Of a stretch of 64,000 nt of DNA, positions 1-64,000 are shown in pieces. Made by a program: the position numbers and the translations under genes. Each line of letters begins with the position of its first letter. Within the stretch, counting starts at the first letter, position 1. Below the pieces are notes generated by a model. It saw nothing but the letters and a program-made list of their open reading frames with translations, had not been told where the DNA came from and ran no database searches. This DNA is from a virus (taxonomy: Duplodnaviria; Caudoviricetes): IMG/VR virus record IMGVR_UViG_3300049988_000286, positions 435,573 to 499,572 of that record, one strand, 5' to 3'.

Positions 1-298
1 AGCGCTCGATCTCTTCTATCTCGTCGATCTCTTCCTCTTCATCCTGCTCGGCTGAAACTTCGGCAAGCGCGCGGTCGAGATGAACGTCCTCACCCTCGGC
101 GTCGTGGAGGAGATGGATGTCGTTGCCCTGTTCGAGCAAAACGCGGATCATCTGCGCGGCGGCATCCTGCCTGTCACCCATCGGGATGAACTCGTAAACT
201 GCCTCCCAGAGGAGGTATAGGAATCGTGCTTCGTCGTTCATGATTGTTTTTCCAAGTTTGCTAATCAGATATACAGAGGTGCCGAGCACGCTCTCAAT

Positions 299-325
299 AA
301 AAAACGGGGAGGTCTTGCCTCCCCG
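299..325 (-). terminator. Intrinsic terminator downstream of uvsX
   Basis: 8-bp stem CGGGGAGG/CCTCCCCG (305-325) with a T-run on the minus strand (A-run 299-304). Confidence 0.7.
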
Positions 326-331
326 CCCCTT

Positions 332-1447
332 TTATTCCTCGTCCGAGATTGCGACGGCGACGGTATCGTCGTCGGGCTCATCACCCTCGCCACTGACGAC
401 AGCGGCAATCTCCGCGTTTTCCCAGTGATGCCAATCCTCAATGATCTGATCGAGGATGCCCTTCGGGCGGAAATCCTTGCGCCATTCCTTGATGATCTCG
501 CCCGTCTCTGGCGAGGTATAGGTCCAACGCTGGCCATCCTTCTGGATCACGCCCTTTGCTACGAACAGATCGAACAGGCCCGAATAGGGGTTCATACCTT
601 CCTGATAAGGGATGTCGATCTTGATCTTCTCGAAGGGTTTCGCGTAACGAGACTTGCGCACCACCGCAGTTGAGCGGATACCACGCACAACGCCGCCGAC
701 GAGCTTCTTGCCCTCGTCATCCTCTTTGAGGAGATATTTGTTCATCTGGACGATGACCGACGAAGCGAATTCGAGCATCTTGCCGCCGGGAATCTTATCC
801 GGCTGATACTGATCCTGCGAGTCCATCACGTGGTTGGTCGCGAGAAGTCCGATCGGCTCGCTGGCGATCTTGGCCATGGTGACGCGCAACATCGCGGTCA
901 TCTGCTTGGCCTTGATACCCATGTCGCCCTTCTGATCACCCTCCTCATACTGACGAATCTGGTTCGGCGTGATCAACATGCCGAGCGAATCGATGATGAT
1001 CAGGATACGGGGACGATCCGCATAAGGCTTGCTTGAATGCTCCGCCTTGTAGGCATCGATGATCGTCGAAATGCCTTGCGACACATCGTCGATCGTAGCG
1101 CCGCTTACCTTCTCCATGAAGGAAACATCGACACCGAGCGAGGTCATCCAGCTTTCATCGAGAGCGTTCTCGGTGTCGAAGACGAACGGGAACACATTCT
1201 GTGCCTGACAGCTTTTGACGATGTTCGCGGATGTGATGTACGACTTACCCGAGCCGGAGTCACCGGCGAACATAGTGAACTTCCCTTCAAGCGGCACACC
1301 ACCTTTGAAGTCGCCACAGATCAGGTAGTTCAGTGCATAGCAGCCCGTGCTCAACCAAGTCGTAGGATCATTGAAGCCGGTAGACAGACCGGGGATCGAC
1401 TTAGCGACGGACTTACGAAATTTTGATAGATCGATTGGTGTCTTCAT
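332..1447 (-). CDS. uvsX: UvsX/RecA-like recombinase
   Basis: 371 aa; Walker A GDSGSGKS, Walker B IIIDSLG, STGCYALNYLICG and FDTENAL motifs typical of T4 UvsX; adjacent to SSB. Confidence 0.92.
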   Translation of the reverse strand: MKTPIDLSKFRKSVAKSIPGLSTGFNDPTTWLSTGCYALNYLICGDFKGGVPLEGKFTMFAGDSGSGKSYITSANIVKSCQAQNVFPFVFDTENALDESWMTSLGVDVSFMEKVSGATIDDVSQGISTIIDAYKAEHSSKPYADRPRILIIIDSLGMLITPNQIRQYEEGDQKGDMGIKAKQMTAMLRVTMAKIASEPIGLLATNHVMDSQDQYQPDKIPGGKMLEFASSVIVQMNKYLLKEDDEGKKLVGGVVRGIRSTAVVRKSRYAKPFEKIKIDIPYQEGMNPYSGLFDLFVAKGVIQKDGQRWTYTSPETGEIIKEWRKDFRPKGILDQIIEDWHHWENAEIAAVVSGEGDEPDDDTVAVAISDEE

Positions 1448-1468
1448 TACTCCACCTAGTTTAGAGAC

Positions 1469-1498
1469 AAAAACGGAGAGGAGGGTTAGTCCTCTCCG
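1469..1498 (-). terminator. Intrinsic terminator between SSB and uvsX
   Basis: 9-bp stem CGGAGAGGA/TCCTCTCCG followed by TTTTT on the minus strand. Confidence 0.65.
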
Positions 1499-1523
1499 CC
1501 AAGTTTAGGAGTTATCCGTCAGA

Positions 1524-2504
1524 TTACTCGGTCGGAGCGCGGCTGGTGCCGAGGCGGAGACGGTCGAGGACCGCCTTTGCGCCTTCCTTGCCGCCCGTGC
1601 CCGTGGTCAGCGCTGCCGCCGTGGCGACCTGTGCCGTCGAGGCAGCCGCACTCGGGGCACCACCACCCGTGGCCGGAGCCTTCGTAGCGCCATTGCTGTC
1701 GCTGCGAGCGCCGTAGGGGCGGAAATACTGGCCATACGACTCCATGTCGTAGGGGAGGCCGTCCATCGAATCCTTGAGCATCGACTTCAGAGCCTCGATC
1801 GCGTCAGCCGAAGGGACTGCACCGAGCGCGTCCTTGAGGTTGAAGAGACCGTGGGTGTCGATCGCCGAACGCTCTACCTCGTTGAGCGAGCGCGAGTTCA
1901 TCGAGAACTTCGAAGACGAGTAGTTGGCCCACTCACCCTTCTGGGTCTTCTTGATGGTGAAATCGCGACCACCGTCATAGTCGGTCGGCATGTCGGCGAG
2001 ATCGGGATCGAGCAGCGCCTCATACACGATGTCGTAGATCGACTTGTTGATGACGAAGCGGCGGATCGGGTTCTCGGGGGCGTTCTCCTCCTGAAGGGGA
2101 GAGTTGGTCACGAGACCCTGAAAGATGAACGAACGCTTCTTGTAATAGACGCGCGCCAAGTCCTTGGTCTCTTCCTTGTCCCACAGGTGCTTGGTAGCAG
2201 CGACGATCGGGCACTTCATGCCGAACATGTCGATGCAGGGAACCGTAACGGTCACGTCCTTGTCGGTGGGGAAATCACCCCCGACGACACCCGAGAACGG
2301 AAGCTTGATGACTTCACGCTTGACCCAGAAATAGTCGTTGGTGGTATCGGCATCCGGGAGGAACCGGATCGTGGCGCTCTGGTTGGTGGGAATGTCCCAG
2401 AAGGGGTAGCTGGCGTTATCGCCGCCGGTGCCCTTGGAACGGGTCTGCTGGTCGCCCTTCGAGGCGGTTTCGCGCAGCTTTGCGCGCAGTGCTTCCATGC
2501 TCAT
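1524..2504 (-). CDS. T4 gp32-like single-stranded DNA-binding protein
   Basis: Start reassigned to MSMEALRAKL (326 aa); ATIRFLPDAD, CIDMFGMKCP, GRDFTIKKTQKGEWANYSSSKF motifs of gp32-like SSBs; next to uvsX. Confidence 0.85.
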   Translation of the reverse strand: MSMEALRAKLRETASKGDQQTRSKGTGGDNASYPFWDIPTNQSATIRFLPDADTTNDYFWVKREVIKLPFSGVVGGDFPTDKDVTVTVPCIDMFGMKCPIVAATKHLWDKEETKDLARVYYKKRSFIFQGLVTNSPLQEENAPENPIRRFVINKSIYDIVYEALLDPDLADMPTDYDGGRDFTIKKTQKGEWANYSSSKFSMNSRSLNEVERSAIDTHGLFNLKDALGAVPSADAIEALKSMLKDSMDGLPYDMESYGQYFRPYGARSDSNGATKAPATGGGAPSAAASTAQVATAAALTTGTGGKEGAKAVLDRLRLGTSRAPTE

Positions 2505-2665
2505 TCTATACTTGCCTTTTATATGCCTTTGGCTGGTGCCACAGGTCTTTGCCTTGATTTTGTTACTATGCCATGCGGGGTGGAGAAGGTTCAATTTCTT
2601 TTCCCAGCATTCTATTTATCTTCGCGAACTTGATCCAAGGGGACTTTTATTCAAAACGCGCAAAT

Positions 2666-2701
2666 AAAAAGGGGCGGTAACCCAATAAGGATTACCACCC
2701 C
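2666..2701 (-). terminator. Intrinsic terminator
   Basis: Minus strand GGGGTGGTAATCC-TTATT-GGGTTACCGCCCC-TTTTT. Confidence 0.7.
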
Positions 2702-2725
2702 GAAGGTCGGTCTGCGATATTTACT

Positions 2726-4120
2726 TTAGCGCATTGGACGCTGGTTTGTCTGACGGCTGCTGTGCGCGAGGCCTACGATGCGATCAACATCGGCTTCCGA
2801 GGTGTCACTGACTACCTCGTGGGCGAAATCGTCCTCGGGATCGCTCGGGAGGAGCACGTCCTCGGTGGTGAGATCGTCTTCTGCCTCGATGATCGGCTCC
2901 TCTGTGGGAACCATGTCGTCAAGCGGCTCATCGGTCATCTCGTCGCTCTCCGGCACCTCGACGTTCCAGCCCGCATCGGTCATGGTCACGATCACGTCGC
3001 TGATTACCTCATCGGCGATCGTCGATGCATCTTTCTCGTTCGGGTATTCGGTTCCGTCGAGAGCATCCTCGATCTCCTGACGGAGGTAGGAGACCAGTGA
3101 TCCGCGCAGGGTCTCGAAGTCGAGCACGCGATCTTCGTCGGCCAGCGTGTCGTCGTTGTAGTTGAAGTCATCACCGGAATCGGTCAGGAACGCGTCTGCG
3201 GAGAAATTGTCACGCACCGTTGAGAGAGCGATGTCGGTCGCCTGATCGAAGTCTCCGGTGTGCTCGTAGCCGGGCTGATGCTGACGGCGCAGGAGGCGCT
3301 CGACACGCTCGTCCTCGAAGATCGCAACACTGGACAGGCTGTCGAACCAGCGCCCAAATCCACGCATGGATTCCGTCATGATCACGCCGCCCTCGTTGTA
3401 GGTTTCCCAGATGTCCTTGGGCGCGACCGTTTCCTCAACCGCAACGGCATCAGCCTTATATGCGAGTTCAACAGCGCGCTTGGCGACGTTCTTGAGCAGC
3501 TTGCTCTCCGAACCATGCGAGAGCGCATCGGCGACGCGCGACAGCATGTTGGACATACCATCGGCGCGGACCTTGCTCACAAGGGCCATCAAACGACGCA
3601 TCATCTCATCCGGGATACGCTCGTTCTCGACGGGAGGGGAAACGAGGTGAAGGTACTGCCCGTTCTTGAACGCTTCCCAGTCAGCGGCTTCAACGCTGCA
3701 TCCCAGCGCAGGAAGCTCGATCATCGGGATTTCCTTCTTCTCATTCAGTGTCGTCATCGTCTCATCTCCTGTGTGGTTCTCTTCGATCGCGTTGGGGGCC
3801 AAGTCCTTCGGTTTCAGCACGCGATCCTGCTGACGAACATTGAAGCGGACATTGAATTTGCTCACGGTGACACGCATGGTTGCGATCAATCCCGTGATGG
3901 TGCGAGCGCTCGTTCCCTTCGAAAGGAACATCATCACCTTGCTGTTCTCGCCATCTTCATGGATCGACACCGTGATGTTGTTGGGCTGTGCGAAGAAACG
4001 TCGGGCTTCAGTAGGCTCATAGACCTGATTACCGTCGAAGTCGAAGATGTCTACGGTGTAGTCATAGCTACGCAGAATCTTGAACACCTCGGTAGCAAGG
4101 ATTGCGGGATTGAACATCAA
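2726..4120 (-). CDS. Hypothetical protein with acidic C-terminus, possibly virion/prohead associated
   Basis: 464 aa ORF, very Asp/Glu-rich C-terminal half, several xNE/xTE motifs resembling prohead protease sites; function not identified. Confidence 0.5.
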   Translation of the reverse strand: MMFNPAILATEVFKILRSYDYTVDIFDFDGNQVYEPTEARRFFAQPNNITVSIHEDGENSKVMMFLSKGTSARTITGLIATMRVTVSKFNVRFNVRQQDRVLKPKDLAPNAIEENHTGDETMTTLNEKKEIPMIELPALGCSVEAADWEAFKNGQYLHLVSPPVENERIPDEMMRRLMALVSKVRADGMSNMLSRVADALSHGSESKLLKNVAKRAVELAYKADAVAVEETVAPKDIWETYNEGGVIMTESMRGFGRWFDSLSSVAIFEDERVERLLRRQHQPGYEHTGDFDQATDIALSTVRDNFSADAFLTDSGDDFNYNDDTLADEDRVLDFETLRGSLVSYLRQEIEDALDGTEYPNEKDASTIADEVISDVIVTMTDAGWNVEVPESDEMTDEPLDDMVPTEEPIIEAEDDLTTEDVLLPSDPEDDFAHEVVSDTSEADVDRIVGLAHSSRQTNQRPMR

Positions 4121-4950
4121 TGAGCCTCTTGTGATTTATCGGTGTATTTAGCCATTTCCGTCCAGAACAAATCGAACAGTTGCTTCAAGCGTGAAATTGC
4201 TCGGCGGCGATTACGCTCGTTCAGTTTGGACCAATGCTGCTTCACGACGGCATGATCACTCCATTGCGCGACATGCTTTGCCATATAGTCTCGGAAGTCG
4301 CGGGGCAGATCATCGAAAAACTCGATTGCGGCAGAGTCGCGCTTCAACCAGCGAAGACGATCAAGCAGTGGCTCGGCAAGATTGTGGAAGAAAGCGTTCG
4401 TCTCCAAGGCGTCATTATGGTACAGGGTCGCTTGTGCATCGCGGTGGAGGCGCAACTCGGCGTCATCCATCTTCGATGTGTCGGTCTTCTTCATGGCGAC
4501 AATTGCCCGATTGGCGATCCCGGCTTTGTCCTTAAAGCGAGTGTAGTCGAGGATGTGTTGAAGTTCATGACGAAGTGTGGTGCGGACGTTGGTCGAGGTC
4601 ACAGAGAAGGACAATGACTGGAGAGTTGAGCAATCCGCCTGAACAGTCACGACGTAGCGCGCCCTGCCGATTGGCGTTTGCAGCACGGCGGCGGTTCCAC
4701 TGACATCAGGGTACTGGCTATCGATGAAGATGAGAAGGAAACTCTTGAGTATTGCAGGGACATCAAGAGCCTCACTCGCAATGCAATAATGGTCATTGCC
4801 ATTGTACTCTGCGGTGGCGAGATGCTTGAGCGAACCGCCCGACTTTGACAATTTGAACAAGTAACTGGACAAAGCTTGGATGAACTCATTAGCGAGATCG
4901 CTTCGGCGAAGATCACTCGCGGCGTCTTCGTAGAGGTTGGTGAGGCGCAT
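4117..4950 (-). CDS. Zincin-like (HExxH) protein with capsid-targeting-like N-terminus
   Basis: Start MRLTNLYEDA 4 nt after TAAATA; RHELQH motif plus downstream YHNDALETNA. Confidence 0.6.
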   Translation of the reverse strand: MRLTNLYEDAASDLRRSDLANEFIQALSSYLFKLSKSGGSLKHLATAEYNGNDHYCIASEALDVPAILKSFLLIFIDSQYPDVSGTAAVLQTPIGRARYVVTVQADCSTLQSLSFSVTSTNVRTTLRHELQHILDYTRFKDKAGIANRAIVAMKKTDTSKMDDAELRLHRDAQATLYHNDALETNAFFHNLAEPLLDRLRWLKRDSAAIEFFDDLPRDFRDYMAKHVAQWSDHAVVKQHWSKLNERNRRRAISRLKQLFDLFWTEMAKYTDKSQEAH

Positions 4951-4954
4951 CCAA

Positions 4955-4969
4955 TATTTAGGGTAAATA
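4955..4969. promoter_or_regulatory. Back-to-back TAAATA late-promoter boxes
   Basis: TATTTA-GGG-TAAATA between the divergent zincin gene and def. Confidence 0.65.
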
Positions 4970-5003
4970 CCCGGCATTGATCCGCGTCAGTAAAGGATTG
5001 TAT

Positions 5004-5543
5004 ATGAACGACTTTTCATCAATCCCTACGCTTTCCGAGGTGCGTCTCCTCCCCGATACCCATGCCATGCTCGCCGAACGACAGCCGGTCTTCGATTTCA
5101 CCCAAGACGGCAAAGATGCAGCAAAGCTGGCCGATCTTCTCACCGCCGCAATGCTGCGCTTCGGCGGAATCGGTCTTGCCGCCAACCAGATCGGTATTCC
5201 CACTCGCGCGTTCGCGATGATGATGCACGATCGCCCGGTTGTCCTGTTCAACCCTGTTTTGCTTGAACTCGACGCAGAGACGGTATCGTTAGAGGAGGGC
5301 TGCTTGACCTTCCCTGATCTCTTCCTCAACATCGCGCGGCCACGGGGTTGTCGCGTCATCTACCACGATCCCACTGGTCAACGCACCAACGATGTCCTTG
5401 ACGGCTGGGATGCACGCGTCGCCATGCATGAGATCGATCATCTTGATGGCGTGGTATTTACGAGCAAGGCCTCCCGCCTTCATCTCCAGATGCAACGAGA
5501 GCGTCTTCGCAAGGCGAAGAAGAAGGCTGCGCGTCGCAAATGA
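5004..5543 (+). CDS. def: Peptide deformylase
   Basis: All three PDF motifs: GIGLAANQ, EGCLT, HEIDHLDG; SD-like AAGGA upstream of ATG 5004. Confidence 0.93.
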   Translation: MNDFSSIPTLSEVRLLPDTHAMLAERQPVFDFTQDGKDAAKLADLLTAAMLRFGGIGLAANQIGIPTRAFAMMMHDRPVVLFNPVLLELDAETVSLEEGCLTFPDLFLNIARPRGCRVIYHDPTGQRTNDVLDGWDARVAMHEIDHLDGVVFTSKASRLHLQMQRERLRKAKKKAARRK

Positions 5544-5579
5544 ATTGACACGGTGAGTTCGCTCCAGTAGTGGATTGCG

Positions 5580-5780
5580 ATGGATGCAAGTGAACTCAAC
5601 GATCGCATGGTCGAGATCGTCTCGGGGGAATTTTCGGGCTTCGTCGGCTTGGCCGAGGATCGCAACGAGCATGGCTGGATCGGCGTCGTGCTCGATGCCG
5701 TTGATCCCGAGGACGATCGCGTCGTATATCCGGTCCTGCCGGAGGACGTGATCATCCGGCCTGACTTGGAAGGAAACTGA
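5580..5780 (+). CDS. Hypothetical protein
   Basis: 66 aa ORF downstream of a TTGACA promoter-like element at 5545. Confidence 0.45.
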   Translation: MDASELNDRMVEIVSGEFSGFVGLAEDRNEHGWIGVVLDAVDPEDDRVVYPVLPEDVIIRPDLEGN

Positions 5781-6168
5781 AATGCCTTGGCCTTTGGTGC
5801 AGAGCGGTCCGAACAAGAACCAGCCTCGTTCGCGCAACGCAAAGACCGGTCGCATCCGGAAAAAGCACGTTTTCACAGCCCCGTCGCCGCCGCCGAGCGA
5901 TCCCAAATCGTCCTGATTTTACGCTTGCCTCGCGGGATCGGGCGCGGCAATTAGGCCGCGTTATCAACGAATCAGGATCGAGCATGGCACAGCGTGACGG
6001 GTGGTATTGGGTTCGTCTCAAGCCGCGTGAGTGGACGGTGGCGCGTTTCAGCAATGGCCTTTGGAACCACGGCAATAGATCGATTACCGCTTCGACGATC
6101 ATCGATCTTGGACCCTATTATATGCCTTTAGCGGCCTGACCCACGGGAGGGCGGGCGCTAAATACAGG

Positions 6169-6705
6169 ATGCGCCTTGCCCTCCTCGCCATTCTGCTACT
6201 CACGGGTTGCACCACCACTAGGGTGACTCTTCCCCAGCGTAGTGCCACCGAACAACTCCTCATCAGCGAAGCCGCCGAAGCTGCTGCTGTCGCGATCCAC
6301 CTCAATCTCGGCTCTCGCAAAGCTTTCCTCGATACCACCAACTTCGAGGGGGTGGATGCCCGCTACGCCATGTCGGCGATCCGGGAATCCCTGCTACGGC
6401 AGGGTAATGCGATCGTTGACAACCGTGACCTCGCCGATACCATCATTGAGGTGAGGGCAGGAGCGCTATCGATAGACAGTGCCACAAAGGTGCTCGGTAT
6501 TCCGAGCGTCGATGTCCCTCGCTTCTTTATCCCCGGCCTCAACATCGTTTCGCGCACCCGCAACACCGGCGTGGCCCGCTTCTCACTCTTTGCCTACGAT
6601 CGCGCTACCGGGAAACTGGTAGCCTTGGTGGCACCGGTGACCGGTTACAGCCGCCGTGACACCAAATCGTTTGGGAGCGTCATCGCGTGGAGCGCGCAGC
6701 GGTGA
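6169..6705 (+). CDS. Lipoprotein under a late promoter
   Basis: Signal peptide with lipobox LLTG-C; TAAATA (6159-6164) 4 nt before ATG. Confidence 0.7.
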   Translation: MRLALLAILLLTGCTTTRVTLPQRSATEQLLISEAAEAAAVAIHLNLGSRKAFLDTTNFEGVDARYAMSAIRESLLRQGNAIVDNRDLADTIIEVRAGALSIDSATKVLGIPSVDVPRFFIPGLNIVSRTRNTGVARFSLFAYDRATGKLVALVAPVTGYSRRDTKSFGSVIAWSAQR

Positions 6706-7523
6706 TGCGTGACCTCATCAATCTGATCGAGGGGGCGGGCGTCACCTACCGGGTTTCACAAGGACCAGACACCTACCGCTTCATTTACGATAATCATCCC
6801 AGCGTCTTCCATGACAAGAGGATCAAGTACTTTGATCCCAAGGAGAGCGTGAGGGAGATTCACGTGATCGCAGAAATGGGTGATCTCGTAATCGGCATGG
6901 CGGGAATGCAAGTCAATCCGCATGATACGGAGCAACTCTGGATTAAGTTCATTTCGGTCGATCCCGCCTATCAAGGGCGCGGCATCGGCAAGACTCTCCT
7001 GCGCCACATCTACCTCTATGCTGATGAGCATGGCTTCAAGATGGCACCGGGGAGTTTCTCACCGGAGGGAGAGCGTTTACGCCATCTTCATGATGAATGG
7101 GATAAGGAATTCCCACGCGTCGCCTATGACCGTGACAAGAACGGTAACTACATGAACTCCAAGGGTCAGATCGTCCGCATGAACGAGGGTCATTCGTGGA
7201 GCCAGTGGGTGCGGCCCGGCGACGAGATGGTCACCATCGATGTCGAGAAGGTCAGGGCATCATGGGCGCTCGACCGAGACTTCTATTTCGATGATGGTGA
7301 CCACCCCAACGCGATCCGGGGACGGGTGTCTCGTTTCAACCAATGGCTGGAGCGCGGCGAAGCAATCGGCTTGCCTGAACTGTGCCTCAATCCATCCGGG
7401 GAGATTACCTTCATCAACGGTCGCCATCGGTTCGTGGCGCTGATGCAACGCGGCGTCGAGAGTCTCCCCGTCGCGGTTCCGGTAGATCAGGCTGACGAGT
7501 TTCGTCTGCGGTTCGGAAAATAG
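6705..7523 (+). CDS. GNAT acetyltransferase fused to a ParB/Srx-like domain
   Basis: Start MRDLINLIEG (TGATG overlap); GNAT motif A VDPAYQGRGIGKTLL; C-terminal INGRHRFVAL ParB-like motif. Confidence 0.7.
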   Translation: MRDLINLIEGAGVTYRVSQGPDTYRFIYDNHPSVFHDKRIKYFDPKESVREIHVIAEMGDLVIGMAGMQVNPHDTEQLWIKFISVDPAYQGRGIGKTLLRHIYLYADEHGFKMAPGSFSPEGERLRHLHDEWDKEFPRVAYDRDKNGNYMNSKGQIVRMNEGHSWSQWVRPGDEMVTIDVEKVRASWALDRDFYFDDGDHPNAIRGRVSRFNQWLERGEAIGLPELCLNPSGEITFINGRHRFVALMQRGVESLPVAVPVDQADEFRLRFGK

Positions 7524-7524
7524 T

Positions 7525-7557
7525 TGTTGACACCCAAAAGCTCGTGTGAGATAAATA
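7525..7557 (+). promoter_or_regulatory. Promoter of the Tyr/His tRNA cluster (TTGACA plus ATAAATA)
   Basis: TGTTGACACCC-N15-ATAAATA; same architecture at 18108-18140 on the minus strand. Confidence 0.7.
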
Positions 7558-7562
7558 CTCCT

Positions 7563-7607
7563 ATGAACACGCAGAGCCATCACACCTATTATCATTACCA
7601 CGCGTAA
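7563..7607 (+). CDS. His/Tyr-rich leader peptide MNTQSHHTYYHYHA
   Basis: ATG 5 nt after TAAATA; 7 of the last 9 codons are His or Tyr; followed by alternative hairpins and Tyr/His tRNAs. Confidence 0.7.
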   Translation: MNTQSHHTYYHYHA

Positions 7608-7643
7608 GCGGGGTCGTGGTAACGCGTCCTCGTTTCGGGGACG
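7595..7643 (+). promoter_or_regulatory. Attenuator-like alternative hairpins
   Basis: 1:2 TTACCACG(7595-7602)/CGTGGTAA(7615-7622); 2:3 CGGGGTCGTG-GTAA-CGCGTCCTCG (7609-7632); 3:4 CGTCCTCG/CGGGGACG (7625-7643). No U-tract after 3:4. Confidence 0.55.
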
Positions 7644-7728
7644 ATGAAGGTGTGAAAGAGCCAGCGTGGCACTCTCCCCATAGTTGAACCCGCGAAGACG
7701 CAGATGATTTGCGTATCATGTTGCTAGT

Positions 7729-7812
7729 GGGTCGGCTGGACACGAGTGAGTCCACCTGACTGTAAATCAGACGCTTTGGCTGTGAGGGTGCAAATTCCTT
7801 CCCGGCCCACCA
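7729..7812 (+). tRNA. tRNA-Tyr(GTA)
   Basis: Acceptor GGGTCGG/CCGGCCC, A73, encoded CCA, anticodon loop CTGTAAA, long variable arm; T-loop reads TGCAAATT rather than TTCRANT. Confidence 0.85.
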
Positions 7813-7837
7813 AGCAACCAAAGAACAGTGATCAGGT

Positions 7838-7911
7838 GCGGCCGAGGCTGACTTGGATGAGGCGCGCGGTTGTGATCCGCGAGATAGTGAGTTCGAACCT
7901 CACCGGTCGCC
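7838..7911 (+). tRNA. tRNA-His(GTG), copy 1
   Basis: Acceptor GCGGCCG/CGGTCGC, anticodon arm CGCGG-TTGTGAT-CCGCG, T arm GTGAG-TTCGAAC-CTCAC; -1 base is T, C73, CCA not encoded. Confidence 0.85.
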
Positions 7912-7930
7912 CCTGAACACTGTTCACCTT

Positions 7931-8024
7931 GGGAGGTGCCCCCGCTCGCCGGTTGTAACCCGGTGGTCTCTAATAAGGGTGGGAAGCATTGAGGCGATGG
8001 GTGCAATTCCTACACCTCCCACCA
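7931..8024 (+). ncRNA. Atypical D-armless tRNA-like RNA with GTA anticodon
   Basis: 8-bp acceptor GGGAGGTG/CACCTCCC plus ACCA, 4-bp T stem, arm GCCGG-TTGTAAC-CCGGT, 9-nt linker instead of a D arm, ~33-nt variable region. Confidence 0.65.
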
Positions 8025-8027
8025 CGT

Positions 8028-8102
8028 GGCGTTGGTAGCTCAATGGTAGAGCGCTCGATTGTGGATCGAGATACGCGGGTTCGATCCCCGTCCTTCGCCC
8101 CA
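8028..8102 (+). tRNA. tRNA-His(GTG), copy 2
   Basis: G-1:C73, D arm TAGCTCAATGGTAGAGC, anticodon arm CTCGA-TTGTGGA-TCGAG, GGTTCGATCC T arm, CCA; two U-U mismatches in the acceptor stem. Confidence 0.88.
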
Positions 8103-8130
8103 GACCTTCTAACAAGTCCCTAAATATGTC

Positions 8131-8508
8131 ATGCGCAACTTCATCGATATCGTCAACGAAACTGTTATGTCGGATTCCGACACCTACTATTATGTTGTTG
8201 GGAAGGTGCGCGACCTCTATACGATGAGGGCAACAATCGACGGCTATTGCGAAGATGGCGTGATCTACCTCGATCTTATTTCGGTAGACGATGCCGGTAA
8301 CGGTGTCGGCACAGAGATGATGAAGGAAATATGCTTCAACGCGGATGATCACCACATCGCCATAGAGCTTGAAGCGGGATCACACGGTCGAGGCAATATC
8401 AGTCAGAGAAAGCTGGAAGATTGGTATGGCCGGTTTGGTTTCAAGAAAACTGGCGCGGTCTCAAGCGAAGACCATCCCTATATGCGCAGAGAACCCTCTG
8501 CTACTTAA
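8131..8508 (+). CDS. GNAT-family acetyltransferase with capsid-targeting-like N-terminus
   Basis: MRNFIDIVNE start 4 nt after TAAATA; DAGNGVGTEMM motif A and WYGRFGF. Confidence 0.7.
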   Translation: MRNFIDIVNETVMSDSDTYYYVVGKVRDLYTMRATIDGYCEDGVIYLDLISVDDAGNGVGTEMMKEICFNADDHHIAIELEAGSHGRGNISQRKLEDWYGRFGFKKTGAVSSEDHPYMRREPSAT

Positions 8509-8596
8509 ACATTACAACAACACAACAAGTTGTTGTTTTACATTCATGCAACTCTGATCTCTCCTGATAGTTATTACATCACATTAGGAGATAGTT

Positions 8597-8944
8597 ATGA
8601 AACGACTTGCACTTACCTTGGCCGCATTGGCTACCCTCGCCCCCGTCACTGCATCCGCGCAGCGCTACGACAATCGCTACGAGTTTCGCGGCTACGATCG
8701 CGGCGGCAATCCCGTCTACAGCTACCACGATCGGCGATACAATCGGGACTGGCGAAATGATCGTCGTGACTACCGTAGAGATCGCCAGTGCCGTGACGGC
8801 ACTACCGGAACGGTGATCGGCGCTATCGCGGGTGGACTATTGGGCAGAACCGTTGACACCCGTGGTGACCGAACGCTCGGTACGGTCGTCGGAGCCGGAG
8901 GTGGAGCCTTGGCGGGGCGGGCGCTGGATCGTAATTGCCGATGA
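8597..8944 (+). CDS. Glycine-zipper 2TM domain protein (alphaproteobacterial surface-antigen type)
   Basis: Signal peptide, R/D/Y-rich linker, GTVIGAIAGGLLG...GTVVGAGGGALAG zipper; strong SD AGGAG. Confidence 0.8.
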   Translation: MKRLALTLAALATLAPVTASAQRYDNRYEFRGYDRGGNPVYSYHDRRYNRDWRNDRRDYRRDRQCRDGTTGTVIGAIAGGLLGRTVDTRGDRTLGTVVGAGGGALAGRALDRNCR

Positions 8945-9221
8945 AGGATGGCGAATGCTCGCTGCGGATTAAGTAGATCGCCTCATCGGTTGAATTATAT
9001 CCATGCCGAGGGGCGATCGTCATGCGTGAGATCGCGGATCGGTCAAAGCGGCTCGATGTCGAGGGCGAGATCGGCACAACTGGAATGGGTCAAGATCGCG
9101 ACCGAAGTTGACCGCTCGTTGATTACTGCTTGCCCCTCTCCATGCTGCACAGGCTTTGCGCAGAAGGGGCAAACAGTGGCTGCGAGTGTCACCTCTTTGA
9201 CTCGGTGGACGGTGAAGATGT

Positions 9222-9494
9222 TCAATGCGCGTCTCCCCAAGACGATCCAAATTCGCCGCAGTTGCGGTTGATTGAATCCATTACGCCATCTACCTCTGTC
9301 ATGAAGTGTTCTTGATCGGTCTGGTCGAGACCACGATACATCCTTACATTTGCTGCAATAATAGCGCGACAGTTTTTCGGAAGACCGCTGCTGCCATAAA
9401 TTGGTTTGCTGTTGTCCAGCAGTTCGGCGTCCGCTGAAACACATCCCGTCACGAGCAACACACCCATCAGCACACCCATCAGCATCTTCTTCAA
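9222..9494 (-). CDS. Putative lipoprotein
   Basis: Hydrophobic N-terminus ending LVTG-C. Confidence 0.5.
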   Translation of the reverse strand: MKKMLMGVLMGVLLVTGCVSADAELLDNSKPIYGSSGLPKNCRAIIAANVRMYRGLDQTDQEHFMTEVDGVMDSINRNCGEFGSSWGDAH

Positions 9495-9593
9495 GTCGGC
9501 ATCTCCCTACGCGTTCTATCAACGAACTATCACACAGGTACGACTCCTTGTCAAAGCGCCTTCGTGCTGGCACCACCGCGTGAGGAGACGCCG

Positions 9594-11770
9594 ATGACCC
9601 GATATCAATTTGAATGCTCGATGCCCGAGTTGGCCGATGGTCGCGAGATCGACATCGAGGACGGCGGTCAGGCCGTGATCTTCCATCCCACGCCGGAATT
9701 CGAACAGGGCGGTGACGGCTTTTTCCACGTCCGGCTACAGAGTTGGGAAGACGGAGCCGCGAAACGCGAGGAATCGTTTGCAAAGGCGCACTCCTTGATG
9801 CGCGAGTTTTCGGGTCGTCGTCTCCGGGTCACTGTTGAAACCATTGACTGATCATCATAAGAAAGAGGCTCGCTTCAACCTCGTCATCATGGTAGCGAGC
9901 TTGATCTTCTCTGCACTGGCGCTTGGAATGTGGTTCTATGATTGATGGCATCGTTATCGCCGACCGAGTTCTAGCCGGGTCGGTGAAGGTCTGGCTCGAC
10001 GAGGAATGCCAGCGCTGCTACGAACACGTAGATTGCGATTACGATGATCTCGACAGGCTCATCTTGCGGCTCACCGATCAGCGGCTGGGTCACAATGTAG
10101 CGGTCGATGTCCTTGATCTCGATAACGACGATCGAGGCGTTTACGGCATCGTTTTGATCGAGGCCGCGCCGATAATCATGAATGAAGTGCTGGGGAAGCT
10201 GAATGCAAACAATGAAGGTTGAGCGCCTCGGCGAGGTGCGAGTCACCGCGCGGAGAGGCGATGGAAGTGAGTTCAGCTTCATGACCGCGACGCCTGATCG
10301 CTACATGGCTCCGGAACCGTTTAATCGTCGAGCGTGGCTACTGGAGCGTGAACAGCGCTACCTTCGCCTCCTAGACAACGATCTTACGAACGGCGCTCGG
10401 GCGCGTCTGGTCGAGGCTCTCGAATGGATCAGGAGTGAACTTGCTTCGCGCCATTGAGGCTATCCGGCTGGTGGGTTTCCGGCTCGGATTGTGGCGTGGT
10501 TTTCACGGACCCACGCTGCCGTGGAACCTACAAGAGCGCGTCTCTACCCTCTTCATCATCTGGCGCGATAGTCGGTTTGAGCGTCCCGTGCCCGCCGCTC
10601 GCGCCTTCTTCCTCCGCCATGGGATCGAGGTTCGTTTCAGTCATAAAGCGAAGGCGCGCCTTGCTCGCAAGCGCGATGTCACGGCCTACCAAGCCTTCGT
10701 CGATGCTGCCAAGAAAACCTTCCAGATCGACGATCATCTCCTCCCGATCTTCATCGATTGGTGCCGTGAGAATGAGTGTGAGATAGCTGTCCAGACGCCG
10801 GACCAGTATCACCCCCAGCATCGACCGTGGTCCAAAGTCACAGCGCTGGGTCAGGATAGTTTCACCCTGATCATGCTCGGTTGTGACATCTCGCCTAACC
10901 GATACACGGATGAAGCAACAATAAGGCGCGTCCACTAAACCCGTGATAGGGTCATGTCTCCTCACTACTAGGAGATTATTATGTCAATCGATCAAGATAC
11001 ACGCTTTTTCGCCGGAGCATCTTCACGCAGCTTTAGCGACGCTTCTGGTCCGAAGGCAAGCCGTGAGGACACCCCCGGCTTCGTCAACGCCTCGGATCAC
11101 CAGTTCACCGACATTTCATCGGAGGCCGAACGTGTCTACAATTTCGGGCAGAAGGGTTTCGTCCGCATCAATCGTCCGCTGCAACTCGCGGTGAGCGACT
11201 CGGGTGGCCACCGTATTTTCTCCGCCGATGGCCGCTCCCACTACATTCCCGCTGGCTGGATCGAGATCACATGGACGACGCGACCGGGTTCTCCGCACTT
11301 CGTTAAGTGACGGGGTATTGACGGGGTGGTGGTGCGCGCCTATCTCGCCGCCTCCACCCTTTAAGGAGATGGCTGCTATGCATCCTGTCGATGCCACAAG
11401 TCCGAAATGGCGGATCGCCAACAATTCGATCCGCATCCTGTACACGCACCCAACGACCCATTGGTCCTTGGCCTCCATGACCTACGACGACATCCCGGAT
11501 CGTATCGGGATACGTTGGAACGGCGATGTTACCGATCGTGGCGATCTCGGTTACCCGAGCGCTCGCGGCAATGGTGCGTGGTTCATCCTTCCCGATCCCC
11601 TTGACGGTCTCGTCCGCGCCATGATCCCGATCTGGAACGGCAACCATGGTGGGGTCGACGTTGCCCCACCCGCGTCGGCATTCGAGAAGATCATGGAAGG
11701 GATGCAGGACGCCATCGCACACGCGGGTGGTGATCACACCCGAGGCCGCATCGCCAATCAGAGCGCGTAA
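9594..11770 (+). other. Run of small hypothetical genes (9594-9851, 9938-10222, 10203-10457, 10435-10938, 10981-11310, 11378-11770)
   Basis: Co-oriented, tightly packed ORFs, several with SD (GAGGAG, AGGAG); no recognisable domains. Confidence 0.55.
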
Positions 11771-12495
11771 ATCGAACCCTTCGCCGTGTTGATCAGCGTG
11801 GCGAAGATTTCGTTCAACTCCTGTTCGAATTCTTCCACAATGCGGTGCTCGTCGATGTGGTTCAGTCGAACCGCTCCGCGAAGCATGTATTGAGCGAAGC
11901 ATTCCGGCAGGAGTTCGAATTGCGAGTTGAGCGTGCCGTCTCGGCAAGACTTGGACGTGCCGATCATACACGCCAGCGATTTTGGATTCTCATCCCAGAA
12001 CACACCACCGAGACGTGATAGCGTGCGCGCTAGAGCCGCGCTCGCTTCCCCGGACAACCTGTATGCCCCACTCGACACCGCGTTGTGGAACGGTCCTGAA
12101 CGGCCATTCTGGAAGGCGTGATACATGCGGTGGGCGATGATCCAACCCGTGAGTGGTTTGCGGGCGCTGCCTTCGTTCTGGGTGAAGATCACGCCGATGT
12201 TTTGGGGCTTCGGCTCGATCATTCCTTCAAGGAACGACAGAGAGGCGAGGACACCCTGCCGACCGTCATAGTCGCCCCCAATCGCGATCGAGAGCGCCGA
12301 CGTGGGATCGATCTTGAGATCGACGAGGTAGAGGTTGACATCGCAGACGCTGGACTGCCATAGCCGATGAATCTTCTCCAAGGCTTTTTTGTTCTGCACC
12401 AAGCGAACATCATCGGGACGAAACGACGAATCGCCGCCCATGTCCGAGAGTGGCGTGATGGAGAGAGGCATCTCGACGAGTTCGTGGTAGCGCAT
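11758..12495 (-). CDS. Hypothetical protein (HRxxH zincin-like variant) with capsid-targeting-like N-terminus
   Basis: MRYHELVEMP start 4 nt after TAAATA; WIIAHRMYHAF motif. Confidence 0.55.
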   Translation of the reverse strand: MRYHELVEMPLSITPLSDMGGDSSFRPDDVRLVQNKKALEKIHRLWQSSVCDVNLYLVDLKIDPTSALSIAIGGDYDGRQGVLASLSFLEGMIEPKPQNIGVIFTQNEGSARKPLTGWIIAHRMYHAFQNGRSGPFHNAVSSGAYRLSGEASAALARTLSRLGGVFWDENPKSLACMIGTSKSCRDGTLNSQFELLPECFAQYMLRGAVRLNHIDEHRIVEEFEQELNEIFATLINTAKGSIYAL

Positions 12496-12502
12496 CCAGT
12501 AT

Positions 12503-13030
12503 TTAGGTGAAGCGAAACTTCGTTTTGACCAGCATCTCGACGCTGGGGTCACGGAAGCGGAAGGTTATGCTTCCTCCGGGCAACGACTCGATCTCATAAT
12601 CGCGCTTGATTCGGTCACCCATTTCGAAGAGGAAGTCTTGGATTTCTGCACGCTTCTCATCTGGGAAGATCAGCGCTTCACTCTTCGGCTTATCGAGCCT
12701 CGCCTCAACGGCTTGTAGATCAGCGGCGTGGACGAAGCAGAGTTTAACCTCATACCAGTTGCATGACTGGATGTAGACATCACCCTGACAGGTCTCGCGC
12801 AGCATAGCGAGAAAGTCATCGCGGTGCCAAAAGGCCTTCCGCATTTGTTCTGATTTGATACGCAGTATGGCGACCTCGCTACCCGCTCCGTCAATCTCAT
12901 GGAAGAAATTGGCGAAATCGGCGAAGCCCGCCATCGGATCGTGGACTTCTTCGAGCGACGAGGCACCGCGATCTGTCCAGCACATCTGGCTGATCTCGAT
13001 CTGATAGGCGACGAAGTGAATTTGCATCAC
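12503..13030 (-). CDS. Hypothetical protein
   Basis: 175 aa ORF; its TAA stop overlaps the next TAAATA box. Confidence 0.5.
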   Translation of the reverse strand: MMQIHFVAYQIEISQMCWTDRGASSLEEVHDPMAGFADFANFFHEIDGAGSEVAILRIKSEQMRKAFWHRDDFLAMLRETCQGDVYIQSCNWYEVKLCFVHAADLQAVEARLDKPKSEALIFPDEKRAEIQDFLFEMGDRIKRDYEIESLPGGSITFRFRDPSVEMLVKTKFRFT

Positions 13031-13049
13031 CGCCCTATAGGCGAACTAT

Positions 13050-13583
13050 CTACGCCGTGCCAGCGAAATCACATGCGTGGAAGGATTGTCGCTCGAAGAC
13101 GATCATCTTCTCACCCTGCTGCACGCTTCGATGTAGCGCAGGACCGATGCTAACCTCTGCTCCCGTCCCGTTCCGATACACGAATTTGCGCAAGCGTCGC
13201 GCCGGTGGAAGCGTCATCGTGTGGTAGGTAGCACCTCGCCGACTATCTCCGAGCCGCTTCGCGATACGCTTCCAAGCGGCATTGTGGCCATCTGCGCGCA
13301 GGGAGGGTTTAGCAAAAGCGATGAGGTGGGCTACCTCGTGGGGAAGGATGCTCTTCGTCATCATCTCCCAATCGCGCAACAGGGCTTCACGGTTGAACCT
13401 TAACGAATATGTATAACCCAAGTCTTCATGAGGTCGCTGCGCCGCCTCTCCGGCCTTCTGGCCCCGGAGATCGAACGATACAGTGATCCTCCCTAAATCA
13501 ACTCCGTATAGTTCCTCTGCGCGTCTCACGCATTCGTTAACCAGTTTCCTGAACTCTGTTTGTGGCCGTAGGCGGTGCTGCAT
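13050..13583 (-). CDS. SprT-like metalloprotease
   Basis: PHEVAHL...GHNAAWK and LRGQKAGEA motifs of the SprT family. Confidence 0.8.
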   Translation of the reverse strand: MQHRLRPQTEFRKLVNECVRRAEELYGVDLGRITVSFDLRGQKAGEAAQRPHEDLGYTYSLRFNREALLRDWEMMTKSILPHEVAHLIAFAKPSLRADGHNAAWKRIAKRLGDSRRGATYHTMTLPPARRLRKFVYRNGTGAEVSIGPALHRSVQQGEKMIVFERQSFHACDFAGTA

Positions 13584-13818
13584 ACGAGCATTATAGGGAA
13601 TCCCTCTGCCAGTTTCAAATTACCTCGGATTTGGCAGTGAGAGGTCGGGGTGCGAGGGTTGCCCCGGCAGGGGTGGGCGACCCGTTGGTGCACGCTTCAT
13701 CGGACGTGCTCTCATCGGTGGCGCGCCCGCAACGGGAAACCATATCTGGAAGCCAATTGTCGCCGCCAAAGGGGAACATGCAGCAACAAAGAAACAAAGG
13801 CCCAAGAGGGCCTTTGCT

Positions 13819-14304
13819 TTAGTCACGGGGGAGTTCATCCGGGCAGCCCGGCGGCGGCACGTCTGTGGGCTGCGGCTGGGGGTAGGGCTGCGGGAAACCC
13901 TGTGGGGGGTAATAGGGCGGATGGTAGGGGTAGGGCTGCTGATACTGCGGCATTGGCGCTGGCGTGGGCTCTGGCGCGGCGGGAGCCACCACTTCGGCAA
14001 TCGTCTCACCATCGCCGCCACTGGCCTCGAAGCCATCCTTCGAAACGCGGATCGAGCGGCGGTTGATCGCGAACCCGAGTGTGACGAGCACAACCAGTGA
14101 TCCAGTCAGCGACAGGAGCAAAGCCTCGCCTAGAATCTTGATACGCTCGGGCGCGGTCTCGATCGGCCAACCGCCGCGCCACATCACCCAACAAAGGGCA
14201 CCGGCGAAGACGGTCATTGCGACCGAGCCAAAGATGCTGGCGATCAACGCAACGGCGGCGCGCCATTCGCGATGTGGGTTCTCTGGGAGCTTGGGAAACT
14301 TCAT
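13819..14304 (-). CDS. Two-TM membrane protein with Pro/Gln/Tyr-rich tail, late promoter (holin candidate)
   Basis: Two hydrophobic segments; TAAATA 5 nt before ATG. The holin role is speculative. Confidence 0.5.
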   Translation of the reverse strand: MKFPKLPENPHREWRAAVALIASIFGSVAMTVFAGALCWVMWRGGWPIETAPERIKILGEALLLSLTGSLVVLVTLGFAINRRSIRVSKDGFEASGGDGETIAEVVAPAAPEPTPAPMPQYQQPYPYHPPYYPPQGFPQPYPQPQPTDVPPPGCPDELPRD

Positions 14305-14339
14305 ACCCCTATTTAGGGGCAGGATGAGTTCCCGTGTCG

Positions 14340-14940
14340 TTAGCCGATCACGGTCATCAGGGGGCGGCGGGTGCTACCGTTGCCCGACTGGCCAAGCGCC
14401 ATTGGCTTACCTCCCGTGACGCTGATCTCCGCACGCTGGTAGCGATCCTGCGCTGCCTTTGGAATAGCTCGGTCGAGCATGTCGCGCAGACCCTCGATGC
14501 TCTCCTTGCCGCCAAGCCGGATAGTGCTCTCGTTGCTACCGCTTCGAACGATCAGACTCGCGCCACCGCGATCGTCGATGTCGATGGACAACGATGTGTC
14601 CCACGGCAGACTGCCCGTGAGTGTGATCGTCTCTTCAATCATTGGATATCTCCTCCGAGTCAGCGATGTCCCGGTCGGGCTGCTTCTCGCCCCCGATAAC
14701 GCGCCATTGGATACTCTCCAAGCCCCGATCCTCAATCTTCTCTGCGGCGCGGGTCAAGGCAGCGGCGAGGGCGAGCATGGTGGCGGAATTGAAACCGAGG
14801 TGAAGCGTCGCGATGCTGTCCCCGGTGCGGATTTGCAATTCAGAATACAGGGCAGAGCCGTTGCTCGCTTGATTGGTGATCACCGAGTAGGTGGAGCCCC
14901 AAGGGGCATAGTCGTGGCGGTAGAATTGTTCTTCAATCAT
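14340..14940 (-). other. Two hypothetical genes (14340-14642, 14635-14940)
   Basis: Overlapping co-oriented ORFs; SD GGAGGAG before 14642. Confidence 0.5.
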
Positions 14941-16310
14941 TAAAGAGATATAGGATGATCTTCAAAACCTTCAAGTACCCAAGCGGTTCTACTATTAACA
15001 TAAGGGTCTACACCAGTGATGACTTGCTGTGACATCCTCATCTTCTTCGGGAGATCAGTATAGATACTGACCGGTGGGCGTGCGTGATACAGTTCCTTCT
15101 TCATCTCGTAGGTGGGCATGAAGAAACGCTGTGTTCCACGCGCGCGCATCTTGCGAATGAAGTCGAGCAGCATGGCTTCGCTCAACCCTTTCAGCTTCTG
15201 ATTGACCTCCGGCTCCATGATCTTCGGCAGATCGGTTTGCACCTCATCGATCCAGCAATCGCGTCCGAAGAGCGTGAAACGCACCCAGCCCAGAGCAACG
15301 ACGGTATAACGTTCATCGCCTCCACCAAGCGACAGACCAGCCTTTGGTGGTTTGGGTGCGGCGGGTGGCTTGGGGTGGTTGCTCGCATAGTGGTAATTGA
15401 CCAGCGCTTTGCAATCGGGGATCGAGAGATCAAGGCCGTCTTTGATTGCTTCCACCGGGAGACCGAAGACACAGGCGATGTTCTTACGATCAAGGAAGAT
15501 ACGCTGATCGTCCTGACCATCCATCTTCCATTCGACGATGTAGTTGCGCGCCGATTTAACCACTCGCTCGATCGTCGTGGTCTCACTCGGGTTAGCTCGC
15601 AGATCATCGATTGAGATGTCTCGACCCCCGAGTTGTTTCACCAACGCGGAGAAGAATGGAGTGTTGCCCCAGCGCTGCTGCTTCAATTCCTTGACCGAGA
15701 TGCTCTCGCGATCGTTGGTTTCGAACCAGCGCATCAGGGCGAGTTGATCTTGGTTCAAGCCCGCGAGCGATTTGCGTTCGCCCTGACGAGGAAGGCGGTG
15801 CCCGCGTGAGAACTCGCGGCGACGGTCCTCGTTCTGCTTATCGAACAGCGTTTGAAGAGTGGTGTCGAAGTTGGAGAGTTGGCGCAAAACATGGATGTTG
15901 CCGGGAAACTCCTCAAACGCCTCACGCTGCAACTCGACGGGGATACGATCGAACATCTCACACGTCTGACGAATATTACGCTTCATCGCGATTGCGACAA
16001 CATCGAACGGGATCGGGCGCTTGACCTTGTACAGGACAGTCGGTCCGAATTTTTCAACTGCGAGTCGGAGACAAGTATCGCTAGGCTCCGGCAGGTATTC
16101 CAAAGCGGAAGCCCAGTTCTCACACGCGTATTCCTGTGCTTCCTCGTGGGGGTTCTTGATCGCTCGGATCAGCGCCACATTGCGACCGAGAGCAATCATC
16201 TGCACTTGCCTCGACGGCGCTTCCATATGACGAATATTGAAGGGATCGGCGTAAATGAGCGCGAGTTGCTCCGCCGTTGATTCTGACTGCTCGAAGATGG
16301 TTGAACGCAT
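14940..16310 (-). CDS. Multi-domain protein with capsid-targeting-like N-terminus
   Basis: MRSTIFEQ start 4 nt after TAAATA; N-terminal helical repeats; C-terminal WVRF...WIDEVQTD motif. Confidence 0.55.
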   Translation of the reverse strand: MRSTIFEQSESTAEQLALIYADPFNIRHMEAPSRQVQMIALGRNVALIRAIKNPHEEAQEYACENWASALEYLPEPSDTCLRLAVEKFGPTVLYKVKRPIPFDVVAIAMKRNIRQTCEMFDRIPVELQREAFEEFPGNIHVLRQLSNFDTTLQTLFDKQNEDRRREFSRGHRLPRQGERKSLAGLNQDQLALMRWFETNDRESISVKELKQQRWGNTPFFSALVKQLGGRDISIDDLRANPSETTTIERVVKSARNYIVEWKMDGQDDQRIFLDRKNIACVFGLPVEAIKDGLDLSIPDCKALVNYHYASNHPKPPAAPKPPKAGLSLGGGDERYTVVALGWVRFTLFGRDCWIDEVQTDLPKIMEPEVNQKLKGLSEAMLLDFIRKMRARGTQRFFMPTYEMKKELYHARPPVSIYTDLPKKMRMSQQVITGVDPYVNSRTAWVLEGFEDHPISL

Positions 16311-16313
16311 CCC

Positions 16314-17587
16314 CTATTTAGGGGCGGGCTCGAAATGCAGCTTGCGGCCACGCCGCGACAGGTAGCCGACTACCTTACCGGGAAGACGGGAATCCGAGTA
16401 GGAGTCGCAGTTGGGACCGAATTCGAAAACCGCAGAGGGCGCGGCCTCTGTGATATCACGGAAGTCACCCGCAATCGCGTAGCAGACATTGGGAAGGGCC
16501 AAGCGAGCATTCTCGGCGTGATGATGCATCAGCGCTACCCGGCGGCGATAGACTCCGCTCTCGTTCCAGAACGAGTTCTTATACGCGTAGGCGAAACGAC
16601 CAATGGTGCGGCCAGCGACGACTTTGGTCTGCGACCGCAAGGTGTAGGTGTAGACGCCCATCATTGTTCTCCTTGACGCACCTCCTACCCTCAATAGTTC
16701 GGTGCGTCAAGGATAATTGTTTATTCCCAGCCCGCCTTGCGGAGGAATTTGTTGATCGCAGCGTCGTCGGCGTACTCCCAGCTATCCACCGAGGTTACGA
16801 AGCTGTCGTGCTGGAAACCCTTATGGTTTATCAGGCAGGCGTCACCATCATTGTCCACCTCGATGACCAACCCCACCTTGTCTCCTGTTTCGATGAGGGT
16901 ACCGACGCGGATTTCACCCTCGCCTCCGGGAATGCTGTCGGCATCGAGGACGAGCGCCATCAGGGCCTTCACCGCTCCGGTCTGGCAGCCGAAGTCAGCC
17001 TCACCGATGATCCGCGCGGCCTCCGCTACCTTCGGGGGCAGGGTCTCACCCGCGATCCCGTCACGGGCACTGCGGGTCCGATCCCGAATCTTCTCCGGAT
17101 CGATCAGGTCGCGTAACTTCATCACTTTCCTCCATCTCTCGCTCGATAACGATTTTGTCGTGCTGACGCTGACGGCGAGCGTGCTCACGCTTCGCCTCGC
17201 CGCGCTGCGCCGACGAGTACATCTCGTCGGTTTGTGCGGTATCTACCTGTTTGTCAGGTCGGAAGTAGTTGCTTGGGCTTCCCATGCCGCGAGGGGTAAC
17301 GCGACGCGGTGGGGGCGTCAATCGGATCGAGTCAGATCGAAGATGGAGACCTTCGGGGCAGCGCGATCCTCTTCCACCATTTGGGTATGATGGGTCGGCT
17401 CGCCGAACAGTTTCTGGTTCAGCTTCTCGAAATTCTCGACACTGGCCTTGGCGCGCTTGAAGGCAGGATCATCGCTGCAACCCCGCATCGCATCCATGAA
17501 CGACGAACGGTCCGCCACCGCATAGGAGAGCGCGGAGCGGATGATGTTGAGATCATTGGCGGTGATGGTGGGCTTACGATGCGCCAT
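16314..17587 (-). other. Hypothetical genes (16314-16664, 16721-17122, 17318-17587)
   Basis: Co-oriented ORFs with SD-like elements; no recognised domains. Confidence 0.5.
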
Positions 17588-17803
17588 GGATCATTCCACC
17601 CATGTAGAGTATAAGTGCCCCGCCGATTATATTGGCAAGACCGATTAGTTCTCGTCGAGAAGCCCGCGTCTCCGCTGGGTTGGTGGAAAGATACCATCCC
17701 GAAAACAGGATGACTGCCGCACACAGACTAATCACTAATGACATGTCTTCTTCCCTTCACTCTTGGTGTAGGGGATAGTTCGATGACAGTCAAGATAAAT
17801 GAA

Positions 17804-17888
17804 TGGTCCCCCGGACGAGAATCGAACTCGCTGATGCTTTCGCAAACAGGCGTGAGAAACCTGCGTCCTGCCATTAGACTTCCGGGGG
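17804..17888 (-). tRNA. tRNA-Glu(CTC) with long variable arm
   Basis: Acceptor CCCCCGG/CCGGGGG, A73, CCA; anticodon arm CAGGT-TTCTCAC-GCCTG; variable arm containing TGC-GAAA-GCA; T arm GCGAG-TTCGATT-CTCGT. Confidence 0.85.
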
Positions 17889-17889
17889 A

Positions 17890-17973
17890 TGGCCGCGCTG
17901 ACGGGAATCGAACCCGCTTCTGCTTTCGCAACAGGAGTGAAAGTCCTGCGTCCGCCCATTAGACTTCAGCGCG
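17890..17973 (-). tRNA. tRNA-Glu(TTC) with long variable arm
   Basis: Acceptor CGCGCTG/CAGCGCG, G73, CCA; anticodon arm CAGGA-CTTTCAC-TCCTG; variable arm TGC-GAAA-GCA; T arm GCGGG-TTCGATT-CCCGT. Confidence 0.85.
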
Positions 17974-18005
17974 ATAGGCTGGTCTGGATGGATCATTAAC
18001 GGGGG

Positions 18006-18069
18006 AGAAACAGAACCAAAATCACCCGCGCCGTCGAGGCGCGTGAAAGCGCACTCAACCGATCGAGCG
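18006..18069 (-). terminator. Attenuator: protector 1:2, antiterminator 2:3, terminator 3:4 plus U-tract
   Basis: 1:2 CGCTCGA-TCGG-TTGAGTG (18069-18052); 2:3 GAGTGCGC-TTTCAC-GCGCCTC (18056-18036); 3:4 CGCGCC-TCGAC-GGCGCG (18043-18027) then GGTGA-TTTTGGTTCTGTTTCT. Confidence 0.75.
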
Positions 18070-18102
18070 TTCGCGTTCCATGAGGGTGTAGGTCGTGTTC
18101 AT
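18055..18102 (-). CDS. Leader peptide MNTTYTLMERERSIG (GAA-CGC-GAA-CGC)
   Basis: ATG 5 nt after TAAATA; same ATGAACACG start as the His/Tyr leader; the 3' end overlaps attenuator helix 1:2. Confidence 0.65.
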   Translation of the reverse strand: MNTTYTLMERERSIG

Positions 18103-18107
18103 GTTTT

Positions 18108-18140
18108 TATTTATGCCTGAACGGCATCCGGGCGTCAACA
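18108..18140 (-). promoter_or_regulatory. Promoter of the tRNA-Glu cluster
   Basis: TGTTGACGCCC-N15-ATAAATA, identical spacing to 7525-7557. Confidence 0.7.
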
Positions 18141-18182
18141 TCTTTTTTGACCTTCGTGCAATCACGCTGCTACCCTCACGTG

Positions 18183-18479
18183 ATGACGCGTTCGAAACTC
18201 GCAGCCCGTTCACGCGATGACTGGCGCTGCCACACCCTGTCGGTCGAATCGCTGTTCGATGTCCCTAAAGTTAAATGGCTCGTCCGGTTCAACTCCGCCT
18301 TCGACAGCGATCAACCCCAGACGTGGCTCGTTGATTCCGTCGCATACGAGAAAGGAGAGGAAGTGGCGGCTTGGCTCATCGATAGTTGCGACGGAGACTT
18401 CGCCATATTGCGTTATCGCGGCCACGTCATATTCGAGCGAGAGGATGATGCTCGCCTCTGCTACCTGACCTTTGCTTAG
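18183..18479 (+). CDS. Hypothetical protein (F-x-x-x-x-D-A C-terminal motif family)
   Basis: Ends VIFEREDDARLCYLTFA. Confidence 0.5.
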   Translation: MTRSKLAARSRDDWRCHTLSVESLFDVPKVKWLVRFNSAFDSDQPQTWLVDSVAYEKGEEVAAWLIDSCDGDFAILRYRGHVIFEREDDARLCYLTFA

Positions 18480-18787
18480 ATTGCGTACTGGTTCGCGGCG
18501 GCGACGAGTTCATCGTGCTCCGCTTCTGCGGCTTTGTCCGACCACGGCTTGTAGGTGCCGCTCCCATAGCTGCTGTGGATGCGGGGGAAGGGCTGTCCCG
18601 AACGCAGCGCCTGACCGGCTTGCCAGAGCATCACTGCATCCGGGCCAGTGAAACGCTCATCAACCGAGTCCCACTTGGGGTCGTAGTCGGGGCGGATTCC
18701 AGCATGGCGCTCGATGAAGGAATCGATACGATCGGCGAGATCGGGGTCGGTATGTGCTTCGGTGATCATGTCGATATAGTCGCGCAT
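18476..18787 (-). CDS. Small protein with capsid-targeting-like N-terminus
   Basis: MRDYIDMITEA start 5 nt after TAAATA. Confidence 0.6.
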   Translation of the reverse strand: MRDYIDMITEAHTDPDLADRIDSFIERHAGIRPDYDPKWDSVDERFTGPDAVMLWQAGQALRSGQPFPRIHSSYGSGTYKPWSDKAAEAEHDELVAAANQYAI

Positions 18788-18841
18788 ATGATTATTTAGC
18801 GCAAGGCTTGACACCTTACCGAACTATGCTAACTGACCGGC

Positions 18842-19314
18842 ATGAAGATCAACATCATTCGCCTCATCCGTCGTATCGATCCCACCGAGGGTCTGTTCAT
18901 GAACCGGTGGACGGCCAGTGATGCACGACTGATCGACCTCATGGTCAAGCTGGGTCTCGTCCAGTGGATGAGTGACAGTACAAACTATAATCCCCGATGG
19001 CCGCGCGCAAGACAGCATGGGATGCGCCTCACACTCACGCATCGCGGCACTCTCCTGCATCGCCGGTATGCGCGATGATCAAGATTCTTCCCAACACCCT
19101 CATCGGCAAGACGCGCTACAAGGCTCGGCTGCGCCTGTATGACGCGCCCGCGCTACGCGGTCTCTTCGGCGACCCTTACTACCAGCGGCGGCTTGAACTC
19201 CGCGAGATGGTGCTCGATCTGGTCAAGCATCCGATCCGCGACGAAGGCTCCACCATCTATTTCACGAACAAACAGGATGCCCGCCTCGTGGAGACGATGC
19301 TCTTACTGTCCTAG
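18842..19314 (+). other. Two hypothetical genes (18842-19078, 19075-19314)
   Basis: ATGA overlap; TTGACA promoter-like element at 18808. Confidence 0.5.
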
Positions 19315-20649
19315 ACCGTACATCTGTGCGAAACGCTGTCCTAGTCCGTACATCTGCGCGAAACGCTGCGCATTCGCCGTCCCGGCCTCGCTGAACATAG
19401 GCTCGCCGTTCGAGCCCATCTCGGCGAAGAGGTTGTTGCACAACTCGCGCGCCACCGGCACGCCCGCCGCTGCGATCATCAACCGAACCAGCATCGCGAT
19501 CTCCGCACTGTAATCGAGCCTTACTGGCGTGTCGTAGATGTCGGCGAGGAGACGATCGTCGCTCATCGAGTTCATGATCAATCGACGAATGTCATGAGCG
19601 ACTTGTCGCTTGCCCACTTCGTCCCACTTCATCTTTGGCAGCATCGCTTCGATCACGCCCGCATAGCGGGGCAGCCTCTGATTATCTGGAACGACGAGGC
19701 GAACCAATTTATGTTCACCGCCGTTGTTCGATATTTCGATTTGGACATACATGCTGGCGCGATCTCCGGCGAGACGCTCGATGAGCCATGACATCCTACC
19801 GGGCTTGATGTAACGCCCGTATTGCTTCGCTGCTTTAATGAGATCGCGTGGTTGATTGATCTCTATATCAAGAACGTCGGTGCGCGGATTGTTCAGACGA
19901 TCGACGACGCGAATCACGCGCGTCGAGAAGAACACCGCCTGAATGGGCTCATTGCTGTGGATGATCCCCATACCCTCGTCCACCACGGCGGTGACTCCGA
20001 TACGGAGCAGAAGGTTGGTCCACACCGCCGCTGCACCAGACTCGTGGTTGGCCATGTGGCAGATGTTCAACACATCGGCGGGACCGAAGCCTTTGGCGTC
20101 ACCCTCCCGGCGAAGATGCACGATGATGTGGGCGACTAGGCGGGAGAACGCCCACCAGATGCCCGCAGGGCTCTTCTGATAGGCATTCTCTGCCGCGTAG
20201 GTGAAGACCTTGCTCCAAATGAGTTCCTTCACCCGTTCGCGCGGCAGCGGCTTGTTGTCGCCATCAAGGAGCGGGAAGCGATCAAGGAGGAAATCCCCCA
20301 CGGCCTCGTTCAGCTTCTGGAACCTCGCTACCGAGTCGCCGCGCAGGAACACCGCTCCAATCTCGTTGACGAGTTTTATGACGGAAATATAGGGGGCCTG
20401 TCCCGCGAACGGCACGGTATCACCCTCGATCTGTTCTTCCATCAACCCAATCGGATAGGCGTAGATGCCGATCGGCGTATCAAAGGTCGAGCGAGGGTTG
20501 ACCCCGATCTTGTCCAGCTTGGTGAAGCTGGCGAACCACCATCCCGGCTTCTTCGCGTACGTGAGGAGTTCCTCGATCGAGGCGCTGTTACGCGCGTGGG
20601 TATTGAGGTCGGGGTTGCGTCGTGCTTCGACGAGATTGTGGTAGCGCAT
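19303..20649 (-). CDS. Putative ADP-ribosyltransferase-fold protein with capsid-targeting-like N-terminus (paralog of 24240-25409)
   Basis: MRYHNLVEARRNP 4 nt after TAAATA; TPIGIYAYP and GIIHSNEPIQAVF blocks shared with the paralog. The ART assignment is inference. Confidence 0.5.
   Translation of the reverse strand: MRYHNLVEARRNPDLNTHARNSASIEELLTYAKKPGWWFASFTKLDKIGVNPRSTFDTPIGIYAYPIGLMEEQIEGDTVPFAGQAPYISVIKLVNEIGAVFLRGDSVARFQKLNEAVGDFLLDRFPLLDGDNKPLPRERVKELIWSKVFTYAAENAYQKSPAGIWWAFSRLVAHIIVHLRREGDAKGFGPADVLNICHMANHESGAAAVWTNLLLRIGVTAVVDEGMGIIHSNEPIQAVFFSTRVIRVVDRLNNPRTDVLDIEINQPRDLIKAAKQYGRYIKPGRMSWLIERLAGDRASMYVQIEISNNGGEHKLVRLVVPDNQRLPRYAGVIEAMLPKMKWDEVGKRQVAHDIRRLIMNSMSDDRLLADIYDTPVRLDYSAEIAMLVRLMIAAAGVPVARELCNNLFAEMGSNGEPMFSEAGTANAQRFAQMYGLGQRFAQMYGLGQ
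19306..19368. repeat. 30-bp imperfect tandem duplication
   Basis: CTGTCCTAGACCGTACATCTGTGCGAAACG / CTGTCCTAGTCCGTACATCTGCGCGAAACG; encodes QRFAQMYGLG twice. Confidence 0.9.
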
Positions 20650-20652
20650 CGG

Positions 20653-21675
20653 TTATTTAGAGCGCCGTGGTTTGCCCGTGTAGCGATCGTAATCGACCTG
20701 ATCGATCGCCTCATTACCGGCTTTGGTGATCTTCGCTCTTGCATATTGCTGATCATCCGGGATGCAATAGAGACCGTCGTCTTTGCCACGGTTGACTACT
20801 CGGCACCAACGACGGACGAAGGTTTCGAACCTGTCCTCCTTCGTTCCGTAGAGTTCATGTGGGAGCAAGATGAAGTCACCGTTCTCGTTCTCGTACCGCA
20901 CGATGTTGAGGCGGGCTACCGGCTTCTCGATGTTGGTATCGGAATCGCGGATCAGGTAGGCGATCAGCGACTGTCCTTGCGCGTAGCGGGCGACATACCG
21001 CCGTTCCTTACCGTCCGTGAGGCTTGTGCAGCTTGTCCATCCCCGACCGGTGCTCATACCCGCTATGTCATAGGGATGACGCGAGATCACCACCGTGTAG
21101 GGCTCGGTTTTCTTAGTGAGGTCGCGGGTAGGATCGGTCTCGTAGGCGCGTTTCACCACGAGGAATTGATCCAGCATCTGGGTCATCGTGTGCACGGGGT
21201 CGGCGAGAAAGCTGTCGATCTCTGCCGCATCCCTGACATACCGGCGATACTGCGCCTCGATGCGGTTCAGGACTTTACCGATCCGGACTTCGCGATCGAG
21301 AACAGTGACGACGCCGCGCCTGTATTGCGCGCGCATCTCCGCGATGCGCTCTTCTCTATCTTCACCAAAGAGAACGAGTGTGCACTCCTCGTTCCAACAA
21401 AGGGGCTTGATGTCGTCGAAGCCGATGTCGTGGAAGACGCCTTTATTGTTCGGAGAGAATTGGCGAATCTGCTCGTAGACGCGCTCCATGACATCGAAGT
21501 GAACGTCCCCGAGCGCGTTCTCGCGGATGATCGGGAAGTAAAGGCGATCCGGGCTCTTGCGCACGAACTTCTTGTTAGCGGCGAAGAGATCGTCGTAGGG
21601 GCGCGGCCCCGCCGCCTTCATGATCGGGCGGGCGAGGCTCAACGGAACGGCTTCGAATAGGTCGCGGATCAGCAT
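20653..21675 (-). CDS. Hypothetical protein with capsid-targeting-like N-terminus
   Basis: MLIRDLFEA 4 nt after TAAATA; SRHPYDIAGMSTGRGWTSC motif. Confidence 0.6.
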   Translation of the reverse strand: MLIRDLFEAVPLSLARPIMKAAGPRPYDDLFAANKKFVRKSPDRLYFPIIRENALGDVHFDVMERVYEQIRQFSPNNKGVFHDIGFDDIKPLCWNEECTLVLFGEDREERIAEMRAQYRRGVVTVLDREVRIGKVLNRIEAQYRRYVRDAAEIDSFLADPVHTMTQMLDQFLVVKRAYETDPTRDLTKKTEPYTVVISRHPYDIAGMSTGRGWTSCTSLTDGKERRYVARYAQGQSLIAYLIRDSDTNIEKPVARLNIVRYENENGDFILLPHELYGTKEDRFETFVRRWCRVVNRGKDDGLYCIPDDQQYARAKITKAGNEAIDQVDYDRYTGKPRRSK

Positions 21676-21682
21676 CCACTAT

Positions 21683-22674
21683 TTATCGGAGCATCGGGTA
21701 CTCCAAGAGGAACAGCGTCTGCCAGTGATCGGTCTTAAAGAGGGAAGCACCGATCTCGTACTCGATCCGGTACCGGCGCTCTATCTCCGCCCTCGCTACG
21801 TTGGGCTCGATCTCACCAAGGCTTCCATAATATGGCTTCCACGCACGGTTCGTGGCATCCTTGATCAGGGTATTGAGATCAACCATGGCTGCGCGTTGCG
21901 CATACCTTCGACGATCGATCACGCTTGCGCGCTGGTAGCTTCGGTTACGATGGCGCATCAGGCGTTCCGCTTCAGGAGGTCGAGCACCTTGTCGCGCAGC
22001 GCAATCGCTTCCTCTTCGCTGGCACGGTAGACGTTGATGGCGTTACCGTGGTCGCCGATGTCGATGCCCGAGGTGAAAAAATCATCGCCTTTGTTACGGT
22101 AGGTGTCGCCGGGCTTGAAGGCGGCGGCGCGCACCTCCTTGTCACTGCGATCTTGAGCGATGTGAGCGTGGGTTTGCGCGGCGATCCCCAAGTCGGTCAG
22201 CCAGACGCGTGCCGCACTGGAATCCTCGTAGAAGGTGCCATCGACGAAGTTGGCATCGACGAGTTTCCAGAGCGCCGCCTTGTTCATCTTGAACGCTGCC
22301 GGGGCATCGGTGAATTCGAGCAGAAGAGTGCGCGCCGTCTTGGAAAGCTTCTGGAGCGCGGCGTGCATCTTGGAGCGGTCATCGCCCTTCTGGCGACGAG
22401 TGCGCGAGTCCGCATACTTGATCGAATAGCACGCCGCGTAGAAGGAGCGAAGCTTCTTGCTGCCGGTAGTGCCCCGGCCGTGCGGGTAGCGCTGCATAAA
22501 GTCCTCGACGATCGCCGAGAGATACTCGCGCGCCAGCTTGGGTCGCGTCGCGTGATGGATCAGCATCCCGGCGACGAACACCTCGTAGTTGGGATCAATG
22601 CCCTTGGCCTCTTCAGCGATCTGGAGACGCGCCATCGTGGCGTTGGGGATCGGCATTCCGGTGAAGTTGTGCAT
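21683..22674 (-). other. Two hypothetical genes (21683-21958, 21958-22674)
   Basis: TGATG-coupled ORFs; SD AAGGAG before 22674. Confidence 0.55.
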
Positions 22675-22737
22675 CGCGTTGCTCCTTACCGAACTATCTA
22701 CGGCTAATCGTTTAGCGAGTCAAGCGCTAAATACCGC

Positions 22738-24237
22738 ATGGTTTCCTCCCTCAATGGTCCGACGAAGATCGGTGATCCGCTGGTCGCTGGTGTAAACGTC
22801 CGCCGCGTCTTCGATGCTCGCGTCAACGCCTACATCGCAACCGCGACTACCTCGCTGACGGTAGACTACACGCTGGCGCTCATCACTTTCTCGAAACGGA
22901 TTGATGCGTTCGCATCATCGATCAAGGGGTTGTGGTTCTACAATTCGCCCGAGACAGCATTGTCGCTGCGAAACTTCATGAATCCCATGGGCACACAGAG
23001 CACGATGGTGGCCAGCGGCGCAACGCACGATCCGGGTTATGGTTGGCGCATCACTGCTGCGCGCGGCTATGTCCGCACGCCTACCGGAATGACGGCACTC
23101 ACCCGCACCACTGCGCAACCCTCACTGGATTGGACCCCCACCGGTAACACCCTCGGAGGGGTGGAAGATGGGTCCGGACCCGACACCTACGATTACGCCT
23201 ATCCGGTTGGGAGCCAAGGAACGAACTTTCGCGTCGTCAAGCAGGATAATCGCCCCACGGGATCGACCAGTTTCATGAACCGAGCCACTTATGCATCGCA
23301 GTCCTACACTCCCGCGCGGACAAACCATATAACCATGTCGGGTAAGCTGGGTGATATTAGCGCCATCTATGCTATCAATGGTCGCGTCGGCCTAGTAGGC
23401 AATAACGTCAACGGAACGCTCTCGTTCACTAACGTCGCTGTGGGCGTCGGAGCGGTTTCTGCACAGTTCGATACCTCAATCGGTGCTCGCCATCCCATCT
23501 TCTACGTCGGCACAGAGTTGACGATTGCTCAAGTCACCACTCTTCATGCCGCCGTTGATGAATACCTACTCGCAACTCGGCCGGGATGGCAGACTACTGT
23601 TGGAATCACCGGCAATCAAACCACTGACAACATGGCGCGCACCATTACCGTGTCATCGATTTACGATCAGACCAATAACAGCAGCAACATCACACAAGGT
23701 GGTGTACTCCGATCGAGGCGCGTTGGCTCTTACTACGATGACGGGGAAGGAAACTCATACTATGAATCCAATGATGGTCAACCTAATCGACAGGTAAACA
23801 CCAGCCCATATCCCTTCGCGAGAGAGCGATTTTGGGAAGCGAAGGTTCTCACCAATACGAACCGTTGGGCAGTCGTCATGTATGGTGTTGATTACTCGGG
23901 TTCTAATTATCTCATGGTATTGTTTAGTACCAATAATAAAATCGAGATTTACTCGAATGTAAACGGCAATAGCACTCTCCTTGGCACCTTCTCGATTACC
24001 TCTATCCTCAATAAGGTCATTCGCATCTGGGTGGCGGCTGATGTACTCTACGTCCGTAATGTGACTGACAACACCATGTTGGTGAACGGCCAGACTCTGC
24101 CTTCGGCGGCAGCATATTTGAGCAATAATCAATCCCCGTATGTGATCTTTTATCCCGTCATTCCCAATGGCGTGCAGGTGGATGAGTACCACCCTTGGTT
24201 AGATGATCTTCGTCTCGGTGATGGAACAGGAGTCTAA
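22738..24237 (+). CDS. Tail fibre / receptor-binding-like protein (paralog of 59677-61212)
   Basis: TAAATA 4 nt before ATG; beta-rich, T/N/G/Y-rich; shares N-terminal RRVF and C-terminal VDEY..DDxRLGxGTG with the paralog in the tail module. Confidence 0.6.
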   Translation: MVSSLNGPTKIGDPLVAGVNVRRVFDARVNAYIATATTSLTVDYTLALITFSKRIDAFASSIKGLWFYNSPETALSLRNFMNPMGTQSTMVASGATHDPGYGWRITAARGYVRTPTGMTALTRTTAQPSLDWTPTGNTLGGVEDGSGPDTYDYAYPVGSQGTNFRVVKQDNRPTGSTSFMNRATYASQSYTPARTNHITMSGKLGDISAIYAINGRVGLVGNNVNGTLSFTNVAVGVGAVSAQFDTSIGARHPIFYVGTELTIAQVTTLHAAVDEYLLATRPGWQTTVGITGNQTTDNMARTITVSSIYDQTNNSSNITQGGVLRSRRVGSYYDDGEGNSYYESNDGQPNRQVNTSPYPFARERFWEAKVLTNTNRWAVVMYGVDYSGSNYLMVLFSTNNKIEIYSNVNGNSTLLGTFSITSILNKVIRIWVAADVLYVRNVTDNTMLVNGQTLPSAAAYLSNNQSPYVIFYPVIPNGVQVDEYHPWLDDLRLGDGTGV

Positions 24238-24239
24238 CC

Positions 24240-25409
24240 ATGCGTGCTATTCAGATCATAGAAGCAAGAAGCAATCCCGCGCTCAACATCGGCGGAAAGA
24301 TCGGATCGACCTTCTCGGACATCTCGGATTTCTACGACGATGACACCTACGTGTCCCTGACCGCTTTGCCCAAGCTAGGCTTCAATCCCCTGTCCTCATA
24401 CTCGACGCCACTTGGCGTCTATGCCTACCCGCTTGGCGATAAAACCATCCAAGATCAGCTTGAAACCGAGACCCTGCCGTTCGCGGGTAAGCAGCCTTAC
24501 ATCAATGTGTTGCGCGCGCAAGTCGATGTGGTCGATCTGCGCTGGGACTTCAAGTATTTCGCCTATTTGTCCGACCTCTACGACGCATATCTGTTGAAGC
24601 ACCTTCGCATCAACCTTCCCAGCGATGCCAACTTGGAGAAGGATCGCAAGAAGGTCATCAACGATATCCGCGTCACGGCAGAGGATAGTGCCAAGATCAA
24701 ATCCGCCGGGGGAATGTGGTGGAACCATGGCCGTGTTGCCGCCTTGCTGCTCACACGCCAGCGCAGTCCATCATACCTCTTCCCCGACGAAATCGACGAC
24801 ATTGTAAGGAATCAAACCCACATACCGGGTAGCCACGCTATGTGGACGAAGATCATGCTCGCGATCGGGGTCAAGGCAGTAGTGGATCATGGCCGGGGAA
24901 TTATCCACAGCAATGAACGCACCCAAGCTGTGTTCCTGTCCCCCGATGCTTTCAAAATCCTGACCCGTGTCAGCAATCCACACAACGACGCCAATAAGAC
25001 CTTGGTGGTCAAGACCGCGTATGACTTCTCGCGCTTGCTTGCACGGACGAATTATTCCATTAATTGCCGAGTAGTGTCGAAGCTCTTCCTTAATGCCGTC
25101 ATGGGCTGGGCGTATCGGGATCACGTCTCTTTCTATCGGGACAATAAGTATGACACTATCCTTGTCCAGATGGAACAGGGTCAGCAAACCGATGTATTGG
25201 GATGGGCGCGTGTCATGAAGAAATCATTTGCGCGCATGACCCACTTCGACCTCAATCGGTTCGCGCGTTTGCTCATGTCCACCTTCCCCGACACCGAAGA
25301 CGATCCGCATGGCAAGCTCTACGCTGCGGTCATGCGCGCGATGATCCCCGCTGATCTCCTCGCTGAAGTCAGGGACAAAGCCGCGATGGAGTCGTTCGAT
25401 AGCTACTAG
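24240..25409 (+). CDS. Putative ADP-ribosyltransferase-fold protein with capsid-targeting-like N-terminus (paralog of 19303-20649)
   Basis: MRAIQIIEARSNP; TPLGVYAYP and GIIHSNERTQAVF blocks. Confidence 0.5.
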   Translation: MRAIQIIEARSNPALNIGGKIGSTFSDISDFYDDDTYVSLTALPKLGFNPLSSYSTPLGVYAYPLGDKTIQDQLETETLPFAGKQPYINVLRAQVDVVDLRWDFKYFAYLSDLYDAYLLKHLRINLPSDANLEKDRKKVINDIRVTAEDSAKIKSAGGMWWNHGRVAALLLTRQRSPSYLFPDEIDDIVRNQTHIPGSHAMWTKIMLAIGVKAVVDHGRGIIHSNERTQAVFLSPDAFKILTRVSNPHNDANKTLVVKTAYDFSRLLARTNYSINCRVVSKLFLNAVMGWAYRDHVSFYRDNKYDTILVQMEQGQQTDVLGWARVMKKSFARMTHFDLNRFARLLMSTFPDTEDDPHGKLYAAVMRAMIPADLLAEVRDKAAMESFDSY

Positions 25410-26693
25410 AGCCCGATGAGGAAGAGGACGCGATCTTCATCCCGGTCGAAGTCAATGTGGAACTCCGTTTTGCGGTCGTAGTCCGACCCGTGCAAGACAT
25501 ACACCGTGCCTAGCGCATAATCGAGAGAGACGCGGACTCGTTCCCATTCCTCTTGGGTAAGTCTGATGTGGTTACGCGCAACAACTTTCGATGCATCGTA
25601 TTCTGTCCAGAGGTGCCAGAGTATTCCGAGACCCACGGTAAGGATCGCTCCAATGGTTCCGGAAACAATGATTGACATGGCTCCGTATCGGGGAGTCAGG
25701 ATTACGCTCGCTACCATAACGGAAAAGCTGATCAGGCCCACGATACAGACGAATGGTCCTTTGCCGCGCGGATAGACGCGCACCTTCATCGATTGAGGAG
25801 GAACATGACTCGATCGTGGTCATGTTTGAACTCGACCCGGCATCGCTGCACCCCGATCTCGTCACGAACATCTGTGTTGGTGAAGTCGCGCCAACGATGC
25901 CCCCGCCCCGGCACGGCGGCAAGAGCCTCCCACTCCGTCTCATCGATCGCGATCAGATCGTCTCGCGCCAACATTCTCGCCAGATCGCGGGCACACCAAG
26001 AGCGCCAGACGAGCAGTGTCGAGAATACCAACACCGCGATCGAGATCGCGCCGAACATGAACCATCCGACACTCGGTGCATGGGTGAACACGACGCCGAA
26101 GGCAGTCACACCAGCGGCGAGGCTCACCCCCATCAACCATCCGCGACGCGGGTAGCGGATCGCCGTCATCGGTTGAGAATGAACATGACCCGCTCATGCT
26201 CGTCGTCGAAGGTCAGGTAGCCGGTTCGCCACCCGATACCATCGAGGTGAAGTTGTCCATCAATGGTGCGGGCATCCACGAGGTCGAGAACCCCGCCGGG
26301 CTGCGTGTGCTCCACTGTGGCGAGTTCACTTTGTGTCAGCAGAACAGCTTGAGCAGAACGTTCCAGCCGATCTCGCGTGTCCAGCATCTTTTCAACTGCC
26401 GAGCGGACATGAACGACGGCCACGACAACCACAGTGACGGGGATCGTGATTGCGCTCAAGGCGTAGAGGATACTACCGAAGATGATCGCAATCGCGATCC
26501 CCACCCCAGCCGCGATCCACAACGAGGGAATGATGCCCCGGCGGAACACTGCTTGCTCGATCGATTCGATGGTACCGTGATCGACTACCCGCAGCGACCC
26601 GAGCTTACCCCTGCGGTACATTTCGACGAGCGACATGAGCGACTCGCGTCCCATTACCGTATCACCCGTCCAACCCTCATCGCTTGCGACCAT
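25406..26693 (-). other. Three tandem paralogous membrane proteins (25406-25789, 25786-26169, 26166-26693)
   Basis: Each has two TM helices and a C-terminal F-x-x-x-x-(D/E)RV(L/M)F motif; 4-nt overlaps. Confidence 0.65.
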
Positions 26694-26781
26694 AGCATCC
26701 TCCTGTCGCGCATGTAGCGAACTATTCCACGTCAAGCAAGACTAGATTGACAAACTCAATAGTTCGCTATATTACGCGAGT

Positions 26782-27132
26782 ATGAAAATCCTCACCCCTC
26801 TGTTCGCCCTGTCGCTGATCGCCTGTGCCAACCACACGATCGATCCCCGCTACCGGGATGCCAAGATTACGATCGGTAATGAGGTGGCGCTCTTCTACGC
26901 CAATGTCGTGAACGGTTCACCATCGGGTCACGCCGTGATGCGCTCGCGATTGGTCAACTACGCCGCCCTCGCAAAGGCCTTCGACGACGATCAGGGCGTT
27001 AGGATTGCCGAACGCCTTGAGGCCGCGATCGGAGAAACCCAGAAGCTAGACTGCTCACGGATAACCGATGCACGGTGCGTCGAACTCCGCGATGCCGCCG
27101 CCCCCTACTTGACTGACGACGCCCTTAATTGA
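26782..27132 (+). CDS. Putative lipoprotein
   Basis: MKILTPLFALSLIA-C; TTGACA-17-TATTAC promoter-like element upstream. Confidence 0.55.
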   Translation: MKILTPLFALSLIACANHTIDPRYRDAKITIGNEVALFYANVVNGSPSGHAVMRSRLVNYAALAKAFDDDQGVRIAERLEAAIGETQKLDCSRITDARCVELRDAAAPYLTDDALN

Positions 27133-27144
27133 TCTAAATAATCG

Positions 27145-27387
27145 ATGAGAAACTTCATCGACATCATCGAGGGTGCAAATGCGCCGCGTCAGGCACAAGA
27201 AATCTACGCCAGCATGTCAATGTTGGCGCGTTATAGGCTGCACGAATTGCTCCCCTACACCGCAGACAAAGCAGCGCGCGAAGCTGCCGCGATCGACTAT
27301 ATCGCTGCTCACCTTGACGAATACACCAAACCACCAGTCGAGGATACGCGCGATATCGCCGATGGCGGCATTCATCGCCTCTACTAG
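27145..27387 (+). CDS. Small protein with capsid-targeting-like N-terminus
   Basis: MRNFIDIIEGA 4 nt after TAAATA. Confidence 0.6.
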   Translation: MRNFIDIIEGANAPRQAQEIYASMSMLARYRLHELLPYTADKAAREAAAIDYIAAHLDEYTKPPVEDTRDIADGGIHRLY

Positions 27388-27935
27388 AGCACTTCACTAC
27401 ATTCGAGGAGGAACGGCGTCGGGTCGAGAAGGCTCTGCGGACGATCACCATCGAGGCTCCACTCGAACGCGTCGCGAGTGCCGTGCCGATGAAGTTCAAG
27501 GTGGAGCATCGTCATCGGACGCCCCTTGTCCTTTTTCAACACGGGAACCACCCTACCAAGAACCGATCCTGCGGCGACGGAATCGCCCTCCCAGAAATCC
27601 AGTGCTGGCTCGATCTCACCGTAAAGAACCACTCCGCTATCCCCGGCGACGAGGATTGCCTTGGTGTCGTGCCACCACGGCGACGGCGGCACTGCGCTCT
27701 CTCCCGTGAAGGCGATCACCGCCACAACGAGACCATCCTCTACCGCCGTGACAAGCGTTCCCTCCGGGCAGTAAAGGTCTACACCCTCATGGACGTGATT
27801 GGCTCTCCGGAACCCGAACGCACCGGGGTGCTGATCCCCCACAGGCACGCCGGTAACGCCTTCCGGGAGGGTGAGGAAGTCCTCGCTGCCCCGGCTCTCT
27901 ACCAGCACGCGCGGTAGTGGTGGCAGCCAGATCAT
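27384..27935 (-). CDS. M23-family peptidase-like protein
   Basis: HEGVDLY (HxxxD), GTLVTAVEDG, LYGE, and MLHLEL in place of canonical HLHFE. Confidence 0.75.
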   Translation of the reverse strand: MIWLPPLPRVLVESRGSEDFLTLPEGVTGVPVGDQHPGAFGFRRANHVHEGVDLYCPEGTLVTAVEDGLVVAVIAFTGESAVPPSPWWHDTKAILVAGDSGVVLYGEIEPALDFWEGDSVAAGSVLGRVVPVLKKDKGRPMTMLHLELHRHGTRDAFEWSLDGDRPQSLLDPTPFLLECSEVL

Positions 27936-28504
27936 GCCGGGCGGCTCCCCGGCTTGATGGCGGGCACATCACGGAGATGATCCGGCACATCATCAGCGGA
28001 GAATGTCCGCGCCTCCACTTGTAAGAGCGATCGATAGCGGACGCCGATGTCAGCGGTTCCGAGAGAGCGGTCGATGATCGATGCCCCCATGCGGACGCAC
28101 CCTCCCGCGCGCTCGATCGCGGCGATTGCCTCGCGGGACGATAGCCCCGTCGTGATCACGTCCTCTACCATCAGGACCAAGGCACCCGGCTCGATCTCAA
28201 ACCGTCGCAGAGCGAAGGTTCGATCGGGCATTCTCTCTACGAACATATGGGGGATGTCGAGTTCGCGGGCGAGATGCTGGCCGATGATCAGTCCGCCCAT
28301 TGCTGGGGAGACGATGGCATCGAAACGCTCCCCTGCGAGCATCACGGCCATCCTGCGGGCGAGTTCATCGGCAACGCGCGGATGCTGCAATGCTCTCGCG
28401 CATTGCACGTAGGTGTCGGAATGAAGGCCTGACGAAAGGAGAAAATGCCCCGACAGAATTGCTCCGTGTCGGGACAACAGCCCCAAGGGGTGCTCCTCCA
28501 TCAC
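27932..28504 (-). CDS. pyrE: Orotate phosphoribosyltransferase
   Basis: GHFLLSSGLHS..YVQC and PRPP-binding LMVEDVITTGLS. Confidence 0.9.
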   Translation of the reverse strand: MMEEHPLGLLSRHGAILSGHFLLSSGLHSDTYVQCARALQHPRVADELARRMAVMLAGERFDAIVSPAMGGLIIGQHLARELDIPHMFVERMPDRTFALRRFEIEPGALVLMVEDVITTGLSSREAIAAIERAGGCVRMGASIIDRSLGTADIGVRYRSLLQVEARTFSADDVPDHLRDVPAIKPGSRPA

Positions 28505-29385
28505 GCGAGAACCACGCCGGGCTTCACCTTGTCGGAGATCGTTGGGATCACACCCTTGCGAAGCATCTTCTGCTTGGATTCATCGCCGACGAGCCAGCGG
28601 TTCCAAGCCCGCACGAACAACTCGATCTTGTCCATCTCGGAGAGGTCATCGGACATCATCAGCTTGTCGCGAAGCTGATAGATCGCCGAAGAGGCGGAGA
28701 GATTCGCGCCGGTGCGGAAGGCTTCCATGAAGGTCTTGGCGTCGAGGGGACGCTTGGAGGACAGGATGTAGAACACCAGCCCGACGACGCTGCCTTTCGC
28801 CATGTTCTTCAGCCGGTGGCGCGAGTTATCGGTCCACGTCGCGATCTCGCGGATCAGAGCATCCTCTTTCACCCGATCGATCTGCTCCATCGTGCTGATC
28901 TGGGCGCGGCGACCAAGGTTGCCGTCGCGCTCCCACGCGATGACCGATCGCGCGATGGCGGCGGCGGTGTTGCTGTTCGCCACACCCTGAAAGGCGAGGT
29001 GATCGCCCGCACCCTTCGCCGTACCGGTGTCGATCGTGTAGCGACTGTCGCGCTCGACACCGACCACGAGCATGGTCTCGAAGCCAACCCCGGCGGCGAT
29101 GCACGCGTGGAGGCGATGCTGACCGTCGTTGAGGAGGCCTTCGCGCGAGACGATGATCGCCTCACCGTTGAAGCGGAAGCGTCCTGCGCGCATGTCCGCC
29201 TCGTACTGGGCTGATTTGGTGGGCCGGATGTTCCGGTTCTGCTCGTTGCGCGATAGGAGAACGGCAGCGCGCTCCGGTGTGATGACGAACCGCTCTGAAA
29301 CGATTCCCTGCTGGGCGGCGCGGAGAAGTGCGTTGAACCACTTCAGGGCATCCGCAGTAATTTCGAGGCTGGGTTTGATCTTCAT
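28501..29385 (-). CDS. ParB/Srx-like domain protein
   Basis: Start MKIKPSL after GGAG; NRNIR and LNDGQHRL motifs. Confidence 0.7.
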   Translation of the reverse strand: MKIKPSLEITADALKWFNALLRAAQQGIVSERFVITPERAAVLLSRNEQNRNIRPTKSAQYEADMRAGRFRFNGEAIIVSREGLLNDGQHRLHACIAAGVGFETMLVVGVERDSRYTIDTGTAKGAGDHLAFQGVANSNTAAAIARSVIAWERDGNLGRRAQISTMEQIDRVKEDALIREIATWTDNSRHRLKNMAKGSVVGLVFYILSSKRPLDAKTFMEAFRTGANLSASSAIYQLRDKLMMSDDLSEMDKIELFVRAWNRWLVGDESKQKMLRKGVIPTISDKVKPGVVLA

Positions 29386-29458
29386 GTTGTGCTCCACCTG
29401 CGGACTTGCCGCGAACTCGCCCTCTCTCGCGTGTCGCGAAAAGGAAAGCAACGAGAAT

Positions 29459-31240
29459 TTATGCCCGGTCGCGATACTCGTTGATAATCGTTTCCAACTC
29501 TGCAAGCCTACCTTGATCGCGCGCAGCGACGAGGAAGGCCTTTCCGGCTTCGATGTTCGAGAGATGGCCCGCGACACTGATCCCCAGACGCCGTGCGGCA
29601 TCCATCTTCTCCGAGACGCGGAGTTGGAAGAAGGCGTAGACGAGATGACGCGAGAGCGCGGGGATGTTGTCCGCTACAGCGACGCTAGGATAGCTTTGCT
29701 CACACCATCGGTTGCGTGCTTCCTGAACGATGCGGCGATCTTCATCGTCGAGGTCAATGTCGTATTTGGCTCGCAGACCATCTACGACATCGAGCACGCT
29801 CCCGAGCGTCTCCAACTCCGCGCCGGTCACCCCGGTGTCTTCTCGGTAAGTCCGAGGAATTCCGAGACATCAGCCCCCATGGTGAAGTAGAGGCCCGACA
29901 TCGAGGATTGGACCACCGTTCCGCGACGCACCGGAAAGACCTCCGCCTTGATCCCCCGCTCATCGAACAACTCCTCTGCGTGTTCGATCTTGAACAGGAG
30001 ACCGCGCGATTCGACGCGATCCTCCTCTGGCCCAAACCTCCGTAGCTTCACTGTGTTGTGCTTCTTCCCCTCAAGGCCTCCGCGATCCTTCTCATCGTTC
30101 CAGTAGCCACGCTCGCGCATAACGTCGTCGGGAACGATCGTTCCTTCGGAGAGGTAGATCACCGGCTCATTGACGGACCAGCGAAAGGAGCCGTCATCGA
30201 GGCGGTTGGCCACCACCTGATGCTCCACCCCCGCCAGTGATACGACGGACAGGCTGATACCTAGAGGGCGCACGGCAGTCACCGTGGTGATGATAGCGGT
30301 CATTCTTGTTCCCTTACTTTGATCGAAACGCTATTCAGATCGGGCGCGGAGCCGAAGTCGCCGTATCTGGCACCCTCGTCACTGACATCCCAGACGAAAT
30401 CATGACGGTCTACGTCAACGCCGAACCGCTGCGCGATTTGCTCGATCAACAAGTCAGTGACATCATCTTTCGAGAAGGTGTAAGTGGTCTCTTTCGCGAC
30501 CTTTACGTCAACCATATCATCACCTTATGTTCGGGACATCCCTGACGGCTTTCTGGATTTGTGCCATCGCGGACGAGAACTCACCCTCCCAGAGACGGCC
30601 AGCCTCGACATCGAGCGCCAGCTTCTCCGCCAAGGCGGCGATGACGCGCAGATTGACCGACGCGAGGCGGCTCTCTGGTGTCATCGCTCACCCTGCTTGG
30701 CGATCTGTTCGAGCGCCTCCGCTTGCCTTGCTGCGATCGACAGTGCCATGACCTTCTCCCTCCCCGAGGGGCCGAGCGCTTCATAGGCCGTCCCATAAAG
30801 GGAGAGCGCCATTAGGTCGAGGGCAGCCGACGACATCATTGCTCCGCGTCTCGGGACTGATAGGAGTCGATCACCTCCTTGTTGCGGTACCGCACGCCCT
30901 TGATCATGTTCTCGGAGACGTTCCGCTTGAACTCCTGCGTGAGCGTGGCGGCGATCACCGAGAGGGTCTTCCGCTCCGCCGACAACTCGATCACCCGCTT
31001 GGTGAACGAAGTCGAGTGATAGCCCGCGAATGAACTCGGGCTGCACTTGGAGGCATCGATCTTCTTCAAGACCGCGAAGGCTTCCTCTGGCACCTTGTCT
31101 GTTTTGCGCCAGTGCTGCAACGAGGACAGGGAATAGTCACTGTTCTCGGTGAAATTTGTCTGGGCGCGACGAGGCGACCCGAGATGCTCGGTCAACTCCG
31201 CGATAAAATCCGCCCATGGGCGGGTCTGTCCTTTGGCCAT
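29459..31240 (-). other. Hypothetical genes (29459-29830, 29827-30303, 30300-30515, 30836-31240)
   Basis: Co-oriented overlapping ORFs; no domain recognised. Confidence 0.5.
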
Positions 31241-31313
31241 TTCTTCAATCCAACTCCGTGCCGACACGATCACCAAGACCCTTTTCTCGGCAATGTCAAG
31301 CACGAACTTTGAA

Positions 31314-32243
31314 CTATGTGGATGACCGCTGCATCTTTTTCCAGTCGCTCTCCCACATTACGATCACCCGGTACCCCGCTTCCTCAAGCAGCCGCTGCTT
31401 CTCTAACGTGGACGCGTAATGGTGGCCAAACGTCTTCCCCGTTTTCAAATTTACCGCTTCCGGCGAATAGAGCGCAGGGTTCCCGTGCCAGTAATCTCCA
31501 TGGTACTCATAGATGGTGTTGGTGACCGGATCGAATCCATCGACACGATACCCCGTTCTCATCCCTTCAATAGGGAGGTAAACTTGCCGGTAAATGTCAC
31601 CATCCGGCAGTCCTACACTATCTAGGTAGGCTCTTTCGCCTTTGGAGATATGCTTCGAGCACTGCGGACAACCGGTGCGCTTACGCAGATGGGCGACAGC
31701 GATTTGACTGAACATTCCATGATCGGGGCAGACTACTTGGATGTGAGCAGTCATCGTAGTATAACTTTCCCTGACATAGGTATAGCGACCAGAGTGCACA
31801 TCGGAAGCCTCTCGGATAAAGTCATCGACGGGGAGCGTAGCAGTTCCTCCACACCGCGAGCATCCCTGACGAAGGTTAACATGGCCGCTCGGTCGTTGCT
31901 CAAACGGGCCGTGCAGCGCACAAATTATCGTCATCTTCTTGAGCGCAGTGGAGTAGGATGCCCGATCATATTGATAGCGTTCACCATGAACCTTCCGGGC
32001 ATCTTCAACAAAGTCATCGAAGGACTTACGACATCTCGTTCCTGTATCGGCAAAAGAACATAATCGGCAGCCTTTACCGGATAAATGGTCGCTGGGCCGT
32101 TGCTTAAATGTACCATGGATCGAGCATGTAATACTTACCGGAATACTATTCCTGAAATACGAAACAGAGTTGTATCCGTAGCGTTCTCCGTGCACTCTCC
32201 GAGCAGCATCAATAAATTGAGGTGTAGTCTTCCTAGCAGTCAT
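31314..32243 (-). mobile_element. Free-standing homing endonuclease (Zn-finger repeats plus Vsr-like/EDxHD nuclease)
   Basis: Three repeats of F(I/V)xxAxxVHGxRYxY...C(x2)HGxF with CxxC; C-terminal VDGFD...YEYHGDYWHG...VIVMWE. Confidence 0.8.
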
Positions 32244-32256
32244 ACCTTAATATTAG

Positions 32257-33876
<1,620 letters not shown>

Positions 33877-34909
33877 TCAATCCAGCATCGTCCGAAAACC
33901 AAAGAGCCGGAACAGCACTTCATCATCGGCGCGAATTTTGAAGCGATACCACAACTTCGCCCCACTGACGTATCGCGTCCAGCCGAGTCTGCTGTTTATC
34001 CATGTGCCCTGCACCTGCCAGATGAAGGGGATACCCTGATAGCGACAACCGGCGAATAGTCGGTAAAAGTCAGGATAACCCATCTCGACTACGAGTCGGA
34101 CCGTGCGCATTCGATTTCCTTGATTTGAACTTTGACAAACATCGCATCGAGGTCACGCATGATGAGGCGGCGGCGCGGTCGTTTATTGGGGAACATCCGT
34201 CTTCGCGAGTAGTAGGCGGGACCACGGAACAACGGCTTGGTGATCTTCCCGTAACCGGTCACGTAAGGAAATGTCGAGCACAAGAGCGGGATACCGACTT
34301 GCCTCGCCCATGCCATGAGGGTGCATAACTCCCGCAGGGAGAGCTTACGCTCCAAAGTGCGGTTACGCCCTCGCTGCCATTCTCGCCCTTTACGCGACCC
34401 TGACATACTCATCCCCGAGGAACAACAGGGTAATAGCCATATCGCAAGGCCTCACCATGAAACGTCGATGACGACGGCGCGTCTGATCTGCCATCAATTC
34501 ATACCTCGAACCTCGGTACACTCGTCGATAACCGCGCGCAAAACCCAACCCGGCAATCTGGACACAAGGGACTCCATTGGCTCGACACCAGCGCTTGAAT
34601 TCATTCACGCGTGAGCACGACTGATTGGCGAAGAAGTGCGCGTGAGGCATACCCCGCTATAGTTCACAGCATGAGGCGAAACAAGGCTTCATCTTGGGGC
34701 CGAACGAGGAAGACCATGGGAGTCGTCACGGGACACGGCGGTCCCGAGGCCCGCTCCACCCGTCTAGTCGATACAATGAAGCGCAAAGGCGCTGACATCT
34801 CTGCACCCGCGTAGGCGCGACCGCAGTACACCACGGGGATACCAGATTGGCGAGCCACTGTCATGGCTGCGACTAGGCGGTTGTAGATGGTGTGGACAAC
34901 GATACGCAT
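33877..34909 (-). other. Four tandem small paralogs (33877-34110, 34089-34412, 34390-34650, 34664-34909)
   Basis: Share C-terminal F-x-(V/I)-R-x-x-D-x-x-L/F motif; starts uncertain. Confidence 0.55.
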
Positions 34910-35019
34910 GGCGATCCTTTGAAGTCGAGCGCATAGCGCTCTCCTGATTTGCCTTCAAGCCCTCACTAGCGTTCGGTCTTTCGACAAATCACAAACCTTA
35001 ACTCATATTCCCATAGATA

Positions 35020-35500
35020 GAGACGATACTCTTTATCCCCTCCAAGACCAACTCATCACTGGGATGCGCGCACATGGGCGCGAACGCTGACCTTGGAGGG
35101 GGAAGAAGAATTGAAAACACATTCCCATGAGTATCAACGGATTAGCTCGCGCCCTCGGCGTCTATAGCGTGGCTGGTGGTCACCCGAGACCCAGCACTGG
35201 CGCGCTCTCCCAGACCCTTTCGGGTCTTGACGGTTATCTTGAAAGAAGCTCATCTGGGACGCCGCCTATTACCTTGACGCCCAGACGCGGAGGGGTGTCA
35301 GCAGGACATGGCCCTCCTCTTTTCGGTGTCTCTTGCTACCCGCTGTGCGCGGAACCGGCAACACCTACCCGGTCGGCTATCCTGCCCTACATCTTCCCGG
35401 AACACGGCGACTACGGCCACCTGCAAAGTCCATCGAATGTCTATTCAATCGGGCACACGGCCCTTGGATAAATTTGAGTCCTGTTGTAGAATCCGGCTTC
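35020..35500 (-). ncRNA. Candidate large structured ncRNA
   Basis: No credible ORF; minus-strand TTGACA-18-TACAAC upstream; several helices including AGACCC-GAAA-GGGTCT and long-range GCAGGAT/GTCCTGC. Confidence 0.45.
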
Positions 35501-35508
35501 GAGTCGTG

Positions 35509-37553
35509 TCAATTTCGGAATTCAACTACAGAGTAATTTATCCCAAATAATACCCGATCCTCTTCTGACGTGAAGATAAACCAAATATGGGGAGCGTGAT
35601 CTTCCACCAAGGGAGCGCTGGTAAGGTTAGCCTCGCACCATAGGAGAACTTCATCACGGAGCCACCACCGACTATCGAGCGGTGTAACATTTAGATCGCC
35701 GTCGAACAGATCAGCTTTCAACAGCCTGATGGTGTCCGCGACGCATGGGACGAGAAAGAAATTAGCACTGCATTCCAAGGCTCAACGCTCCGGAGAAACG
35801 CGGCGGAACACCATCGGCGAGATATTGCCGGATACGCGCCGCAGCCTGTGCGGCGGTTGGTTCGATGTTCGCCCAGCCACCATCGAAGAGGTAGGAGAAC
35901 GACACGCCCTCGACTCCGAACACATCGTTGGCGTACTGGTCCCAGCATTCGGTGCCACGCGGCACCGGGACACCGGCAGCGGGTCCATGGCCGAGCGCGC
36001 ACGCTACCGTGCCGCAGCCCATCTCCGCGACCCTATCCGCAACCTTGAGTTCATCCCTCTCCATCAGCGTTTCCTGCGCCGGGCTGTGGAAGTACGTCTC
36101 CATGTCGAAGTGGAGGTAGTTGCTCGGAAGCGCTTCGAGATGGCTCGCCAGCATGGCGAGGTTGTCGGCATGGCGTGGCTCGATCATCATTGCTTCCTGC
36201 TCTGGCCGATCTCTGGGCCAAACGCCGGATTGGTGAACACGCCGGTGCGTGCCCGCGAATCCAGCTTGGTCCGCTTGATCATGTTGTCGGTGAAGATGCG
36301 CTCGAATTCATCGGTGAGGATCACCGCTGCTTCCTTCTCGGTCTTACCCTCGTCGATCAGCGCGCGCAAGCGGCGAACCTCCGGCAACGACCACTTCTCC
36401 TTGTGGCGCTTCGGTGGCGGCGCGGGCTGCAATTCCGCAATGGCGGTGACGTAATCGGCATCAACCCAACCCCGCAATCGGAAGAATTGGATGCGCGACC
36501 GTGGTAGGCCGGTCTGATCTTCGAACACCGCTTGCCAACGGTGATACGCCCCGGTGCGGGTGGAGACAAGCGCCGCCCACTCCGTGTAGGGCATCGATCC
36601 GTCTTCCTGCACCTTGATTTTCTTCGACGACGCCGCTGCCATGTTCTTGTTCTTGGTCAGCAGCGTGGCGATCTCGGCGGTCAATCGAGCAACATCGCGT
36701 TCGAGATCGACGATCTCCTGCTTCTGCTGCTCGACCGTTGCGGTGAGGGTGATGTTCTCCTCGGTGAGACGCATCTTCTCCGCCCGCGCCTCCGAGAAGG
36801 TCTGGAAGGGCTGTGGCGTAGCCGAACGCGCGGGGACGATCGAGCGAATATACTCCGCCATCCCCCCTGCGCTATCGGCGGCACGGCGGATCGCCACAAG
36901 GGCGTTCTCGCGCTCGCCCGGATTGGTGGTTTCCCGCAATGCCATTTCCAGCATTGCCACAGCCCTCGTGTTCATCATTCGGCTGCCGCAGCCTCCGACG
37001 CCGACGCACCGGCATCATTGGCATTCATCGGGAGGCGCAGAAGCGCATCGCTGCTCACGCCGCGCATCTCGCGAATCAGGGCGATCGATTCGCGCATCTC
37101 GGCATTCATGTCGCGGAGGCCGATGAGTTCGGTCAACTGCGCGGTGTGCTCGGTGGCGAGGTGGGCGAACGGCCCCATCAACTCACCCATGCCCTCGTCG
37201 AAGGTGATGTTGCCACTGGTCATGTGGATGAACATCTTGAACATGTGGGTGGCGTCGGCGTGGAACGCGGACGGAATGGTGCCCAGAATGCGCTGAAGAG
37301 CAGCGCCGCCGGTAGGAACGTTGTTCGCGGTCAGGACGCCGCGCTCGGTGCGCTTCGTCGCCCAAGCGGGCATCTTGCCCCGCATTGGACCCTTGATCAG
37401 ACCCTTCCGGACCAGCTTGCGGCCATCGGGATTGTCGAGCAGAAATGCATTGAGCCGAATGGCGCTCGTGTTGAGCAGCTTGGCATACTGGGAGACATTG
37501 CCACCCGGAAGCGCTTCGATGAAGGCTGCGAGATGCTTGTTCGTCAGATTCAT
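35509..37553 (-). other. Hypothetical genes (35509-35778, 35762-36190, 36187-36978, 36975-37553)
   Basis: Co-oriented overlapping ORFs; 36187-36978 has a coiled coil and a possible C-terminal HTH/Myb-like segment. Confidence 0.55.
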
Positions 37554-37659
37554 TATCGGGTTCCTCGAATAGCCGCCCGTAGACGGCGACGCCATTCGAA
37601 ATCGCAAATCAACCCCAAGGTGTCAACGGCCTTCCCACGCACCAAGCAACAAATATGAT

Positions 37660-37692
37660 AAAAGGGGCGGGGGACAATCTATCCCCCACCCC
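37660..37692 (-). terminator. Intrinsic terminator
   Basis: Minus strand GGGGTGGGGGAT-AGATT-GTCCCCCGCCCC followed by TTTT. Confidence 0.65.
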
Positions 37693-37726
37693 CAGCGGTA
37701 GTTCGGTAATGTGTTTTTGACCTTCG

Positions 37727-38473
37727 TTAGATCAGACCCGCTTGCGCCTTCTGCTGGTCGTTCAACCAAAGTCCTCGGGCATCCAGTTCTGCTAGTGCGC
37801 GCTGCTGCTGCTCTCCGCGCTCGTGAATCGCCTGAATGATTACTGCATAGTTGGGAAGATCATCCATGCCGTTATCGATTTCCTCATCGAGAAGTTTACC
37901 ATGGTTGAGGCCATGGGCGTGAGCCTCGGCGGTGTTGCGATCAGGGTAGTAGTCCAAAATCGCATCCTCGGCATCGACGACGACGAAACGCGTTGCCGCT
38001 TCGTCGCTCACCTCGTGCCAGCCGTTGCCGGGACCGTCGTTCTCCGCCACACCCACGACGGTATGGGGGGTCAACTCGGCATCGATGTCGGCGGCGACCA
38101 TCTGGTGGTCGATATCGATATCCGCGTCGGTGATCTCTTCCTCATCAACCATGGCGTGCGACACACCCTTGAACCCCATTGCGGGATGGTCGGTAAAGAT
38201 GTTTCCGGTAGGGGGCACGTTATCGGGTGAGGGCGCTGTTGCGGGCTCGATGGTCTTGAGTGACCAATCGGGCTGGTGACCACTGTCAAATCCGGCAGCG
38301 ATCAACTCCGCGATATGGAACATCGCCGATTCGTCTTCGAGCACGCGCGGATCGGCGTTCAGCTTCCAGTATGGGGCAAAGCCCTCATGCTCGCCCGCGC
38401 GGACTGCGTTGATGATGGTGGTGTGGAGCGAATCGTCCTTGATCGCTTCCATGATGGTGATGAAGTGGCGCAT
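37727..38473 (-). CDS. Acidic protein with capsid-targeting-like N-terminus
   Basis: MRHFITIMEA; TAAATA 26 nt upstream with SD-like GAGGG. Confidence 0.55.
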   Translation of the reverse strand: MRHFITIMEAIKDDSLHTTIINAVRAGEHEGFAPYWKLNADPRVLEDESAMFHIAELIAAGFDSGHQPDWSLKTIEPATAPSPDNVPPTGNIFTDHPAMGFKGVSHAMVDEEEITDADIDIDHQMVAADIDAELTPHTVVGVAENDGPGNGWHEVSDEAATRFVVVDAEDAILDYYPDRNTAEAHAHGLNHGKLLDEEIDNGMDDLPNYAVIIQAIHERGEQQQRALAELDARGLWLNDQQKAQAGLI

Positions 38474-38545
38474 GTACCCTCGCGTGCAAAATCTCCCTCT
38501 ATTTAGTTTATTGCACACGGGATCGCCGCCCCGCTACCATCGGGT

Positions 38546-39355
38546 ATGGATATCACGATCGACAATATGCGCGCCATGGGGATGCGACCTAAGTGGTTCG
38601 GCCTCGGCTTCATCCAAATGAAGGCCAACGCCAACACGCGATTTCATTTTTGGCACCCCGACCTCCCTGCTGACGATGACCATTACGCCGATGAGTGGCA
38701 CGATCATCGCTACGATTTCACCTCCACGGTGATGCGCGGCAGCCTTGTGACCCAAATCGCCACGGTGGTGCCGATTGCGGGCGGCAGGACGGCGCAATAC
38801 CACGTTTGTTGTCAGACAGGCCAACTCGCCCTCGACGGCACCGTTGATGCCACGCCATCGACTACCTTCACCACCCCGGCGGGAAATAACTATTTTCTCC
38901 ACCGCGATGTTTTTCACCGCGTGCGACCCGGCGGTGATGGCCGTGTGGCGACCTTGCAGGAGCGCTACAATGAAGTGAAGGCTACCGCGCGCGTCGTCCG
39001 TGCGATGGGGCGGGAATCCGCCAACCCGTTCGATAGTCATATTCCGGAGGAGCGCTTGTGGGAGGTGATCCGCGACATCTGGGACGAGCCTCTCGCCACG
39101 GTGGACAATCCGGGTTATCACCTTTCACCTATCCCTTGCGGCGTCCTCGGTGAGGCCTCGAAGGTGTTGGAGGAAGCCTTGGAGTTGGTCGATGCCGAGC
39201 GTCAGGATGCGCGCATCATGGAATTGGTAGAGTTGAGCGATCTCCTCGGGGCGGTTCGCGCCTTCATGGACCGCCGCCATCCCGGATACTCGATCGACGA
39301 TCTCAAGGTTTTCTCCGACATCACCCGCCGCGCGTTTGAGAATGGCCATCGATGA
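38546..39355 (+). CDS. Cupin-like domain fused to a MazG/HisE-like NTP pyrophosphohydrolase
   Basis: WHDHRYDF...LHRDVFHRV cupin-type His motifs; C-terminal KVLEEALEL...VELSDL helical acidic motif. Confidence 0.6.
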   Translation: MDITIDNMRAMGMRPKWFGLGFIQMKANANTRFHFWHPDLPADDDHYADEWHDHRYDFTSTVMRGSLVTQIATVVPIAGGRTAQYHVCCQTGQLALDGTVDATPSTTFTTPAGNNYFLHRDVFHRVRPGGDGRVATLQERYNEVKATARVVRAMGRESANPFDSHIPEERLWEVIRDIWDEPLATVDNPGYHLSPIPCGVLGEASKVLEEALELVDAERQDARIMELVELSDLLGAVRAFMDRRHPGYSIDDLKVFSDITRRAFENGHR

Positions 39356-39864
39356 ACATCGACTACCGCATCATCGCTGACGCGATCGACCACTACCGCG
39401 CAGTCGGTTACCGACAGGTAGAGGTTCCGTGGATGGTCGATCGCGCGGTAGTGGCTCAAACATTTCTTGGTCGCGGCTTTGGGGTTGATGATGGGCGCGT
39501 GCTGGTGGGATCGGCTGAACAGGGCTTTATCGCTTCACCCCATCGGGGTAAATTGATGGCGTGTTCGCCGTGTTTCCGTCCTGACACGATTGATGAGTTT
39601 CATCAGGAGCAATTCGTCAAACTTGAACTTTACAACGACGTGGAGACCAGTGACGCTGATCTTCAATCCATGATCCGCGAAGCACGGTCATTTTTCGCCC
39701 GGCATGGCGAGGCCAAGATCGAGGAGACTGTCGAGGGTTGGGACATCACCATCGCGGGTATCGAGGTTGGTAGTTATGGACGCCGCCGCCACGATGATAC
39801 GACTTGGCTATATGGAACCGGTGTGGCTTTACCCAGATTGAGTATCGCACAGCTTTGGTTATAA
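39352..39864 (+). CDS. Minimal class II aminoacyl-tRNA synthetase-like catalytic core
   Basis: Motif 1-like YRQVEVPW, motif 2 SPCFRPD...FVKLEL, GIEVGSYG, motif 3 GTGVALPRL; only 170 aa. Confidence 0.65.
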   Translation: MNIDYRIIADAIDHYRAVGYRQVEVPWMVDRAVVAQTFLGRGFGVDDGRVLVGSAEQGFIASPHRGKLMACSPCFRPDTIDEFHQEQFVKLELYNDVETSDADLQSMIREARSFFARHGEAKIEETVEGWDITIAGIEVGSYGRRRHDDTTWLYGTGVALPRLSIAQLWL

Positions 39865-39920
39865 CGACATAAGTTCATCCTCCAGCCGATAAATATCGGA
39901 TAGATCGGAGGAGGAGTAAC

Positions 39921-41086
39921 ATGGCTGGTGGGTACGTTTTTCTTGAGGAACGCTATGGAAACTCACCCCCTTATCGATCGTGTTATTGGTCTGATGACGG
40001 CACTGTCAACGGTGTCTTGACGCGAGCCAACCACGTAGATGGTGGCGCTGGCGGAACCGATCCCGCACTCCTTCAAGCGATTCGCGACCGGCTCCCGGAT
40101 GATCTAGGGGCACAAGCCGCAGCGGAAAGCCTCTCGGTGGTCTTCGCCACCGACGCTACGAATGTCTCGCGTTCCGACGTGCAGACGCTGGCGACAACGA
40201 TGCATAATGATCTTTCCGCCATTGTGGCCAAGATTGACACTGCGCCCATCCCGGCAGGAACTGCTGTGATCGGCTATGTGAAGCAGCGTGGCTCCAGCGA
40301 TTATGCAACCGGACAGGTGACTGTTGGAGCAACTCCGGTAATGATCGTAGCAGCGCGACCAACGCGTTCCAAGTTGGTATTGAGTCCCACGACTGCGGCG
40401 GCGTTCTATGTCGGTGGCCCCGGTGTCTCATCAACAACGGGAATGTTTATCGGTTCTGGTGGCACGGTGAACATGGAGACGGCCGCAGCCGTTTATGCCG
40501 TAGCCGCGTCGAGTTCATTCACTCTGTCATATGTCGAATACTGGGCATGAGTGACATAAGCTATTCGACAAACATGGCGGCTTTGGTCAGCCAGACTGCT
40601 GCGATCGTTGGTGCACAATCAATGACCAAGTTCGTCGCCGATGGTGAAACGATAACGCTAGCTGATTTGATGGCGCGCTTTCCCGCAAGCGCTTTGTATA
40701 GGGGTTGGTACGCCCATGTCTCCGACCTTTACGGTAGTCTCGACGAGGTGTTGCGCTGCCGCTTCGACGGATTATTCTATCGCTGGGTGCCGCAGCGTGA
40801 CCAGTACATTCAGAACTCGCCGATAGCGAGTGGCACGATTGCCCTCACGCCGATGTTCATGGCACCGATTGTCAACCTTACCGCGAATCCGACCAGTAAC
40901 ATCATGGTGGTTCCGTCCTCGCAATACGCCTACCTTGGCCAGACCTTCCGTGTTAATCAGCTTGGTGTCTTGGGTGTTTTTGGTATTAGCATCAGCGGTT
41001 TGCTCGGAGGGGGCACTGTTCCTCTGTTGAGCGGAAGCAGTAAGCTGATGGTTTTCGACGTGGGTGGATGGCGAGTTATCGCCTGA
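39921..41086 (+). other. Two late, probably structural genes (39921-40550, 40547-41086)
   Basis: TAAATA at 39890, strong SD GGAGGAGG, A/T/G-rich beta-type sequences, ATGA overlap. Confidence 0.55.
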
Positions 41087-41765
41087 AGTGGCTATAGCCC
41101 TTGACTAGCCCGACGCGGAACTCGGTCACTGCTACGCTTTTATCAAACTGCCCGGTCAACCGATCGGGGAAATCTGCTACCTGCCATGCGGCATGATCCC
41201 ATGGTTGCACCGAGCGTGCCGGTGCTCCCTTCCATGCGCCACCGCCAGATGAACTGATTTTGCTCTTCGGCCAATAGGTCTCTGGATCGAGCCCAGCGAT
41301 GAAGTCGGCACTCGCCCTCTGCGCGTCTTCGTACTCGGAAAACGGTCCAAGTGTCGTGGAGGTCTTCTCGTCATCTGCCGTCCACCAACTGACTTCCGCA
41401 TGTAGGACCGATTCGCGACGGGGATAGATCGTCACCGGGATGTTCTTGCCACCACGCCGCATCACCATGGCGGTTCGGTGTCGGCCTTCGTGGCCCAGAA
41501 CAGCCCCGGATGGAAAGGCGACGTTGAGGAAAGGCATTTCGAAACGCCCAAAGCCTTCATCGCGTCCACGCTCATCCCGGTATTGATCCGCATCGAGGGG
41601 GAAAGGGCGGGCAAGGATATCTGCGAGGACTTCGGGGGTGGAGGTCAACCGTAGGAAATCCATGGGAGCCATTGTGATGATGAAGGCCCCGTAGCTACCA
41701 CGAACGCGACCCATGGTGTTGCGCACTAGCGGGAGATTGCTTTCAAGTAAATCACAGAGCAGCAT
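41076..41765 (-). CDS. ParB/Srx-like protein with capsid-targeting-like N-terminus
   Basis: MLLCDLLES 4 nt after TAAATA; MPFL...GHEGRHRTA motif. Confidence 0.6.
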   Translation of the reverse strand: MLLCDLLESNLPLVRNTMGRVRGSYGAFIITMAPMDFLRLTSTPEVLADILARPFPLDADQYRDERGRDEGFGRFEMPFLNVAFPSGAVLGHEGRHRTAMVMRRGGKNIPVTIYPRRESVLHAEVSWWTADDEKTSTTLGPFSEYEDAQRASADFIAGLDPETYWPKSKISSSGGGAWKGAPARSVQPWDHAAWQVADFPDRLTGQFDKSVAVTEFRVGLVKGYSHFRR

Positions 41766-41973
41766 GGTGTATTTAGATTGACGCCTCGGTGTAGTTCGCG
41801 TATCGCCAAGGTATGAACCTTTTCGTCTCCCTCGTTCTCGCGCTCGCAACCCTCGGCGCGGGCATCATCCTCTCCGTCACGGTGCCACGCTGGTTCGAGC
41901 ACCGTCATCGCTCGGCGGTGATGATCACCATCTGGTTGATCTCGCTGGTGACGGCTGTTGGGCTGATCTTCGC

Positions 41974-43164
41974 GTGAACATTCTCGAACGCCTTCGTGAG
42001 CGCGGCCTTTTCAAGGACGCGACCTTCACTGCTGCGCCGGAGGTGACCACCGCGTATGTGGGCTTCGACCTCACCGCGCCGTCGCTCCACGTCGGTTCGC
42101 TCATCCCCCTGATGGCGATGCGCTGGCTCGCGATGTCAGGGCACCGGGTCTTCGCACTACTCGGGGAGGCGACGACGCGGATCGGCGATCCCTCGGGTAA
42201 GGACGAGACGCGCCGAATGCTCGGTGAGGATGAGATCGAGCGCAATCGTCAAGGCATCGAGGCGGTCATTCGCCGCATCGTCCCAGACGCGACGATCGTC
42301 TCCAACGGCGACTGGTTCAACGGCGTCGATCCATCCTTCATGTCGTTCCTCGTCGATTATGGTCCGCACTTCACGGTCAATCGCATGATGGCCATGGATT
42401 CGGTGAAGCGTCGGCTCGATCGGCACCAACCCCTGACCTTCCTCGAATTCAGCTACTCGCTCTTACAGGCCGTGGACTTTCGAGAGATGCATCTGCGCCA
42501 CGGCGTTGATCTCCAGATCGGTGGATCGGACCAGTGGGGCAACATCGTCTCCGGTGTGGAGGTAGTGCGTCGCCGCGACGGGAAGGAGGTCATGGGTCTC
42601 ACCACGCCGCTGCTCCTCGATCGCGAGGGCAACAAAATGGGTAAGTCACAGGGTCGCCCGGTCTGGCTCGACGCAGAGATGACACCGGTCTTCGACTTCT
42701 TCCAGTTCTGGCGCAACTGCGCGGATGAGGATGTAGAGCGCTTCTACCTGATGTTCACCACCGTGGCGAAAGTGTCCATCGACGCGATGGTGCGCAGCCG
42801 CGTCGCGCCCCTCGATATCAATCGTGTAAAGAAGGCCTTGGCGTTCGACATCACCGAAGTGGTGCATGGCCGGGAAGCAGCGCGCGCCGCACTCGCCCAT
42901 GCGGAAGCGGTCTTCGAGCGCGGTGATACCACCAAACTCACACCGTCGATGACCCTGACGGCCCCGCGATCTCTCGTGGAGGTCATGGTGGCGCTCGGAC
43001 TCGCGGAGTCGAAGTCGGCGGCTCGGCGGCTCATCGCCGGTAACGCCGTGTCTCTCGATGGTGAAAAGATCAGTCAAGATCGCCTGATTGATCACGATGT
43101 CGTAATTCGTGCTGGTAAGAAGGCACCCTTGATGGTAGAGTTCGCTCCGGAGACAAATCAATGA
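41974..43164 (+). CDS. tyrS: Tyrosyl-tRNA synthetase
   Basis: AYVGFDLTAPSLHVG (HIGH), QIGGSDQWGNI, KMGKS, C-terminal S4-like domain. Confidence 0.95.
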   Translation: MNILERLRERGLFKDATFTAAPEVTTAYVGFDLTAPSLHVGSLIPLMAMRWLAMSGHRVFALLGEATTRIGDPSGKDETRRMLGEDEIERNRQGIEAVIRRIVPDATIVSNGDWFNGVDPSFMSFLVDYGPHFTVNRMMAMDSVKRRLDRHQPLTFLEFSYSLLQAVDFREMHLRHGVDLQIGGSDQWGNIVSGVEVVRRRDGKEVMGLTTPLLLDREGNKMGKSQGRPVWLDAEMTPVFDFFQFWRNCADEDVERFYLMFTTVAKVSIDAMVRSRVAPLDINRVKKALAFDITEVVHGREAARAALAHAEAVFERGDTTKLTPSMTLTAPRSLVEVMVALGLAESKSAARRLIAGNAVSLDGEKISQDRLIDHDVVIRAGKKAPLMVEFAPETNQ

Positions 43165-44666
43165 TCACCCATCTACTGCTCGCCGCTGCTTCGCTGATCG
43201 GCCTTGACTATAGCGCGACGCTCAAGGGCACCGCCCTCGATCCGGCGCGGCGATCAACCGGCGTGGCGCGTGAAGTCTTCGTCTCGACCCTCAACGGTCC
43301 GCAGAAGCCGGGCGTCGAGGTGGAAATCCGAGGACGCAAGCTAGTGGTGTTCGAGACCTGCATGGCGAACTTCTGTCCCTTCTCCCACAGCGTCATTGCG
43401 ATCGATCCAGAGACGCACGCCCTCTACGCGGCATCGTTCACCGACGAGGGCAAACAGGTAGTGGTGGGCAATCCCGAGATCGAGCAACTGATCGGTCGGG
43501 CGTGCGATGAAGTCGAATGCGACTTCGAGAAGGTCATCGCGACTGCCCAGCCGGTTCGGGGCGAGACGCTTCCCGATAGTGCTGCCGCCGATGAGGGGGC
43601 ATCCTGCACCGCTGTGCGCGCCAGTGACGGCGGCAAACTGCTCGTCACGTCGGGGAATGCGCTGATGCGGTGGAAGGGCGTGATGCGCCGCCTTCGCGAG
43701 CCCGGTATCGGCGGACCCACGCTTTATAGCGAGGATCAGGGTTCGCCGATCGTCGTGACCCTCAAGCCTCGACCCGGCGCAGTCAAGATGCTGGAAGAGG
43801 GTTCGGTCAGGCCGATGACCCTTTCGGTGTTGGACAACAACGCCGTGACGAGCGTCGATGTTCTGCTGCGATGCGAGGCCTGACAGTGGGCCGCTGGGGC
43901 ACCCGTGATGGACGCCTACATACGATCGAGTGGCAGAGCGATGTTGTGATCGAGCAAGGGCTGCGCGTCGGCCGCAACTTCCACAACGGCGAGGACTCCT
44001 ATCGCTACCGGGAGTTGCCGCGCGGAGGGGTGGAACTCGTTATCCGCTATCGGACCTTCGGGATCGAGGACGTGCGCACCATGCGGGACCGTCGCCAAGC
44101 TGGTAAGTACGCCTCCACGCTGTGGCTGCGAGAGTACAACAAGAGGATCGAGGCATGAAGATTACCGAGCCGAGTGCCAAGCGTCGCACAATCCCGCTCA
44201 AGCGTCTCTGGCGTATGTGCAGGGACGAGGAAGCGCTCGCCACGATCGCTTATAGGCATCGCCTCGATGAGGTGCATGAGTGCTGCCGCCGCCGCAATCT
44301 CCTCATGGATGCGATCTTCCATCATCCGGACAACATCTACAGCAGAGGCGCGATCTCGTCGCGGATCATCCACGGGCTGTCGGGGCACGAGGATCGTCTC
44401 AAGGACGAGTTCCCCGCATCGTGATCAAGGTTCGCTTTCATGCAGGTGGCTGCTGGATGGTCGATGTTGGGTCGCCCGAACATGGATTACCCGGCTGTAT
44501 CTTTTCCTCCACCGAGGAGGTAAAGCGGTGGTCGGTCGCAAACCTCGCGGGCGAATGGCACTTCCAGTCCTCGTTCTATGAGGAGACGAAAAGGGATGTG
44601 CTCTGGGTCAGACTAGAGGTTGTCGATGAAACCGATGTGGAATTGCTTCGGTTGAGATTTTCATAA
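43161..44666 (+). other. Hypothetical genes (43161-43883 secreted, 43871-44158, 44155-44424, 44421-44666)
   Basis: Overlapping co-oriented ORFs; the first has a signal peptide and Cys pairs. Confidence 0.5.
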
Positions 44667-44673
44667 GGAGACA

Positions 44674-45939
44674 GTGGTGAGCAGTATTCATGTTCTCGGC
44701 GGCGGCACGTTCGCGCACGTGCGTGCGCACCTCGCGTTATCGGCTCCCGCATTTGGTTCGACGGCCCGGCGGATCGCCGACCTGATCTCGCGTCAACTGA
44801 TCGAGGAGGGCAAGGACACCGAGGAGGTGACGCTTCACCTGACCCGTATGGCGCATCCCGAGAACACCTTCGCGCCGGTGACGAATCAGCATGTCGCCAC
44901 GCTGGTTGATCGGCTCGTCGCCGATCCGGAGACGCGAATCATCTACCTCAACGTCGCGCTGTGCGACTATGACGGAGCGGTGGGGGAAACGCCGTCTGGT
45001 AAGTACGCAGAGCGCTTGAAGACGAGCGAGGGCGAGCAGACCGTCGTCCTGACCCCATCGGACAAGATCATTTCGCGCATCCGGCGTGACCGCAAGGACA
45101 TCTTCCTCGTCGCGTTCAAGACGACGGCGGGCGCGACCCCTGATGAGCAGTATGTGGCGGGCCTCAACCTCCTCAAGGCCAACTCCGCCAACCTCGTGCT
45201 CGCCAACGATCTCATCACGCGCAACAACATGGTGATCGCCCCGGAGGAGACCCGCTATCACGAGACGACCGATCGCGATGCAGCGTTGCGCGGGTTGATC
45301 GAGATGACCAACAGCCGATCGACGAACCATTTCACGCGCTCGACGGTGGTGGAGGGCCAGCCGGTCGATTTCCAGAACGATCCTCGTGTCCCGGCAAATC
45401 TGCGCGAGGTGGTCAACCATCTGGTGGCGCGAGGGGCGTATAAACCGTTTCGCCAAAAAACGGTCGGGCATTTTGCTGCCCGCCTCCGCGACGGGGCTTG
45501 TCTCACGTCTCGACGGAAGGTGAACTTTAACGACACAAACGGCCTTGATCTGGTTGAGGTCGGCTATGAGGGTACCGACCGGGTAATTGCTCATGGAGCG
45601 AAGCCCAGTGTTGGTGGACAAAGCCAGCGGGTGATCTTTTCAAATCACCCCGACATCGACTGCATAGCGCACGCGCACGTTGAAATGCGTCCCGATGCGC
45701 GGGATCGTGATAAAATTGCTCTGGATTCGGGACAGTGGAGAAGAGAGTGCGGCAGCACAGAGTGCGGCCAATCAGTTTCTGATCTGCTACCCCAAACCAA
45801 AGGCGTGCGGGCGGTCATGATCGAAAACCACGGACCAAACATCGTTTTCTCTCGCGATACGCCAGCGGAGGAAGTGATTAATTTCATCGACGCTAATTTT
45901 GATCTGGGTAAGAAAACAGGAGGGGGTGTATTCGCTTAA
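44674..45939 (+). CDS. CoaB (phosphopantothenoylcysteine synthetase)-like domain fused to a class II aldolase/adducin-like domain
   Basis: GGGT...SAPAFG, NVALCDY, LVAFKTT, NLVLAND (Dfp C-terminal domain); C-terminal CIAHAH and IENHGP. Confidence 0.65.
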   Translation: MVSSIHVLGGGTFAHVRAHLALSAPAFGSTARRIADLISRQLIEEGKDTEEVTLHLTRMAHPENTFAPVTNQHVATLVDRLVADPETRIIYLNVALCDYDGAVGETPSGKYAERLKTSEGEQTVVLTPSDKIISRIRRDRKDIFLVAFKTTAGATPDEQYVAGLNLLKANSANLVLANDLITRNNMVIAPEETRYHETTDRDAALRGLIEMTNSRSTNHFTRSTVVEGQPVDFQNDPRVPANLREVVNHLVARGAYKPFRQKTVGHFAARLRDGACLTSRRKVNFNDTNGLDLVEVGYEGTDRVIAHGAKPSVGGQSQRVIFSNHPDIDCIAHAHVEMRPDARDRDKIALDSGQWRRECGSTECGQSVSDLLPQTKGVRAVMIENHGPNIVFSRDTPAEEVINFIDANFDLGKKTGGGVFA

Positions 45940-45991
45940 TTTCGTCAAAGCGGGCGACAAGGCGAATATGCTCCACGCATGACCAGCCCTT

Positions 45992-47271
45992 ATGATTGGC
46001 TTTGATCAGGATCGAGAAAGCAAAGGGCTGATGGCCGTCCGTATCATCTTTGAGCCGTATCCTTGGCGTGTTGTGATCGACCTCTGGGAGCCCGACCGGA
46101 CGTGGCTCTACCATGACACCATTGTGAGGAAATGGCTTGCCGCGAACATCGACGACGATCGTTGGATAGGCTTTGAGAAAACCCGGTACTCGAACGGCAG
46201 CAAACCTATCTACAATGGCGATTGTCTTGAATTATATTGCGCCAATGAGGAGGATGCGCAATTGATTAGGCTGGCTTTCGAGGGTAGGTGATGTTCTGGG
46301 TTCTTCTCGCACTCTTGGTAGGCGTTGTGTGGCTGGAGTCGAGCCTTGTGGCGGGCGTCTTGGTAGCGCTCGCCATGATGTTCCTCATGTTCTTCCTCCT
46401 CATCTTGCGCGAACTCATCGACATGATCCGCTACCGCGACGAGTATATCCGCTGCATAGAGGCAATCCGGGGCGAGGATGATGAGCGCATCGATCACGTC
46501 AATTTGATCAATCGTCACTTCTACGTCGGTCGCGCATTTCGATGCAGTTCCGGCCCTGACGGTCTCGATGTGGGATACCACTACTCGATCCAAGTTCGAC
46601 CAAAGGAGGGTGGTGGTGGGGGCGGCTTCGACGCCATGCCGCTGTTTTTCTCGTGAGGAGGAAGGTCAGGTTCCGCACGGAGCGCGGTGATGTGCGTGCC
46701 TATCGTTGGCCCGAAGATATAGAAGAGATGGCTGTCTCTGCCAGAAATTGGCTCGACGCTAATGTGACATGGCGTGGCTTCAGCGAGTCACCGGCCGAGT
46801 TCAACGGTCAAGAAACAGCATGGTCGATGTGGAACGGTCGTGAGCATTGTTTCGAGATCATCGTCACTGATCGGCACGAGGAACGGCTAGTGCGTATGCG
46901 CTTCCCAATTTGGTAAATACTCGATGATTTACCTTATCGGTCTTGCCGCTCTTGTCCTTTTCGCGATCATTACCCTATCGGCGAGGTCGAGCACCACTGC
47001 GTCAAGGGAGCGTTCGTTTCGATTCTGGAGGCGCGTTGCCGCCAAGGCGCGAGAGCGGATGGAGCACAACAGTGCTGGCGGGGAGCGTTGCCCTAATTGT
47101 CGCCGCTGGTCGTGGGAGATGGACGAGGAGCCCCGCTGGCGTCACACCGCCGTTGCATCGACGATGCGCTGCGGCACCTGTTCGCACACCAGCCGTTGGG
47201 CAACCGGTCCCGGCATCATGATCCCCCTCAAGCCCTTGATGGCACCGATTATTCTAGACCCCGATACTTGA
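45992..47271 (+). other. Hypothetical genes (45992-46291, 46288-46656, 46653-46916, 46924-47271)
   Basis: Co-oriented ORFs; two carry the C-terminal D-x-x-L motif, two have N-terminal TM segments, the last has CxxC pairs. Confidence 0.5.
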
Positions 47272-47304
47272 AAGACGCTACTCCCACGGGCGAGGAGAAC
47301 CCCT

Positions 47305-47784
47305 GTGCCGAATTGCGAGATCGAGCGTAAGTTTCTGGTCAGCCAACCGTGGCGCGCCATCATTTCCGATTATATGCCGTGGCCCCCACGCAACATCGAG
47401 CAATGCTACCTCGGCGACACTGGTGCATGGGCGATCCGAGCCCGGAAGGTGTTCCGGCACGAGCAAGGGATCACGGAACATATCTTGACGATGAAGCGCC
47501 ATCTCACGGGGTTCACGGCGGTAGAGATCGAGCAGAACGTTGAACCCCGCTTCTACGATCAGATCGCAGAGATGTGCGGGCACGAACCTTTGACCAAGCT
47601 GCGCTTCGACTGTGCGCGTTGGGAATTGGATGTCTTCCAAGGGCGGCTCGAAGGACTCGTCATCGCGGAGATTGAACTCGCGTCAGAGGACGAGGCCTTT
47701 GATCGTCCGGTATGGCTTGGTGAGGAGGTAACGAGTGATCGCCGATATTCCAATTACGCCCTGTCGCGCCGCCTAATCAAATAA
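47305..47784 (+). CDS. CYTH-domain protein (triphosphate tunnel metalloenzyme)
   Basis: EIERKFL, IEQCY, RARK, WELDVF, IAEIEL, YSN motifs. Confidence 0.88.
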   Translation: MPNCEIERKFLVSQPWRAIISDYMPWPPRNIEQCYLGDTGAWAIRARKVFRHEQGITEHILTMKRHLTGFTAVEIEQNVEPRFYDQIAEMCGHEPLTKLRFDCARWELDVFQGRLEGLVIAEIELASEDEAFDRPVWLGEEVTSDRRYSNYALSRRLIK

Positions 47785-47835
47785 CTGTTGACAGTTCGGT
47801 GATGGTAGTCTAGATCGGGGTCAAGGAGAACGCCC

Positions 47836-48725
47836 ATGACCGCCATGATGGACCGGAGTTATTATCGTCAGCTTCGCCGTGATGGCCTGACCGTTCAAGC
47901 GGCGGTTCGCGGTGTTCGCCAATACGACATGTTCCGCTCGCGTCTCGCCAGCTATGTCGCCGCAGGAGACAAGCGGTCCCGCGCCGCAAAGAAGGGTTGG
48001 AAGACTCGCCGTGCTAACCTCAAGAAGGGTCTGTGATCATGCAGGATGTTCTCGTCATTCTCGGTGCTCGTCCGTCCACCAATCCCTACGGGACCGAGAC
48101 GCGGCAGGTAATTGTTTCGCCCGGCTCGCACGACGGTGATCAACTCGATCGCACCCGCGCGCTGGTGCGGGAGATGAACGAAGAGTTGGGCGACTACGAT
48201 GTCTCGCTGGCCATCGAGCCCGATACCGATGCCATGATCGCGGTCATGGCAGAGGTGACCGGCAGGGTTATGACGCGCGATGAGGTTGAAGCCTTGCAGG
48301 AGAATCGGTTCTTCCGCGAAGCGCGCGACGCCCATCAGCAGTATATCCGGCTGCGCCACGCGGAAGACATCGCACTCTCGCGGGTGATTCGCGAGCGGCG
48401 CTGGGACGACAATCCGCGCTCGATCCGCGAGACGATGCGGCGGCAGCGGCGTGGTAAGCGCTAAAAGGAAGCGACGATGAACGAACCGACTGGCAAACCG
48501 AACGTTATCGATTACCCCGAATCAAGACCGAACCGCGTGGTCTTCCCCATTACCGAAGAAGAGCATCTTGCTCTTGCAAGCGACGATCTCATCTTCAAGG
48601 TAGTCGGGTATGGGAAGATGTCGATCCGCTCTTATACCGGGGGACAAGATGTGAGCGTCGAGCGAGAGTTCGCGAAGGTAGCGCGGCTGACCATCGAGGC
48701 TATCAGAGCGCGACCCTCGGTTTAA
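47836..48725 (+). other. Hypothetical genes (47836-48036, 48033-48464, 48477-48725)
   Basis: Downstream of TTGACA-17-TAGTCT at 47788; SD AAGGAG. Confidence 0.55.
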
Positions 48726-48760
48726 TCCTAACCGCGACTTGTGCAACATGAATACTGCGG

Positions 48761-49519
48761 GTGAGGATATCGTTTGGTATTCTCACCTTCATGTTCTCAC
48801 CACTATTCACCGAGGTCGCCGACACGACGGCGAAAGAGTACCGCGCCGTAGAGGTAGTACCAGAAGGTCATGAGCCGCTCGCGGAACCGTTCAACAATCT
48901 TTCGCTGCGCCAAAAGCCCGACGATCAGCCGTCCCCATATGAGATCGCCCGCCACTATAGCGGCTCTGGTGGACAGTCTGTGCTCCCGCCCGTCGCGGGC
49001 AAACGCCTGAAACTGGTATTAAAAACGGTAGAGACTGACCGAGCAGTGTCCTCGATCGAGGAAGCCGAACTGGCGGTGCTCAACCTCACCTACCAGTCTA
49101 CGAATGTTATGCGCTTCGACGGTAAACGACACGGGTCGTGTGTCGGCGACATCAACGCGGCCTTCGCCATTCTGATCAACCGTGCCGCGAACGTCATTGC
49201 AGCGCGCACCCGGCGCGGAGCGGGTAACTTGGTGTTCATGCACCCCGACAGCCTCAAGATCATCACATCGATGACCACCAATGCCTTCAGGGCGTCGAGC
49301 GAGGAAGAAACGGTAGGCCTATGGGCCATGGCCGGGGTGTTAAACGGCTGCATGGTCGTCTACACCAATCCCGACTTCACCATGGACCGCGCGGTGGTGG
49401 TGTATCAGGGTTGGATCGGCGACGGTCCCGCGCAGTTGCTCAATCGCGACGGAAAAACCTTCCTCGCCATTCACGACAACGCCCTCGATTATGTCGGCAC
49501 GGTGCTGATCGAACAGTGA
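48761..49519 (+). CDS. Truncated T4 gp23/gp24-like capsid protein paralog
   Basis: INRAANVIAARTRRGAGNLVFMHP and AGVLNGCMVVY blocks resemble the gp23 C-terminal half; only ~250 aa; start uncertain. Confidence 0.7.
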   Translation: MRISFGILTFMFSPLFTEVADTTAKEYRAVEVVPEGHEPLAEPFNNLSLRQKPDDQPSPYEIARHYSGSGGQSVLPPVAGKRLKLVLKTVETDRAVSSIEEAELAVLNLTYQSTNVMRFDGKRHGSCVGDINAAFAILINRAANVIAARTRRGAGNLVFMHPDSLKIITSMTTNAFRASSEEETVGLWAMAGVLNGCMVVYTNPDFTMDRAVVVYQGWIGDGPAQLLNRDGKTFLAIHDNALDYVGTVLIEQ

Positions 49520-49525
49520 TGTCGT

Positions 49526-50461
49526 TCAGCGCCGGTGATTGACACGATCCCGGATGGTCGCCTCCATCTCGGTATTCATCTCGATCACCGTTGCATCGAA
49601 GCCCGCACGGATCGCCGCAGCGCCGGTTGACCCAGTACCCGCGAAGGGATCGAGGACGTGTCCGCCCGGTGGGCACGCCAGCGCTACCAAGGCTTCCATG
49701 AGATCGAGATTTTTCACACTGGGGTGGTTACTTTTGTGGTCCTTCACGCTAGCTTTTGGAAATTCGAACACGGTTGAGGGCCAGCCGCCGGTGCGGCGCT
49801 TGATCTCGCCGATGTTCAACGCTCCAACACCGTGGAGACGAACACTGTCGATCATCCGCTTCTCCTCGATGGGCTTCTGTGCGAGCACGATCGGTTCCTG
49901 TGCGGGCTTGAGGGTATTCATCCCATAGTAGAAGCCGTCCCACTTCTTCGCCTCTTCGGAAACGCCGCGCTCCTTGACGACAAACTCCTTGGTGTTGCGG
50001 GCTTGCGCACCGTGCTTCTCGTTCGCGGAGGTGAAGCCCGAACCAGTCTTCGTCCCCAGCACCTTGCGATCCTTCACGTTGTCGCGGTCGAACAACTCCG
50101 AGAGGTTGGCGGGCTTGGGTAGACCACCACCGAATTGCCACTGTAGGGGCGGATAGAGGGTCATCCCAGCATCCTCGATCGCACAAGCGACGCGGTGATA
50201 CTTGCGTCCCGCCGCGAAGGCGAGAAGGAAGCCACCCGGCTTGAGGACATCCATGCAGAGGGTCCAGAACTCCTTGTTGAAGACCAACTCGCCGTGATCC
50301 CACACGTCGCCGTATCCGTGCAAATTGATGCCATACGGCGGATCGGACACGATCGCATCGAAGCGCACCCCCTCTGCCTTCAAGCGCTTCATGACTTCGA
50401 CGCAATCGCCGATCTCGATGTTCAGGGTGCCCCGCTCGGGGAAAGAGATGAATTCGTCCAC
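49526..50461 (-). CDS. N6-adenine/N4-cytosine DNA methyltransferase (beta-type order)
   Basis: SDPPY catalytic motif N-terminal, HPSVK and LDPFAGTGST SAM motif C-terminal; GTG start 4 nt after TAAATA. Confidence 0.9.
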   Translation of the reverse strand: MDEFISFPERGTLNIEIGDCVEVMKRLKAEGVRFDAIVSDPPYGINLHGYGDVWDHGELVFNKEFWTLCMDVLKPGGFLLAFAAGRKYHRVACAIEDAGMTLYPPLQWQFGGGLPKPANLSELFDRDNVKDRKVLGTKTGSGFTSANEKHGAQARNTKEFVVKERGVSEEAKKWDGFYYGMNTLKPAQEPIVLAQKPIEEKRMIDSVRLHGVGALNIGEIKRRTGGWPSTVFEFPKASVKDHKSNHPSVKNLDLMEALVALACPPGGHVLDPFAGTGSTGAAAIRAGFDATVIEMNTEMEATIRDRVNHRR

Positions 50462-50534
50462 CAACTATTTAGTCAGGATATAATCGTTTATCCTTGACGA
50501 CATTGTAGTTCGGCCTTATAGCGGCTGTCGAAAG

Positions 50535-51373
50535 GTGACCACCATGACCAACGAGATGATCCTGACCGCCATCGCCAAGGCCGCATCGCGCTACACCGCC
50601 GAGATCGACACCGATGCCCTGACGATCACGCTCGCCAACGGCGCTTCCGTCATGGTTGGCTCCAACCCGTGCACGATCAAGGTCATGATGAACGGCATCG
50701 ACCAGCGCGTCGATCTGTGGTTCGGTTACATCCGGGATACCAAGAACTTCGTCGAGACGCTCACGACGAAGCTCAACGCAAGCCTCGACCGGGCGGACAA
50801 ACTGGTCCCCTACGAGGGAGACGCCATTCGGGTTTGCAAGCAGGTAACCGAGGACAGCAGCTACGACATCGCTACCGACCTCGATGCCGCCATCTCGAAG
50901 ATGCAGCGCGACCGCACTTATTACACGCGGGAGGGATGGACCAATCTCAAGCTCGAATACGCACAGGGGTCGTATTCCGATTACGATCGTCTCTTTCTGG
51001 TAGGAGAGCGTATGGAAACCGCTGCGGAGACGAACAAGCGCATTCGTCGGGAAGACGCAGTGAAGATCGCTCGTGATCAGCGTGACCGCGAGGAGTGGGA
51101 GCGCCTCAACAAGCGTTTCGGATCGCAGTCGTGAAGATTCCGACCTTTTCGAGCGCGGGCATCCACTGGAAGGCGGGGGAGGGCCGCACCACCTTGGCTG
51201 ATCTCGGGGTGCGATCCTTTCCCGCCAGCTTCTACATCCGCTCCGCCCGCACCGGGAAGACTCGCCTTTTCCTCAACGACAACGAGACCAACGCCGCCAA
51301 CGAGTTCTTCGACGGCGAGGCGACGGTCTACTTTAGCCCCGGCGAGGGGCTGCGCATCACAATTCGGGCTTGA
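50535..51373 (+). other. Two hypothetical genes (50535-51134, 51131-51373)
   Basis: TTGACG-17-TATAGC promoter-like element at 50494; GTGA overlap. Confidence 0.55.
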
Positions 51374-51403
51374 TCCCTCGGTAGTTCGCGGTTAGGACAG
51401 GGC

Positions 51404-51931
51404 ATGAAAAAATACAGTCGTTTCCTTTCGCTGATCCTCCGTCACCAGCCCGAAGTGGGTGATCTCACACTCGATGGTGAGGGTTGGGCAAAGGTCAGTG
51501 ATGTCATGGCCTCACTGCGGACCCACGTCGGCCCCTTCAACCGCGACCAACTCGATGAACTCGTTTCCACCAACGACAAGCAGCGCTTCCGCTTCAACGA
51601 TACCGGGGATCGCATCCGCGCCAATCAGGGGCATAGCGTCGAGGTCGATCTTGGACTGATCTCCGCCACGCCACCGCCGATACTCTACCATGGCACCAAG
51701 CGCGACTTTCTTGATGCCATCATGGCGGAAGGGTTGAAGCCCGGTCAGCGCCAGCACGTCCATCTCTCCGACGCTCTAGAAACCGCCAACGCGGTGGCGA
51801 ACCGGCGGCGTGGCGCGAGCGTCATCCTCCTCGTCGATACCGCGAAGTGCCCCACGGCGTTCTTCCGCAGCGACAATGGTGTGTGGCTCACCGACGCGGT
51901 GCCCGCCGAGGCGCTATCGCTGCATTTCTGA
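51404..51931 (+). CDS. kptA: RNA 2'-phosphotransferase (Tpt1/KptA)
   Basis: LSLILRH, DKQRF, RIRANQGHS, LYHGT, RQHVHLS, SDNGVWL motifs. Confidence 0.93.
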   Translation: MKKYSRFLSLILRHQPEVGDLTLDGEGWAKVSDVMASLRTHVGPFNRDQLDELVSTNDKQRFRFNDTGDRIRANQGHSVEVDLGLISATPPPILYHGTKRDFLDAIMAEGLKPGQRQHVHLSDALETANAVANRRRGASVILLVDTAKCPTAFFRSDNGVWLTDAVPAEALSLHF

Positions 51932-52088
51932 TGTTCCGCAAGGTAGGTCATTGGTTAAAGATGAGGCGGCTGCGGCGATTGGTGGCCAATGACCTAATCG
52001 CCCCCGGTTGTCGCGATTGTGGTGGCATGGGGGATATGCCGGTGTGCCAAGGTTGTGGTATGCGCTGGCCGCGACAAAGGAGACGATC

Positions 52089-52460
52089 ATGACCGAGACT
52101 TGCGCCCTCACCTTCCTCGACGAAACCGGGGATACTACGATCTGTTGGGATGAAGACACCGCCGCGACGATGGTGCCCATCATCGAGCGCAAGATGGCGG
52201 AGGGCTACAAGTTCTACATCATCAAGCCCGTGCCGCTCACCAAGATGACTCGGCTCGGTAAGGCGAAGAACATCGCGGAGGTCTCCAAAGCTGGCTCGGT
52301 GGTGATCAAGGACGCGGAGTTGGAGCAACTCTTCCTTGGTGGGAAGATCGCCACGACGCGCGGGACCAACGACAACATCGATGCAGTGCGGAAGGCCACC
52401 TCGGCGAACGACGTGGCGACGAATCAATCGGTTGGCGTGAGGGCGCAGCGCGGTGGGTGA
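52089..52460 (+). CDS. Small protein ending in -RGG (ubiquitin-like candidate)
   Basis: 123 aa after SD AAGGAG; LDETGDTTICWD near the N-terminus; ends VRAQRGG-stop. Confidence 0.55.
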   Translation: MTETCALTFLDETGDTTICWDEDTAATMVPIIERKMAEGYKFYIIKPVPLTKMTRLGKAKNIAEVSKAGSVVIKDAELEQLFLGGKIATTRGTNDNIDAVRKATSANDVATNQSVGVRAQRGG

Positions 52461-53246
52461 CACTCCCAAGATGATGCGGGGCGAAGAGTTGCAGCGGTGG
52501 CGGGCCAAGAACCTGCGCCTCAATGCAACTCATCGCCTCGCCCCCGGTGATCGCCTCATGGATCGGTGGTGGTGCACAGGCGTCATCACGAAGGTAGTCG
52601 AGCCTCGCAACCCTAGTATCGAAGATCATGGGACGATTTATGTGACCCTCGATACCGGCGACGAAGAGCACTATGCTTGGTTCAACTGGCAGGAAAAATT
52701 CAGGATTACACCCGGTGGCTGACCCCGCGCGCCTCTTCGATGAATACGACATCGTGCGAACGCTTGTCGATTATGAGTCACAGGATGACGGAAAAATTCG
52801 GAAAGGGAGTGTGGGCACGATTGTTCACCTCCATCTCCGTAGCTCGTACTCCGGGGGCTTCGCCTATATGGTAGAGTTCACAGAACCAGCCACGGTGGTG
52901 ACTTTCGAGGAAGGCCTCCTTGAGAAGGCAATACTCGACCCCGTTAATCGGCTGGAGCGCTGGCTCCTCAAGGGCGGCACTCGCCGCGCTTACTTCGCTG
53001 CTCACTTCATCAGCCCTCGTCGGCAAGTTGAATTGTTCGAACACGCGGGATCGAGCAATGGTTAAGTGGCGGGTCTGGATTTTGGTGTTCGCTGGTGCGG
53101 GAGGTGCTGCGGCATCGTGGGGCACGGGGGCTGGATTGCCTCCGGTGTTCTTCCCGAGTCATGCTGATTGTGAGCGCGTGCGCCGCGCCGCCGATGGGGC
53201 GGGCAATCCCCAGTGTGTGTACACCACCGTGTTGCTGCCGCGCTGA
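52453..53246 (+). other. Small hypothetical genes (52453-52722, 52715-53065, 53058-53246)
   Basis: Overlapping co-oriented ORFs. Confidence 0.5.
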
Positions 53247-54655
53247 TGGTAGCCCACATTCCGCCTGACATCTCCTACGGTTTGGAGTGCTCCGTAGAGT
53301 GCTTCGACACCACGTCGGATGTCTCGACCTATTACTACCGCTTCAACGAAGTCAATCTCGCGGCCCTCGTCGATGAGCGAGAGACTTTCGACCGCGATGA
53401 TGTCAATGAGAGCTTGCGATCGTTGTCGCGCCTCTACATGCGACCGTACGATGACTGGTTCTACACCCAAGCCTCGTTGGAGGAGCGCACATGGTGCGTA
53501 GCATCGGCGTCCCGGAGTTTCGGCCGCAAGTCAGCCGAGATCATCGACTCGATGGTGACCCGCTATGTCTCCGACATGCTGTCGAGCGGCCTCGATCCTC
53601 TCACGAGACGCTCACAGGAAGAGTGGCTCGATCGGTCGCGCATGATGACCCACGCGGGCAAACTCGCCGCCAAAGTCGCGCATAAGATCGCCGTCGTGGG
53701 TGAGGAAGAAGTCCTCTCCGCGATCCGCCGCCCTGCTGCCTACTTCGAGCGTCTGCCGGTCCTTCCACAGCCGCCCCGCCCAACCGTGCTTCGAGGACCG
53801 GACGGCGAGCCGATCTGGACCGATCTGGAACCTGTGGATCAAGTCCTCGGTGGCTTTGAGACGCACGGGCATCCTCTGCTGGGCCGTTCCTACACGGCGG
53901 GCCAAAGAGCCAAGCTGGTGGCCAAGGCTCGCCGCAAGCATCAGTCGGTGCTCAAGAAGTCATCAGCCTTCTTGTCGCGCCTGATTGGCACGAACAATGT
54001 CACGATGTTCGTCGGCGGCAAGTCGATCCGCGTCGAAGGTCAGCGCTTCGTCTTTGAGTTGAAGAAGGCCAACATTCTCGCAGAGAACCACGGCGCGCTG
54101 TCGATCTCCGTCTTGGACAAAGAAAGCGATCGTCGCCTTTTCGATCTTTGCTGGTACGTCGAGCGCACTCCGGCCTTGGATCAAATCTCCGCGCTCGTCA
54201 TGGCTGTCCGCGCCGGGGAGGAAGATGAGATCATCCGCGTCGGTAACATGTTCTCGATCGATCACGTGGTCTGTGACAGCGTGCCGCATCTCAACCTCGC
54301 GATCCCGGAACGTTCATTCGGTGGTGGCATCCTTGGTGCGGCGGGTGGCGAAGACGGGATGATGCACGTCTTCCCCGGCACCACCGAATATCATCGCAGC
54401 CATCCCGACCTCTACCAATCATTCGCACGACGCTGCGCCGCTAGGATGCATCCCCGGCGATTCCCCGTCTCGCTCCGGGAATACTTCCGCCCCCATGCAC
54501 CAGAGACGATCCGGCCGTTCGGCGATCGGGTAGGAAGGGAACTTCTACCAGATCGCTACGAGCCGGTGCTACCCGCGATCGAGGAGGAGCCGATGCGCGT
54601 CCGTCTTGATATCGTGGACCGGGTTATCCAACAGCAGGGTGTCGAGATGGCCTAA
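53246..54655 (+). CDS. Hypothetical protein with LCW...P.LDQ...GEE...GN block
   Basis: 469 aa, TGATG-coupled; TAA stop overlaps the next TAAATA box. Confidence 0.6.
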   Translation: MVAHIPPDISYGLECSVECFDTTSDVSTYYYRFNEVNLAALVDERETFDRDDVNESLRSLSRLYMRPYDDWFYTQASLEERTWCVASASRSFGRKSAEIIDSMVTRYVSDMLSSGLDPLTRRSQEEWLDRSRMMTHAGKLAAKVAHKIAVVGEEEVLSAIRRPAAYFERLPVLPQPPRPTVLRGPDGEPIWTDLEPVDQVLGGFETHGHPLLGRSYTAGQRAKLVAKARRKHQSVLKKSSAFLSRLIGTNNVTMFVGGKSIRVEGQRFVFELKKANILAENHGALSISVLDKESDRRLFDLCWYVERTPALDQISALVMAVRAGEEDEIIRVGNMFSIDHVVCDSVPHLNLAIPERSFGGGILGAAGGEDGMMHVFPGTTEYHRSHPDLYQSFARRCAARMHPRRFPVSLREYFRPHAPETIRPFGDRVGRELLPDRYEPVLPAIEEEPMRVRLDIVDRVIQQQGVEMA

Positions 54656-54662
54656 ATAGGCC

Positions 54663-55406
54663 ATGCTGTTGAGAGATTTGTTCGAGGCCGAGGCCGATGA
54701 TCGCGAGGCCCGCGACGAGGCCAACGAGGCGTTCGACCGGATATACGATTACGTGAGCGCGCGCGCGGACTATCTCCCGGATGTCTTGCAAACCAGCACG
54801 GCGCTCGGAGGATCGTTCGTCATGAAGGCGGAGCGTGCCGGGGTGTCGAACAACCACGATCTCCTGATCGTCTTTTCGCCGCGACAAGCCGGTGGGGTTA
54901 AGGGTGCCTTCGGGCACGCTGGTATCCGTCCCCTGATCATGCTCGTGGCACTGAAAGGCCCGAATGATCTTCAATACCTCGACACCCGCCTAGCAGGAAG
55001 GAGGGGCACCTTCGTCCATGAATGGATGCACTACCGCGCTTGGGCTCGTAATCAAACCCCGAGCCAATCGTCCAGTGATGTCGGACCGGGCTCTCCCCAA
55101 TACTACAACCACACCGAAGAGTTGAACGCCTACTATCAGGAAGCCGTGCAGGGATTTGAGCGATTGGTGCGGAACGTCATCGACCTTGGCCACCGCGATA
55201 CCGCAATTGAGATGTGGGGGAGCAAATCAACGCAGGAACTCGTCCACTACGTTGTCACGAGAGAACTCGGTGAGGACTTTCGCCTCGCCCTCACACCCGC
55301 CAACCTTCAACGCATTAAGAAGCGGATCAGCCGGTTCATCGACCAGACGATCCGCCCCCTGTTCGTGTCAGCGCCAGAGCAGCATCAGGCCGATGCGCTG
55401 GCCTAG
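54663..55406 (+). CDS. Zincin-like (HExxH) protein with capsid-targeting-like N-terminus
   Basis: MLLRDLFEA 4 nt after TAAATA; FVHEWMHY and YYNHTEELNAY. Confidence 0.65.
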   Translation: MLLRDLFEAEADDREARDEANEAFDRIYDYVSARADYLPDVLQTSTALGGSFVMKAERAGVSNNHDLLIVFSPRQAGGVKGAFGHAGIRPLIMLVALKGPNDLQYLDTRLAGRRGTFVHEWMHYRAWARNQTPSQSSSDVGPGSPQYYNHTEELNAYYQEAVQGFERLVRNVIDLGHRDTAIEMWGSKSTQELVHYVVTRELGEDFRLALTPANLQRIKKRISRFIDQTIRPLFVSAPEQHQADALA

Positions 55407-55957
55407 ATCGCCCGCAGTGATGATCGCGCCGCGCATCGTCTCTGCCTCGATCACCACGTAGCTGCCATCGCGCTCATCCAAGATCGCATAGCCCTCCTCG
55501 GAGAGACGCTGACGCTTCTCCATCGTTAGCGGCGAATAACCACGCCCCACCGCTACTTTGAAAGGAAAGCCGACGAGCCCACTTCCGGTGTGGCTTCCGA
55601 TTAGATAGATAACCCCGCCGATTGCAGGAATGACGAACAAAAGTCCCAGCGTAAAATCGAGGATGATGGAGATCAAACCGGCGATGATGCAGACGAGCGT
55701 TACGCTCTCGGCAATTCTATCACGCATATATCGTCCTTTCAGAAGCTGTCGAGCAGATGGCGCGGCGCGGGGCCGAAGCCGCTGGTGACTTGGACGTAGA
55801 AGAAGCCGTGGAGGTAGCTCACGTCCTTCAGCGCCTTGTCCTCCTGCCACGACTCCATGGCTTCTTTGCTGCTCGACATCTCGAATTCATGCGACCAGCC
55901 TTCGAGGTCGATGAGGCAGATGATGTAGCGGGGCGGGAAGGCGGGCTGTTTCTTCAT
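55368..55957 (-). other. Two hypothetical genes (55368-55727 membrane, 55739-55957)
   Basis: Downstream of minus-strand TTGACA-17-TACAGA at 55992. Confidence 0.5.
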
Positions 55958-56052
55958 AGCGCCTCTGTAAAGCGAACTACGCAGCGTGTCAAACCAATTA
56001 TCGCGGGGACGATCAGCGGCGTGGTAAAACCGATCATTAACGGAGAACCACA

Positions 56053-56388
56053 TTGGCACTGACTATCTTCCTCGCACTGATGTTCGGACACTTCCTCGCC
56101 GACTACCCTCTACAGGGTGAGTTTCTCGCCAAGGCGAAGAACCATCAGAACCCCCTGCCCGGCGCACCGTGGTATCAAGCCCTCGCCGCCCATTCTTTCA
56201 TCCACGCCGGTGTGGTCTTCATCATCACCGGCCTCCCCCTCCTTTTCTTTGCGGAACTCGTCGCCCACGCGGTGATCGACTATCGTAAGTGCGCGGGCGA
56301 GTTGACCTTCAACGAGGATCAGGCCCTCCACGCAGCGTGCAAGGTGGTCTGGACCATCGTCGCGGTTGCGTGCGGGGTGGTGCTGTGA
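56053..56388 (+). CDS. DUF3307-like membrane protein
   Basis: GHFLADYPLQ, LAAHSFIH, HAVIDY.K, EDQALH motifs. Confidence 0.75.
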   Translation: MALTIFLALMFGHFLADYPLQGEFLAKAKNHQNPLPGAPWYQALAAHSFIHAGVVFIITGLPLLFFAELVAHAVIDYRKCAGELTFNEDQALHAACKVVWTIVAVACGVVL

Positions 56389-56586
56389 AGACGATCTTCC
56401 GCCTTTGGCTAAAAGGTCTCGCGGTGGTGGTTTGTCTCGTTCTATTAATCACCGGCATCTTGCTCGGCCTTGAACTCCTTAAATCGTTCATGATTGGACG
56501 AGTCATCATCTTGTTCGTGCTCGCCTCCTTCGCCTTTATCGTTATAGGTCTAGTCTTCCAATCAAGCGGACCGTATCGGATCATCG

Positions 56587-57090
56587 ATGATCACCTATAA
56601 GATCGACGAGTGCGCGGTCTTCTACAAGACTCGCGAGCATCTTGGAGAACTCTCCAACATGCACAACGACTTCCCCCTTGAGTGGGGAGGTCGCACGGTT
56701 GGGTCATCGGAAGCCTTGTATCAGGCGATGAAATTCGATCCCGCCGTGGTCGCCGAAGACGGTCTCCGCCCCTTCGAGGTAGTGATCCAACAGCGCAACT
56801 CGATGGTCTCGAAGATGAAGGCGAAGAAGTATCGCGCCTTCATGCTACCAGAGTGGCACGACATCAAGCTAGACGTGATGGAGATGTGCCTACGGCTCAA
56901 GTATGATCAGCACCGCGCTACCATGGATGCAGTGCTCGATGAAACGGGTAATCTCCCCATCGTGGAACGATCACGCAAGGATCGTCTCTGGGGCGCGGTG
57001 AACGACTATCACGGCAACCTTATTGGAGAGAATCTTCTTGGTCAATTATGGATGATACTCCGGAGTAGTCGATCGTCGTCGTCATTATAA
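56587..57090 (+). CDS. NADAR (YbiA-like) family protein
   Basis: LSNMH, SSEALYQAMKF, LRLKYDQH, DRLWG, GENLLGQLWM motifs. Confidence 0.88.
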   Translation: MITYKIDECAVFYKTREHLGELSNMHNDFPLEWGGRTVGSSEALYQAMKFDPAVVAEDGLRPFEVVIQQRNSMVSKMKAKKYRAFMLPEWHDIKLDVMEMCLRLKYDQHRATMDAVLDETGNLPIVERSRKDRLWGAVNDYHGNLIGENLLGQLWMILRSSRSSSSL

Positions 57091-57313
57091 TCCAGAGCGA
57101 ACCGTCCGAGGCACCCGCGAACGATAGCCAGAACATGTTGGCATCTTCCTCATTCGTGAAGATGAAGTTGCTCTGGCCATCGGAGATCGTCCCCTCGACG
57201 CCGCACCGCTCCGCCCACTCGACGTATTCCTCCACCTCTTCGGGTAGATGGTTGGCGTGGTTGGTCATGACCTTGCAGCCATTGATCTCTAGCGCGATTA
57301 GCGCCATCGCCAA
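57020..57313 (-). CDS. Hypothetical protein (F-x-N-E-E-D-A motif family)
   Basis: FIFTNEEDANMFWLSF; start and end uncertain. Confidence 0.45.
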   Translation of the reverse strand: MAMALIALEINGCKVMTNHANHLPEEVEEYVEWAERCGVEGTISDGQSNFIFTNEEDANMFWLSFAGASDGSLWIIMTTTIDYSGVSSIIDQEDSLQ

Positions 57314-58557
57314 CTCGTCCCCAGCGCGTTATCCTCAACCACGACTCCCATAGAGCCGAGTTCATCACGCAGTTGATCCGAGAGCGCGAAGTCACGATCG
57401 CGCCGCGCTTCCGCACGACGATCAAGCAATTCCTGCACCTCTGCCGGGGCACGCTCTCGCTCGGGTTTGAAGCCCATGACGGCCAGACTTGCGAGCAGAG
57501 CGCTGTCGGGCATAGCGTGCAGCCTCGCCATCGCCTCCGGGGTGTTGAGATCATCGTTGAGCGCCGCAAGAAACGCTTCATCGACCGGATCACGCCGTCT
57601 TGCCTGTTCGCCCCGAAGGGTAAGGCGGCGCAGCGCCGCGCTGGCTTGTTGAATGCGATCCCAGCGGAAGTCGAAGGGGTGCCGGTAATGGGTTTGCAGC
57701 ATCGCGAACCGTAGCACATCGCCACGATATGCGTCGGTGACCTGATCCACCGTGACGAAGTTGCCCGACGACTTGGCCATCTTGGTGCCGTCGCTCAACA
57801 CCATGGCGTTGTGGACCCAGAAGCGAGCCAAGTCCCTGCCATGCGCGCATTCGCTTTGCGCACACTCGGCTTCATGGTGGGGGAAGATCAAGTCTTGTCC
57901 GCCGCCATGGATGTCGATTGTCTCACCGAGATGCTGGGCGATCATGGCGCTGCACTCGATGTGCCAGCCCGGTCGCCCGCGACCAATCACGCTGTCCCAG
58001 CCCACGCCGCCGTCAGCGGGCTTCCAGAGCACGAAATCGGCCTGATTGCGCTTGTAGTCGGCGGTATCGATCCGTGGACGATCACGCCCCCCTTGCTGCC
58101 CCGTGAGGACACCTTGTGGGTAGCGGGTGGTATCGAAGAGGACGTGGCCCTCCGCCTGATAGGCGTGACCACCGTCGAGCAGTCGCTCGATCATCGCCAC
58201 CATGGCGGGAATGTTCTCGGTGGCGCGCGGCTTGAGATCAGGTTCCTCGACGCCGATCCGCGACATCGCTGCCTCGTATTGCGCGATCGTGTTGTCGCAA
58301 AGATCGGTGATGGTGATCTCGCGTTCGCGCGCCCTCGCGATGATCTTGTCATCGACATCGGTGTAGTTGCGCGCATAGACGACACGATGATCCCGCCGCA
58401 GCAATCGCGCGAGAAGGTCGAAAACAATTACTGGACGGGCGTTACCGATGTGGGGAGTGTCGTAGACGGTCGGGCCACAAACATACATGGTGACCGGCTC
58501 GTTGGGCCGGGGCGTGAACTCACGACGCTCACCCGACTTCGTATCATGCAGTTTCAT
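57298..58557 (-). CDS. cysS: Cysteinyl-tRNA synthetase
   Basis: YVCGPTVYDTPHIGNAR, RNYTDVDDKII, GRPGWHIECSAM, DIHGGGQDLIFPHHE, KMAKS; start MKLHDT at 58557. Confidence 0.95.
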   Translation of the reverse strand: MKLHDTKSGERREFTPRPNEPVTMYVCGPTVYDTPHIGNARPVIVFDLLARLLRRDHRVVYARNYTDVDDKIIARAREREITITDLCDNTIAQYEAAMSRIGVEEPDLKPRATENIPAMVAMIERLLDGGHAYQAEGHVLFDTTRYPQGVLTGQQGGRDRPRIDTADYKRNQADFVLWKPADGGVGWDSVIGRGRPGWHIECSAMIAQHLGETIDIHGGGQDLIFPHHEAECAQSECAHGRDLARFWVHNAMVLSDGTKMAKSSGNFVTVDQVTDAYRGDVLRFAMLQTHYRHPFDFRWDRIQQASAALRRLTLRGEQARRRDPVDEAFLAALNDDLNTPEAMARLHAMPDSALLASLAVMGFKPERERAPAEVQELLDRRAEARRDRDFALSDQLRDELGSMGVVVEDNALGTSWRWR

Positions 58558-59239
58558 CGATGGGTGTCCGTGCAAGCGTGAGGGCGAGTTCGAGCGTGAT
58601 CCGGGCATCGTTACCCGCGACGTGTGTGCCACGGCAATCGATTCCATACCGAGCCGCGAACCGACCAAGATTGACCGAATTACCGTCGTGGCTCAACACT
58701 CGCGACCACGATGCGGTATCCACTGTTGGCATCTCGTGCGGGCGCGGCAAATCAAACTTCCACTTCTTCGACAACATGTCACGATCGTTCTGCAAGGCAT
58801 GTCCGACGATGACAGCGCTCTGTGCGATCAAACCTCGTAGCCAATACTGTGCCTTCGAGGGTGTCATATAAACGGTGGTACCACCGAGGAACTTCCTGCC
58901 ACCGGGGACGACACGCACATTATGGACTGTCATCTCTCCGTGGTGGTAGAGGGCGACGCCGATCTCGGTGATGTTGTTCGGAAACTGAAACTGCCATTCC
59001 GCGTCGAAGCACAAGATGGGCAGGTTCTCCGCCAAGGCTTGCTGCATGATTCGATACTGCGCTGTCGCATGGAGGGACATCGCAATCCGAGGCTTCTTGC
59101 GGCGACTGGCGAGCAGTTTCTGGTGGCGGCGAATGGCTTTGATGAGGAGGCGGCGGCGCGCGTCTCGCGCTGCGCCGATCCTCTGCGCTTCGCTGATATC
59201 TGTGTCGATCAACGACCGGAGGATGGCGTGCCACTGCAT
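58544..59239 (-). CDS. DEDDh-type 3'-5' exonuclease
   Basis: CFDAEW (Exo I), VGHALQND (Exo II), HVAGNDA (Exo III). Confidence 0.75.
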   Translation of the reverse strand: MQWHAILRSLIDTDISEAQRIGAARDARRRLLIKAIRRHQKLLASRRKKPRIAMSLHATAQYRIMQQALAENLPILCFDAEWQFQFPNNITEIGVALYHHGEMTVHNVRVVPGGRKFLGGTTVYMTPSKAQYWLRGLIAQSAVIVGHALQNDRDMLSKKWKFDLPRPHEMPTVDTASWSRVLSHDGNSVNLGRFAARYGIDCRGTHVAGNDARITLELALTLARTPIDETA

Positions 59240-59270
59240 CCCCGATCACTAATTCAGGTGAGCGAACTTG

Positions 59271-59640
59271 TCAACGGCGACATTGGTGTTTGATGCCGTC
59301 GATGCTTCGTAACTCCCACGCACCTCCTGCTTTGTTACCCCAGCGCAGGTTACGCTCGCCGCACATCCGGCACACAACGATTGTCGGTACGCGCTTGGTC
59401 TTCGGCTGGCGTTGCAGACCTTGGATGAAATAGCGGAGTGCTGAATCAGAAGCGTCACCCATCGATGATCTCCAAGAAGAATTGATAAACGATCGTCACT
59501 TCTTCGGTGACGATCTTGTCTCTCGTCACCGACACGAGGCGATAATCCTCGGGGAGGTTCTCGTTCATCCACAAATCGATCGGTGTTTCGTCGCCGACTT
59601 GGTTGATGACGAGATATCGGGGTTGGTCTCGATCACACAT
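59271..59640 (-). other. Two small hypothetical genes (59271-59462 Zn-ribbon, 59455-59640)
   Basis: CRMC...HQC in the first; overlapping ORFs. Confidence 0.45.
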
Positions 59641-59676
59641 GAGGTATATGACCTCATCCCGCCCCGGTGTGCAATA

Positions 59677-61212
59677 TTACTCTCCGGTGCCGAGTCCGAG
59701 GCGAACGTCGTCCATGAAATCTACATATTCATCGACGTAGTTGCTGTTCTGATAGTCGGGGTTGAAGATAGCGAACGGCGTCAATCGGCCGACAAAGTTT
59801 GAATAGGATTCATTACCGTTGGGAGAACGAGGGTCGAGATTGGTCACGCCGTTGACGAGCATTACATTGTCGGTGATGTTCTTCACATACAAGGCATTGC
59901 CCGCTATCCAAGCGCGGATTAACTTGCCCATGATCGGGATTGCGGGGGTGAAACTATCTACCAGCGTAGTGTTACCACGATAGTCGCCAGCTACGACGGA
60001 CACCTGTCCGTTGTAGAAACCGACATCGAGACCGTATGATTCGGGGCTATTGATTTGGGGAGCCATTCGTATCGCACATGCGCGCCACAGGAATCGCGCT
60101 TCGAAGAAATAGTTTCGCGGGATACGGGTGTTCCAGAAACCATAGTTCAAGCCCGCTTTGAACGGACCTTGTTGATCGGTATAGCCACCTCCAACGTAAT
60201 TACCCTCGTTGTCGTACTCGGGTTCAACATATTGATACTTTCGGCGACCACGGAGCACGTTATTGATTCTGGTGGATGAACCATCGGTCCAAAGAAAGCC
60301 ATCGTTCACAACACGGTTGAAGTTGTCGGCGAATTGAAACGCGGCATTACCGGCGAAAGTTAACCAACCCGGTCGCGTTGCAAGCAGGTAGGCATCGATC
60401 GCTGCGTGCCAGATAGCAATCTCGGCCTCCGTCATGTTCTCCGCGATGTAGAAGAAGGAAAAGCGGCTCTGCGGCTGGGCGGCGGTGTTCCCCGACTTCG
60501 AACCTAGAGCGAGGCGCGACGATGCCTGACGATTATAAGTCGTCGTATCTGCCAGAATGCCGTTGTAATAGCGCGCAGCGTAGTTGTTTCCAAGCTGGAA
60601 GGTGTAATGCCGTGGTTTGTCATAGTAGGGCATCCGACCGAAGATGTAGTTTTCGTCCATGTAAACGCCATCGGAGTAGTAGCTCGATTCGCGTGTCTGA
60701 ACACCAATGTACCAGTTGCGACCGGCCAATGAGCAGATGAGTGGTTTATACGACCCTATGGTGCTAGTCGATGATGCATCCTCGACCATACCGACCGTGA
60801 TACGAGTAAAGTCATACGCGGCGGTGTTCGTGGTAGTTTGACTGATCTTCGAGAAGAGATCGGGAAGGGAGACATTGGCCTCGCTGGTGTTAAGCCGCCA
60901 GCCCAGACCCGGTTGATGGGTGGCGTTGCTGGGAACGAGGGTGCTGAACGTCCCCAAGGGATTCACGCTGTTCTTCAATGACGATTCTTCAGTCGGGCCA
61001 TTAAGGAACCACACGCCTTTCAGCTTATCGACAAAACCGGCCGTGCGCGCAGTCTTGAGCAAGTTCAACACCGGGGCGAACTGCGCATCTGTCAGTTTCG
61101 AGGTGAGGCTGTCCTGAAATGCGGTGGCGAGTGGTTCAAAGACGCGACGAAGGTTGAGCCCGGTCAGGGGACGGTCATGCACGCGCGCAGGACCGATGAT
61201 CGAGCGAGCCAT
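59677..61212 (-). CDS. Tail fibre / receptor-binding-like protein
   Basis: 511 aa; last gene of the late tail module; paralog of 22738-24237. Confidence 0.6.
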   Translation of the reverse strand: MARSIIGPARVHDRPLTGLNLRRVFEPLATAFQDSLTSKLTDAQFAPVLNLLKTARTAGFVDKLKGVWFLNGPTEESSLKNSVNPLGTFSTLVPSNATHQPGLGWRLNTSEANVSLPDLFSKISQTTTNTAAYDFTRITVGMVEDASSTSTIGSYKPLICSLAGRNWYIGVQTRESSYYSDGVYMDENYIFGRMPYYDKPRHYTFQLGNNYAARYYNGILADTTTYNRQASSRLALGSKSGNTAAQPQSRFSFFYIAENMTEAEIAIWHAAIDAYLLATRPGWLTFAGNAAFQFADNFNRVVNDGFLWTDGSSTRINNVLRGRRKYQYVEPEYDNEGNYVGGGYTDQQGPFKAGLNYGFWNTRIPRNYFFEARFLWRACAIRMAPQINSPESYGLDVGFYNGQVSVVAGDYRGNTTLVDSFTPAIPIMGKLIRAWIAGNALYVKNITDNVMLVNGVTNLDPRSPNGNESYSNFVGRLTPFAIFNPDYQNSNYVDEYVDFMDDVRLGLGTGE

Positions 61213-61541
61213 TAGACCGTCTTACGCGTTCCCAAGATATGCACCACCGCCACATTGGCGCTACCGGCACCCGCGTAGAGGATAGTGCCGGGTGGGAAGG
61301 AGATGCGATCGATGATGATGCGGGTCTCTGCCGCGTAGAGGGGATAGGACTTGACCCACAGATGTTTGTCGGAACGCGTGTCACCGGCTTTGACCACCCA
61401 GAGGCTTACCGTAGTATCCACGGCGGTGATGTTGTTCATCACCAGTGTGAGGGTGTGCTCCTCGCCAGTCGTCACCGTGTAGATCGTTGCCGCCGAAGTA
61501 TCGAGGATGATATCCACCGGGGTTGCAGAAAGCTGTGCCAC
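61212..61541 (-). CDS. Small tail-associated protein (paralog of 62834-63163)
   Basis: MAQLSATPVDIILDTSAATIYTV; TAAATA at 61569-61564 and SD AAGGAG. Confidence 0.6.
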   Translation of the reverse strand: MAQLSATPVDIILDTSAATIYTVTTGEEHTLTLVMNNITAVDTTVSLWVVKAGDTRSDKHLWVKSYPLYAAETRIIIDRISFPPGTILYAGAGSANVAVVHILGTRKTV

Positions 61542-61566
61542 TCTTGTCTCCTTGAAATCCTTCTAT

Positions 61567-62169
61567 TTACTCGGGCCAGCCGGTAGTGAAATCCAGAGCG
61601 AGCAACACCAAGATGTCCTCACAGGCGTTGATTTCTTCGATCAAGGCGGCTTCACGATCGAAGCAAGATTGAACGTGCGTGTTGATAGCCGCACCGTAGA
61701 GGGCGAGATCACCGACCGTGACTTCTTTGAAGTTGTCAGGACCAAACTTCCACAATGAAGTTGTCTCGGGTGGCGTGAAGGCGAGTTGTGCGGCAAAAAT
61801 CTTCGCTACGACACGACCAATCGTCACATCATCGGAGAGCGCCTCGCCCCCGTTATAGATGAAACTCTGCTGCTTCTGCCAGCGAAGGTCGGCGAGTTCC
61901 AGCGAACGCTTCGCCTTGGTGGTGGACAGGTTGCGCACTCTCGTCTCATCATCGACACCGGTGATGATCCACTCCACCCCTGACCAATCGAGTTTGTGGG
62001 TGAGGTCGTTGAAGATCGGTGTATCGGGGGCTGGGACGAAACCCAGTGTCAGGAGGAACTGGGGATCGTGAGGCAGCGGACGGAACAGCCACGGTTCGCC
62101 ATCTGCGTTGAGGGTGATAATCTCCGGGGGGAGCGGCGCTGGGAAGGCTTTGTTGTGCGAGTAGAGCAT
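61567..62169 (-). CDS. Tail fibre assembly chaperone-like (DUF4376-like) protein
   Basis: LGFVPAPDTP...W, WKFGPDNF...VQSCFDRE and GWP C-terminus typical of such chaperones. Confidence 0.7.
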   Translation of the reverse strand: MLYSHNKAFPAPLPPEIITLNADGEPWLFRPLPHDPQFLLTLGFVPAPDTPIFNDLTHKLDWSGVEWIITGVDDETRVRNLSTTKAKRSLELADLRWQKQQSFIYNGGEALSDDVTIGRVVAKIFAAQLAFTPPETTSLWKFGPDNFKEVTVGDLALYGAAINTHVQSCFDREAALIEEINACEDILVLLALDFTTGWPE

Positions 62170-62180
62170 GAGACCTTTCG

Positions 62181-62834
62181 TTACTTCGTCAACTCATAGA
62201 CGACGACGCTGACAGTCATGTTCGTCGTGATGGGGAAGTTAGCAGTTGGGAAACCGTATTTATTGCGATCAAGCGCGACGTAGGTGAGTAATCGCCCCGG
62301 AAACGATCCATCGTTACTATTTTGGGTACCGACATTGTAACCATGGGTGCTCGTGAAATAGTTTGGGATCGATGCACTGAAGTTGCTTGATCCCCCGATA
62401 GTGAGAACCATCGCCATCGACGCCGGTGAGCGCGCAACACTAATGTTTGCGGTTCCATTCACGTTGAGGTCCGTAAGCCGTGTCATCGTCTTCGGTCCGC
62501 GATAGGTGGTCGCCGTGCCGGAAACATTTGTACCACCGCTGATACTTCCATTCGTGATGTCGGTTGCGGTGAGCACACGGTAGTAATCATTACCGCCGTA
62601 TTGATTGCCCAAGGAGATGAACGCGCTACTGACCCCGTAACTGTTCGAATGAGCGTACATGTATAGGAGGTCGCCCGCCCTTGCCCCGGCAGGTAGATAC
62701 ACGACGTTATCGCCGTTCGAGATGAAGGAACCACCAACGACGGTGGACACCATCGAAGTGTTGAAGCGTGCGTAATCGAAGCCTGTGCGACGCGATGATC
62801 CGATGCGGTAAACGCCCTCGATATCGCTCGCCAT
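62181..62834 (-). CDS. Tail-associated protein
   Basis: S/T/G/N-rich beta protein within the tail module. Confidence 0.5.
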   Translation of the reverse strand: MASDIEGVYRIGSSRRTGFDYARFNTSMVSTVVGGSFISNGDNVVYLPAGARAGDLLYMYAHSNSYGVSSAFISLGNQYGGNDYYRVLTATDITNGSISGGTNVSGTATTYRGPKTMTRLTDLNVNGTANISVARSPASMAMVLTIGGSSNFSASIPNYFTSTHGYNVGTQNSNDGSFPGRLLTYVALDRNKYGFPTANFPITTNMTVSVVVYELTK

Positions 62835-63163
62835 CAGGTTGGCTTCACCGTGCCGGTGAGTTGAATCGCGATGGCGCTCGCCGCCGATGCACCAGCGACA
62901 ATCACCGTGCCGGGCGGGAAGGACTCGCGCTCAACAATGCGACGCGGCTCCTTCGAGGGGATGATGTATTCGAACAAACGAAGGTGTTGGTTGCCCCGCG
63001 TGGCTCCACCCTCAACAATCCACAAAGTGACCGAGACATCAACGACCGAGAAACTCGTCAGCGCGATGGAGAGCGTTTGCTCCGATCCACCGGGGACGGT
63101 GTAGATCGTGGCAGCGGTCGTTCCCAAGACGGCGCTGATCGGCGCAAGGGAAAGCTGTGCCAT
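62834..63163 (-). CDS. Small tail-associated protein (paralog of 61212-61541)
   Basis: MAQLSLAPISAVLGTTAATIYTV. Confidence 0.6.
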   Translation of the reverse strand: MAQLSLAPISAVLGTTAATIYTVPGGSEQTLSIALTSFSVVDVSVTLWIVEGGATRGNQHLRLFEYIIPSKEPRRIVERESFPPGTVIVAGASAASAIAIQLTGTVKPT

Positions 63164-63825
63164 CAGATGTAGCCCTGACGGAAGGCGATATCAGCATCGC
63201 TGGGGCCGCTGGGAGCGCCGTTGGAGGCCGCGAGAACGCGCCCCGCTGTATCGATCGTCAACACTGGGTTGCTGAACGTGCCCGGTGTCACGCCGCTGGC
63301 GGGGAAGCGCGATGCAGAGAAGGTTCCAGTGTTGAGGTTGCTCGCATCGCGGTAGTAGGCACCCTCTTGCCCGTCGAGGAGATCGGCGTCGAGACCAGAG
63401 CCGATGCCGTCATTGTTGGAGTGCCACACCGCATAGCCGTTGAAGGTGATCTGACCACTTCCCGGAACCGCGAGGCGACCCCATGTCGTCAATCCATCAG
63501 CGGTCATGAAATCGAGGACCGCAGCGCCGGGCGAAATTGCTCTGATTAGGATAGCACCGCTACCATTCGCAGCAGTGTTGAAGGTCTGGGGCAAGGCCCA
63601 AGAATTGGCGGCGTTGAGCACCGGCACAGTCGCTCCACTCGTTCCGACATTGTAGGTGATCGTGGTTCCAAGCGTCCGGTAAATCGCGGGCGCGAAGTCG
63701 GAGACCTTGATCTTGTACAATTCGGTAGCGCTGCCTCCAATACCCGAAACGGGGACATAGGCATCGGCGAGTTGCGCTGCGGTGAGCGTGTTCGCGGTTA
63801 GTTCATTGATCTTCTTGACGGCCAT
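63163..63825 (-). CDS. Tail fibre-like protein
   Basis: VWHSNNDGIGSGLDADLLDG tail-fibre motif; TAAATA 5 nt before ATG. Confidence 0.7.
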   Translation of the reverse strand: MAVKKINELTANTLTAAQLADAYVPVSGIGGSATELYKIKVSDFAPAIYRTLGTTITYNVGTSGATVPVLNAANSWALPQTFNTAANGSGAILIRAISPGAAVLDFMTADGLTTWGRLAVPGSGQITFNGYAVWHSNNDGIGSGLDADLLDGQEGAYYRDASNLNTGTFSASRFPASGVTPGTFSNPVLTIDTAGRVLAASNGAPSGPSDADIAFRQGYI

Positions 63826-63859
63826 ACAGCTATTTAGGCCGATGGCTCATCGAAGAAGA

Positions 63860-64000
63860 TCAGAAGTAGGTGATGACCCTTACCGCCCCGGAGGCTCCCG
63901 CCCCGCCAGCACCGCTAGCAAAGCCGTTTGTTGAAGCACCACCGCCACCACCACCGCCGCCGATAGCGCCACCCGCGCCCCCTGCTCCACCGGCAGCAGA
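63860..64000 (-). CDS. Glycine-rich C-terminus of a tail-associated protein (partial)
   Basis: ...GGAGGAGGAIGGGGGGGGAST...GASGAVRVITYF-stop, runs off the window. Confidence 0.6.
   Translation of the reverse strand, partial: SAAGGAGGAGGAIGGGGGGGGASTNGFASGAGGAGASGAVRVITYF

Follow-up and report, generated by a model that had tools for sequence, protein, structure and literature searches.

A predicted leader-peptide attenuator ahead of two phage tRNA-Glu genes, with codon-matched leaders before other tRNA clusters of the same phage

In the classical leader-peptide attenuators (trpL, hisL, pheL, thrL, leuL and ilvL), a promoter-proximal ORF of about 14–30 codons carries the regulatory codons, of which trpL has only two. 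To our knowledge, all described leader-peptide attenuators control genes for amino-acid biosynthesis or for aminoacyl-tRNA synthetases. The genes for tRNAs are normally viewed as controlled at their promoters, through growth rate and the stringent response, and by processing, and not through the translation of a short message with matching codons. Phage tRNA clusters, such as those of T4, T5 and the jumbo phages, supplement or replace host tRNAs, for example after degradation or anticodon-nuclease cleavage, and we know of accounts of their expression through promoters and processing only. Full-text literature searches returned no published description of codon-matched leader peptides for tRNA genes.

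We describe here a locus in a phage with a genome of 499,572 bp (G000), a 64,000-nucleotide stretch of which is called the window; coordinates are window positions, and the locus lies on the minus strand. An initial annotation made from the sequence had proposed that a complete ribosome-mediated attenuator precedes two tRNA-Glu genes, and inspection of the sequence together with tRNA and terminator scans bears out the proposed layout from 18138 to 18006, with a promoter, the MNTTYTLMERERSIG ORF, three overlapping helices and a U-rich tail, followed by the tRNA-Glu pair:

18133 to 18138, minus strand: -35 hexamer TTGACG of the tRNA-unit promoter, read from the sequence; the box is common to eight stable-RNA units
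18109 to 18115, minus strand: -10 region CATAAAT(A), the phage TAAATA box, assigned from genome-wide TAAATA counts
18055 to 18102, minus strand: leader ORF MNTTYTLMERERSIG, 15 codons and a TGA stop (ATG 18102-18100, TGA 18057-18055)
18044 to 18080, minus strand: helix 1:2 (anti-antiterminator), extended form -12.2 kcal/mol; core at 18069-18052, 7 bp
18033 to 18059, minus strand: helix 2:3 (antiterminator), 10 bp with one bulge, -14.1 kcal/mol
18027 to 18043, minus strand: helix 3:4 (terminator hairpin), six G-C pairs and a 5-nt loop, -10.6 kcal/mol
18006 to 18026, minus strand: U-rich tail GGUGAUUUUGGUUCUGUUUCU, the expected 3' end of a terminated RNA
17890 to 17973, minus strand: tRNA-Glu(UUC), ARAGORN and Rfam (51 bits), CCA encoded, unusual 12-nt variable-arm hairpin
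17804 to 17888, minus strand: tRNA-Glu(CUC), ARAGORN and Rfam (47.3 bits), CCA encoded, 13-nt variable-arm hairpin

As in the known attenuators, the short ORF lies between the promoter (18138-18109) and the putatively regulated tRNA genes, the first of which begins at 17973; both tRNAs had been named in advance as the next genes, and ARAGORN and Rfam agree on them. The GAA codons anticipated at positions 9 and 11 are present (18078-18076 and 18072-18070), but the leader has no GAG codon, which the second tRNA (CUC) reads. Two Glu codons among 14 have no significance by themselves (P = 0.22), in line with the annotation's own caution that they are weak evidence, and the whole-region fold is no better than that of shuffled sequences (z = -0.86). 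The Glu element taken alone is thus not beyond chance, and its significance comes through comparison with paralogues and orthologues and through the switch model, all described below.

The promoter has a 17-nt spacer between TTGACG (18138-18133) and CATAAAT (18115-18109), and was not called by a promoter scan because its -10 element ends in A or is read as ATAAAT. The leader ATG lies 5 nt past the TAAATA box with no Shine-Dalgarno sequence. This is the phage's usual leaderless start position, since 103 of the 171 TAAATA boxes in the genome have an ATG 4–5 nt downstream and 91 of those 103 ATGs open ORFs of at least 60 aa, so that 91 phage protein genes start in this manner (TAAATA-N4/5-ATG); control hexamers show no such peak. 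From this sequence context the Glu leader ORF is probably leaderless, with a credible predicted translation start. Its first codons, ATG-AAC-ACG, are common to the leaders of other tRNA clusters, whatever the tRNAs that follow.

Helix 1:2 has codons 8–14 as its 5' arm, and its 3' arm overlaps the stop codon; the claim that helix 1 begins at the codon after the second GAA is correct. Helix 2:3 also exists as proposed, although it is longer than the 18056-18036 first assigned to it and extends over 18059-18033. It shares segments with both 1:2 and 3:4 and is mutually exclusive with each, such that its formation excludes the terminator, while 1:2 overlaps the end of the leader, an arrangement characteristic of attenuators; it is also predicted to be stronger than 3:4 (-14.1 versus -10.6 kcal/mol). 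The predicted 3:4 hairpin and its tail, which separate the leader from the tRNA genes, have the form of an intrinsic terminator, and the hairpin is the sole terminator-like site that the scan tool finds in 17000-19000. The tail has 11 U in 16 nt counted from the first U, but the tract is imperfect, with interruptions and with GGUGA intervening between it and the stem, and it is poorer still in the ortholog. We considered that the hairpin might be the terminator of the upstream gene and rejected this, because the promoter lies downstream of that gene and ahead of the hairpin, an order that the ortholog retains. A T-box or other riboswitch was likewise rejected, as a search of 15000-21000 with all Rfam families (E ≤1) returned only the two tRNAs.

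The behavior of the leader was modelled by masking a ribosome footprint along it and computing the probability of the terminator, P(terminator), with footprint edges varied from +9 to +15. In the phage sequence P(terminator) is 0.97 for the free RNA and 0.98 with a ribosome at the stop, falls to 0.00 with a ribosome at E9 and 0.03 at E11, and is at least 0.96 from R12 onwards; the corresponding values for the ortholog (L124) are 0.92, 0.96, 0.00, 0.01 and, from R12, 0.92. In both sequences the free fold consists of 1:2 plus 3:4, and a ribosome at E9 gives helix 2:3 as the predicted structure. None of 400 dinucleotide shuffles of either sequence reproduces this stall-specific pattern. The register of the Glu codons relative to the helices is robust in silico for E9, which is sensitive at every edge from +9 to +15, and borderline for E11, which sits at the margin of the modelled window and in G000 is no longer sensitive at edges of +13 or more. 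R12 is inside the sensitive window only at the shortest tested edge in G000, and at +9 to +11 in L124.

The ortholog, from a metagenome, encodes the leader MNTIFTLLERERLS followed by tRNA-Glu(UUC), and its GAA-CGC-GAA-CGC is identical to that of G000, with the reading frame and the position of the stop relative to 1:2 retained. The initial annotation had suggested alignment of orthologous loci as a check, and both the GAA codons and the 1:2/2:3/3:4 architecture are indeed kept while the helix sequences differ. All nine pairs of helix 1:2 are conserved, with two compensatory and three one-sided changes, although a comparison of two full sequences (G000 and L124) carries no statistical power; RNAalifold recovers helix 1:2 independently. 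The helices of the ortholog have predicted energies of -15.1 (1:2), -19.4 (2:3, 11 bp) and -8.7 kcal/mol (3:4). Other relatives have leaders containing DEREED (G001), ELDEREDD (L105) and ADEREED (L126) in front of Asp+Glu+Glu clusters with canonical terminators, and among the relatives Asp codons occur in the leader only where a tRNA-Asp is included downstream. Three others (L006, L107 and L128) have leaders of the Ile/Trp/Thr/Ser type, and in L099 the leader MNTISTTAAGTGT precedes three Gly, two Ala and one Thr tRNA.

The Glu unit is one of a set within the same genome. A TTGAC-N-TAAAT promoter occurs at ten sites, eight of them before stable-RNA genes, and about two would be expected by chance, which is the number of others found. 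In all eight stable-RNA units the -35 box TGTTGAC(A/G) stands at a constant distance from the TAAATA box, and seven of them, the Glu unit included, have a short ORF that mirrors the downstream tRNAs. The eighth, tmRNA, has the same promoter without a leader ORF and serves as an internal control. This tmRNA is of the two-piece type, a hint of an alphaproteobacterial host, and the habitat of the phage is leaf or phyllosphere. The other units are as follows:

7527 to 8102, plus strand: Tyr/His unit, in the same window, with promoter TTGACA-17-GATAAATA and leader MNTQSHHTYYHYHA at 7563-7607
7729 to 7809, 7838 to 7913 and 8029 to 8102, plus strand: tRNA-Tyr(GUA), tRNA-His and tRNA-His of the Tyr/His unit
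Lys unit: leader MSTMTLSTRKRKRL, then three tRNA-Lys
Gln unit: leader TNSHALLPFEAQRQQR with a GTG start, then two tRNA-Gln
Leu/Pro unit: a 47-aa ORF containing LPLLPLLPLPLL, then three Pro and five Leu tRNAs
Ile/Trp/Thr/Ser unit: leader MNTTTSSTTISWSITFG, then two Ile, a Trp-like tRNA, two Thr and three Ser
Gly/Arg/Val/Asn/Ala unit: leader MNTNTTFVAGRGVVANRANRG, then Met, Gly, Val, Gly, Arg, Arg, Val, Asn, Ala, Asn and Ala

The tRNA-Tyr(GUA) at 7729-7809 scores 29.2 bits with Rfam and is found by ARAGORN at a lower threshold. Per-unit binomial probabilities for the match between leader and tRNAs range from 1e-7 to 0.2, and in the MNTNTTFVAGRGVVANRANRG leader all 14 of codons 8 to 21 are read by downstream anticodons. 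In a permutation test that took in eight units of this genome, the true pairing of leaders and clusters is the unique best of 40,320 (p = 2.5e-5). The modelled stall window of the Tyr/His unit runs from H7 to H11 and includes Y9 and Y10. Applied to the cluster-A unit, the Lys unit and the three Asp/Glu units, the simple masking model with three helices yields no switch, and the Gln unit, with a hairpin that has no U-tract, shows the opposite behavior. No convincing leader precedes the two Cys tRNAs, Arg(CCU) or the two tRNAs with CUA anticodons. We also note a five-codon ORF, MHQLI, with ATA as its last codon, before tRNA-Ile(UAU), which is too short for judgement.

A looser pattern gave 81 matches in IMG/VR, mostly unrelated, of which only L099, L004 and L006 are real. 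The promoter-leader pattern had four chance matches in 185,579 species genomes, none of them before tRNAs, and no cellular counterpart with the same start module was found in that set. Scanning with ACCCTC-N3-GAACGCGAACGC gave a single match, inside a coding region, that we dismiss as chance, and ATGAACACG-N15-27-GAACGCGARGA recovered G001 again along with two chance matches. In one contig of a metatranscriptome library from the phyllosphere, 24 of the 25 leader nt at 18088-18064 are conserved and are joined through 98 unlike nt to the 5' part of a tRNA-Glu; the contig may derive from contaminating DNA, and contigs cannot reveal RNA ends. At the level of the locus, BLASTN of 17000-19500 against 50,697 GenBank phage records gave no match, Pfam assigned no family to eight neighboring ORFs, and no relatives of the 448-aa neighbor protein were found. 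A scan of IMG/VR and metagenome contigs with the odd tRNA-Glu sequence had no match, and a search for a phage GluRS, which might have explained the long-armed tRNA-Glu, found none.

Taken together, the anatomy of the sequence, its paralogues and ortholog, and the thermodynamic model make it likely that the Glu element is a ribosome-mediated (leader-peptide) transcription attenuator gating the two phage tRNA-Glu genes; from these we infer leader translation, termination and the response to tRNA supply. Transcription would be directed by a dual promoter, with a sigma-70-like -35 and the phage TAAATA box, and would start at or adjoining the ATG so that ribosomes would translate the 15-codon leader from a leaderless mRNA. 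When GAA is decoded fast, the ribosome would reach the stop, and either helix 1:2 or the ribosome itself would occupy segment 2; hairpin 3:4 and the U-rich tail would then form and transcription would end before the tRNA genes. Slow decoding of GAA, which might reflect scarce charged tRNA-Glu, loss or cleavage of host tRNA or heavy phage demand, would stall the ribosome at codon 9 or 11 with segment 1 covered, helix 2:3 would pair, and RNA polymerase, with the terminator blocked, would enter tRNA-Glu(UUC) and tRNA-Glu(CUC). The new tRNA-Glu would restore decoding and turn the unit off again, constituting negative feedback. That a stall on GAA masks segment 1, frees 2:3 and permits read-through was the reading first offered for this locus, and the masking model, the paralogues, the start context and the ortholog all lend it support.

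There are several alternatives to consider. The most plausible, which we nonetheless think unlikely, retains the leader as a sensor of decoding but replaces intrinsic termination at 3:4 with a different output, such as Rho-dependent termination, pausing, termination by a phage polymerase, or an effect on the folding, processing or stability of the tRNA precursor. Several observations favor such an output. The ortholog L124, like the His and Gln units, has a weak U-tract or none; in the Gln unit the tRNA acceptor strand is a possible pairing partner for the hairpin's 3' arm; the TAAATA box used by these units probably serves a non-host or modified polymerase; and the simple terminator model fails for several units. 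However, the Glu unit does have a G-C hairpin with a U-rich tail, and the competition between 1:2, 2:3 and 3:4 is conserved in the ortholog; textbook terminators stand between leader and tRNAs in the Leu/Pro unit and in several relatives, and hairpin-plus-U-tract terminators do exist elsewhere in this genome, because a canonical one ends the gene upstream of cluster A.

A leader that senses something besides Glu-tRNA is a distinctly poorer candidate. It could respond to Arg-tRNA through the alternating CGC codons, as the initial annotation cautioned, or to overall translation capacity through slowing anywhere in codons 7–11, and it is true that every one of the five Glu-type leaders retains Glu-Arg-Glu (GAA CGC GAR), that in the Lys and Gln leaders, too, cognate and Arg codons alternate, and that modelled stalls at L7, M8 or R10 also weaken the terminator. 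CGC is unlikely to be a hungry codon, however, because the phage ORFs use it more than any other Arg codon (46%), whereas GAA is the minor Glu codon (36%). The Arg tRNAs have a leader of their own with three Arg codons, R12 falls outside the sensitive window when the footprint edge is at its default or larger, and CGC nucleotides 29–31 pair with 52–54 in helix 1:2, which offers a structural reason for their retention. We judge that CGC is probably structural and unlikely to be sensed. Least probable of all, in our view very improbable, is that the short ORF is no sensor, with ATG-AAC-ACG simply a conserved initial transcribed sequence, the GAA pair coincidental, and the hairpins constitutive and acting as a partial terminator, a processing site or a 5' stabilizer. 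The unremarkable Glu codon count and fold z-score would fit this, as would the conservation of the first three codons regardless of the downstream genes and the presence of the same promoter without an ORF at tmRNA. Against it, leader composition tracks the downstream tRNAs in seven paralogous units, with the true pairing the best of all permutations, and does so in relatives too, where Asp codons accompany tRNA-Asp; the ortholog preserves the frame, GAA-CGC-GAA-CGC and the place of the stop although its helix sequences have changed; and the stall-specific switch is absent from all the shuffles. We thus favor the leader-peptide attenuator for the Glu unit.

If the attenuator reading extends to the other units, each tRNA set is probably made only when ribosomes read its codons slowly. 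We propose more tentatively, with the balance tilting slightly against it, a genome-wide and modular 'tRNA on demand' network of at least seven operons, each switched by its own codons, which would be a translational class of tRNA-gene regulation so far undescribed in any organism. The network would cover about 17 amino acids, and its cassette would consist of a promoter with a host-type -35 and the phage TAAATA box, a leaderless start at Met-Asn-Thr and a stop that can be switched, with the codons rewritten for each operon. Such a network could answer host tRNA depletion or anticodon-nuclease defenses, and would provide a direct mechanistic link between phage tRNAs and the host defenses that deplete tRNAs. 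Phages would, if this is true, measure for each codon how well the cell can decode it and supplement just the tRNAs in short supply, and this would account for the ability of very large phages to maintain 40 or more tRNA genes while avoiding wasteful expression. The 45-year-old paradigm of leader-peptide attenuation would gain a new class of target as well as leaderless messages; a short ORF before a phage tRNA cluster would predict the content of the cluster, a useful rule for annotation; and the leaders would constitute compact, programmable sensors for the supply of single tRNAs.

The resemblance to the trp-type attenuators is close in form and logic. Both have three overlapping helices of which 3:4 is an intrinsic terminator, a stall masks segment 1 and favors the antiterminator, and a ribosome at the stop, or none, favors termination, a logic reproduced in silico for the Glu unit. 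As modelled, the Glu element works like the leader-peptide attenuators, although it belongs to no described family, since it has tRNA-Glu genes downstream where the described members control biosynthetic or synthetase genes. It would thereby feed back on its sensor directly through decoding and not through amino-acid supply. Unlike the trp-type attenuators, the phage leader is apparently leaderless, with no Shine-Dalgarno sequence and its ATG 5 nt after the promoter box, and the system is phage-borne and modular, with the same promoter and start and swapped codons for at least seven tRNA clusters, several of which appear to be multivalent 'checklists' of four to six amino acids. E. coli pheST, with its pheM leader peptide, is similar in that a component of the translation apparatus is controlled in response to the supply of one charged tRNA, but its target is a synthetase mRNA and it is a chromosomal, single and Shine-Dalgarno-led unit. 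T-box riboswitches (RF00230) also use a promoter-proximal terminator and antiterminator to read one tRNA by codon and anticodon, but they bind uncharged tRNA through a specifier loop and the T-box sequence without translation, whereas the proposed sensor of the Glu unit is an ORF. With the clusters of T4, T5 and jumbo phages the locus shares the grouping of phage-encoded tRNAs, to which the predicted leaders would add control by the very codons those tRNAs read.

The Glu unit lies on the minus strand, and its parts (listed below) are where the initial annotation had placed them, with all coordinates correct by sequence, tRNA calls, terminator scan and fold. The attenuator-like layout that it described is confirmed: promoter, GAA-containing leader, helices, tail and tRNA-Glu genes are all found.

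Components of the Glu unit (window coordinates)
18138-18133, minus strand: -35 element TTGACG, then a 17-nt spacer and CATAAATA starting at 18115
18102 (ATG) to 18057-18055 (TGA stop), minus strand: leader ORF MNTTYTLMERERSIG, with GAA as codons 9 and 11
18043-18027, minus strand: G-C hairpin, called by the terminator scan
3' of the hairpin, ending at 18006, minus strand: tail GGUGAUUUUGGUUCUGUUUCU
17973-17890, minus strand: tRNA-Glu(UUC), ARAGORN and Rfam, starting about 30 nt past the tail
17888-17804, minus strand: tRNA-Glu(CUC), ARAGORN and Rfam

Helices 1:2 (the anti-antiterminator) and 3:4 (the terminator hairpin) are both present in the minimum-energy fold, and helix 2:3 (the antiterminator) is predicted to emerge once segment 1 is masked. 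Taken on its own, the Glu element is weak evidence. The fold z-score of the region is -0.86, two Glu residues in 14 codons has P = 0.22, and the terminator U-tract is interrupted, with a poorer tail still in L124, the related sequence carrying the ortholog. The promoter scan called no promoter in the unit.

The decisive observation comes from the paralogues, and the Glu unit is one module of a phage-wide system. The window is the final 64 kb of a 499,572-bp IMG/VR record (G+C 57%); besides a tmRNA, the record has over 45 tRNA genes, grouped in some 12 clusters, and the phage DNA is present in leaf and phyllosphere metagenomes. A self-search showed that the promoter and first leader codons of the Glu unit recur ahead of two further tRNA clusters, and paralogues were surveyed by reading upstream of every tRNA cluster together with a genome-wide pattern search. 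The pattern TTGAC-N-TAAAT has 10 sites in 1 Mb (both strands) against about 2 expected by chance; stable-RNA genes lie behind eight of the ten, and at seven of these eight the promoter is followed by a short ORF that mirrors the tRNA payload, the tRNA genes downstream of the leader.

Leaders and their tRNA payloads
MNTTYTLMERERSIG: Glu x2 (unit under study)
MNTQSHHTYYHYHA: Tyr, His, His (window 7527-8102, plus strand; second codon-matched unit within the window)
MSTMTLSTRKRKRL: Lys x3
TNSHALLPFEAQRQQR (GTG start): Gln x2
47-aa ORF with a Shine-Dalgarno sequence, containing LPLLPLLPLPLL: Pro x3, Leu x5
MNTTTSSTTISWSITFG: Ile x2, Trp-like tRNA, Thr x2, Ser x3
MNTNTTFVAGRGVVANRANRG: Met, Gly, Val, Gly, Arg x2, Val, Asn, Ala, Asn, Ala

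The tRNA-Tyr(GUA) of the His/Tyr unit (7729-7809) scores 29.2 bits with Rfam and is missed by ARAGORN at default settings. In the Gly/Arg/Val/Asn/Ala unit the downstream anticodons read all 14 codons at positions 8-21. Unit by unit, the leader-payload match has binomial P values from 1e-7 to 0.2; when eight leaders (those of the seven promoter-matched units plus a 5-codon ORF before tRNA-Ile(UAU), outside the promoter pattern) are permuted over their eight clusters, the true pairing is the unique best among 40,320. The eighth stable-RNA promoter site has the tmRNA behind it and no ORF, and is a useful internal control, having the common promoter with neither amino-acid identity nor leader. This tmRNA is of the two-piece (permuted) type (genome 15527-15913, plus strand), directly behind a TTGACA...TATAAAT promoter; the arrangement is kept in the relative phage G001 (91133-91530, minus strand), with tags VNDNDIRMAIAA and VNDNVAMEVRLAA.

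Relatives were sought by pattern scans of IMG/VR and metagenome contigs, filtered for a short ORF followed by tRNAs; a search of 185,579 cellular species genomes turned up no such leader-tRNA unit.

Related units
L124: leader MNTIFTLLERERLS, then tRNA-Glu(UUC); ortholog of the Glu unit
G001/L004, L105/L119 and L126: leaders with DEREED, ELDEREDD and ADEREED, canonical terminators, then Asp+Glu+Glu clusters
L006 and L107: Ile/Trp/Thr/Ser-type leaders, then Ile, Ser, Trp and Thr tRNAs
L128: Ile/Trp/Thr/Ser-type leader, with no tRNA within the 499 nt available
L099: leader MNTISTTAAGTGT, then Gly x3, Ala x2, Thr

Asp codons are confined to leaders with a tRNA-Asp payload (in L124 the contig stops within the second tRNA). 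In a relative from sequencing run X2, the flanks 17500-17744 and 18218-18499 are present at about 92% identity and 17745-18217, spanning promoter, leader and tRNA-Glu, is replaced by unlike sequence, so the module as a whole acts like a cassette that can be inserted. In a phyllosphere RNA library, one contig keeps 18088-18064 (24 of 25 nt identical), spanning GAA-CGC-GAA-CGC, and joins these leader codons to the 5' part of the tRNA-Glu through 98 nt unlike the 90 here. This fits co-transcription and a conserved sensor beside a fast-evolving switch; DNA carry-over may alternatively be the source of the contig.

An alignment of G000, the phage under study, with L124 shows near-identity in the promoter and in codons 1-12 but not in the helices, the same three being formed by different sequences.

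Helices (positions in G000; A of ATG is nt 1; window coordinate is 18103 minus nt number)
nt 23-59 (core 34-51): helix 1:2, -12.2 kcal/mol in G000, -15.1 in L124
nt 44-70: helix 2:3, -14.1 kcal/mol in G000, -19.4 in L124
nt 60-76: helix 3:4, -10.6 kcal/mol in G000, -8.7 in L124

In helix 1:2 all nine pairs are kept, with two compensatory and three one-sided changes; shifted registers give no pairing, and RNAalifold independently recovers the helix.

Stalling was modelled by keeping the bases under the ribosome (A-site -15 to +12) unpaired and reading out the probability of the terminator hairpin. For G000 and L124 respectively, this probability is 0.97 and 0.92 in free RNA, 0.98 and 0.96 with the ribosome at the stop codon, 0.00 and 0.00 for a stall at E9, 0.03 and 0.01 at E11, and 0.96 and 0.92 at R12. 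Elsewhere in G000 the model gives 0.03 at M8 and 0.28 at R10, with values of 0.91 or more before codon 7; in L124 it gives 0.00-0.01 across T6 to E11. E9 is predicted to be sensitive at every footprint edge from +9 to +15, and E11 to lie at the border of the switch window, sensitivity being lost in G000 for edges of at least +13. When the upstream part of either sequence is dinucleotide-shuffled, the full pattern appears in 0 of 400 shuffles. Comparable switch windows are predicted for L006, L099 and the His/Tyr unit (H7 to H11, including Y9 and Y10); for L099 the modelled default is the antiterminator, and the terminator returns only once a ribosome has reached the stop. The simple model gives no switch in the Lys unit, the cluster-A unit or the three Asp/Glu units; in these last three a longer relay built of duplicated segments seems to operate. 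No U-tract follows the hairpin in the His or the Gln unit. In the Gln unit (genome 68343-68422, minus strand) a 7-bp G-C hairpin lies 6 nt past the leader stop, and its 3' arm could pair alternatively with the acceptor strand of tRNA-Gln; the model has it melted by a terminating ribosome and not a stalled one, and in place of a terminator it may be a switch that acts on folding or processing.

The leader ATG has no Shine-Dalgarno sequence. TAAATA is over-represented in the phage genome: of 171 copies, 103 have an ATG exactly 4 or 5 nt downstream, and 91 of these ATGs open ORFs no shorter than 60 aa; this spacing peak is absent for control hexamers. From these statistics we conclude that it is routine for genes of the phage to begin at the transcription start or right beside it, as leaderless mRNAs, and this is apparently its main promoter/start arrangement, to which the tRNA units add a sigma-70-like -35. 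The leader ATGs occupy exactly that position, which supports their predicted translation. An example within the window lies at 8120 (plus strand), just past the second tRNA-His.

Several of the tRNAs are themselves unusual. Variable-arm hairpins are normally confined to Leu, Ser and Tyr tRNAs, and both tRNA-Glu genes (17804-17973, minus strand) have one of 12-13 nt (UGC-GAAA-GCA). Similar inserts occur in Met, Arg(ACG), Asn (two), Cys, Gln(CUG) and Ile(UAU) tRNAs (genome 25686, 26983, 27717, 28227, 52274, 68172 and 393055), often beside a normal-length isoacceptor; in L124 the orthologous tRNA-Glu has the normal length. A gene of the GluRS/GlnRS family is absent from the phage. Evasion of tRNA-targeting defences and altered identity are both possibilities. 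CUA-anticodon (amber-reading) tRNAs at genome 102238-102314 (plus strand) and 106351-106425 (minus strand), with two more in G001 (59598-59752), hint that TAG may be read through or recoded during part of the infection cycle. The Trp-like tRNA (genome 402970-403045, minus strand) has an 8-nt anticodon loop, CUUCCAAU, for which ARAGORN gives a four-base anticodon, UCCA; at this site a normal tRNA-Trp(CCA) is found in related contigs. We also note a conserved GGG(G/A)(C/T)TCTTTGACATG and G+C-rich stretch about 165 nt past the leader ATG of Ile/Trp/Thr/Ser-type units in three phages (genome ~403370, minus strand; L006 ~10110; L107), with a similar TCTTTGACAT in the cluster-A unit (genome ~25425, plus strand); the element is a candidate for a second -35 box or for an RNA motif.

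The proposal that ribosome stalling at GAA controls read-through into the tRNA-Glu genes gains support from the paralogues, the L124 ortholog and the stall-specific loss of the terminator in the model, and the unit is probably a ribosome-mediated attenuator that would let tRNA-Glu be made when GAA is decoded slowly. Of the Glu codons in the phage, GAA is the less used (36%), and of its Arg codons CGC is the most used (46%). CGC is also paired inside helix 1:2, and together these points argue for a structural and not a sensed role of the conserved Arg codon that separates the Glu codons. Beyond the tRNAs, the region has no match to any Rfam family, including the T-box, and no account of tRNA genes under leader-peptide control came up in full-text searches. 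The logic of the Glu unit is shared with the trpL, hisL, pheL and pheM attenuators. It differs from these in its tRNA-gene target, apparently leaderless start and phage context, features that, like modular leaders, belong to no attenuator family described to our knowledge, and the phage leaders differ further in being modular and often multivalent, each a 'checklist'.

Follow-up and report, generated by a model that had tools for sequence, protein, structure and literature searches.

A probable new family of large structured noncoding RNAs present in four diverged copies in a half-megabase phage and in alphaproteobacterial islands

A gene-free gap in the genome of a 499,572-bp virus very probably holds a genuine gene for a structured noncoding RNA that belongs to a new family. 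The DNA analysed here, called the window, is a stretch of 64,000 nucleotides corresponding to bases 435,573-499,572 of that record, and coordinates refer to the window unless another sequence is named. Comparisons among four copies in the phage genome and eight homologues from elsewhere, for a family total of 12, show a stand-alone noncoding RNA gene on the minus strand, which extends from position 35513 to approximately 34922 and whose fold is under selection. As with other large, ornate RNAs, its product exceeds 400 nucleotides, has many helices supported by covariation, and is noncoding. The family is absent from Rfam, and no description of it was found in the literature searched. An earlier note on this DNA had proposed a multibranch noncoding RNA on the minus strand of the gap, and this proposal is upheld by covariation across the four paralogues and the eight outside homologues, by the absence of a matching Rfam model, and by the lack of a coding signature.

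The gap is bounded by the stop codon of one minus-strand open reading frame (ORF) at position 35509 and by the ATG of the next minus-strand ORF at position 34909. Within it, the longest minus-strand ORF has at most 64 codons, and the sole long frame is a plus-strand frame of 114 amino acids (35127-35471). Inspection of the ORFs on both strands thus bears out the earlier statement that about 590 nucleotides lack a credible ORF. The RNA gene is surrounded by small minus-strand genes of no known family, and this string of genes converges on the large terminase gene (32278-33876). Upstream of the RNA, a minus-strand ORF of 263 amino acids (36187-36978) resembles a phage scaffolding protein and a coiled-coil domain in Pfam, although these hits are weak and below threshold, and it may be a head-assembly gene given its proximity to the terminase gene.

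Three paralogues of the window copy are located elsewhere in the same record (Table 1) and are 72-75% identical to it over window positions 35120-35513, the promoter block and conserved core. Similarity among the phage copies starts exactly at the −35 element of a promoter-like block and stops at a terminal hairpin, and no flanking protein is common to the four loci. The sister copies resemble the window copy in family, architecture, and promoter block, but differ from it in their flanking genes, in the direct repeats that bracket a C-run/G-run hairpin (AAGGAAAG, AGGAUGAUG, and AUAGGAAUGAU in the other phage copies), and in their hairpin loops. Copy D additionally lacks the P4 hairpin. Miniature inverted-repeat elements and other non-autonomous transposons were considered and rejected, both because the copies are only 72-75% identical and because flank-inclusive alignments revealed neither terminal inverted repeats nor flanking duplications.

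The eight members outside the phage derive from five Sphingomonadales/alphaproteobacterial genomes, two metagenome contigs, and one IMG/VR contig. These homologues have nhmmer E values from 1e-71 to 1e-26 and score 64-131 bits with R1, a covariance model of the 3′ domain, against which the window copy scores 123 bits (E = 4e-27). A two-block sequence pattern identified eight loci in the genome collection, two of which are true homologues that match across the whole RNA (nhmmer E values of 1e-71 and 5e-69) and reside in a Sphingomonadaceae MAG and an alphaproteobacterial MAG; the other six are chance matches. Three further Sphingomonadales genomes were recovered with BLAST and R1, two metagenome contigs carrying the phage-type promoter block were found with a pattern for the most conserved blocks, and a looser pattern added the IMG/VR contig. 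Other pattern searches of the viral collection found nothing, seven pattern loci in that collection were judged to be chance matches, and BLAST against the phage collection gave no match. Terminase relatives in IMG/VR are only 24-37% identical, so that the collection offered no close phage relative for searching. The family is sparse: one bacterial family had it in 3 of 151 genomes, the order yielded 3 true hits from 401 genomes, and R1 had no match in a sample of 150 other Alphaproteobacteria.

Members are recognized by the invariant blocks AUGGACUUUG, GCCGUGUUCCGGG, UAGCCGACCGGG, GAUAACCGU, GGGUCNCGGGNGACCACC, and GCUAUANACGC embedded in a common P1-P9 fold. The window copy carries these blocks within this fold, followed by the C/G hairpin between direct repeats. 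A tree built from the RNA cores places phage copy B as the sister of the IMG/VR member (support 95/92) and groups copies A and B with two non-phage members (84/97); its other branches are weakly supported. This topology suggests that there has been exchange between the phage lineage and island-type elements.

Table 1. Positions of the RNA, its predicted substructures, and associated features. Positions are window coordinates except where another sequence is named.
Feature	Position	Strand	Details
Phage paralogues	C1:103,8xx-104,4xx; C1:256,7xx-257,25x; C1:338,2xx-338,7xx		near 104k, 257k, and 338k
Promoter block (putative)	35477..35513	-	−35 TTGACA 35512-35507, 18-nt spacer, −10 TACAAC 35488-35483
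5′ domain	35320..35476	-	P1, P1a, P2/P2a/P2b, P3, P4, and pseudoknot; covariation, 12 sequences
P1	35471-35466 with 35382-35377	-	closes the 5′ domain; P1a hairpin inside the 5′ domain
P2/P2a/P2b	around invariant AUGGACUUUG and GCCGUGUUCCGGG	-	
P3	35374-35369 with 35358-35353	-	
P4 hairpin	35352-35340	-	
Pseudoknot GGUGU/ACACC	35365-35361 with 35329-35325	-	H-type
P5	35319-35289	-	GAGGAGGG..CCCCUCC, inner UGUC/GACA; middle hairpins region 35254..35319
P6	35284-35254	-	sequence variable, pairing kept
3′ core domain	35130..35253	-	small hairpin P7, invariant GAUAACCGU, P8, P9; model R1
P8 hairpin	35227-35212	-	GAAA loop
P9 three-way domain	35206-35145	-	invariant GGGUCNCGGGNGACCACC and GCUAUANACGC
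Direct repeat DR1 AUGGGAAU	35121..35128	-	just 5′ of the C/G hairpin
C-run/G-run hairpin	35036..35102	-	CCCCCUCCAAGG .. CCUUGGAGGGG, variable 40-nt loop, then conserved AUAAAG
Direct repeat DR2 AUGGGAAU	35007..35014	-	3′ of the C/G hairpin; identical to DR1
3′ tail	34922..35006	-	GAACG..AGUGAG motifs and terminal hairpin; exact 3′ end approximate
Terminal hairpin GAGCGC-UAU-GCGCUC	34941-34927	-	6 nt before the ribosome-binding site of ORF 34909..34664
Antisense ORF, 114 codons	35127..35471	+	not a gene: no Pfam family, no codon-position signal
Resolvases (Resolvase + HTH_7)	L053:8550-9092; L054:11619-12161; L056:464-1006; L057:8277-8834; L062:675-1271		0.8-2 kb from the RNA

The comparisons support ten helices and an H-type pseudoknot. 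When folded as a single sequence, the window copy performs no better than chance relative to shuffled controls (z = −1.6 for the minus strand and −1.4 for the plus strand), and the structural support is therefore comparative rather than thermodynamic. RNAalifold applied to the four phage copies yields 109 base pairs, 30 of which exhibit compensatory changes. Covariation among homologues, a check that the earlier note had proposed, was evaluated on the four paralogues together with the outside homologues, and shuffled controls never attained the observed level (0 of 500). Many of the G-U pairs present on the minus strand would be A-C mismatches on the plus strand; for example, one P9 pair is U-G in 8 of 10 sequences. 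These pairs, together with the fixed distance between the promoter and P1, indicate that the minus strand is the RNA strand.

The conserved core comprises approximately 355 nucleotides. For its 5′ domain, the structure was written by hand and counted on a plain, unfitted MAFFT alignment of the 12 sequences. In this alignment 81% of the cells are paired, compared with 73% in shuffles, and half of the pairs (20 of 40) are changed on both sides, a number not reached in any of 500 shuffles (mean 10.5 ± 2.1). The covariation score of 0.27 likewise exceeds those of all 500 shuffles (0.17) and the values obtained with slid partners (0.07-0.11). The P1 stem, for instance, reads UAUCC/GGAUA, UACUC/GAGUA, UACCC/GGGUA, UGCUC/GAGCA, or UGUUC/GAACA in different members. 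Nine variants of the pseudoknot were observed (GGUGU/ACACC, GCUGU/ACAGC, AGUGU/ACACU, GUUGU/ACAAC, GCAGG/CCUGC, GUUGG/UCAAC, GCAU/AUGC, GCAC/GUGC, and UCGU/ACGA), and cognate pairings keep 4.55 of 5 pairs versus 3.29 for non-cognate pairings, with none of 100,000 permutations as high. The GGTGT/ACACC element had previously been read as a nested helix. Its pairing stands because the two strands covary, but the nesting does not, since the P3 loop pairs beyond P4.

Downstream of the pseudoknot, P5 carries double-sided changes in 6 of its 10 pairs (11 sequences), and compensatory changes are found in 7 of the 8 outer pairs of P6 among the four phage copies. For ten sequences of the 3′ domain aligned on R1, pairing holds in 96.8% of cells, and both partners vary in 15 of the 28 pairs. 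The covariation score of 0.49 is higher than in any of 500 shuffles (0.18) and than the 0.03-0.08 obtained with slid partners; these values are biased towards the model because the alignment was fitted to it. One member (G258, L055:10100-10253) has an insertion of about 150 nucleotides in this domain, between the block equivalent to GAUAACCGU and P9, and the insertion contains its own CCCCC..GGGG hairpin. Most of the helices that had been picked out by eye correspond to elements of the comparative model. The helices AGACCC-GAAA-GGGTCT (35227-35212), CTGGG../..CCCAG (35284-35254), and CCGC/GCGG (35352-35340) all show compensatory changes in relatives, and the pairing of CCCCTCCAAG with CTTGGAGGGG (35102-35036) is preserved there in the same manner. 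Two others, TTGC/GCAA and the long-range GCAGGAT/GTCCTGC, are present in the window copy but unsupported: relatives do not retain them, and they are incompatible with P1, P3, and P5, which covary.

The stem of the C/G hairpin is maintained through sequence change in all 12 members, with variants such as CCCCCCGCUG/CAGCGGGGGG, CCCCCUCUCUC/GGGAGAGGGGG, and CCCCCUGCC/GGCAGGGGG, and the sequence AUAAAG or a close variant is found 3′ of the hairpin across members. In the phage genome, this module occurs only at the four RNA copies, and a dispersed mobile hairpin module was rejected on this basis. A direct repeat of 8-14 nucleotides brackets the hairpin in every one of the 12 members and occupies the same alignment columns. 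The repeat differs between lineages and is identical within each; beyond the phage it reads ACAGGAUGAUG, ACAGGAUGUGA, CAAAGGAUGAUGAU, UGGUGAU, GUUGCAG, or GGGAAUGACC. Cognate DR1 and DR2 sequences have a similarity of 10.4, a score that none of 50,000 permutations reached, compared with 7.0 for non-cognate combinations.

Concerted change of two repeats normally reflects a shared pairing partner or a copying mechanism. Within the linker 3′ of the hairpin, no such partner is evident, as duplex energies are −4.5 kcal/mol for cognate and −4.6 kcal/mol for non-cognate combinations (permutation p = 0.54). A partner in the hairpin loop is also unsupported (p = 0.10 for DR1 and 0.20 for DR2), and a scan of the whole RNA located no site at a consistent column. 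An origin of the repeats by rolling-circle or template-jump copying was rejected because the phage has no reverse transcriptase and because only 5 of 10 members, by our own count, have a DR1-to-DR2 spacing divisible by three. A 31-nucleotide inverted match between DR1 and the start of the resolvase gene in the IMG/VR contig is absent at other loci and was taken as a chance occurrence.

The TTGACA-18-TACAAC element reported earlier is present in the sequence as described, with regard to both its hexamers and its spacer. A simple promoter scanner did not list the site because its second hexamer lacks the final T. The spacer carries the conserved sequences CGACTCG and GATTCTA, with GACTC occurring twice. 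This block is conserved in phage copies C and D and in metagenome members I and J, copy B has the variant TTGACC-N18-TAATCT, and a scan of the 500-kb phage genome found the block only at the four RNA copies. Bacterial members have a TATAAG box located 11-12 nucleotides from P1, which is the same distance as for the phage TACAAC. We infer that the block serves as a sigma-70-type promoter that drives transcription of the RNA. The conserved spacer might serve a dedicated regulator as its operator, or it might belong to the RNA itself.

The 5′ end of the RNA is predicted to lie near position 35476, and the transcript is probably about 555 nucleotides long, ending at the terminal hairpin near position 34922. 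The length of about 450 nucleotides and the 3′ limit at position 35020 given previously are therefore too short by about 100 nucleotides, as a tail of about 115 nucleotides had been missed. This tail recurs in members A, D, E, G, J, and M, as does a terminal hairpin that covaries. The 3′ end of the RNA shows no intrinsic terminator and lacks a U-tract. Because just 6 nucleotides lie between the terminal hairpin and the next ribosome-binding site, co-transcription with downstream genes is possible.

Two 151-nucleotide contigs from a single phyllosphere metatranscriptome are identical to positions 35232-35381 and 35358-35508. They cover only 35232-35508 of the 1.3 kb searched, and give no strand, ends, or expression level. 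The sequence is thus present in an RNA library, which is a weak hint of a transcript that could also reflect DNA carry-over. One of the contigs reaches position 35508, about 30 nucleotides upstream of the predicted start, so that a longer RNA including the putative promoter block, or read-through from the upstream gene, is possible. A public run from 2024, whose library type is unrecorded, includes contigs that are 90-99% identical to window positions 34648-35884, and evidently a close relative of the phage exists in another sample. This run also contains the RNA in a variant form that differs at 12 of 151 nucleotides.

Searches for known RNA classes were negative. At gathering scores, Rfam 15 models identified five tRNAs elsewhere in the window and nothing at the RNA locus. 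With E values up to 10, the region from 34600 to 35900 gave three chance-level hits of 9.6-17 bits, compared with thresholds of 46-110. These searches included the models for ROOL, GOLLD, OLE, RNase P, tmRNA, group I and II introns, 6S, and HEARO, none of which matched, in agreement with the earlier remark that no family could be assigned. ARAGORN reported 0 tRNA or tmRNA genes between 34500 and 35900, and Tandem Repeats Finder returned nothing at the RNA locus. A type III toxin-antitoxin RNA was rejected because tandem repeats are absent and the downstream ORFs are not conserved. The RVT_1 domain has no match in the phage or in genomes G002 and G280, and its matches in genomes G001 and G258 are hundreds of kilobases from the RNA, which led us to reject a retron msr-msd or DRT noncoding RNA.

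In bacteria and in the IMG/VR contig, the RNA is found in islands with integrases, Type I and Type ISP restriction-modification genes, a C5 methylase with a GIY-YIG protein, Fic, and a Schlafen/AlbA_2 protein. A small serine resolvase is encoded within 2 kb of the RNA at five of the six non-phage loci that have enough flanking sequence. The resolvases have 180-198 amino acids; their genes are usually oriented divergently relative to the RNA gene, from which one to three orphan ORFs separate them. These orphan ORFs, which at the bacterial loci belong to no Pfam, PADLOC, or PHROGs family, differ even among closely related loci, and the whole resembles a conserved module containing a variable slot. 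The resolvases are mutually 39-85% identical, which indicates that their linkage to the RNA is old. No resolvase was found in the phage genome, and a search of the literature on resolvase-linked RNAs or RNA-guided serine recombinases returned nothing relevant. The 17.5-kb viral IMG/VR contig 3300026142_000302 holds two identical, inverted copies of the RNA locus (L062:2540-3140 and L064:about 9800-10400) at mirror-image distances from its two ends. Either this contig has terminal inverted repeats exceeding 3 kb, or the arrangement is an artefact of fold-back during assembly.

Taken as a whole, these observations are, in our judgement, somewhat better explained than not by a new noncoding RNA gene with its own promoter, the product of which acts in trans as a scaffold or decoy of mobile DNA. 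The RNA might instead be a long cis-acting leader, such as an attenuator or riboswitch-like 5′ UTR, for the downstream genes (34909..34089, minus strand). The close approach of the terminal hairpin to the ribosome-binding site of ORF 34909..34664, without a terminator in between, would fit such a role, as would the presence of a co-directional ORF about 60 nucleotides or less past the terminal hairpin in G001, G002, and the IMG/VR contig. However, the downstream ORFs are unrelated across the four phage copies and the bacterial loci, except in the closely related G001 and G002, and copy C, G280, and G435 are each followed by a convergent gene. We know of no precedent for a 555-nucleotide leader that retains its own promoter in front of unrelated genes. 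Retention of the promoter before unrelated or convergent genes makes a trans-acting RNA much likelier, and we regard regulation in cis as improbable.

An equally doubtful proposition is that the element functions at the DNA level, as a non-autonomous mobile element or as a site for recombination or replication. The C/G hairpin and its repeats would then be a site that is acted on, for example by a serine resolvase, and the covariation would report a structure in single-stranded DNA. Repeats that are identical within a lineage and different between lineages are expected of recombination core sites or of copy mechanisms, the element is multi-copy in the phage, and most non-phage loci have the nearby resolvase described above. 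On the other hand, the phage has neither a resolvase nor a reverse transcriptase, its copies differ by 25-28% and so have not moved recently, and the ends of the element lack terminal inverted repeats and target duplications. Moreover, the hairpin module is not dispersed in the genome and no member lacks the hairpin segment, while the frequent G-U pairs and the promoter at a fixed distance point to one transcribed strand. The missing enzyme, the age of the copies, and the strand-specific pairing are the reasons for the low standing of this alternative.

Very little probability is given to a CsrB/RsmZ-like sponge, in which the repeats (e.g. ACAGGAUGAUG) would be GGA sites for a CsrA-type dimer. 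GGA occurs in 10 of the 12 repeat pairs, and several of these match CAGGAUG, the repeat of CsrB. However, neither the phage nor any of four host genomes has a CsrA gene that reaches the family threshold, although control genomes were detected, and two members have repeats without GGA (UGGUGAU and GUUGCAG). Two such sites per RNA, on a 555-nucleotide molecule with a conserved core of 355 nucleotides, are also unlike known sponges, and this class was rejected.

Next to no credence can be given to a protein of 114 amino acids encoded by the plus-strand ORF, with the repeated loci as its gene family. In its favour, this ORF is open in copy A, and stop-to-stop frames of 95-118 codons exist on its strand in 6 of 12 homologues. 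Against it, substitutions fall evenly over the three codon positions (0.28/0.25/0.26 for copies A and B; 0.36/0.36/0.39 for copy A and bacterial member E), and the open frames of homologues are in other registers, with products that resemble one another only where the nucleotides themselves are conserved. In addition, the phage copies differ by indels of one and two bases, Pfam gives no match, and no ribosome-binding site precedes the ATG. The codon-position comparison settles the doubt, raised previously, that this ORF might be conserved as a protein. The open antisense frames in the family (window positions 35120-35480 and homologues) are probably a by-product of RNA base composition and represent a trap for gene callers.

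Returning to the trans-acting RNA, analogy and genomic context make a scaffold or decoy of mobile DNA its most likely role. Transcription from the sigma-70-type promoter would begin near position 35476 and yield an RNA of about 555 nucleotides that reaches the terminal hairpin, and this RNA would act in trans rather than on the neighbouring gene. The large, conserved, pseudoknotted core suggests a folded scaffold that would bind a protein partner or self-assemble, as do ROOL and GOLLD RNAs. The hairpin and the two lineage-specific repeats could form a variable recognition module. That the family occurs only in the phage and in islands rich in defence genes suggests that it takes part in conflicts of mobile elements with their hosts, perhaps as a scaffold or decoy for defence or counter-defence.

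A more specific version of this idea, which we consider unlikely, is that the direct repeats are programmable recognition segments, so that each lineage or paralogue would address a different nucleic-acid target by means of a common scaffold. If true, the family would represent a new class of guide-like RNAs carried by mobile elements, possibly serving as the RNA partner of the island serine resolvases, with a decoy or retargeting version in the phage. An RNA that works with the linked resolvase, or repeats that act as specificity elements, would open a new chapter in RNA-directed processes. To our knowledge, bacterial and phage RNAs of more than 500 nucleotides with conserved complex folds are rare, and nearly all have yielded new biochemistry, including ribozymes, RNA-protein machines, and RNA-only cages. 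The family is also experimentally tractable, given its small membership, its tight association with mobile DNA, its four diverged versions in a half-megabase phage, and its concerted repeats.

Two groups of known RNAs offer the closest comparisons. The bridge RNA of IS110 is a scaffold RNA of a mobile element that carries guides (PMC11208158). Similar to bridge RNAs and to the omega RNAs of TnpB and IscB, the RNA described here combines a conserved scaffold with short, lineage-specific segments, is located in mobile DNA, and, in its bacterial members, is adjacent to a recombinase gene. It differs in being two to three times longer, in that the neighbouring gene encodes a small serine resolvase, and in that the phage copies have no recombinase. 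No gene for an IS110 recombinase, TnpB, or IscB, the companions of the bridge and omega RNAs of IS110, IS200-605, and IS607 elements, is present among the flanking ORFs scanned with Pfam at the window copy and six outside loci.

ROOL and GOLLD are large ornate RNAs of phages, prophages, and bacteria (Weinberg et al. 2017, PMC5737381), and cryo-EM has revealed them to be homo-oligomers (PMC12286853). The new family resembles them in its length of more than 500 nucleotides, its many covarying helices, its pseudoknot, its own promoter, its lack of coding capacity, and its carriage by phages or mobile DNA. ROOL and GOLLD are often located next to tRNA genes, whereas the nearest tRNAs within the window are about 17 kb from the RNA (17807-17973, with others at 7729-8099). 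Other features that set the new family apart are the presence of four diverged paralogues in one genome, the hairpin bracketed by co-evolving direct repeats, and the resolvase linkage of bacterial members. Should the RNA form assemblies like those of ROOL and GOLLD, this class of RNAs would be broadened to the phages of Alphaproteobacteria.
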